A stretch of DNA of 64,000 nucleotides from Bigelowiella natans CCMP2755. Its lineage: Eukaryota > Protista > Cercozoa. The stretch is taken from assembly GCA_000320545.1 (NCBI GenBank), contig ADNK01002953.1:44284-108283 (forward strand), written 5' to 3'. Shown one piece after another: positions 1-64,000 of the stretch. The first letter of the stretch is position 1; each line of letters starts with the position of its first letter. The position numbers and the translations under genes are program-made. The notes under the pieces were generated by a model that saw nothing but the letters and a program-made list of their open reading frames with translations, made no database searches and was not told the origin of the DNA.

Positions 1-147
1 GATAGGACGAATATTCATGAGAAGAAGTTGTCGAAGGAGTAGCGTAAATTGCCTTCAACAAAGATATTACACACTAATAAGTCACCCCCTCCCCCCCCCC
101 CCTCCCCCCCTTTTGTACTAGTAGCGTGAGGGTTCAAGGTTCATTAC

Positions 148-2301
148 CGCTGTGCAGAAAAGCATGGCGAAGTGGGTGATGTAGTGGATCGGCCAGAACA
201 ACATCACTATCGTGTAAGGACAGGCCTACAAGGATGAGGAGGATTCACGGAAGAGGGTGAGAGACAATGGTTGATGATGGTTCCAGTAAGATGTCGGCAG
301 TAACAAGAAGAACAATAATTATAGAAACTAGTCGTATTTTCTCAAGGCCCAAGATAATTATCATGTTAGAGGTGCTTCTTTCTTCATGACTCAAGAAGTA
401 CAGTGGAAGCCTACCTGCAAAATGCCATCCAGAGGGTTGAATGCGATGGATGCCCTTAGGAACAAAATTACCATCACCGCTAATGCCATATATTTCGCTG
501 CTACCATCATTTTCCTCCCCCAGTCTCGGGATGGGAAAAGAGGGTGAGTTCGTATAAACATGCATACATGTATGTGTATATTTTCAATTCATATAAATAT
601 AGAAAGGCTTGAATCATCAGTCATCCTCAAGGCATCATCTCTACTCTATCTGTCCCAATTCGAGGAGCTCACTCACCAGGGGGAGAGCGTATCCGGTGTG
701 TTGTACTTGTGATGAAGAGCGTGGATGTTCTGAAAGGAACAACGCACGACAGCGCAGCCAGCATGACGCACATGAGTAAATAGAGGGAAGAAGAGGGAAG
801 AATTTTAGGAAGGAAAGGGAAGGAACACAGTACCCTGTACAAGAACTCGTTTTCGTGTAGAGTGCGATGCATCCAATAAATTCCGACCTAAGACGGGCAT
901 AAAGTTGAATCTAATATCCGTTGTATCTGGGACAAGCGACGAAGGTGGGAGGGCAGACCAGACATAACTCAATAATTCCCAAGTCCTATTTTCTAGGCCA
1001 GCTTCGGGCCTTTCCCACATATGCATATACTCTCTCTCTTATTTTCTCCATCGCACCTCGACGAGCAAGAAGTAAACTACAGTCATGACGATGTAGGCTC
1101 CGAGGCCACCGATTTCGGACAAATGCATGTAGCACTTTGTGTAGCCCTGGATGGGTGGGGGGGAATCGAATAAAGAGCAGGCATGGGAGGGGGTATTGAG
1201 ATATAAATGAATGGTGGTGGTCGAATCACTAGTTTAACTTCCCTCTTTCCTAACACTTCGCTTCTCCCCCCCCTACACCCTCCTGACAAACCGATTCTAT
1301 CAGCCATTCATCCAGGACGGGCAAGCCAGCATAGAGAAATATTGACATTTGGGCGAGCATGATCTGCATCATCAAGTAAGAAGAGAATGCCAAGAGGGTG
1401 TTGCAAATGTATCATATGAGAGGCTGGCTGACAGCAAACTTGGAAAAGCAAGAATGAGTAAGACTGATTTCTTCAGAAGGCCACCTGATCTAAGACTGAA
1501 CCCTTTTTCTTTACGTCGCCACCTTTGAAAACCTGCACAGATTGGGCGAAAGAGAGAACGAGACAATCTCTTTACAGCCGACTACACCAATAAATCTAAA
1601 GGTGTGGTATATCGTCGTGATTCAATTGGTAACTACCTTCATGCCGATAACAGATTCAGACCTGGACACGAGCCATGTCCAGGAAAAACTGATAAATGAC
1701 GAGATGTGAGGCTTATTTGTTGAGAGGAATGTCAAGTGTTGTATTAGAGAGGAAAGTACCCGAGTAAGTAATACAGAACCGTTGCAGCTGTGAGATTTCG
1801 AAGATATATCGTGATGAAGTAGCCTGCCCACATACGTTTGAGGATACGAATTAGCACCGGATATTGTCTATCAAATCACGTATATTGTTTTACCTATTTC
1901 CACGCCATATTGTCCTTCTGCCCAGTCAGCTACTCCATCGAGACCAATTAAGCTGTTCAGCCATCTGTACCAGTATTATTTGCATCAGGGTCAAGATTGC
2001 TTATGTCATTGATTATACTCTCACTGCTGCATTTACACGCGCATTCCGACTAGAAACAGCAAGCCATGGTTAATGGTGTGCACCAACTTCAACTCTATCC
2101 AAAGTCGATTCAAAATTCTACGATTCCGTCAACCTGTTGAAGGTCCGGAACTCGTTCTCCTGCAGCTGCATGATGGGAACGGGTGGAGTTGGAATCTAAC
2201 TCGATTATCTGGAGCACATATAGGAACAAAAATATAGATATTTTTACGGTGGATATCAGCCATGAGACCACTTCTCGGCCCCCGTGAAATTTGCAGGACA
2301 T
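148..2301 (-). CDS. ERG3: Delta7-sterol C5(6)-desaturase (lathosterol oxidase, ERG3/DWF7/SC5D family), spliced; 3' end lies beyond the window start
   Basis: GT-AG exons 2134-2195, 1894-1964, 1760-1823, 1637-1688, 1485-1532, 1292-1363, 1057-1146, 834-887, 677-729, 415-454 and 148-225 join in frame. They give ...YLRNLTAATVLYYLLG...GYTKCY...YFLLVEVGIYWMHRTLHENEFLYRNIHALHHKYNTPDTLSPWASIAFNPLDGILQACPYTIVMLFWPIHYITHF. The His boxes HRTLH and HALHH and the surrounding motifs match plant-type DWF7/STE1. The first exon and start (about 2301) are uncertain. Confidence 0.92.
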
Positions 2302-3367
2302 AATTTTTCTGCAGAGGATCATTCACGAGGAATATCGTATGAATAAAGTCTAGCGATTTTGCATTTGGCAGCTAAGCCCCAAGATATAACACGGGCGCAG
2401 GATGGGAAAATTGTCGTTAAAAATTATATACGACTAGCAAATACTCTCCTATAACAGAGGAAAAATCATGCATTTTATACCGTCGTTACTACAGATACCG
2501 CATTGCTGATCTGAGTCGATTATAACCAAGAGAAAATTTCCTCAGAATACAGGATTGAAACGTAATACATTTATTATCTACGACATCATGAAGTAACTCA
2601 ATTAACAGATTCTCTCGCCTTTCCCCACAGTAACTTGAACGCCGTTAGAATTTTCACGCTTCTGGGCTTTGGCTTTCCTTTTTCACCCAAAACACAGGTG
2701 GTACGTATGTACATGAGGCCTCGTGGAGAGCCACAGAGCTTCTGCTTGTTTCAGAATATTTCTAGCATTCCGACAATTTGAAGCACCAACATTCTAAAAT
2801 ACGACGAGAGAAAAAACCTACATGTCATAAATTTAGCCTTCTTTAATACCCTTTACATAAAGAAAAAATTATTCTGTATATCTTACGAATGTGATACTGC
2901 CAGACCGCGTAGTTCCACGTGGTGGACGAGTCTATACTTTCGGAGCCCAGAGATGTGCCACATCGGTACCCAAGAAGAGGGCTCATTCTTTTTTTTTTCT
3001 CGCGAAAATCTCCAGAGACGGTTGAGGTTTTCGACTTTGATTCGACCACCCGGTTCGGCCTTACCGAAAGGAGCGCAGGAAAATAAGCATGGATTTCGCC
3101 TAAGAGACGTACTCTCGCACTTTTTTTCTTAAATTTATCCCGGATGGAAGAACGGGCGGCATCCCGAACAGACCAAACGGCTTGCGAGCCTCTTCGACCT
3201 TCAGCAGAATCCAACTGTTCCTTCCAGGAATTTTCTGAGCCCGCATAAACAACTTAACATGCGCATCAAGGCGAAGCAGAGATGGACGTTCAAAGCGCGT
3301 CGTATGAAGGACAGGCAAGTCGAGGTTCCCTTTAAAAGTGGTAAAGGCTAACAACAACTATTTTCAG

Positions 3368-4469
3368 GCTTGAAATTCATAGGACATCACAGCGAGAAAC
3401 ATCTCAAGCAGTTGATATGCTTTTGGATTGTGCCATGAGCAACCTCTTCTCAGTTCGGGTTGTGGCGGTGCTTGGGATTGTTATTCCGAAGCAGTTCTGG
3501 AATTTCCTTAAGCAGATTTATATTGATAATGAAGCAAACCAAAGTCAAGTAGACAAACTCATCTGCTTGGCGGGTGTACTCCTCGCTATTTGTCACCTTT
3601 TCAGCCCGCTCTCCGAGTGTCGAAAGGTGAGGTGTAGACCGACATATCAAGACTGCGGTTTTGTATTGATAAATTAAATTGTGACCAGATCGTGAAATGC
3701 CTCCCATTAAAGCTACAAAGGCTCGTCAGGACTCACCTTAATGACTGCTGGCTAGTTCTTACACTGTCCCATGCAATCGCAGCAGTCCTTCTGCTTCCGT
3801 CCATATATTCCTCTCTAGCAATAGATGGCAATGATCATCTGGGATTACTATTTGACATGATGCTCACCGCCTCTCTGATCCCAGTAAATATATTTATTCA
3901 ATATCTTGCTGTAATTGTATCTGAGATGTCTTTCCTTCCTTCGTCGTCGTCATGACATTACAACCGATAATTAACTGGATGTTTGATTTGTTCTGTAGGT
4001 GGTGGTTGAAGCATTTGAAGTTCATATGAGGAGCTCTTATTTACGTTTTCCTACTCATTCATTAGTAGGAACAGTATGTGCGGTGGCATATATTTCACGT
4101 TCGATTTATCGATGCGCTAGCTTGTACGAAGACGTAGAACTAGATGAAAGCGAGACTTATCCTTCTTGGAAAGGATTTGTACCATTGATTCCGGTTATTT
4201 TTCTTGGAATGGTAAGCATGACAGAGTTCGGGATCGTTTGGATACAGTCCTCATTACGTGGAAATAGAAAACGTGTAGCCCTTAGAATGTTACGCACGGT
4301 CTTTTTCAGTGTTTCATTTGCTCTGTGCGTCTTCCAGTGGACTGTAAGGGCTGCTGATTCATTACATTCTGCAACGATTGACGATTTAGCAACATCAGGT
4401 GGCACAAATGTGTCGTTGGAGTCCATGGATGCATTTCCTTTTTCTGACAGAAACACAAATTCATTTTAG
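3368..4469 (+). CDS. Hypothetical multipass membrane protein (spliced; start not resolved)
   Basis: ORFs 3417-3677, 3692-3955 and 3999-4469 can be linked by short GT-AG introns. The product has several hydrophobic helices. No family was recognised. Confidence 0.55.
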
Positions 4470-4537
4470 CGGTTGTAGTGTGAAAAAGCTCTTTTGTAGC
4501 TCAGTAGTGACAATGTAACAATTGTGAGCATGGACTA

Positions 4538-5733
4538 CAGTGGCTTCATGCAATCAATCATTTTTGAAGAAGTTCATGATCAAAATTTGTCTGTCAGTTC
4601 GCTGTGCACATTGTTGCTCTGTCTGTTGCCCTGTGATTTGTGTGATCTGCTCTCCAAAAAGTTTCATGCCGTGTGAGCACCTTCATCATGTTCTCTCACA
4701 CACCACGCGCGATCAATGAATTGCCCGCCAGAAATGCCACACACACGCAGCAGTCATTGAGCAGTGATGTCCAACAACGAGTGGGGTGCGTTTTGGACGA
4801 GGGGCGGCATCCATCTTCACAACAGCTGAACTTTGACCCACGTTTCCAACGCCGAGAGCTTTCCTTCGCTCTGCGATGTTGTTGCAACACAATGTTGTGG
4901 AAATTGACGCAGCAAGACGAGACCGCGGTGCTGGTTCGTGTTTGTTTCACACACGAGCTGCCGTCTCTCTGGTCCGTCCCAGCGTCGTCCATCCACAGCG
5001 CTAGAGCACTGAAGCGACTGTGACTGTTCACACGACGTGGTTGTCCTCTTGCTGTCTTGCTTTTCCTTGTCATCGTGCAGCTGACCTGCCCTTCGTCTGG
5101 GTGGACCATTCGCACCAGCTAGCCAGCCCGCTCCCAAGCTAGCAAGGACATCGCCAAGTGCTCTCCTGTCCTCAGTCATTGGAACTTCACCACCCTCACC
5201 TTCCTTCTCCTCCAGCAGTGACTTGAGAGCGGAGCGGGCCTCTCATGCTCGTTGAATCATTGCGCAGAGATGTTTGGAAACGAAGAGGACAACATCGACG
5301 TGCGAAGGCGGACGCGGACCATCATCGTTTCAAACGATGGACACGTCACTCAACAACGCGTTTCCACGATTTCCGTGGGGATGTTGAAACTGTCCGAAGT
5401 GTCCAATGTGTGTCTGAAGATCACTTTGTCTCCCAGATTTTCCCGAAGGTGTCCGAAGGTGGTGTTCGAAGATTGACACACTGCGCACAACACAAGAACG
5501 TCCAAAGACAATTGTCCAAAGACATCCGAGGGTGTCCAACCACACCACCATTTTTTCAAATTTTTCTTGAATGTCAATTTCGTCTTGATTTGAATGTCTT
5601 ACTTCTGCACAATTGATGAACAAATTCAATTTGCAGATGGAAACGCCATGCATTTCGGCCCTTCCACTCACCTCCATTTGAACACTGCATTTTGCACAAA
5701 TGGCCTGCATTTCAGAAGCCTTTCACCATCGGG
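4538..5733. other. TpA-void tract, probably a hypermutated relic of a repeat or gene copy
   Basis: Manual scan finds only 4 TA dinucleotides (5002, 5120, 5140, 5600) in 1196 bp. The tract is rich in CA/TG and carries many overlapping ORFs on both strands because stop codons are lost. Confidence 0.8.
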
Positions 5734-5820
5734 TACCGGTAGTCGGAAGAAAGAAGTAAGTGTGCAACGAATAGTAATAAGCTCCATTTCCGACTTTTTC
5801 CGAAAGGTTGTCGAGAGTAA

Positions 5821-6561
5821 TTGTGGGTTATTTTTACCTTTTTTGTGTCTTGTCCATGTCGTAAGCTGCAAAGAGGAATACAACGGAAACCTTTCCTAGT
5901 CAGAGCCCTCGCCACGTGCGCTACCGGCTTCATTCGAACACACCCCCCGGTACCCATAGATCACACTGAGTTGCAGACCTGCTCCCTCGTTCGAGACTTG
6001 CTAATGGCCTTCATCTACGAACAAAATGGAGCCTTCCTCCCAAGAGGGATCATGCGTTGGAAACTAGACGCTCCTAATACACGCCGTCATCAGCGCTACC
6101 AGGCTCGAAACCGCCGTAGTGCACACACCAAAACTCCCAAGCACGCTGGCTGTGTCACCAAAGCTACTTTCTACAGCAACTCTGGGGCTTATCCTCTTTT
6201 CTCCTCTTCTAAGGATATCTGCTCCGAATGGCGCTCCACGGTCCCTTCACCAGAATCGTCGCTTTCGTCCTCTCCCGTTTCCTCGAGCAAAAACTCCCGA
6301 GCGTCCTCCCCAGCGCAGTCTTCACGACACGTTGCGCACACAGGGAGGCTGGTCCTCCCTGCTCCGTTAGCACCTCTTCCCACCTTGACCCAAACTCAGC
6401 CTAAAATTTGCACGCTTACAAAGACAAAACGCCGAAGACGTGGGAAACGAGGTGGGCGGAGGCGTGGAGGACGTCGTCGCCATACTCGAGACTGCAGCCC
6501 ACAACAGATGCCTCAGGCTCCTCAATGTCGTGATCACAGGAGTCTTCGTGTAAACTATTAG
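5821..6561 (+). CDS. Intronless 246-aa ORF of unknown significance
   Basis: Long open frame, rich in Ser and Arg, with a near-cognate start and no recognisable domain. It is adjacent to the TpA-void relic. Confidence 0.15.
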   Translation: MWVIFTFFVSCPCRKLQRGIQRKPFLVRALATCATGFIRTHPPVPIDHTELQTCSLVRDLLMAFIYEQNGAFLPRGIMRWKLDAPNTRRHQRYQARNRRSAHTKTPKHAGCVTKATFYSNSGAYPLFSSSKDICSEWRSTVPSPESSLSSSPVSSSKNSRASSPAQSSRHVAHTGRLVLPAPLAPLPTLTQTQPKICTLTKTKRRRRGKRGGRRRGGRRRHTRDCSPQQMPQAPQCRDHRSLRVNY

Positions 6562-7562
6562 TTCATAAAAAGTTGGCCCCCTATATATATTGGCTCTAAA
6601 GAACAGCTTCGCCCCAGCAATACGGAAAAGAAATCCCCCTTAGGAAGTGAGAGCATCATCCATATTATTCCTAAATTTGAGTCGTCGTATCAAGATATCA
6701 CGCCGAATTGGAACAACCCATCTCATTTCATTCTAGATGTTTCTTTTACACTTAGCACACCAGCTCAGTAATAGTGTTTTAGCCATGTATCCAGCGGTAC
6801 AGCGCTTCAAGACTTCAATTTGTTTAAAGAAATCCTTTATTATCATTCGCTATCGCGCCTGAAAGACTTGGAAGCATAGTCGGAAGCATAGTCCTAAGCC
6901 TAGAAACATACAATTTGCGAAAATAAATCATCAGCTGGCAGACACGGTACCAATATCTTGCTACAGTTGCCATGTTGTACGTCTTGTCCAACTCATCATT
7001 GCATCACTTCATCTTCCGTTGATACGGGTTACAAAAAGAAATACGCAAATATATCTTGGCACTAAAAGCTTGTATGTCGTATGCTTAAATTACTGGTGTT
7101 GTTCTGCAGTTAAGTGGAGCGAGTTGAGAGAGTTATGGACGGGGCAACGCAAACTAAAAATGGAGCGAGGTCCCTCTTGCTCGAGGTGGTGCGTAATAAC
7201 GCGATGAGCACGGACGCAGGCAGGCAGAAATGTAGCGTGCATGATGATGGCAACGACGTGAGCATGTGCTTTGCCACGCGATGTGTGCGTTGTGCAACAA
7301 CGCTAGAACAGTAAGCGCAAGATGACAATGCAGGCGCACGACTACTAGCTAGACTAGCTCGATGTGCCGGATAAATCAAACTACCGCAACCTGTCTGATG
7401 CTACATGATGGAATACATTGTGCACTTCACCTATGTTACTATCTATCTAGACATGCTGCTATGCACGGTCAAAGCGGTCAAAGCCATAGTCTAGTAGTCA
7501 TTGGCTGCAACAAAAGCAGGCTTCTAAGTATGTACATTCTAGCATTCTTCAAGCTAATTATG

Positions 7563-7843
7563 TCATTCGTCATCATCATCTGCTTCTCCCGCTCCAGTGA
7601 TGACTCGCAGTGTTTGAGCAGCCTCTTCGTAGCCCTGGTCAGCCGCTTCTTGAAACCAAAACTTGGCCTTTTCTACGTCCTTTGCTACACCGAGCCCTTC
7701 GTAATAGCAAGCTGCGATATTATTCTGGGCATCGGCGTTGCCTACGGATCGGTAAGGAAGGGCGTTTGATATGATATAAGCAAACAACAGGGATAAAACA
7801 ATGGACACACAGACAGACAGAGTTCCTCTCTTTACCTCAACGC

Positions 7844-7884
<41 letters not shown>

Positions 7885-8847
7885 TATATGTGTGTGTGTG
7901 TGTGTGTGTGTATGTGTGCGTGGTATACGTCGCGTGTACGTCGCGTGTTCGTCAGGTGTTCGTCAAGTGTTGCAGGAAATACAAGCATATATGCAGGGCA
8001 GAGCTAATCTCACGACGACTAGAACGTCATTCTACCGAGCCCAGCGGCCTTTTCCCACCAGCCCGCGGCCTGCTTCTGGTCTCTTTCATCAACACCAGCA
8101 CCCTCGTCGTAGCATATCCCAAGGTTATTCATAGCTGTCACATCGCCCAGTTCAGCGCCCTTCTGGTAGCACGTGGCGGCTGCTTTTGAGTCCTGGGGTG
8201 TCCCCCTTCCCTCAAAGTAGCAATCTCCAACAAGTGCATGGGCTGCTGGTAGGCCGAGCTCGGCCGCCTTTACACAGAGCTTGAAGGCCCGCTCCTCGTC
8301 CTGCGATGTGCCTATGCCACCGTAGTAACAGTCGGCCAGGGAAAGCATAGCTTCGGCGTTACCGCCATCAACCGCGCGCTTGTACCACTTGAAGGCCTTC
8401 TTCGGGTTAGGCTTGCTATCCTCCACGCCTACACCCTCCAGATAGCAGTCGCCTAATCGCGCCTGTGCGAGAGCGAATCCTTGCTTGGCGGCCTTACGGT
8501 AGAACTTAACTGCTTTACGGTGGTCGGGAGGGACAACGATCTTCTCTCCTTCTTGCTGCTTCTTCTTGGAATTCGCTATTAACTGGAAGCTGTGGTAGCT
8601 GTAACCCTGGAAGTGCAAGTCCCCAATTCGCATCTGTGCCTCAGGGGAGTAAGAAGGGCTGCTAGCTGCCTGTTTGTAACAGTATAACGCCTTCTCTGCG
8701 TTTCGAGCACATCCGATCCCTTGGAAAAAGCAATCTCCTAGCGCAATCTAGAGCCAGGGGGAGGAGGGGTAATGAGATGGGGTGGTGGGTGTACAGAGGC
8801 ACAAGATGAAGAAAACCAAAACTAAAGAGGAGGGAGAGACAAGATAC

Positions 8848-8904
<57 letters not shown>

Positions 8905-9321
8905 GCACACACACACAAATATTTTATTAACACAATACACAAAACATCTTATGTATTTCTCTTTTAAGACCTGCGCCTCGATATGCTTTCTTTCCGAGGC
9001 GGCGGTGTACCACTCTACCGCTAGCTTAGCGTCAGCGTCTACACCTTGCCCCAACAGGTAGCAGTCCCCAATTAGCTTCATACGCGTCGTGTCACCATTT
9101 TTCGCCAGCAGCAAGAAGTATTTGGCTGCCTCTTTGCGCCTGATACTTTGCTGCTCCTTGTTTTCTTCGTCGTCCGCCTCAGCGGCGCTGCCACCTTTCC
9201 ACAGGTATTCTGCAAGTTCGCTCATCGCTGCATTGTAGCCCATGTCCGCAGCCCGGCGAAGGCTGAGAGTTTGAATATATTGCTCGTGTGTGTGCGTGCC
9301 TGCGTTTGTGGATAGCTATTC

Positions 9322-9362
<41 letters not shown>

Positions 9363-9652
9363 TCTATTTGTTTCAATGCGTCTTTGTGAGCGATGCGACA
9401 TCTGCGGTAAGCTGTGTATGGACATACAATGCAATCCCCTTTTCCTCGTTAACAGGTACGGAAGGAGGGGCTCCCACAAGGTGGAGGTGCCCTAGAGCAT
9501 GGACGGCCTGAGGATCATCCTTCTCGGCAGCCTTTTCGTACAGAGCAAGCGCTCGGGCTGTATCCTTCTCCACTCCCTCACCACGGCAATAGAGCCTTGT
9601 GTCATGAATGAAAGTGTCTTAGTACGATGAGAATCAGAAAAAAAAAGACGAA

Positions 9653-9683
<31 letters not shown>

Positions 9684-11664
9684 GATAAAAGAGAAAAGAA
9701 GAAACACGAGATTGACAAAGAGGTAGATTTCGCTGTAAGGCCGATCCAGCCTCTCCTTGCTTCCCCCCTGAACTTCGCCTACTATTAGCACACTGTTACC
9801 CCGCCAAGAAGCTCTGCGCCGTTGTAAAATTGAGAAGTACAGCCCTCTGCAATAACTCGACTGCTTTCTTCTTATCCATGGCCACTCCATGCCCTAGCAG
9901 CAAGCATCGAGAGTAGTTGTATAACCCAGCGGCGCGAGCTGGTTCCTCTCCTTCTTCTTCCTTTTCTTCTTCTCCCTTCTCCTCCTTCTCCCCCTCCTTC
10001 TCTTTCCCCTCGCTTTCTTTCGTTGCTTCTCCTGCTTTGTTCTCCCCTGCTACGTCAGAAGCATCAGCTCTCTTCTCTCTTCTTCTTCCTCCGTCTCCTA
10101 TCTCCGCCGCTCGTTTATAGTGCTTTGCTGCCTCCTCATAGTCGACCTCTACGTCCTGCCCCCCGTGATAGTAGCAGTCGCCGAGCCCGTTGAGAGCTCT
10201 CGCGGTTGCAGCAATAGAGGGGGGCGACGACGATGAGGAGGGGGAGGAGGAAGTCGAGAAATAGGATGAGACACTCTTTCTCATGGCCTCAAGCGGTTGG
10301 GTGGTGCGAATGTGCGGCTCAGTCTTGTACGCGCGCTTTCTGCGACTCTCTTCCAGGTCAACGTAACGTTTCCGGAGAGTGCGGAGACGACTCAGCTCAC
10401 GCGTCAGTAGTTCCTTCTCATCGCCAGACTCGTCACTATCGTTCTCGCTGAGGTCGTCGATTCGAGCTTGTGCCTCCGCCTTCATCGCCGAGCGTTTCAG
10501 GCGAGCCCTACATGGTTTCGAGGATCACGCAACATCAGGGATGAGATTCCATTCCACACGACAAAGGACGGAGTCTATCCTGCCTCCAATGCGAAGGTTC
10601 GTATGTTTCTAGTATCTCTTCTTCTTGCTGTTGTTTGCACACTGTTGTTGTCACGATCGATTCGAAATCACACACGCAATCCTGTTTACACGCCATTCTC
10701 ATCATCATCCGACACCACCACCACCACCACCAACACATTAAAATGATGTCGATGAACATCACCTCTTCTTATCTTCAAGAGCGGCACGCTCATCCTGCAG
10801 GCTCTTCATCTCATCTTCTAGTTTTCTGGCCTTCTCTTCCACACGCTGCTTTTCTTCGTCGAGGCCAGCTCTGGTATCTTCGGCGAACTTCCGCTCCATA
10901 GCTGCCGTTTCCCTGCACTGCTCAGCAAACCGGCGCTTTTGAGAGGCGAGGTGCGCCTTTTCCTCATCCAGCCTTTTCCAGGCCACACAAATGTCGATTC
11001 TCCGAGCAATCTCAAAGAAGCAGGAGGGGGGGTGCTGCTTCTCCTCCGTCTGGGTCTGGCGTGTAGCCTTCTCCGACCCAGCACCAACATTCTCGTTTTG
11101 CTTTCCCTTCTTTCCCTCTAGTGATGCGCCCCCCTTCAGTCTCTCCTGCTGCTCCTCGGATTGATCTTTTGTCTTTTCTGCCGCGGCGGTTCCATTATTG
11201 GCCCCTTGCGTGTCTTCGGCTGTAGCTGCGGCCTGTTTGTTGAGGCGGTCCCTTTCCTCCTTCGCCTTTGCCAAAAGCTTCTTATACCTCATGGTCCAGG
11301 TCTAGTTAGTCGATTAGTTGTTGGGGGAGGGGTGGAGGAAGGGAAGGTGAGGGGCAGCGATGATGCTGATACTACGTGACCACAGGCGAAAGGGAAGTGA
11401 ATTTCTAGGAGAGCTGCTCGTAGATGAAGATGATGTGGATGTTTTCCCGTGAGTCCCGTCCTCCCCTCCAACCTCCTACTCTTGATTTTGATCATTAGTT
11501 ACCTGCGTGGTCTTCTTGGCCTCTTTTCTCTCCTTCAGGATGAGGCTCTTCAACTTGCCAATGTTGCCCTGGCTCTGGGGGGGGAAACGGAACATTGCAG
11601 GCATTAGGCTACGAGTAGAGAATGAGAAAGTGAGACTGAGACTCGGCGGAGGAGGAGAAAGGAG

Positions 11665-11711
<47 letters not shown>

Positions 11712-14700
11712 GAATTAAAAGTGGGGGGGAAATTATGTCTATAAGTAGGTTGGTTTGCTACGCAAGGTGCTTTGCGAGTAATACGAAGTTTACAACCACC
11801 TATTACTGTGTTACCTGCTTCAGCCTCGCCTCTAGTATGGCTACGACTCTCTTCTGCTTTTTCTGCTCGTTGGTGTACCCACTCTCCTTCCCCTTCTTGC
11901 TCTCATCAGTGGGACGGCTACCAGCAGCACTATTGCTCTTTGCACCCTTCCCTTTCGCGGCAGCAGCAGCAGTAGCAGCGCCAACAGGCACTGTGGTCGG
12001 GGTTGTTGATGGCGACGATGATGACTGTGCTGGATTTTTTTTGGCCAGCTCTTCCGAGGCGGTCTTCAGCTTCGCACGAAGTTGCGCGTTTTTCTTCTCC
12101 AGCTGCTCCCATTGCGTGGGCGCTCCGTTCTTTCGAGCTGATCCACCACACAGACAGACCCACCCAACGAGGAATGAACATCAACACTGAAACTTGCTGC
12201 GAAACCTCGCTATATCAGTCAATGCTATTACCAATATGTAAATATGTGTACGTATAAACTGTTTTGATGTGGTATGTCTGTGTGGAGCACAAACATATAT
12301 TTACCTTTAAATGCGGCGAGTACCCTCTTCAGCTTCTGAACTGCGCCTCGAAGCCGTGCGTTCTCCTTCTGCAGCCGAAAACAACACCGACGGCAGCACG
12401 CACGACACCAATGAGCATACTGTACACACTCAAACTCACACTCACACCACTCATTCAAGAGCTATTATTTTAGCTGCAGCTGCCAACATCTGAAAGCCAA
12501 AAGGATCGTGATCGGCTGATGACTTCTATGTGCTATTTATCAAATGGCTGTACACAGCGACAGACGTAGATAGTGTTGATTCAGCAATGATGTCGCGACC
12601 TTCAAGTCAGAGGCGCCAGCAGCAGGAGGACCACCACTTTTTTCATTCGATATCGTTCTCGTTTTCTTGTCTGTTGTTGATGTCGTCTTCGGCGTAGAAT
12701 CGACCTCGCCCCCCTTCTTCTTTTGCTGCGGCGGCTGCTTTGTGCCGCCATTTGTTTTCTTCTCCTCTCCACCCGCCCCCTTGCGCTTCCCCCCTGCCGA
12801 GGCAGGCGAATTTTTCACAGCTTTCTTCCCAGAACTTCCGCCCTTATTGTTTTTCGTGCTTTTGGTAGTGTGAGACTGCTTCTTCGAGCTACCACCTGTT
12901 TTGTTACGCTTGGTGGTGGTGGTGGTGGTGGTGGTGGTGGTGGAAGGTTTGGCTTTTGTCGCTTTTGTCGTCGTCGTCGTCTCAACTGCCTCGCCCTTCT
13001 TTTTCTGTGCTTTCCCTTTCCTAGGTCGGGGAATGGCCGACGATTTTGGTTTGGATGACTTGCTTTGCTTGATAATCTTGATGACGTCTTGTTTCTGCGT
13101 GCGCGGGGGAGGTAGGGGGGGGGAGGGAGGAAGCAGAGTTCTTAAAGGCACTGGGGATGCTGAATTGGAAGATTCAAAAACTGTAGTGTAGGCTGTTTCC
13201 TAGGAGAGCAGTAGAGCAGAGCGCACCGTTGTTTTTCGCACATTAGAAAATCTTATGAATTGCTATATTTCCCTCCTAAACTCTCTTTCTCTCTTTCTCT
13301 CGCTGTACTTGCTTCTTGAGACTTTCAACTTGTAACTGGAGCTTTTGGTTGGCTTCTTGTAGGCTTTCTGCCCTCTCCCCCTTCTGCATATACGAATTTA
13401 GTTAAGCGTACCGAGTTTAGCTACCGCCTGCTGTTCAGCATCTTTTAGCCATGTCATATACGCAACGAGCGGACAGGGTGAGAACGAGAGAGAGACGGAC
13501 GGAGGGAGGGAGGGAGAGAGAGAGAGAGAGAGAGAGAGAAAAGACGGGTAGACATCAAGAATACAGCTTTTGGACGCTATTCCTTATACACTTATCCAAT
13601 CACTATTACCGCTAGAAGGGTCTCTTGTAACCCTGCTATCTTCGCTTCCTAGGGAAAGAATAGAATCGTTGCGAAGGAAAAGACAAGTGGAAAGGGAGAC
13701 GGGTACCTTCTCCTCAAGCACGGATTCCCTCGTCACGAGAGTCTCGTTCAATTTGCTGATTTTCTCCTGGAGCTTCGTGCGCTCTTTGGCCAGCTTTGGA
13801 AGACGGAAGGAGGAGGGGCGATATCCGGCCAGGAATCGAAGCAAAGCAAAACATGTTATAAGGCTGAGTAATAGCAGTGATAGTGTGCATCATTGCGTAC
13901 CTTGTCCAGCTTCATTTCATCGTCAAGATTGAAACCGGCGGTATCCCTGAGCCGGAGGTTCTCCCTCTCCTAAGAAAGAGTCAGCAGCAGTGGTAAAGAG
14001 ATGACACAGGGGCAATTTCTGCCTCATCCCTCTTTCTCTCCTAAGGGGAAACACCGTCCTGTTTTCAAAGCTTTTATTTTGGGTAATACCGTCACTTCCA
14101 GGCGCGTCTGCAGCGAATGCAGCTCCCTCTTGAGTCGCTTTGACTGTCGTTAGAAGTTGTAGAATATTGTTATAGGTGCAAATTCTGGGGGTGGTAACCA
14201 GTGCTGCTGAGCTACTGCGGATATGGCTGCACGAGTGGTTGTTTGGGACATGTACACACCGACACATACACGCGCGCGCGCGCGCGCACACACATACACA
14301 CACACGCACACACGCACACACGTACGCACACTTCCGCACGTAAGCCTTCGTCATGTAAGTTCCTAATCTCAAAGAAAATCAGCAAGGATATGTTCGACCT
14401 GCGCGTGCAGCTCTGACTGTGTGCGCTTGGACAGCTAACCGTGGCAAATAGACAGGCTCAGTGTCGTCATTGGTGCTTACTAGCAATGTAGGAGAGCGTC
14501 TTAACATCTCAAGTTCTATCGTCTCTACGCACCCGTAAGGTAACAGCGGAAGTCTTCTTCACACGGCCGATCTCATAGATAAGACGACGATTCTCCTTCT
14601 CCACCTGCTCTCGAACACGCACAAATGGGCATAAGAACCGCTCTCACACATCTCGAAAGCACATGCGTAGAAGATCACACGGAAAGCAACCAAAGTATTG

Positions 14701-16312
14701 GATTGAAAGTGTGTAGGTATATTACATTGTCGTTAATTTTGATAGTATCACGGAGCCTGGATAACTCTTCACCAAGGCGTATATTCTCTAAGACGAGCTC
14801 ATTGCGTTTGTCTTCGTTCTGACCACATGTTTACATGTATTATAAGAATGGTTGTTCCAACGCTACTATTGTTGCTTATGTATATTCAGGCTTGCTAACC
14901 GAGGCTGCTGCTCTTTTCATCTCGAGAGACTGCCGGTATTGCTCGAGCTCTTCCTCCAGCACAGCTTTCCTCTCTCGAAACTCCTGAGAGATGAGATGAC
15001 AACATGAGTGGGGCTGAAAACGATGGGACGCATCGTCGACGACGAGCCTGGATATATACACACGTCTGCGCTTGGAAAAAGCATGTAGCCACTTCGATTC
15101 ATTGAGAAGAAGAGATCAATAGTAACTGTACAAGCAACAGCATAGAGGACAACCAACAGCATTACGAATGCACCTTGTCCAATTTTTTGAGGAATTCCTC
15201 GGCCCGTGCGAAGTACATCTGACCAAAAGTAGAAAGTGCAAAGAATAAAGGTCAAAACCAATCCCATAGGGAGAGACTTTCCGCGTTTGCGGGTGTCTTT
15301 GCGATGTGCAGCCGACGTTATACCTCGTCCTTGACAGAGCTTGTCCTGGCGTAAGAGTAGGCTCTTCTGAGCACCGCAATATTACTTGTTGGTGATGACG
15401 ATGGCTGTGAAAGTCCCATTTCGCCATGATTGACACCGCTAATAGTACTACTGTGGCTAGTACTATCATCTCTGTGGTATATCATTGACTTGCTGCTCTG
15501 ATCAGCGGAGGACATGTCGTTGGTTTTCACTGCGGAGTGAACGGTATTTTCGACCGTGGGAGCTGTAGCTTGATGGGAAGTAGCAGCCACAGCGCCATCA
15601 CCCGCATTTTTATTTCCGTCGCTACGGTTGTCGTCGCTGCCTCCGCCAATATTCAGTGAAAGCCGAGACATCTGATTGTATTGCGTTGGATGAATGGGGA
15701 AGGGGTGTCTCAATGATCGATCGATGGAGATGAGGAGTACATTCGATGCTCGTGTAGAGGGCCTTGAGTTGTTGACGTGCGACTGAGGAGAATATCCCGG
15801 TGTAGTCGATAGCGGGGCCAGCTTGCCTTCCCAGGTTGCATGCTGCTGCGATGATGACGGTTTGTCAGCATCTCTTCCTCCCCCCACCCGCGTTTCCACC
15901 CGCGTTGGACTGGAGGGCGTATGATCCAGATGTGGCAACATTCCTTAATCTGTTCCCCCGCTAAACTTCTTCTCTCCCTGATTCATTGGCACGAAAGATA
16001 AGTAAAGAACTGAGGAATTACCCCTTACAGCGATAGGTAATATAGGGTAACATGCCATTGATGCTTCGTTCGGTGCCTATCGCGACGAAATTCGGTGGAT
16101 TTTCCTCCCACTCGCCTTTGTACAATGGTTAGCGGAAAATAGGTAAGCAGCATTGCACCTTTTGTGAAGACTGACGCCCAGCAACGAAGGGGGGACTTGG
16201 CCCCATCCCCGATCCTACTAAAGCGTCGGTTACCGAAAACGACAGCGGAACGAAAAGGACAGGGGTTACTTGGTTTCGTCGACTCTGCATCCATCTGCGA
16301 CATGGAGTTCAC
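7563..16312 (-). CDS. Large N-terminal coiled-coil / low-complexity protein with C-terminal Sel1-like (SLR) repeats, multi-exon
   Basis: Many Sel1 repeats, e.g. AQARLGDCYLEGVGVE..KKAFKWYKRA, AMNNLGICYDEGAGV and AQNNIAACYYEGLGVAKDVEKAKFWFQEAADQG; stop at 7563-7565. Exons were traced in frame upstream through about 8.0-8.75, 8.97-9.27, 9.41-9.6, 9.8-10.5, 10.76-11.3, 11.5-11.57, 11.8-12.14, 12.3-12.35 and 12.6-13.2 kb. Coiled-coil exons continue at 13.3-15.1 kb. The 5' exons at 15.3-16.3 kb are less certain. Confidence 0.85.
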
Positions 16313-16968
16313 CTTGTCGCACGCGCCTAAAATTCCGGTTCAGTCCGGATCCCAAACGACGACATTTTTGTGTCAACATTCCTAGGATGTTCCCCGCTGT
16401 ATTGATACGCGAACACTAGCCCTTTCTCTTTCCTGCTTTGTTTCCGCATAAATCGGACGGGATCGTTGTCGCAGGCAGTAAATCCCATCGGTTTTCCCTC
16501 CGTTGTCCGACGAAGCTCGAAACGGAACGAGGAGAGTTTCCACCCCCAACCCGGTCGAGGAAGGAGGAGAGTTATACAGACCTGGCGAAAGAACTCGACA
16601 GTATCGTGTGACTTTATCCGTGCTTGCATTCTAGCAATCAGTTATGAGCCACCACCGGAGACATCATGGTATTCCTATGGGCTTAGGGGGGGGGCAGAAG
16701 TAGTCCCTCTTGTTAATCATCTAAATCGAACGGATGGCCTCAAGAGAGTTCTCGTTTCTTGTGGTCTTATTTTTGTGGATCGAAGAGATTCTGATTGTCT
16801 CCCTAAACATACAAATCCAAAGGAGGTCGCCACCATGGGAAGCAGACGTTGGAACAAAAGAAAACTGAAGTAAATCTCGGCAGGAAGGTGTGCAGCAGAA
16901 GGCTTGGAGTGCCAAAATTGGAACCCTTTGGGCGTCATCATATTTCGAGATAGTTTTGATAGCGACCG

Positions 16969-17086
16969 ATGGAGGCCAAACTAATACTGTCCCTCCTTTG
17001 TGTTGACCCTCCCTTGCATCTCTTGATTCTGACAGGCTTTTTCTATTGCGGAGCTCACGAAAGTCTACAGAGAAACTCAGTCAGGG

Positions 17087-17156
<70 letters not shown>

Positions 17157-17664
17157 ACAGACACACACACACACGCACACACACACACACACACACACAT
17201 AAATACATACACTCACACAAACACAAGCTCACATCGTATTATGCACATATATGTATACATATACATTTAACGCTATGAATTAGGGACCTGTCAACGAAGA
17301 GAGTCTTCTTTCAATACTCCTCAAGTGTGATATGGACGAAATAGAGGTGATATGCTACCAAATATTAGCACGTGCTCTCAGTACTTCAATTATATTCTCT
17401 ATATGCAAGACCCTCCTCCACACACTTCCCGAGTTATCCCCTTTCCACCTTCCCCCAGGCTTCCACGTACGCAAGAGATTTCTTCAGAAAGAGAAGCGAA
17501 AGCGACTTTGAAGAATTCTGCGAAGAGTGGACACGGATGAATAACTTCAAGTGAGACCACACGGGGAGGGGGACGGCAGGCAGGGAAGGGAGGGTTGTTG
17601 GAGCATGTTCCACAGATGCATGAATCTCTATAACTCTGAGCAATCATCATGGCATCTTTTCACG

Positions 17665-17739
<75 letters not shown>

Positions 17740-17858
17740 ACCACTTTGCAGGGTTGTGCAGCTTATCTCCAAGGAATTCCGCCGCATTGATAAGAATAAT
17801 GATAATTCTCTGTCTAAAAAGGAGCTGTACGCGGTAAGCAAGATCGATCGTTCTCTTT

Positions 17859-17908
<50 letters not shown>

Positions 17909-18188
17909 GTGATAGCCACGCGCTCACAATAACGTTGATTTAGAAGACATAAACCTTGCGTTACGCATTCGACCCAGAGAGCGCGTTCACCCTCTAGCGA
18001 CAAATCTTTACATCTTATGATTCAATGCCATTCATTCATCTTTCCACCTTCATTCCTCCTGACTACGTAGTACTTCAAGCTGCATATGGACGACAAGGTA
18101 AAAGGGGTGAAGGGGGGGGAGGCAGTAGGTTTTAGTCAAACTTAATCTGGGAGCGAGAAACATAGCGCAAAGGAAGGCCGTGTCTTGT

Positions 18189-18225
<37 letters not shown>

Positions 18226-18804
18226 ATATAACGATGATGGTTTTGCAAGCGTTATCTTAGAAGAAAGATTTCTCATGTTCATCATCCATTTCTGCTTCTT
18301 ACGTGCGTTTACACATACCTGCGTATATAATACGCGCAGATTGCACTCGAGCAAATCGACCAGATTTTCGAGATTGTAGACATTGACGAGTCAGGAGGTA
18401 CGACGCGAGTGATGAGTGTAGGCTGGCACTTGGAAGAGCATGCTGAGTAGTCGTGAGAAAGCATACAGATTTCCGTCCTCACTGAACATTTGTTCTTTGT
18501 AAGAGGCAAGGGGGGGGGATTAGAGAGACACGAAATAATTTCTATATGACGGCACCCTACATCCATCGATAGATTCAACACCTAAATGGCTGCTCTGCAG
18601 GAGAAAACCTGTCGTTGTTTACTGGCGTTTCTTCTTCTTTTTTTTTAATTCCGGTTTTGGAAGATCGGCAAATAACATCCTTCTTTTCCGCACTTCTTCT
18701 GCGCTTTAGGCGTGACCCCGTATGAGCTGCGGATGTGGTAAGTGGCACCTCCTCGAATGGGACAACGAACACAGATAGATACAAAAATGATACATGCATC
18801 AAAG

Positions 18805-18841
<37 letters not shown>

Positions 18842-19424
18842 CATGCTGCAAGTGCCTGGATGTTGTTGTCATTTTGAATAGCTAATAATCGCATCACATC
18901 ACTAGTACAGCAATGATACCACCGCCACTCGTCTTTGCGTGTTTCCTGATGCCATCATCATCGTCGGCTACTGTTATTGTTGTTCGGCCGCAGGTACCGG
19001 AACTCGATATTAAAAGGCAAGATTCCTAAGAGAAAGCCAAAGCCAAAAGCGGCAAAGGGTACCGTGTATCACGAATAACACATATAATACAGTATGCATT
19101 AGTAGATGGGGCAATTAATGCTCAGCTTCACAATTCCTCGTGCGCAAATACACGCACACACACACACACACACTCACACAAATGAAAGTATATCATTTTG
19201 AAAGTAACATTATCACACCTCAGCAAGCCGTCCTCGGAAGGATCGCAATCGGAAGGCACATGCAACCTCCCGTACAGAGCACAAGGAGAACGTCAGCCCC
19301 CACCTTTCCCTGGCTGACAGGGTGCATCTGGTGAAGCAAAGTGAGAAGCTCAGCAAGAAGAAGCTCAAAATGGAGGAGCTGAAGCGCAGTTTCAAAATGT
19401 GCGTACTTGTGTGTATGTGTATGT

Positions 19425-19457
<33 letters not shown>

Positions 19458-20074
19458 ATGCCTTGCACGCGGTCATGCATATCAGAGATCTGATGGAGTG
19501 TTCTTTGTGTTGTTTCTGGAGAGCGACGTAGTTTAATGATGTCTGTGCTTTTCCGTTCATAGTAGTGGTTTACAACGATGTAGCTCTGATATTATTAACG
19601 CATCCCTCCACCACCGCCACTACTACTTCAACTCCCCGTAGGATGAATAAGAACAACAACCAAGGGCCGGGGTCATTTTATTTGACCAAATTCGAGCTCC
19701 AGGTTGGTCATTTCCAGAGCTCAATTTTCATTCCAAACGAGAAGTGAGGGAGGGAGAGAGAGAGAGGGAGAAAGGGGAGACCGATAAAGAGAGATTGATA
19801 TTCAAGTAAATATGCCCGATCTTCTGGATGCGTTTGTACACACGCATCTGTGGAGGTTGATATGTGCGGAAATCTTCCTCCTGATCCAGTTGCCCCCCCT
19901 CCGCTGTCTTGCTCCTCATGCCCTCTCTCCTTCCCAACAGGGGCTGATGTACCTTGCGGGGCTTGAAGCTGCTATTTCTACGAAGCTTGTTGACGATTTT
20001 ATGCTGCTCGTCGAGTATGAAGGGGGGGAGGGGCGCGTAGGATGCTGCCATGGGGGAATTAGAAAAATAAGTTG

Positions 20075-20111
<37 letters not shown>

Positions 20112-20114
20112 CTG

Positions 20115-20156
<42 letters not shown>

Positions 20157-20288
20157 ATAACCGTAAATGAGAATCATGGTGTGACACTTTGAATACAGGA
20201 AGCAGCAAGGAACGACGAAGAATATCAAGGTTATCATTGTCAAGTTTACCATCCTTCCCCCTCCCCCCTTTGCCTCCCCGCTCTATAT

Positions 20289-20330
<42 letters not shown>

Positions 20331-21172
20331 TGCGTGTTTCTTCCTCCTCCTAACTATAACTTCGAATTTCAATTTTGAAAAGAGGAAGAACACAGCAGTT
20401 GCAGTGAATACACACAGTCACTTGTTTGTCCGTGCTGATGCTACCATTGCAACGGCACGGATGATTGACATTTATAGTTGCCCTGAGTAGCGGCACCAAC
20501 AGCTGTTTACTGGCCAGAAATGCCCTCGACATAAATTGTTCTCATCGCGATTTCTCACACTACTGCATTCTACTAAGCGACGGCGTTATCCTATCATCAA
20601 TTTGCGTTGAAATAGCAGCCGTCCGCATTGTTTCTACTTAATAATGCAGGTCCACTTCGAGGACTTCTGTCGCGAATTCTTGAAGATCCAGATGAATAGC
20701 GTGCGTGACATATGAGCCCATCATCATCACCATCATCATCGTCGTCATCGTCGTCCCAAGCTGCGCGCATACGACAACCACAAATCCACACACAAGGTGA
20801 TGCATGCTGCTGCTGACTACTGCGCGAAATCAAACCTTGCAGGCTCTGAATGAACTGCGAAAGACCTTTCTGGAGGAAAGGAATAAGAATAAGAACGCTC
20901 GCTTCACCGTCAAAGCTATTACGGTCGTTGGCTTAGTAGTCAAGATCAGAGGGGCTGGGGAGAGACATAAGAGATGGGGCACGATGATGATATGCATAAT
21001 ATTTTTCTTCGTCAATTGCTCTCCCCCTCCTTCTCCTTCTCCTCCTCGTCTTCACCGTCTCCCCCCTCTCTATTCTTATGTTTCTTTATCGCTGACCACC
21101 GCATTCGACCCGGCTCTCTTGGCATCTCTGTCGTCCTACAGGCACTGCTGAAAGAGGTGAGACGACTTTATG

Positions 21173-21215
<43 letters not shown>

Positions 21216-21866
21216 ATAAGAGAAAAAGTCAGAGAAAGAATGCAACACATTCATGTTCTCCTCCTATTTCCTCCCCCCGTGTGCTCTCCTCCTGTCCTCA
21301 TCATTGCAAAATCATCGACAGGTGCACACGCTCGAGTTCCGCAACAAGGAGATCTCCGAAATGCTGGACAAGTTGGATGAGGACCACGTATGTAGCAGAA
21401 CCTCTGTCGTCGTGTTTTGCTGCTCTAAAGACGTCGTGTGACGAATTGATGAAAGCACGAAATCAGTTAAATAGATCTGTATGTAAAATCATATTATGAC
21501 TCTCTTCGCCAGGATGGAGAAATCACGTGGGAGGAGTTTTCGCACTGGTATAGTCGGTTGACTTCTAGGTATGATCCTCCTCCTCCTCCTGCTGCTGCTG
21601 ATAATGATGATGAAGAAGGAGAAGAAAATGATGATGATGATAATGATGACGATGTTGCTTCCAAAGATGGCAACAATGGCCATGGCGAGTGCAGCTGGAC
21701 AAGATATCGATGTTAGCAGCCTCGGTACAAAGAGTTTATCATCTCGTCACGCCCCTCCTTTTTTCACTTCTCTCGCAGATACGCTCGCACCGCGGCCTCT
21801 GTGCCCATCCGCACGAATATCAACAAGTCGCTGTTTCACCACACCAGCTGGCATCCTCTCGGGAAG
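16969..21866 (+). CDS. EF-hand calcium-binding region; probably the 5' half of one gene that continues into the transglutaminase-like region
   Basis: Spliced micro-exons give EF-hand loops DKNNDNSLSKKE (17752-17833), DIDESG|GVTPYE (18364 onward) and DEDH|DGEITWEE (21322-21387 joined to 21513 onward). The start codon is uncertain. Confidence 0.75.
17091..17225. repeat. Compound (CT)n(CA)n microsatellite, representative of dozens of intronic (TA)n/(CA)n/(GA)n/trinucleotide tracts in the window
   Basis: Directly visible. Other examples: (TA)n at 17668-17736, (GA)n at 8851-8886, (TTG)n at 50358-50406. Confidence 0.98.
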
Positions 21867-22591
21867 GTGCGGCTGTGCACGCTGCGCTTTGACGACTTTG
21901 CAGTCGCGCGCGAACACGCGTTAGAATAGAACCTGATTGTTCAAAGGAGGAAGCAGGGAGAGGGGGGTTTTAAAGTTTGGAACCTTCTCTGGAGCAAGAC
22001 ACACATAGAGAGAGAGAAAGAGAGAGAGAGAGAAGAAGGAGGAGGAGGGTAGCTGGGTAGAGGGGGAGGGCAGGAAACGTTCGATAGCACACAAACAAGA
22101 GAGGAACAAAAGTTGGGGCTCGGTGAGATATTGAAACCTTGAGGAAGGTGATAGGGATTTTGCAAAACACAACGCTATTACTCAAGAAGAAGAAGCTATT
22201 TCTGATTGCTACCCAGCAAGATGATCATCAACCGGGCGTCTTAATAAAAACTAAATACATCGGTGGATGTGAAAATTTGTGTACAGGTCATAGCTTTCGG
22301 GATCGAGGGGACGATGGTTGCATCAGTGGCGCCGAGCGATGTGAGAAATCACGGAAGAAAAGCATAAAAATACATAACAAATTAAAAAATCACGTTTATA
22401 TCGTGTATATCCTATTAGTAAGTCGAAGATGTCGCGAGATTATCGTTTTTTTCGGTCCGTATTTAATTTGTTTTGGGAAAAAGGCTGATGATCCGCAACA
22501 AAAATTTATCGATTTACCTTCGTTCTTGGAGATGAATGCTGCGTCGCGCGTGTATCCGTAGAGAACGCCTCCTAATATGTGCCAAACTAGG

Positions 22592-22780
22592 CTGCGGTCC
22601 TTGGCCACACATGCTGGGAGCTATGGGGTTCCATCGCTCTGAACAAACCGCACGGACTAGAGTAAACCATCGTCGTGCCCTAACAAAAGATGACAACGAC
22701 GACGGCAATGATGATTATGATGATGATTATGATGATGACGAAGTAGCTATGTGGTGATTCCTAGGAGATGATAGAGAAGC

Positions 22781-22818
<38 letters not shown>

Positions 22819-23982
22819 ATATCAATTCATTGCGATTAAGTAAACACTGATGCGTTCATCAGCGAAACTGAGCCGTACAAACTGGGTACTGCCATCGTAC
22901 ACTGGTATGAGAAAAAGGTGGGGAACAGGCGACAACAACAACAACAACAACAACAATTACCAACGTAGCGAAATGAATGCAGAGACCTCTAAATCACATA
23001 CACACGATGATGATAACAGCCATTAACGACGACGGATGAGAGATGGATGTGGTCGATCACATCTCTGTGCGTATGTTGTTTCGCATCTTCCTTGCGCTCA
23101 AATCCCTATGCCGCGTTGTTCTCCAGCCTAACTTCAACGATCTCCGGCCGTTACTTCGACTGAGGAAGGGGGGGCTACGGAAGTGTAGGACCGTCACAGA
23201 GCTTGCACAGGGTGCTCAATGATGTCCAACATAGCAATCTAATGTCTCGTGCAGCATTCATACGTCGAGAGAGCTTCAATAGCTTTCTTTCCCTTGCGCA
23301 CACAACCACAAACAGTCGTTGATGTATTCACGGGGCGGGTACCGAATACGAAAAGGCGAGATAATAGTTTTTTGGGTTGGGAAGCAACACAAACAACAAA
23401 TGCCGCCGCGAGATGATCGATATGATGACCCAACGGTGATGTGAAGAGCGAGAGGACAGTTTTTGATGGCCAATTCTCGGCATCATCAGGTTTGGGCGTT
23501 GAGAAGATGCACGCATTAGAGAAGGCTCAGGCTGCGTACATGTGGGTAACCGAGAATGTTCGCTTTATGGATGGGAAGGTATTCATTATCACCCACTAAC
23601 TCAGTGAGTGAGTTTGTGTGTGTGTACGCGCGCGTGGTAGCATGGAGACATTATGTGTTTTTTCCATCGAGAAAATTACATCGAAAGACAATCGAGTACT
23701 CTCTCTCCATATCCTCTACGTCTTTCCGTTCAATGCTCGGACTTCCCCGTCTTTTCTTTAGTCGTCGGCGGCGGTGGATGTAAACGAGATCATTACGCGA
23801 AAAATAGGCAACTCACTGGGTACAGTTAAGGAGATCGTAGGAGTAGCAGTAGGAGAAGTAGTAGTAGTAGTAGCAAAGAGGGTGATGATGCTGCAAATGG
23901 CATAGTTTGTGGATACTCGCGGATTATGGAGATCGATCCATCTTTCTCGTCGCCAACATGAACAAGCTCACGCGCGCCCGTC

Positions 23983-24024
<42 letters not shown>

Positions 24025-24142
24025 AAGGCCTTCTTCCTCTTCTTCATAGGTATAGCGACGCTGCTTAAGCAGGTCATGGACAAGCTAGGAATCGCTTGCA
24101 TGGTTATTGAGGGGAAGTCACGGTACCACAAGCACGCGCACG

Positions 24143-24175
<33 letters not shown>

Positions 24176-25250
24176 TCACATACATTTCCAACACATGGCG
24201 CAACCTCACACCGCGAAAGAAATAGGTAGTGTCAGGGGGGGTGATGCATATAGCAAAAAGACAGGCGAGATAGAGAAAGATTTCTTCGTTTCTTCCATAT
24301 CCACATCCCCTCGTCGTATTCGTAGTAGGTAGTTGTTGTTTGCTGATGCGTTGTGTCCCTGCCCCTCCCCGTGCCCCCTACTCTCTTCTGAAAGGTTCAA
24401 CCATGCTGGCGAGCCCATAAAGCATTAGTCAGTGCCACGGGGGATTGGGATGATGATGATAATGATAATGATGATGAAAGCAAGATGATGTTTGATTATA
24501 AATGATGGAGTTTAGTATACAATACGTTAGTGATGGTGGCAGAATGAATCAGCACGTGTCCCTCATCCTTCCTCCTCTCTCCATCCCTATTCATTGTTCA
24601 TGCTGCGAGTCTTTCTTCCTTCTCTTGAAAGTGTTGGGTGCGCATTTCGTAAATTAAACAATTCGTCGTTTCATTGTCGTCTTTGCCGTTGTACCATCGT
24701 CGCTACTATTCTGGATCTTCTTCAAATGTTGGCTGTTACAGCTGGAATGGCATCTTGCTGATGCATCATGGTACAAAGTGCCACATACTAGAGATTTATT
24801 CCTTCATAAACCTTTTTCATCGGCATATATGCCAGAAAAAGCCAGTGTTTTTGTCGTGGCCTGCTGAGGCAGGCACACGTGCCTGACGGCAAATTGACAC
24901 ATTTTATTCCGATGACGAAAATCCAAGACTTTACCTGATTCTGAGTCGCCACCTGTCCTCATCCTCTGACCAAAAGTCGGGGGGGGGGGGGGGGGTTTGG
25001 GAGCTGTGAAGGACCATCCAATTATTTTTGGGAAAACAAACCCTTTAGCCCGGGCACAAATGCCCACCTTTCCGCATGAGTTAACCCCCATTTGCTTCCC
25101 CCCCCCCCCCTCCCAACCCCCTGTTTTTCTATGATCTTAGGCATGCTACGTTGGAGCCTAATGGATGCTGCGATGGCGATAGAATATGTAACAACAACAA
25201 CTTCAAGAGTAGTAGGAGGAGACAGGGAAGGGAGAACTGAATGACATGTG

Positions 25251-25291
<41 letters not shown>

Positions 25292-25766
25292 ATATATAAA
25301 TATGTGCAGATGCCAAAGATGCAGGGGCGGAACTTTGGCCAAAGTGCGTATTGATTCATGCATGCATGCATGCATAAATAGTGCGTCACACCCCCCCCCC
25401 CTTCCCCCCCCCTAGCATATTAAAAATCGGTACACACGCATGTCCAAGTCCTGTGCGTTTTATTGACACAACAAATGTGCTGCCACTGATTCCAGGCATC
25501 TTCTTCCTCCAACATCCACTCCATTTCGCGGAGACGGTAAAATAAAAGAGAGATTTTGAACGTTTGAAAGCGGCTAATCGAAAGAACAAATCCACAGCAT
25601 TTCCCGGAGAAACTTCACCAGAGGCCGGAAGAGCTTAATGTCGTGGCGGTCAAAGTCAACGTAATAATATACAATGATCGTGATACTACGCACGAAAATG
25701 ATGATGAAAATGAAATTGTACAGTGAGAGCATTTGGCTGGGGGGAGAATGGATAATTATATACATG

Positions 25767-25816
<50 letters not shown>

Positions 25817-26401
25817 TGATAAATTCCAGGTGGAAACATTTGAGCGCAAGCCAGAAATGCTTCAATTCCTCGATGTGGTACTGCGACTTAGACCGAGAAA
25901 TTTAAGAAAGAAGGCGCCTTCGAGCGGCCTCGTTATTATGGCGAGGGAGGAAGATATTGATCATGCGGAATAATAGGAGAGATCGATGACTTTCTTCGTT
26001 AGCTCTGTGTTTTGATAGTGTGTGATGGTTGTGCCTGCTGTGCTTCTTTCTCCTCCTGCTTTCTGATGATTCTTCTTCTGGCATTAAATTGCCGTCATTT
26101 GTGCGCTCGTCAGCCACTTCGGTATGCGGAATTCGAGGAAAGCATCTTGGAGCCAGCGTAACCAAAGCACTTTCTCAATAGTTGATAGATGATCTTAATG
26201 AAGCATTTGTTGTTGAGAAAATGGAATAGACGTGGCTGGTTATTGTTTATTTTTTCATTCTTTCCTTCTTTTTTCCTTCCTTTCTTCCTTCGTCGTTGTC
26301 GGGTTGTAATTGACCGCCCTTTTCCTAGCATCGAGTATTACGAGAATAAAGTTCATGCCCGAATAACCGAAGACCAATTCGAGGAGAAAGGAACGGTCAC
26401 C

Positions 26402-26463
<62 letters not shown>

Positions 26464-26599
26464 TTGTGTGTGTTAGTCGCCCTAGATGCCGATGATTTCA
26501 GAAGCCCAAAAGAGACGAATGTAGCAGAGGGAGAAAAGAGATGATGATCGCACCAATTTCTTGAATAGTTCCACGTGCATGGACTTCGCCTGAATGCAT

Positions 26600-26639
<40 letters not shown>

Positions 26640-27996
26640 GCTAATAATATCTTAGGGGAAGATACAAGTTGTGGTTCATCAAACACTTGTTGGTCACGTG
26701 CAAGATCGTCAAACGGATAAGTTTAGCATTCATGAGCGGTTCCATGCTTGAGTACCGACTGATAGCTCGAGTAGCTGGTGAATGCTAAAACCTTTCTGAA
26801 GTACACGGACCTAGTAATTAAAGAAGGGGTTGCGGAGAAGGGTTGTGGGGGGGGGGGGATTTCATTCAGTCAACAATCCTCGCATTGAAAAATGCCTATC
26901 TCTGCTGCCATTAGCTGAAGCAAACTCACAGTATCGGATTAGATATGTCCTTCTTTTCATCATTGCTTTTCCATATTCATCTGCCCCCTCTTCGTGTTTC
27001 CCCCCAGCGAACGCAACCCCAACGAGTGGTACAAGGAGGTTGAGTGCTTCAATTTGCGGTTTGCTTTACCATATCGGGTACTATAAAAAATTATTTTTAA
27101 TAGTAGTGGTAGTAGTAATAGAAGTAGTAGTATATGCGCGTCTTATTGTACTGTTGTGGGATAACCAAAGCCGCCATTTCGCACTGCTGTGACTGTCATT
27201 GACGGTGCTATTGTGTGCGATCCATCTGCCTCGTCGTTGTGTTTCTTTCTTCCATTCTCATCTCCTGCCCCCCCCCTCCCACCCACCCTCCCCCAAACTC
27301 ACCTAACCTACATCTTAGGGGAGCTATAGGATTGAAGTCAACGTATCCGACAGCGAGACGGACATTGTACCATAACACCACACGATTGCTTGCACACACT
27401 TGATACGGAAGAGTGTATGGTCGCAGTTGTTCTGTCTTGCTTCCATCCCCCCCCCCCCCCCCACCAACGAGGCCACTGTTATTAAGTACCCTGCTATATT
27501 TCCAGGACTCGTATAAAAAGCTGGTATTTTCAATGAATGTCGATGTGGCCGAGGGCACTGCAGGGGTACAACAACCTAAATCAGCTATAAAGGGGGAGGG
27601 TTAAGAGGGTGAGGATGACGGGCAGGGGAGGGGGGGTGGGGATTAGTTGAAAGAACGCTCCTTTTGAGCCTCGCGAGGAATGAATGCCTTGGTACAACCT
27701 GGTTTTATTCAGATAACGTGAGAAGTGCGGCGGAACATTGGCTATACGGGTATATTATATAAAACTATATCACCATCTGCCTTGACCTTCCCAATAACCA
27801 TGTCCATGCTGCGATCATCACCTTCGTGTGCGCCTTCACCTCTTCTTCCTCCTCCTCCTCCCCCTCCTCAGGTTCATTCAGGCGAATGAGAAGCTGCGAT
27901 CCAAAGCTGCGATAGAGATGGTATTTAGACGAATAACGTATTGCATATACGCTCTAACACACTCATATTACAAATGTTCATCATGACTTTCCTTTA

Positions 27997-28043
<47 letters not shown>

Positions 28044-28507
28044 GTGTGTGTGTGTGTGTGGTACATGTATGTCCATCATGCACAGTAATAACTTGTTGCT
28101 ACTCTTTCAATAAAGGCGAGGAGAATGGTCATCAAACGGCCGAAAAGAGGCCTGATTCCCTTTGGGAAGAGCTTCCCAATCCAGATTACGACGCCTTACG
28201 AGGTTTCACTTTGTATCCTAGCCCTCCCGTCTCTCTCTCTCCCCGCGTAATTACTATTCTCCCATCGCATTCATCTTCTTTTGCCAGATTGAGTCGATTG
28301 TTGCTCTCACAAACGGAAAATGGGAGGTGCTGGGTCCATGCGAGGAGGACAGTAAGACAGAATTTAAACACACACACACACATGATATATATATATATAT
28401 TATATATATATATATATATATTGTGTGCTATGTATGCTGCTCATGCTCGCCTGGCATTTGGAGGTGATAAAAAGGCAGCAAGCCCCGCTACACATTGTAT
28501 TGCTGTG

Positions 28508-28551
<44 letters not shown>

Positions 28552-29784
28552 GTAGTTTGGCCCGAGGGAGTTACGTGCGTTCCCCTCTATTCCATTGGCT
28601 TCCACTATTTCCTCCTCCTCCTCCTCCTCCTCCTCCTCCTCCTCTCCTTTTCTAACTCTATCTACTTGTAGCCTTTTCACTCAAACATTATTGAAAACAA
28701 ACAGAGCATCACGACCAGAAGGTATTCGAAGACCGCGTCGTCATGAGCCAGTAAGATCAAGATTCTCCTCCGTATCCTATCAGTACTTCTTTGAATCTAT
28801 CAGTATCGTCGTTGTCATCGTCATTGCTTCGGTTTTGAAAAGTTGCGAGACGCAGATCTCTCACCAATAATGCGGCCACAACACAGGACTCCGGAATTGC
28901 AGCTTTACATGAAACTGCATGGGCGCTACTACAAGTTTGCTCAGTTTTGGTAATAATAACTGCTTTCCTCTCAAAAATTCAATGACTAATGCCTGTGCGT
29001 GTGTATATGTGTGTGGTATTGTCATTATTTATATCCAACAACATTAAATGGTGTTCATTCCTTTATCATCTCCTTTTTACTTCGCGGTTGGCTTCTTGGC
29101 GTGATAAGAACGTTAACAGTCGATCACAGCTGATTGCGCTTGACCTCTCTCCCTTCCCCTCTCCCGCAGTCCTGAAGAGTGGGACATGAAAGCTAAGCTT
29201 TCGGATAAGGTGTCGCTGGACGCTTACGGTTTTGCTTTCGAAGCCGGTAAATACCTCCTCACATCCTTTTTCGCCCAGTGAAGGGAGGGTGGAGGGAAGC
29301 GTCGGAGGGGGAAATATTGTCGTGGCTATATAATAGCGTTCAGAGTGTTGTGAACGTGTGGGGGACTGGGTGGAAATGTGCGTGTTTGCGATGGTGAGGG
29401 ATTGTGTATGGCAGAATTCCGCGTTGAAGAAATAAGGACTCTAACAACGGGGGCAGAGATCTATATCTCCTGTGGAAGCGGCGTGGAACTCGAAGTCCGG
29501 GCGTTCCATGGCTGGGATCAATTCACGAAGGTGATGGAAGAGGGAGGGGGGAAAGGGACGGAAGTCAGACAATTTGTAGGAGAACCAAGGCAGTAGCGTC
29601 GGCATTTATTGAGATTTCTGTGCACTAGGGTCATCATAACCTTCCTCCTCTCTTGCTTCCTCTCTCCCTCTCAGGCCTTCAATGACTTTAAAATTACCAA
29701 AATGGCAAATTCGGTACCGTTGGTACAGTGGTTGTTCTCCCCTTTCTACCCTTCTCTCACTCTCTCCCTCTAAAAATATGTGTG

Positions 29785-29820
<36 letters not shown>

Positions 29821-30206
29821 AATATATTATTATTACTATAATATTATATGCATGTTAATACATAATGTCTTTATTTCACCTTTAAGCATTCAGTAATATG
29901 TGATTTATGATTATAATGACAATGATTACGACAATGCTGATGATTATAATGAGAAATGCAAGCAATGATGAAATACCCATCCCTGCTAACCGTGTTCTGC
30001 TCAGGGTTCCAAGCAAAACTACATGATCCAATTCTCATTCAACATGGAAAAAAGATATATGGCGAATATCTACTCCTCTACAAAGAAGATCAAGGTAATA
30101 ACGAATATCTTAACTTCCCTTGGCCCGAGCATTTTTGTAGCTTCCTTTCTGACAGTGTATCTTTCAGGAGTTTAAATTCACGATGCGGTACCTTTTCGGT
30201 CGTTAA
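22592..30206 (+). CDS. KY/hillarin/CYK3-type transglutaminase-like domain plus C-terminal beta-rich domains, multi-exon; Ser at the expected catalytic Cys
   Basis: Exons 23490-23578, 23762-23819 and 24050-24122 join in frame to LEKAQAAYMWVTENVRFMDGKSSAAVDVNEIITRKIGNSLGIATLLKQVMDKLGIACMVIEGKSR. Later exons read LEWHLADASW (24742-24770), FFLQHPLHF, PLRYAEF and GSYRIEV. The last exon EFKFTMRYLFGR ends at TAA 30204-30206. Confidence 0.72.
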
Positions 30207-31316
30207 ATGGAATCGATCATTTACAGGGAGAAGTCGCTACGTCGATTAGCTAAAAGATTTGCGGCAGCAGCAGTGCGTCGCTAGCTGTGTACTACACATG
30301 CGTGTACGTATGCATAATGTGCTGTGATGCCTATGTTACATTAGCAGCGTTGGTTTTGTGCGATGACTTGCACTAGCTAGCTCTAAAGCTTGCATAGCGG
30401 CGCAAAAGCATCCTCGCTTGTGCACATCTGACACGTAGTGAGACGGATGGGTTTAATGAACAGTAAGTTAAATGTGTTCAATTGTCATCACGGTTTATTT
30501 TCACGCCCAATGTGCACGCATGTCACGCTTTTCTCATGAATTTAATAATGTGACGAGGCATTTATTGACACATGTCATCACACATATATCTAGATATGCT
30601 GGCCTACATGAGGATGACCATTCTAGCATTGAACAAATTTGATTGATCAATTACGCGTGCACCCTATAACCGTCTTACATGCAGCATATGCATGCTGCTG
30701 GCAAGCATGTGCTACACATTACAGCATGGACATAACTAGATAGGCTATGCTATGAGCATGCTCGCGATGTGCTACGACCGTATGCACATTGTAGCCTGCA
30801 TGTAGCTTGCTACATTATCCAATCCACATCTGTATTTCCATGCGAAACGATGTGTCTATTAATATGACGTGTGCGCGTGTACGTAGCGACGCGCAGCATG
30901 CTAGCAGCCGCATCGCATGTGATTAATAACTGCAAATCCAATGCGGCTGCTGCCGCCTCACTCTAGCACTCCCTCTATCATTTTAAATATATATCCATAG
31001 CACGGACAATTTCTATCGGTAACTACTTAATGTTTTTGTTTTTTTTAATGCAAAGCACATGATTTTATTTGCACATTTGTAGTTTCATATGTTCGTTTTC
31101 GATGACTGATTACATTGAGTTACGCAGATCTTTCTCAATAAATGCTGCATGTACATTATCTGTGGCAAACTTGCTGCTCTCTTATATTTCTCAACACAAG
31201 ACCAGAGGTGCTTTGGTTCTAGAAATTTATCTTGTCACATTTTTCTCTGACCGACCGGCGCTTCTAGCACGTGCTTGCTTTGAAAGGACTTGACTGATGA
31301 GATTGGACCATAGAGT

Positions 31317-31712
31317 TCAAATGTCCTCGAAATCGAAAACACAATCATCTTCTTCCTCCACTTTATCCCCTTGCACTTTCGCATAATTTGGAAGCTCGCC
31401 CTTAGCCTTCAGCGCACGTGCCTCGTCAGGGTTGTATTTATGGATCACGTCTGCCTTACCATCTTCATACTCACGAAGACCAACCAAAACAATATCTCCT
31501 TGTTTGACCCACACACGTTTCATCATCGTTCCTCGAATGATGCAAAGTCTAGTCTTCCCATCATAGCAAGCTCCGGTAAGTCGTCCCCCCCCCAGAAGCT
31601 TCTCAACACGTGCGTACTCTTGACCGTCTTCCTTCAACACTAACTCACGCTTGGTGGCGGTCTGCATACGTCGGGTACGACTCTTACGTTTTCCTCCTTT
31701 ATTCTTGGGCAT
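31317..31712 (-). CDS. eIF1A: Eukaryotic translation initiation factor 1A, intronless and divergent
   Basis: 131-aa ORF: MPKNKGG..KRELVLKEDGQEYARVEKLLGGGRL...DGKTRLCIIRG...VW...GDIVLVGLREYEDGKADVIHKYNPDEARALK..GELP, followed by an acidic tail. Confidence 0.95.
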   Translation of the reverse strand: MPKNKGGKRKSRTRRMQTATKRELVLKEDGQEYARVEKLLGGGRLTGACYDGKTRLCIIRGTMMKRVWVKQGDIVLVGLREYEDGKADVIHKYNPDEARALKAKGELPNYAKVQGDKVEEEDDCVFDFEDI

Positions 31713-32596
31713 GGCTGTTTTGTTACTTTACTACTTTTCTGTCTTGTGCTTCTTTCTGTTGTTTGAGTTTTGGGGCGGGCGGCGGGGGGAACTCCTGCCC
31801 GAGTCGATCAAGGATGTACAATAATTTATGTATACGACATGATATATAGGATGTCGCAGATTGCTTAATCTTGTTTGCTGCTTCCCAGTCGGCTGGGAGC
31901 TCGTAGCAGGTTGAAAGTTAAGACAAAAACAAAAGGGATTTTCAGGATTTTTTGTCCGAGCGGGTGCCTATTTGCTAATGAACGGACTGTGTTCTTGGCT
32001 ATCTTTTAAAACTCCGAGAAGCGGATCGCCATTTTTTGTTCGATTCCTCTCATATGACAAGTCGCAATCCGAATTCAGTCTAGAGCATGAAAAAGTAATA
32101 GTCCGAAGCTTGGGGGAGAGACGATACAAATTTCACCCATTTGTGGAACGCTCTCTGCGCCTGCTCCGTGGAGTGTTTCCAACGAAATCACCCAAGTTAC
32201 TTCCAGTAGTGAGAAATTTCGTGGAATCTCGGAGATTTAATCTTCGAAGGTTCCTTTTCAGATGCGGGCGCCTCTGCGACCTATTTTTTGCCCCAAATGC
32301 TTTTCCTTGGTACATTGCGACAAATCAGACCACTTTCCCGGAAACTTCATGAAATTTCTTCATCTGAGTTAGCTGCTTTTCACTGTGGCTCAATAGTCTC
32401 GTTTTCATACGGTATTTAACAGAGGGAAATCAAAGTTTCGGCGACTTGACCTTCTGGAAAACATCGATGATTCTACCTTTAAATTTGAACATGTTTCTGA
32501 TATTTATTCGAATATTTTATGCCTATTCAATTATCCGCTCACTCTTGCTTTCCACCAGACGTTGGTCAAAAGTCGACAAGTCGGCTGGCTGCAGAA

Positions 32597-33522
32597 ATGC
32601 CCAGCAGGAAAGAGAGGAGGAAGCGTACGGCTAAGAGGAAGGTAGTTCCTGAGTGTTTATATATTCCGACTAACCTCATGGCTGCACGGAGTATCTCTGC
32701 TGAGCGTATCTTTGCCGAGGTTAATGCAATCAAACACCATAGGAGGCTCAGCGGATTTCCGCCGAGCAGGCAAAGCTCTCAAAATACGAACGTGTTGTCC
32801 ACAAGTTTCTGGAAGGTTGTTTAGCAGCGAAGATCGATTGAGTAGTCGGAAAGCCATTAATCCTGCGCGTGTTTCGGGTGAAATAGGCGAGTATAGCAGG
32901 CTGCACGTTGTTGTGGCGCTCGAAGACGAAGCCGACACGATTACAGAGTCATTAACAGCCCTTCACGATGCAATCGGAGACCTGGTTAGTTGTCAAATCA
33001 AACAAGAAGTTTCTGGTTTTATTCCAGACGCCTTTATCAGCTCACTTCGTGGTTCTGTCCTCTTATTTATTCAGATTCTCGATAACGAGCCCGGGGTTGC
33101 TACAGCCCAGGTTCAATTTCATACTATGTACATGAGGGAACGAAAGGAAGGAGACGAAACTGAGGAGAATGGGGGGAATGACAAATAGACAAGGAGGATT
33201 AATATCTGTAGCTAACAGTCTGTATCATTTGTGTATTCGTTGTTCGTAAGGAATCAAAGGACTTATGTATGAGAATACTCGAGGAACTGACGGGAAAGGA
33301 TGCAGAGGAACTGGTGGACGACAGCTGCATTCATTACACACGAACATACAAAAAACCATGCGGAAGTATACGGCACCCATTGATTAATTTCCATTTGCAG
33401 GAGAAAGATGAAAAAGCAAATGAAAATAAAGAAAACAAAGAAGGTGCTGAACATGTGTTAGATATAATGGCTAATATTACGGAATAATACGATGATACGT
33501 GAAAGTTCTTTCTTTCTTTATC

Positions 33523-33585
<63 letters not shown>

Positions 33586-34891
33586 TTCTCTCTCTCTCTC
33601 CTTCCCCCCCCACCTGCCTTTCCTCTCTTACCCCACATCTCACCTTTATGTAGACGAGGAAGAAGAAGACGCAGAAGAAGATTATGCATCCAACTACGAT
33701 GCCGATTTCACGGAAGAGGTAGAACGAAATCCGTCCCTAGTGTGGCATACATAGACATTAATGGTGCTCGTGTTTGTATTCGACAGGAGATCAAAGCAAT
33801 TGAGAAAATGAAAAAGGAAGAGAGGGCAAAAGCGAAAGACGGATGCACGGTCAGTAAGTATTCAATCGTTCAGAGGCTATCGTTAGGAGAGGTGGGAAGG
33901 AGGACGGGGATGTCGACCGGATTCTCACCGCTGCCAATGAAGTTGTAAATCACCGCTCCTGAAATCCTTCGCTTGTGATTTGGTTCGCAGATGTGCAGTC
34001 GCCTCATGCCGTTGACTTGGCACCACTTAATACCCAAGACCACACACAGGAAGATGTCCCGCAACTACTCGTACAAAGAGATGGCAACAAGGGGAATTTG
34101 GTACAAAGCAGTAGCAGGAGTAAGCCGTAGCAGTAGCAGCAGTGTGAAAAGACGGTCACATCGGGCGAGAGAGGAATAGAGAAAAAAGTATGGGAAAATG
34201 AGGGGGGGAAATGGAGGAGACATCCCGACCTATGATTTAAATGTGGGGGGCTAGAGGAGTATTTACACACGCAAAAACTTTTACCCCGTCACTTATTAAC
34301 GCGTTTGACGGATAGTTGCTGTTGTTGCTCTCTAGGGTGTGCCGGCCTTGCCATAGCGCCATCCATCGGACACACGACAACATGGAATTAGGTAGTAAGC
34401 ACATGGAGGGAGCAAGAGGAGAGGGGGGGAAAGATGATCAGCTAATAAATTGAGCTTTGGTGTGTGGAGAGGGAATAAAACGATGATGATGACGATGATG
34501 ATGATGATGGTGGTGGTGGTGGTGGGAAGGAGGAGGATACAGAGATTACGAGAACGAACAATTGATGATAATGTCTGTTGGAATGATCTATACATAGCGG
34601 AGCATTTCAACACTGTTGAAGCGCTCGAAGAATGCCCGACTTTGCAGGTATACATTCCCTGTTTTTGGCCAAAAAGAAGGTGCTATGAGCATTACTGTGA
34701 GTTAGATTCGACACTCGCAGTGGTGCGTAGCTGAGAGCAGCCAGCTACAATTTGTTGTGTAGTTTTCTCCATCATCATTCTGCCTTGCCTTCAGTCTGCT
34801 GTCATTTTTACAGAAATGGGTAAAGTATGCAGCAAAGCAACGGCCTACTACTGTACAGGGAAAGCATGCAAAACTTAGATACAAGAAGTAA
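32597..34891 (+). CDS. HNH-like CxxC zinc-binding protein (acidic middle region, C-terminal HNH-type domain), multi-exon
   Basis: Spliced exons give ...DGCT|MCSRLMPLTWHHLIPKTTHRK...GIW|VCRPCHSAIHRTHDNMELA|EHFNTVEALEECPTLQ|KWVKYAAKQR...YKK*. This is a CxxC / LTxHHLIP / CRxCHxxIH signature. Confidence 0.75.
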
Positions 34892-35310
34892 ACACCATCG
34901 AAGATTCAATGTGCCATCATGCTTGCGCGTATCACGCGTGATCGATAGTTGCACTACCGGCATTCGGTCGATGCAAACTTTCAGTTATCGTGATGAAGAT
35001 CTTTCATCTATGTGGTAAAGGAAGTTTCTCACATAGTACGTTATTCTTATGATGCATGAGTATACTGCACGTTATGACTAATGATATCACCTTGCATATA
35101 ATCATGAAGGCTTTGTGTGTGCAACCTGTGCATGAAATTTGTTTGCAAAATTGAACAACAAAGGATGGCTTCATTACTCTAATACTGCCGCAGCATGCAC
35201 TTAGTATTCCTCAACTAGCGTGTTAGAAATTATATGACAGCGTTCATTACAAGTAGCGACGTCGAGCACAATGTGAGTGCCGTTGCAACCAACAATCATG
35301 GCGGCTTCGA

Positions 35311-37756
35311 TTAGGCGAACAGAACAAAATCTGCATCTTCGACGAGCATCTGCGAGAAGAAGTTCTGCACCTCCTCATCAGCCTCTTTTGCCACTATTCC
35401 GTTGGTGTAGCAAATGGTTTGATAGCTGGAGGGGTGTCAGGTGGTGGAGGGGGGCAGTAGGGCCTGTGGTCCATACGATATTGAGCGTAGACATCATGGT
35501 TATTGGGGGTCATTTCATACTTTTGGCAAGCATTCGGGTCCTGAGAGCAATGCGTAGTAATAATAACACCTCAGGAAGGCTAGGTGATCAAAGAAGAAAC
35601 TGATGAAACGGTTTGGGGGGGGGGGGGGGGGGGAAACAACAGCCCCTACCGGGATGCCACCGTAACCTTTCCTGGGCTCCCAAATATACCTACACGACGT
35701 ACGACATGAACCTCAGTCACCGAACACTTGTGCATGGCCGTCGGAGTAATCATGCCCACAAGTTCCTCGATAGAGGCTCCTGGGATCGCTCGCCATTTCA
35801 TTGCAGAAAGATTGCTCTCCCACATGCATGTGGGACTCATCAGTCAGCATTGCGTTATATTTTTGGAAAATTTGGGGATGGGGGGGGGGACGAGTCATCA
35901 ACGCTAATCACTACTCGGTGACGTATTTCTTCAGGTTGAGCTCCTCCCTTGGGCCGACTACTTCCCTGTAGTAGCTGCTTAAAATGCCCTGCTTGCTGTA
36001 GCTCTCGGCATTATCCTCTGCAATTTGTAGCAACCCAAAAAACATCAGGCAGTGCTTGAACATCTCTCCGAGCAGTCGTATCGAAGGGTGGGGCAGGATA
36101 GATGTCTCATTGATGCTGTGGTGCGTTGTACTACCGATGAAGCCGTGGTTGGTACCGCTATCGCCAATAATGCTTTTCACGTACCGAGCAGCAGCTGATG
36201 CCCGTTCTCCCAACCCAGAGAGCAAGGGACTGTTTTCAGGGAAAGATAACGAATGTATATGTTACGGATTGGAAACTAAAGATCTTCAAGATCTCATTAG
36301 CCTTCCCCTTTAATGCTTCGCCTAATCACCTTCCGCGCTCTTTGATGTGCATGAATTCGGGAGGAGGCAAGGTAGACGCGTATGGGAGAAGGGGGGGAGA
36401 TCTCCGTCGGCTAGCGTTTTCTAAGAAAGCAGCAGCATGGAAAACGAGGATGAAAGGGATACAAGTCATCTTGATAACAACGCAGAGAAAGCAGCAGAAG
36501 GAGGCAAAGGAATAGGGGCTATAGAGTAATAATCGAATATCGAATCGATGATCCTTCACACTCACCTGGCTCGTGCATAATGGCGTCATATATCTCTTCT
36601 CCAGTATCTACGAACTGAAAGTAGTGATGGGAAATGGAGAGATTTGTCATCACATCCGTATTTTCCGGGTAGGAGACGTGGAGCTAGGCTGGAGCGAAAC
36701 GTGAGGTGAGTGAAAAAATAGAGTATATTCATTCTCACATGATAAATACTCATCGCAGCGCCTTCTCGCGGAAGAATTTTTTTTTCAAGTTCTTGAAACT
36801 ACTAGCTATCATCACCTGTTCACCGACGTTTAGAAACCTGACTAAAGGCCGTTGGAGCTGCGGATAGAAGTTATTCACATTCACCTGGAAAGAGATAAAG
36901 ATGAATCTTTCCATAGCGATCATCGGCTTACTGGGCGTCAGGCGCGATTGGGCTAGTAAAAAAATTGACGACTCCGACCCAAAAAAACACAAAGTAGATC
37001 ATGTCTTCGCATCAAATTTGGATCCACGTTCCTTCCAGTTTTATTTAGTTTATCTTTATAAGAGAGAAAAATAGGAGCATTTATCCGCTGAAGTTGTCTA
37101 AGAAGAGTCTGAAGCAATGCATCATGCAAGTAATAAGCACCAAATTTTTCCTACCGCCATAAGTCCGTTCCTTCTTGCAAGGCTGAGAGCTATGGAGACG
37201 AGCATGGCGTGAAACATGGCTCTTCTAAATCTTTTCACCCATCTTCTCATCCAGCGAGGGCCCTGTGATTCAGATAAGGATAGTGGGGGGGGGGGCAAAT
37301 CAATTTTGACTCCTCACTGCGATGGGTACGTGATTGACACCGTTTGCGACATGCAGTACATTCTACATGTAGATCATCGCGCATTTTTTATCAGCACCAC
37401 ACGACCCCATGCTAGTTCGCAATCTATTAAATCCGAAGTATTTTCACGTTCCATACCCTATCTTCAATTCCAGCAACTCTTGTGAACCTCTTCCTTGAGT
37501 TGAGCTGCTTGTGGGCTGTGACTGCTCGAAGATCGTTTCTATTTGTCTCGTAGCGAGCGGGTAGAGGTGGTGATATGCTTTCTTGATTTCCCCTTAATGT
37601 ATCCTTTAGATTTGTACTTCTATTCTCCGAGAAATCAACCACAGAGTCTCCTTTGCTGCTGCTATATTCCCTTCCGCTAGACGCTCCATCGACCAATAAT
37701 GAGCAACAAAGGTGCGACAACAACAACAGAAGCAACAGGCGTCGAGCTTGCCGCAT
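35311..37756 (-). CDS. Hypothetical multi-exon protein with an N-terminal hydrophobic (signal-like) segment
   Basis: Exon-like blocks with GT-AG ends: MRQARRLLLLLLLSHLCCSLLVDG, LHVSYPENTDVMTNLSISHHYFQFVDTGEEIYDAIMHEP, the 35911-36225 frame, and a terminal YQTICYTNG...FVLFA*. The full splice path was not resolved and the gene may start nearer 38.3 kb. Confidence 0.4.
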
Positions 37757-38418
37757 TCCGAGAAACCTGCGTTTGTATATTTAAATGACAACGTTTCACA
37801 TGCAGGCTTCATAATGGATTCCATATCATCGACTGACGACGGGGGTGTCGCTGCAGCTTTTCTCCGACACATGACTCGGCCAAAGAAGCCCAGTCGCTCT
37901 CATGCTACGACTGATTGAAAACTCAACACCTCCCACCCATTCTCCAACGACTAGAGCCGAGAAATAAAGCGTTGTACCCACCACTAGCGTGCTGGCGATC
38001 CAATCTGAAAACCTTAACGCTGGGAGAGGGTCTCGGATGCCCACGTCTTCTCTTGGGGGGTTGACGGAAGATGATGCCGGGGATTTTCCCGCTATTATTC
38101 CCTGAAAAGCTCGTCAAACGGTAGTTTCGGCCTGCGATTTTGGGCTTTCCTTTGACGTCGGCTACCACTGACTGAGTGACTTCTTCTCTTTTTCCGCGTC
38201 GCAATTGGTGGAAAAAGCTGCGCTTTTCTGCGGCGACATCGCCAGTCGACAACATCCGTAATTATCATCCATTAATTACCTGCGACAATGATTCGGGAGC
38301 TTCTGATTCAGGAAAGGAACTCAAGGCCTTCTGAAGGGTCTTCGTAGCGGCGAGGATACAACGACGACGACGTCGACTGCCTGATCACACTCTGCCAAGA
38401 AACCCGGCCCTGCAAGTT

Positions 38419-39603
38419 ATGCCTGGCAGCATACTGTGGTGCTTTGTGCTGGGCTTATTTGTTGCACAGAATGGCGCAGCAGGAACACATTCCCTCCGCA
38501 GTAAGTCAAATACCCCACTCCGAACGCGATTCATCCATTCTGGAGCCGTGCTTGGCCGAGAGAATGCCAGACGGAGCTTGAATTGCAGGGGCAGTTGCGC
38601 ACGGAATATTGAGGGAATAATTCTGTTCTCTGTGCGCGAGTCGAGGCAGTCATCACTACGGTCAAAGCGGAGACGAGAGCAGCTGCGGGCTAATGGGCTC
38701 TTTGGACAGATTGAGAAACCGCGGATCATAGCACAAACCCTCAGGTACTTTTATTCGTACAATGAGCTTGGATAGTTACAAGTGCGTTGACATTTAGTGA
38801 GTAAATATGTGGAACAGAACATCAATCGCCACGCTATTGAACACCGTCGTCGACATCCCATTAATTGGGGAGGTGGAGGAACAGATTCTTTTCACAAAGG
38901 TCACCCATCGCTTTTAATTTCTTCGGATTTTTTACTAGAGTTCGATGTGTCAGAAGTCTAATGATAAAAAATTATATCGCGATAGATAGTAGACGTTGTG
39001 TCGGATCTCATTGAGGACTGGATGATCGAATCCATGGGGAATGGCGCGAATATCCTCGGTAAAAAAAACCCTCCGAGCAGACATTGAATTATGGAAAAAT
39101 TAATATAGTGCACCATTTTCATCAGGTGAGCTAGAGAGAATGGACCAGGTTCACAACGATAACTTCCAACTCAATCTAATACTACATTCACGAAGAACAT
39201 TATTTTCATTGCAGGCCAAGCTGGATGTATGGCGTGACAAAGTTGTAGACGATCTCAATGGAAAGATCGACTTACCCATCTTAAACGAGGACCAAGTAAG
39301 ACCCTTAAGGATTACTACAACTCTTGTCAAATATCCAACCTGATTTGGTTCAACTTACAGGAAGCGCCGATAATTCGTTTCATCGTAGACAAGTACTTGG
39401 ATTCGTCGCTCAAGGTGATATCCCTCGACGTCTTCTCCTCATTGAAGCGTTGTCGAAAATTAGTTTTGGTGAAAGGTTTATCCTATCGACACAGACACAA
39501 ATTCTTGATGGCTATTTTTTTCAGGGGGGATATGCATATTCTGGAGGCAGGAAAAAATTCCTAGGAATATTCTAGCTTCGGAGGAGCGAGCACCATATCC
39601 TAG
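38419..39603 (+). CDS. Hypothetical protein with a bipartite signal peptide plus transit-peptide-like leader and two D-x-P-x-x-x-E-x-x-E repeats
   Basis: Leader MPGSILWCFVLGLFVAQNGAAG is followed by an Arg/Ser-rich, acid-poor stretch. Spliced exons give VDIPLIGEVEEQILFTK..VD and IDLPILNEDQEAPIIRFIVD. Confidence 0.6.
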
Positions 39604-40344
39604 TTCGGACACAATTGACTCGAGTTTAGCAATGTCCCGTGAGAGGTTATGATCGTACACCATACAGAGAAAGCAGCTTAATGCAATTTGAAAGCTAAGA
39701 TGGCGTTTTACAAAGAGCCAACGATTATATTACCGTGCTCTGATTTCGGCATGAATTCTAAACTTCAGACTTAGCAAAAAGCATAGATGTGTGCGTCTTC
39801 AATGGATATAGGATATAAGTTGGCAGCAGATGCCGTGCAGAATTCTATAATACTTTCTAACCAATCTACCGCAACGCTACGATACGATAATGCAACTCAT
39901 GGCTTTGTACATGAAAAAAAAAACTATGTCTATCTAACGCCCTGCTTAGCGCCTTGCGAGTGAAATTTGCAACGTTCCACCATTTGCATGGTAAGTCGCA
40001 CTATGTAGCTAGAAAGTATGTTGTTGTACATTATGTAGCTGTGGCTCATGCATAAGGAATTGTAGCTAGACTTCAACAGCTGTATGACAGGCAAAGCTTC
40101 AAGCATAGCAAATATGTACATTAGGATGACCATTCAACGAACTTGATTTATATATTCATTGCATCCGTCTCACAAGTATTTTCGCATGCTACAACTAGCT
40201 GCTTTGCGGGCCCGTACATACGTGCATTTTAGGCCCTTCTATTTTTTATTAACACATGTACACATACAACAAATACATACAAGATTGCTGAATCCGTTTA
40301 TTACACTACAAGCGTCCCTTGCTTTGCAAGACTCCAGCATTTTT

Positions 40345-41088
40345 CTAATGCCACGTTATTCTAGATATTGCTGGCAGGTGCAGCCATGATGGCCAGTTTG
40401 GGATGTAGTTGTAGAAGAAATTTCTTACCCTGTTCTTCAATGAGTAGTCTATCGCATAAATTAGCAGCGCTACTAAGATTGCCTGTGCTAGTACCCTGAA
40501 GAAAGAATAAACTGAGGTCGACAACTTTTTCGATGTCGTAACTGTTCTTGTGATCATTCTCTCTGCCATGTCAAGCTGCTCGGGATCAAGATCTTGGAGC
40601 GTCGAGAAAGCAAGCTTTAGTAGAGGATTGCCAGCTGATGCTTCTTCAAGGCTGTTATAAAATTCCTCGCGAATCGCATCGCAAGTCGTGACATTATTCA
40701 ACCCTTCTGTTAGGCTATCAAGTTCGTCCTCAGAGAGGAAGGCCGACATGAGGGCACGATTGTTCAACAACCGCTTCAGTATCTTCCAGACCTCTTGACC
40801 ATTTTCCCCACGCGGTGTACGATGAGCGCTATTCTCTTGTCCCACAAGGTTGGTTCCTGCCCTGTTCTCGATCCTGCTCCATCTCTCGGTGCTCTCCATT
40901 CGGCGCTCCGATTTCGTCTGCGCGCCCATCGAACCCTCACTGCGATGAAGGTGAGGAGCTGCTGCTACAAGAGGAAAGTCGCTGGAGAATACGTAATCTG
41001 GGGGATTCTCTTCGTTTGTTAAGGAGGGCGTCTTTGAAGCATCTACATAGGAGACGACACAAAAACAATGTGAGTTACTGGAACTCAC
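40345..41088 (-). CDS. Hypothetical protein with a C-terminal transmembrane segment
   Basis: 247-aa open frame of normal composition ending in VLAQAILVALLIYAIDY. The 5' end probably contains an intron acceptor (ctatgtag). Confidence 0.55.
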   Translation of the reverse strand: MSSSNSHCFCVVSYVDASKTPSLTNEENPPDYVFSSDFPLVAAAPHLHRSEGSMGAQTKSERRMESTERWSRIENRAGTNLVGQENSAHRTPRGENGQEVWKILKRLLNNRALMSAFLSEDELDSLTEGLNNVTTCDAIREEFYNSLEEASAGNPLLKLAFSTLQDLDPEQLDMAERMITRTVTTSKKLSTSVYSFFRVLAQAILVALLIYAIDYSLKNRVRNFFYNYIPNWPSWLHLPAISRITWH

Positions 41089-41495
41089 TTTCGAAGCACT
41101 TCAATGAAGCACACAGATAGAACACTTATATAAATTTGTTTGATCGCAGCAACGCCCTCGTCGTTTCTCCTATCGATCGTTTTATGTCTCCTTTGCAGTA
41201 CGCCGGGCCTGGTACCATCCCCCCCCCCCCCCCCCTCCCGTTTGCTGCATTTCGGAAGCAATTCGTATTCGTTTCCGTATAGAATTATGGGATATTATAG
41301 GGTGAATACCTAAAAGTATTTTTCAGGAAAGTAGTAGTACCTCGAAAACTTTTGTTCCTCTTTCCGAATTCGACGTCCACTATCAGTTGAATTCAGGGCT
41401 AAAATCTGTCTGATTTCCTCCAGAGGGAATCAGCGAAATGCAGCTACATTTCATCCTAAAAACGGACATAAATTTCACAGTGCGACAAGCATAAA

Positions 41496-42425
41496 ATGTA
41501 TGTCGCAGTAGACAGGGAGGATGAAATCACTCGTAAGCCAAATCCGAATCCAAATCAACTCGACGTGAAGATGGAAACCAAGGGGGGACAGGTCGCCGCC
41601 ACCAACTCAAGGAGCAGTGGTTCTCCCTCTGCCTTTAACCACGAAGGCCGCTACTTCGAAGCGACCAAAAAAACGACCACAGTTCATAGCAAGATTAGTG
41701 TTGCCGACGGCATCCCTCCACCTCCCCCTCCACCGCCTCAGGTGCCTCGAAAGATATCGAACGCTGCTCTTCAGAGCTCAAGAACCTCCCCTTCATCATC
41801 TTCAACAGCATCCTCAACAACACCATCATCTAAACTTTCGAATAACAACAAACACAAATCATCACTCGCCGACGAGCTGGCCAAGAGGCACTCCAAGCTC
41901 AAGAAGGTACCACGAGGGGAGATCAAAATCACGCCCGCTTTCAGTCCCCCTGACGACAGGCCAATAGAGTCGTTCGGCGATGCCCTCTACATCGGCACTA
42001 TACACGCAGCAGGCAATAGCTCAGCACTGAGAGAGATCGGAATAACGCATATTCTCACGTTGTGTCCCGAGCGAACGCCAAAGAGGCTGAAAGGCGTTGA
42101 ATACGACACCGCCGTGTTCATGGACAAAAAGGATGCGCTCACACAAGATATGCTGGAGTCACTTGTCCGCAAGATCGATGCTACTTTGGAGGGGAAAGGC
42201 AATGAGATGACGACGCAACGTGGAGGCTCCTGCTGCCGCTGCAAGCTGCTCGTCCACTGTCTTCACGGTGTGTCGAGATCTGGAACTGCGTGCATTGCGT
42301 ACATTATGGCAAAAACCGGGATGAGCTTCCTTGAGGCGTGGAGAATGATGAAGAAGAAACGTTCCGTGGTCCACCCAAATGATGCTTTTAAGAAGGTTTT
42401 AATGACTTTCAAGCTGCGCTTGTGA
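41496..42425 (+). CDS. Dual-specificity protein phosphatase with N-terminal polyproline and WH2-like actin-binding motif, intronless
   Basis: Intact P-loop VHCLHGVSRSGT, with LYIG...GITHIL and RSVVHPN..F motifs. Upstream are PPPPPPPP and SSLADELAKRHSKLKKV. Confidence 0.92.
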   Translation: MYVAVDREDEITRKPNPNPNQLDVKMETKGGQVAATNSRSSGSPSAFNHEGRYFEATKKTTTVHSKISVADGIPPPPPPPPQVPRKISNAALQSSRTSPSSSSTASSTTPSSKLSNNNKHKSSLADELAKRHSKLKKVPRGEIKITPAFSPPDDRPIESFGDALYIGTIHAAGNSSALREIGITHILTLCPERTPKRLKGVEYDTAVFMDKKDALTQDMLESLVRKIDATLEGKGNEMTTQRGGSCCRCKLLVHCLHGVSRSGTACIAYIMAKTGMSFLEAWRMMKKKRSVVHPNDAFKKVLMTFKLRL

Positions 42426-42438
42426 CATGATGACAATG

Positions 42439-42664
42439 AAGAGGGCGAGGAAGCATGGAAGATGATGCGACAAGAACAACCTGCTCCCATTGCTCCGCAA
42501 GTGAAGATCTGCCCAAATGGACGTGCCGCAGAGAGAATCAATCAATCGCACACACTGCTACGAGGTGGCAATGGCTCAAGAAGGGAAAATTCACCAATGC
42601 GCTTTCATCAAATCAGTGCCCACTCTTGTTGAAAAAACGAACGGAGATCACCGCTCTCCCCTCC
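42439..42664. repeat. Orphan duplicate (same orientation) of 53262-53487, an intron-exon-intron piece of the zeta-toxin-like gene; TpA-depleted copy
   Basis: 226-bp ungapped alignment with 18 mismatches. It still reads IFTCGAMGAG on the minus strand. Confidence 0.95.
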
Positions 42665-43112
42665 AGGTGAGAGGCCTTCTGTACGAGACGACTAGCTACC
42701 ACAGCTTTCCGTACCCAGGTGAGAGTTCAATCAGCAGATTCCGCACGGCACCGAACACACGTTTGCATGCCTCAGGAGAGAGGCGTGGCTTTGATAGAAC
42801 CAATCGATACGTCGTACAAAACTCAAGTCAAGACTGGCGAGGGCAAGTACCACGCCGATGTCACCGATATGCAGCTACTGGCGTTATGGAGTGCTAGCAG
42901 CGCTAACGGACTCACATCAGAGCTTTGCGGTGCAAGGAATCCGCATTATGTCACGGACATCAAGAAGGTCGTCTGCGGTTCTGCATAGTATTGCGGGGAG
43001 GGGAGCGCAGAGATTTCATTGCCATTCACAATAGGAGACCTCAGGATCTTCGTGAATGGCTCCCAGCATTGTGTCTCGCATCAACGTCTTTAGTTAAAGA
43101 AATATTATATAA

Positions 43113-43148
<36 letters not shown>

Positions 43149-43324
43149 TTATTTACATTTCATATGAGGACACACATTCACACAGATACGATAGTATATA
43201 CTTATGCATTGCGAGATGCTTTGTGACAAACCATCTCTGGGGACATCGGTAATTTGTTAATTAGCTTCCAGTACGTCTCCCCCCTACCCCAGTCACCAGC
43301 ACCGATCTTTGATACAGACATATG

Positions 43325-43357
<33 letters not shown>

Positions 43358-43386
43358 TTTACACTTACACACAGACATGTGTTTAC

Positions 43387-43431
<45 letters not shown>

Positions 43432-43658
43432 ATATATATATGATTGAAGTATTTATAGTAATTCAAACACCGTACCGCGGGTTATGATAATTGCTATTTA
43501 AGCTCTCACTACGATGGATTTTGCTATAATTTCCTGGATATTTAATGATATTGATGACCCCTTCCGGAGGGATGGCATTTATTGGTCTATTTCCAACGAT
43601 GGACACGCCCTGATGATGATGATGATAATGATGATGATGATGATGATGATTGGTATAG

Positions 43659-45438
43659 ACAAAACAAAGAAAGTAGAAGCGCAAATAGCTGAAACTCAAA
43701 AGGAAATCCAGGCGAAGGAGGCAAAACTGGAGGAAACGATAAAGAAATTCGAGGAGGCAACCCAAGGTTATTAATTCTGTTAACATCTGAGGAACAATCG
43801 GTGTGCTGAGATATTTCTGCGTGTGTGTTCAGCCATGGAAATAGACGAAAGTGGGGGGGTGATTTTGACAGAAAACGCTGCCGGAGAAGACTATGCCGAA
43901 GCTCTTGTTGAAGCAGAAAAGAGAGAGGCTGGCGATGCGAAAATCTCCAAATTCCTGCCCATGATGCTACTGACAGTGTGCACGGTATTCATCCCTGGTT
44001 TCACCGAAATTGCGAAGGAAGAAGCAAAGCGCATGAAGGACAAGAAGATTGAAGGCATTCTTATATTTGGTAGAAGGTGTTTTCTTCAAGTTTTGAAGGA
44101 GTTTCGTCGACTCCGCAAGGAATACATCAACGGTGCAATCTTGAGATTTTGTATACTCGCGGGACAGAGTGGAATTGGCAAAAGCCTGGCATTTTCCCAG
44201 ATTTACATGCGAGAAGCCTTTATCCAAGGGGAGAAGGTGGCGTTTTACTCCGTTCGAGAGGATACAATTTACCTGTTTCGGATGGAAGGTGGGAAGTACA
44301 CCTGCCAGCAAGCGAATGTCAGAAGCAGTGATTTTTGGGAGTCAAGGGCGTGGAAAATGTTTGATGACAGATCAGCACATTTGATTATAGACCCGGCTCC
44401 AAGCCAAGGTCACAAGTACTTCCAAGTGCATTTAGTGGAGGCCTTCGTGGTGTACTTGACCTCTAAGAACAGCGAACTGAGCAGTTTCGAAAATGTGATC
44501 AGAGGTGTTAGAAGGAAGAGACTCTTTGTTCCGACATTGGCCATTGAGGAGTCCAAGGTAATAGCGACCGAGCTAAAAGAGAAAGAGAGTGTGTTTTTAG
44601 AGAGATTTCAGAGAACTGGTGGACAGCTGCGGGATTTCATTAGTGAAGAAAGATACAAACTTTTCGAAGGTGACCAGGATGAAGCTTGGGCAGGAACAAA
44701 AAAGATGGAACACATACACTTCGGAGATTTGAAAGTTTCAAGCAGAATATTTTCGGTCCAACCTTCCACTACTGATGAAACACTTTACAGTGAGAAATAC
44801 GTCATAGTTCCACAAAGCGAATGGATTAAAAGCAAGATATTCCAACTGTATGCAGAGAAGAATCTCAAAAGTTTCACCGGATTAGATGGCGAGAAATGGC
44901 TCTTTGCTAAAATTTACAAGGGTTGCAAGCTTCTCGCTAGACGTCTCCCTAAGAAGCTAGCAGACGCTGAAAAAAAAAAGAGAATGGTGATTGGGAAGAC
45001 AAGATTCATGAGTTCCCTGCTCACTCAACTTTGAAAACTTTCTCGAACGGCGTGAAAGGCCAGATAGACAAATGCCGAGCACACATCAAGAAGATAGCTG
45101 AGGATCAAAAGGCGGAACTTGTAGTGTGCCCGACAAACTATCCGGCCATCGATGGAGCAACAAACTGCCGAACACTGTATCAAGTTACGATTAGCAGCAA
45201 GAAGTCCGTCGGCAAAGCATACGTTGATGAACTGATTTCATTCGGTGCATCAAAAGCGGAGAAAGCTCGAGTGTTTTTCCTTGTCCCCGAAAAAATAGTA
45301 GAATCCTTCAGCATTTCGTTTGCGAAAGACTCTAAAGATGATGCTCTCAAGCTAGCAGAGTTCTGGGTTGTTGGCATCAATTTGATTGAAATGATTGAGG
45401 ACGCACAGAAGAAGAAAAGCAAGATCACGGCTAGCTAG
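43659..45438 (+). CDS. Crinkler/RHS-like protein (coiled-coil header, P-loop NTPase, PD-(D/E)xK-type REase), interrupted by a -1 frameshift at an A10 run
   Basis: The coiled-coil exon 43659-43766 splices to 43833. Walker A is CILAGQSGIGKS and Walker B-like is HLIIDP. The second frame (45031-45438, open from 44971) has CPTNYPAIDG..LYQVTISSKKSV, typical of CR-REase domains. One extra A in 44970-44979 would fuse the two frames. Confidence 0.8.
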
Positions 45439-45762
45439 CAGCTTGACATTCTGCGGTGGATGTAGGCGCGATGCTCTGCTGTGGATTTTGCCATGTCATT
45501 TTCAACAAAGATTGTTTTCACAAAACACATGGGATGTGCCTGTGATTTTGCCATGTCACTCTAGCAATTCAGTTCAGCAGTAGGCCGTCAGTAGGCAAAT
45601 TTTCATGTTGCGCATTTGTTCGCAGTTTTTGCCACTGATTGTTGATGGGGCAATGAAATGTGGGGCATGGCACATGGTTCTGCTGCGCATCTGTCTGGCA
45701 TTTGTGTCTGGCATTCATTTCTCACACATGGCTAGCGCAGACAGCACAGAAAGAAAGCGAGG
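45439..45762. other. Second TpA-poor tract, directly after the Crinkler-like stop codon
   Basis: 5 TA in 324 bp (45463, 45562, 45581, 45592, 45733), all followed by G. Confidence 0.65.
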
Positions 45763-45975
45763 TATCTGTGGAGGCTCCACATGAAAATGAGACTGCTGCA
45801 TGCATGAAACGGATGTAATGAACATGTTAATTTTTGTCAATTGTCATCCCTACGTAGCTATGCAAAGTTGCGGCTACTCTGCATGTGCGGAGCTCATGTT
45901 GTGCGTCATATGCAGTGCAAGTATGCCTGTCCGGTGCTGTTCATATCTCCACATCTCCTAGGCAAACTTGATGAA

Positions 45976-47164
45976 CTAATTCGTCGAGATAATGGGAAAG
46001 AATCGATTCATTTTAGCCTAAATGTACACATGAGAAGAACAGTTGTTCGGAGTGTGAGTCACATTAATCCAGAGGTTCGATGATGCTGATGATGATGATG
46101 GCCAATGGGATGACGACAATGATGACGACAATGATGATTAAATAAAGAGATGAAACATTTATCATATTATCTCTCCTCCACCCCACCCCCCCCCTTCCTG
46201 TTCCCATTTGAATACCGTCTCGCGAGTTGGTTTTTCATTGATGCCGTGGAAAATGTAAGCGAAAGCTCCGAATGGATTACGATGGCCCCCAATCCGCTCG
46301 CCTGAAGATGAAAATGCAGGCGTTGTTGTCAATTAGCAGCGTGGTTTGAGAAGTCGCTCCCATCATTGGGCAGCAGCAGGAAAATTAATGGACCTCCCCC
46401 CTCGACGACATATAGCTCATCAGCCAAAAACGATACTGCGTCGGCTTAGTAGGGTGGCATGTTCATGACCACCTACTATACACTCTTCCTTCAGGCCATA
46501 AATTGTCCCTCCGGACTTGTTTGTAAGAAGGCTAGTACATAACTACTGTTACTGCTGCTACATATCCTCCTCCTCCTCCTCCTCCCCCTCCCCAGCTCTT
46601 ACGGGGTTTAATCCAGCAGAAATACTTGCAGCCCTGCCTTTTCATATCAGGCCTTTGAGTTGGCTTCCTGTGGTGTGTAGGTTTGCAGTAGCGAGTATGG
46701 CCATACCCAGTGGTAGCAACACAGCAAGATATCAGCAGCAGTGCAGTGGTGAAGCAATGAAGGAAGTAGTGGTATGATTGATAACGACGACAGCGACGAC
46801 GATGATGATGATGATGATTGCTTTAGGTAGGATGGGGGAAAAACGCGAGAGTGCGGATACTCTTTGCTTTCGCGTACTAAAAGCAAAAACAGCTCATGTC
46901 CAGCTGCTGATGTTTCTGCTGTGCTCACATCACGTATATTTATCATCCTTCGGAGGTGAAGGAGAGGCAAGGGCTTCGATATGTATCATCATAGTCGTTG
47001 TAATTGTTATAGTCGTCATCGTTGTCTCTGCTTTTGGTTTTTGATGACCATCGATCCTTGCGGCTCCGAATTTCTTCCTCGGGGAGTACATACGGTTGTG
47101 AAACTGGATGCGGCTTTTGATTTTCTGCACACACGCACACGCACACGCACTGTGTGTTTGTGTT

Positions 47165-47203
<39 letters not shown>

Positions 47204-47265
47204 GCGTGTAGAGGCTGGCAACATGCATATATCTCCTCTCTGCTTATCTATGCTGCATTACCACA

Positions 47266-47297
<32 letters not shown>

Positions 47298-47554
47298 AAT
47301 GATGTTGTCAAGAACGATGCGTGGATTAGGGGTTGATTGTCTTCTGGCAAAATCGATACGAAGAAATACTATCGTGCAGCAGTCATACAACTACTCAAAT
47401 ATGCATATTATTCAAATATGATGACGTGACGGCTCACCTGGTTATGGAAGAGATCGGAAGCATCAGTTGAGCTCAATGCGGATACAAGCATCGTCACGGC
47501 AATGACACGGCCCTAATTCCACACCACCAACCACACATGCACACGTGCGCACGC

Positions 47555-47596
<42 letters not shown>

Positions 47597-48987
47597 TTGT
47601 GTCTACTCTGCATGTATAGAGTAAATAAATTCACCGCTACATTTCCCCCTCCTCCTCCTTTATTCATCGGCGGCATGGAGACAAAATGCGGGAGGAAGTA
47701 GGAGATGGAGACATGGCAGTGTCGAGCAAGGAAAAGCAACGACGACGAGCAGCATCAGTTACAACGACAACGACCACCGCGAGGAGCAGCACCTTCCGGT
47801 CATAGTAGACAAATCCGCCGTTTTGGTATATGTGTGCGACCGCGACCGAGCTGACTCCTGCCAACACAACATGACAATTATTGGAAAAGGGAAGGGTATA
47901 GTTGTTTGTGCGAGCATATCCCCCCCTCCCCCCCCTCCCTTTTTTTCCTCCTCCTCCTCCGCGCGGAGGATACAAAACACTTCTCATTCGCACTCTATCC
48001 TGAAACGTCTCATCTTCTCTACGGCGTATTATGATGACCCTGCTGCACACTGTCCTCCATGCTTCGGAATCTGATGGGGTGTATATATATATACATATAT
48101 CATCATCATCATGCCGAAGAGAGAAAAGGAGGTGAGCGTATTAGTTCAAGAATTGCCTCTCGAGTCTATCTCCACCGTAAACCACTCCCTTCCCCCCCCC
48201 CAACAAACAGAGAGCGTGTTCGCTCTGCCTGCCTGATAGCGCTGCTGACGATGATGGTGATGATAATGATGATGTTGTCCACACCTCTCCTTGAGGACAG
48301 TTGAAGGATAAATGAAGGCGAACGACGAGGCCTGATAGTAGCAATCATATATGATGATGATGCGAGATGATGGTACATGGAATGAACGATAGATATATCT
48401 ATATATTCTCCCCCCCCCCTCCCCCTTTTTTCATTCTCTCTCTCTCTCTCCCTCTCTCTCTCTCTCTCCCTCCCCCTCCCCCTCCCCCTTCTTTGTTTGT
48501 ACTTCCGCTGGTATCAAGGCCACTCGTCGCGAGGATACTGAGAAAATAGTGATAATGAAGGATCAACGAGTACTACTATTACTACTACTACTGCTGCTAC
48601 TGCTGCTACTACTACTACACCTATTATGGACAACGACGACCCTATGCTTAGCACATCATACAGTAGTAGTATTTGTACCATTGAAAGTCACAGGCGATTC
48701 CGGTGATAGCTGCAGGCGCAGATGACCTAGCCTCTTTTGCAAAACCTGGGAGGAGATGAATGGGGAGGGGAAGATCAGTTGCGGCGGGTAGGACAACACG
48801 GTGGAGAATGCGGTTAACGAGCAGCATCAGGTAACGTAATACAGCTAAATAAGAGTCTGGAAGGGTTGGAAAATGGGGGGGGGGGGAAGCACAAAAGCAA
48901 CAACGATATCAACAATAACAATGCACAAAAGAAGCATAACGACAGTGACGGTAAACGTAACGATAACTACAACGATGCCAACAGCGA

Positions 48988-49023
<36 letters not shown>

Positions 49024-49083
49024 GTCATCGTCATCATCGTTATTATCTCACGGGGTCCGTTGCGGCGACTGTGATCTGATGGA

Positions 49084-49123
<40 letters not shown>

Positions 49124-49659
49124 TATACACGCCACATTATTCACGTCGCATAGGTCTGGTCGGCGGATATCCACATGCATAAGGAGAGAGAGAAGGGGGA
49201 AGGGGGGGGGAGAGAGAGAGAACCACTCCCCCCTCTCTTGCAGCTAATAACTCTTTCTGCTGGCGTTCTTTTCAGCTGGGTTCTACCTCGATTTCGCGCT
49301 TATCTTTGTCCACAATCCTCCACATACAGTTGTTGACCTGTTAGGTGGGTTAAGTGAATGGTGTGCGAGAAAGACAAAGATCGTGAGTGAGCTCCACCCG
49401 CAGTTTCGATATGCTAAATGTGAAAGAGTGGGGGGGGAGGGGGGGGGGCGCGGCTGCAGTCATTTGTGTTGCTACCTCCGTGGGGAGAACTGACATTGGG
49501 CTCAAATAGTTAGGGAACTGAGGAAGAGGAAGAAGAAGAAGAAGAAGAAGAAGAAGAAGAACAGTTGTTGTCATTACTATCATTATTATCTGTGTCAGCA
49601 GCGAGGCGAAGGCATGCATGTCACACACTAAGCAAGCTTACACACACGGAGTGAGTATA

Positions 49660-49695
<36 letters not shown>

Positions 49696-50368
49696 CCATG
49701 TATAATAAATTAATATAACACACTCACTAACACACACACACACACACGCGCGCGCGCACGCGCGCACACACATCACATACATATTCATTTTCAAGATGAT
49801 AAATTGTTCCATGGCTGAAAAGATTTTCTACTCAATTGTTCGCCCTCCTCCTCCTCCTCTCCTCCCCCTCCCCCTCCCCTTCCTCTTCCTGCTACTGCTC
49901 ACTCACTCACCATGTTGATAGCGCTGGTATTGGCGGCATATTGCTGCACCCGCCCCCAGTTGCCAGACCGATCCACCACCTAAACCAACCCCGCCGCAGA
50001 GGAAGGGGAAGGGGGGGGGGGGGAGGGCAACAACGCAAAGCATGAGAGAAAAGGAGCAGCAGAAGAGAGGCAGCTTAAAAGAAGCCTCACATGAAACAGC
50101 AAATGTCAACCGGGCAAGCAGAATAACACATCAAATACTGCTATCACTACTACTGAAGATACGGTACATACTATCTGACGTCGCTGCTAGTGATACGCCC
50201 CCCCCCTCCCCCCACCCCTCCCCCCACCCCTTTCCCTCTTCCACCTACCTCAAATGAGCGCAGGGTCGGGGTCGTCGAGTTGTCAATCCGTGCGATGAAA
50301 TCAACCTTGTGCGTCCGCCAGCAAAGATCACGCAATCAGGAGGGACGGCATATGTAGATGTTGTTGTT

Positions 50369-50408
<40 letters not shown>

Positions 50409-50698
50409 CGGCAGCAGAGGAAGGAAAAGAAGGAAAAGAAGGAAAAGAAGGGAAAGAAGGAAAAGGAGGAGGAGGAGGAGGAGGAGGAGGAGGAGGAGGC
50501 TGAAGATGCAAAAGATTCACACACATCTTATTATTATCACACATACGGTGTAGCCGCTGCTTTGACTTCTCGCTGCTACACACATACACACATACACACA
50601 CACATACATACACACATACATACACACATACATACACATACACACCTACCTTGGAAGTGAGTTTGTTAAGGCTCTTTTCAGGTGCCTGATGATTCAGC

Positions 50699-50733
<35 letters not shown>

Positions 50734-64000: not shown

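Follow-up and report, generated by a model that had tools for sequence, protein, structure and literature searches.

Two copies of a 238-nt repeat in the nuclear genome of the chlorarachniophyte alga Bigelowiella natans CCMP2755 differ chiefly at positions where a TpA in one copy faces TpG or CpA in the other, and we consider it probable that the copy at 42 kb has been driven almost to saturation by a TpA-specific A:T to G:C hypermutation process of this species, while the copy at 53 kb keeps the ancestral sequence. The pattern of differences is real and far from chance. In the sequence of events that we favour, the 53-kb copy would be ancestral except for a few ordinary substitutions, and hypermutation in the 42-kb copy would have turned TpA into TpG on one strand and into CpA on the other. 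Both copies lie in the window analysed here, a stretch of 64,000 nt that corresponds to JGI Bigna1 scaffold 86; its GC content is 46.4% and TpA makes up 5.5% of its dinucleotides, compared with 44.9% and 6.0% given for B. natans by Mettrop et al. (bioRxiv 10.64898/2026.01.13.699255). The initial annotation of the window had proposed an undescribed genome-defence system. The process, its comparison with RIP and a deaminase hypothesis have, however, been public as that preprint since January/April 2026, and since TpA hypermutation is already described for the same genome, the central claim of novelty fails. The contribution of the pair of copies lies in a paralogue that gives the unmutated state at each site, against which 12 of 13 TpAs are seen to be converted, and in an indication that the process is able to affect a tract as short as ~0.25 kb and without obvious viral character.

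Pairwise alignment of 42439-42664 with 53262-53487 extends over 226 nt without gaps and with 18 mismatches, at 12 of which the 53-kb copy reads TA and the 42-kb copy TG (nine) or CA (three), exactly as first annotated. Counting also reproduced the accompanying observation that all but one of the TpAs are missing from the 42-kb copy while CpG is retained: this core holds 1 TpA and 11 CpGs in the 42-kb copy, and 13 TpAs and 9 CpGs in the 53-kb copy. BLAST lengthens the pair to 42427-42664 and 53250-53487 (238 nt, 22 mismatches, gapless, E 8e-91), and over this full length 16 of the 22 differences are of the TA versus TG/CA type (TG 9-12, CA 3-4), the TA standing in the 53-kb copy every time. TG-type and CA-type changes are intermingled along the 42-kb tract. 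In the 12-nt extension, TGATGACAATGA of the 42-kb copy lies opposite (TAA)4 of the 53-kb copy, the last four units of a (TAA)n microsatellite at 53230-53262 (plus strand) that form the left end of that copy. This juxtaposition had been annotated and is seen as described; its first TGAT, however, is native flank of the dual-specificity phosphatase (DUSP) gene upstream and is also found in an independent contig, L002, so that the conversions in the flank number three and not four.

The TpA-depleted copy thus occupies 42427-42664 on the plus strand, with homology not common to L002 starting at ~42432, and its one remaining TpA is at 42559 in the context GCTACG. The TpA-retaining copy, at 53250-53487 on the plus strand, is non-coding, of normal composition and holds 17 TpAs when the 12-nt (TAA)4 flank is included, of which 15-16 are lost from its counterpart. 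It is surrounded by microsatellite-rich non-coding DNA of an ordinary intergenic kind and lies 10.8 kb from its mutated paralogue. The two copies are the only dispersed repeat of this sort in the window, in which no third copy was found even by sensitive search. Neither copy appears to encode a structured RNA, as their folding z-scores against shuffled sequence were -0.49 and +1.46 and Rfam gave no match.

A tandem array at 56676-59961 (plus strand), with ~735-nt units of 92-98% identity, served as internal control. It comprises ~4.5 units, each encoding a repeated cysteine- and tryptophan-containing module and a Ser/Pro-rich linker, and a Pfam search with the units gave no match. Its mismatch spectrum is ordinary and TpA loss is absent (Rho_TpA 0.72). 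Between array units, 12 of 58 differences exchange TA for TG or CA or the reverse, compared with 16 of 22 in the focal pair (Fisher p 3.5e-5), and their direction is split 5:7 in the array against 16:0 in the pair (binomial p 3e-5). Such a one-sided excess over the control indicates that the pattern is the product of something acting on one lineage only. Ordinary divergence of two old copies, with the excess at TA arising by chance or from a normal AT-biased transition spectrum, can draw on the fact that changes of this type do exist in the background, where they make up 21% of the mismatches in the array and number 11 among the mismatches between a Crinkler-like (CRN-like) gene of the window and its relative on contig L001. 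In the focal pair, however, they constitute 67-73% of all mismatches and run in one direction throughout, and with a context test (5e-7 to 5e-5) adding to the Fisher and binomial results we rejected this explanation, to which we attach a negligible probability. The depletion also stands out by density, with a window mean of 12.3 TpA per 226 nt and only 1.4% of 226-nt windows holding one TpA or none, these being confined to four places of which the 42-kb copy is one.

It is just as improbable that the 42-kb copy is an artefact of assembly or sequencing. A homopolymer-length problem does occur nearby, at an A10 run at ~44968, but both copies have unique flanks, an independent Logan contig supports the left flank of the 42-kb copy as far as 42431, and the differences between the copies are context-specific substitutions, unlike the indels or collapsed repeats that are typical of misassembly.

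Which of the copies changed is a separate matter. The compositional outlier is the 42-kb copy, with a Rho_TpA of 0.07, a CpA+TpG value of 1.37 (1.37-1.43), a TA/AT ratio of 0.06 and a (CA+TG)/(AC+GT) ratio of 2.16. The 53-kb copy is normal (0.99, 0.88, 0.85 and 1.23, respectively) and resembles its own flanks; the window as a whole has a Rho_TpA of 0.76, a TA/AT of 0.73 and a (CA+TG)/(AC+GT) of 1.25. If the ancestor had been like the 42-kb copy, random G:C to A:T transitions would have created TpA 32% of the time, as compared with the 12 of 14 observed (p 5.5e-5), and the reverse direction would further need a strand bias of TG over CA, with TG sites hit four times more often (9/16 versus 3/21, p 0.012). 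Such an ancestor would moreover already have been void of TpA, so that a RIP-like process would be needed on top of TA loss. Searches for an outgroup or further copy of the 238-nt repeat found none, whether by scanning metagenome and viral contigs for exact patterns, by a metagenome scan guided by the DUSP protein or by exact look-ups of 16 open reading frames of the window. For this reason polarity is inferred and not proven; the evidence for it, from a single pair of 238 nt, consists of composition, parsimony and the direction that has been published for the process, and on these grounds the best reading is that the 42-kb copy is probably the one that lost TA.

The same polarity had been put forward in the initial annotation, and that conclusion is the best supported, although one argument given for it was wrong. 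The 53-kb copy was said to contain, in frame, a Walker A exon belonging to an apparently intact gene; on translation, however, each of its six frames is interrupted by stops, and the GxxxxGK[ST] motif is absent from the copy, the nearest resemblance being its only glycine-rich string, GAMGAGYS on the minus strand, which is without GK[ST]. The only real Walker A motif nearby is GQSGIGKS in the gene at 43.6-45.4 kb.

The opposite polarity, in which the TA-poor 42-kb sequence is ancestral and the 53-kb copy gained TpA through a RIP-like C to T change at CpA (G to A at TpG), was our early leaning and was dropped after analysis of the composition, the RIP indices and the preprint. The pairwise pattern is by itself symmetric and hence compatible with classical RIP. 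However, the 53-kb copy falls outside the RIP indices, with a TA/AT of 0.85 (below 0.89) and a (CA+TG)/(AC+GT) of 1.23 (above 1.03), and is in line with both its flanks and the mean of the window. The ancestor that RIP requires would itself be a TpA-void sequence in the 1.4% tail, for which a TA-loss process would be required anyway, and the strand bias noted above would have to be accepted as well. To our knowledge, RIP is confined to fungi. Finally, a CpA to TpA process does not appear in the accessible part of the mutation-accumulation spectrum of B. natans (Mettrop et al., 10.64898/2026.01.13.699255). Taken together, we regard this direction as very unlikely.

For TA loss, by contrast with RIP-like gain, a process of the required direction has been observed in real time in this species. 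Mettrop et al. (10.64898/2026.01.13.699255) followed 15 mutation-accumulation lines of B. natans and found two integrated viral regions that mutate ~1000-fold faster than the remaining genome; of 231 hypermutations 230 were A to G or T to C, essentially all at TpA (TpA to TpG or TpA to CpA). For scaffold 10, the rows seen of their Table S2 list 211 mutations, 210 of them A to G or T to C and nearly all in NTA/TAN context. Their main target, an NCLDV region of 186 kb, is reported as single-copy. The authors already proposed the analogy with RIP and an adenine deaminase, with the ADAT2-like Bn78255 as candidate, a gene that does not lie in our window. From composition together with these data from the same species, the best reading is that the 42-kb copy was subject to a context-specific process changing A:T to G:C at TpA, as had been suggested from the sequence alone. 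The preprint counts 124 hypermutated clusters, using 1-kb windows, clusters of at least three windows and a CpA+TpG threshold of 1.52; scaffold_86 is not among the supplementary-table rows listed. At the level of the tract, the Rho_TpA of the 42-kb copy (0.07) falls within these criteria and its CpA+TpG (1.37-1.43) below 1.52, and as the thresholds are defined for 1-kb windows the tract never passes them there. The published number of clusters therefore probably understates the extent of the process, a tract of ~0.25 kb being below its scale of detection.

The numbers of the preprint also allow an estimate of the time needed. The 211 mutations over 3132 generations and 6169 TpAs (Mettrop et al., 10.64898/2026.01.13.699255) amount to ~1.1e-5 per TpA per generation, at which rate the loss of 12 of 13 or 16 of 17 TpAs takes ~2.3-2.6e5 generations. 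For the six differences outside TpA (2.7%), the baseline rate of 3.46e-10 implies ~4e7 generations. With ~2.5e5 generations set against ~4e7, a short episode of hypermutation is sufficient.

The 42-kb copy is embedded in a TpA-void tract at 42401-42681, 281 nt with one TpA, which is bracketed by retained TpAs at 42400 and 42682. The edges of the tract are 26 and 18 nt from those of the repeat, and normal TpA density resumes directly to the right. The window holds two further tracts of this kind. The clearest, at 4537-5733, has 4 TpA in 1.2 kb (Rho_TpA 0.05, CpA+TpG 1.54) and sharp edges; another, at 45439-45802, begins just past the stop codon of the CRN-like gene and is TpA-poor and CpA+TpG-rich (Rho_TpA 0.23 and CpA+TpG 1.85 over 45439-45762). 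Both reach the index values of the preprint, as defined for 1-kb windows. Neither has a partner copy within the window, and Pfam searches with open reading frames inside the void tracts gave no match. The CpA+TpG enrichment of the 42-kb tract below 1.52 and a target not recognisable as virus or transposon count against the hypermutation reading, and so does the sequence that is spared, namely the 53-kb copy, the interval 42682-43000 and the (TA)n runs ~450 bp away. These long microsatellites, at 43100-43160 and 43390-43440, are intact ~450 bp from the void tract, which means either that hypermutation is very local or that microsatellites regenerate TpA quickly. A TpA-free stretch of 238 nt at 11973-12211 (Rho_TpA 0.08 and CpA+TpG 1.42 in a 250-nt scan) lies in a GC-rich, low-complexity open reading frame and may reflect hypermutation or mere composition. 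We also observed that all three void tracts start at, or no more than 70 nt from, the stop codon of a plus-strand open reading frame or gene (stop/start pairs 4469/4537, 42425/42427 and 45438/45439), which places them in 3' flanks or 3' UTRs. The voids are not a general property of 3' UTRs, because the 3' flank (~7000-7560) of the Sel1-repeat gene has normal TpA; this multi-exon gene, or genes, occupies 7560-10490 on the minus strand, and its exon at 8019-8633 is 100% identical to a protein, P0001, that occurs in UniParc/Metaclust only.

The TpAs that survive in the three void tracts (n=10; 4537-5733, 42401-42681 and 45439-45762) are not a random sample, since 5 of the 10 are CTAG (p 1e-5) and 8 of the 10 are NTAG (p 7e-5). 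The preprint points the same way: our hand tally of the scaffold 10 rows seen of Table S2 (10.64898/2026.01.13.699255) gives strand-collapsed 3' neighbours of the mutated A of 67 A, 67 T, 52 C and 20 G, so that TAG is mutated about half as often as the window background, used as a proxy for the viral region, predicts (20/206, p 2e-4). The text of the preprint is silent on context beyond TpA. A 3' G thus seems to be protective, with the palindromic CTAG the last context to be lost, and CTAG and GTAG as the most refractory contexts would constrain the candidates for the enzyme.

The 42-kb copy begins 2 nt past the stop codon of an intronless DUSP open reading frame at 41496-42425 (plus strand; Pfam DSPc 6.5e-20), to which the proteins P0079 and P0229 are 100% and 99% identical. 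An exhaustive HMMER search with the phosphatase led, by way of a 90% cluster, to Logan contig L002 (SRR31805821_123469, 1737 nt), which matches 40807-42431 of the window at 99.6% identity as far as the stop codon and a following CATGAT. Beyond this point L002 continues with 60 nt of unrelated sequence of normal TpA content, and its last 55 nt match 45803-45858 at ~85% (window versus L002:1617-1737); a match of its tail to the flank of the 53-kb copy was considered and discarded as not above background. As L002 is without the repeat element, it does not show the ancestral bases. It does demonstrate that the DUSP gene can occur without the DNA that holds the 42-kb copy. The segment missing from L002, 42432-45802 (plus strand, 3.37 kb), starts on the left with the repeat copy, continues with the (TA)n microsatellites and the CRN-like gene and ends on the right with the second TpA-poor tract. 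Since it is absent from a contig otherwise 99.6% identical, the 42-kb copy may be inserted DNA. In the 53-kb copy, moreover, both the (TAA)4 and the CT-rich terminus extend beyond the repeat as longer tracts of similar sequence; in combination, these observations weakly suggest insertion of the 42-kb copy, as an excerpt, downstream of the phosphatase gene. No terminal repeats above a shuffled null were found between the ends of the 3.37-kb segment, and neither these nor Pfam and Rfam searches gave any sign of a viral or transposon origin of the 42-kb target.

The CRN-like gene within this segment (43613-45438, plus strand) encodes a P-loop protein and corresponds to JGI Bigna1 protein 144297 (aug1.86_g19005); its open reading frame 43835-45034 is 100% identical to EukProt jgi/Bigna1/144297. 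Against its 92.8%-identical relative on contig L001, coding differences show a TA asymmetry of 9:2, with TA in L001, and we therefore considered hypermutation of the coding sequence itself; amino-acid outgroups make the state in the window ancestral at informative sites, from which it follows that this coding sequence is not hypermutated. Separately, in the region 44960-45060 the A10 run shifts the frame relative to P0064 and P0065, homologues that are read through without interruption, and the JGI model of 144297 spans the shift by a 65-nt 'intron'. Programmed slippage seems less likely here than an error in homopolymer length or a true frameshift.

Whether duplication triggers the mutator is a further question, as the initial annotation had the process acting on duplicated DNA. 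Repeats could be recognised by homology as in RIP, or via small RNAs, and subsequently be mutated at TpA, and this idea fits the void tract, whose edges deviate by just 26 and 18 nt from those of the duplicated segment and which has normal TpA directly outside. As a general rule, however, it does not hold: only one of the two copies is mutated (16:0), the tandem array is spared in spite of its 92-98% identity (12/58, direction 5:7, Rho_TpA 0.72), the 1.2-kb void tract has no second copy in the window, and the 186-kb target in the preprint is single-copy (10.64898/2026.01.13.699255). The coincidence of edges is equally well explained by insertion of the 42-kb copy as a piece marked as new DNA, and may thus reflect targeting of that piece rather than the sensing of repeats. 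Triggering by duplication is for these reasons unlikely. We would entertain, with considerable reserve, the idea that the unit sensed by the mutator is the individual inserted or duplicated segment, resolved to a few tens of bases and of any origin, including ~240 bp derived from the host; recognition could then proceed via homology, small RNAs or an insertion mark. If this idea should prove true, the 42-kb and 53-kb copies would be a natural after-and-before example of a functional analogue of RIP with adenine-directed chemistry, and the coincident edges of tract and segment already constitute a concrete lead to the targeting mechanism.

On the basis of the window and the preprint together, the process is a heritable change of DNA, A to G in 5'-TA on either strand, that is sharply local and episodic. 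It could be brought about by deamination of adenine on DNA by an enzyme of the ADAT2/TadA type, and the targeted unit may be the inserted or duplicated segment itself. The natural substrate of the ADAT2/TadA family is tRNA A34, which is always preceded by the invariant U33, and this would explain the TpA rule. The interleaving of TG-type and CA-type changes argues against a single edited RNA or a single-strand intermediate and favours duplex DNA that was hit repeatedly.

The system described by Mettrop et al. shares with our tract the organism, the change from TpA to TpG and CpA on both strands, the combination of low TpA with high CpA+TpG and the sharply regional extent. The 42-kb tract differs in being only ~0.25 kb long, and so invisible to 1-kb windows and the rule of at least three windows per cluster, in not being recognisably derived from a virus or transposon as the targets of the preprint are, and in its location directly behind the stop codon of a host gene. 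In addition, its unmutated paralogue supplies the state before mutation, making near-saturation (12/13) visible site by site, and survivors are mostly CTAG or GTAG, an effect of the 3' G that is also present in the accessible part of Table S2 without mention in the text of the preprint. What may be new is the ~0.25-kb scale, the refractory CTAG, a target that is not recognisably viral, edges shared with a duplicated or inserted segment and the position at the end of a 3.4-kb segment absent from L002.

RIP in Neurospora and other fungi resembles the process in its dinucleotide-specific transitions, in a mutated tract confined to the duplicated segment and in its presumed role in genome defence. 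It requires a premeiotic stage and cytosine methyltransferases homologous to RID/DIM-2, and its chemistry is the opposite, as C to T at CpA creates TpA while A to G at TpA in B. natans destroys it. RIP usually affects both copies as well as tandem repeats, whereas in B. natans one copy of the pair is changed and the array is spared, and the RIP indices (TA/AT > 0.89, (CA+TG)/(AC+GT) < 1.03) describe neither the 53-kb copy (0.85, 1.23) nor the 42-kb copy (0.06, 2.16), in which they are reversed. The cytosine deaminases APOBEC3 and AID, known from retroelements and kataegis, likewise produce clustered, context-specific hypermutation of an enzymatic type in foreign or newly synthesised DNA; they act by C to U in TC/CC or WRC contexts and their clusters are strand-coordinated, unlike the interleaved changes of the 42-kb tract. 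A related outcome is produced by ADAT2/ADAT3 and TadA, acting on tRNA A34, and ADAR, which hyper-edits dsRNA: all convert A to I, read as A to G, with a preference for a 5' U/T, and ADAR too favours a 5' U. Their edits are made in RNA and are not heritable, while in B. natans both strands of the genome itself are changed, and ADAR prefers a 3' G, the very neighbour that is disfavoured in the B. natans tracts.
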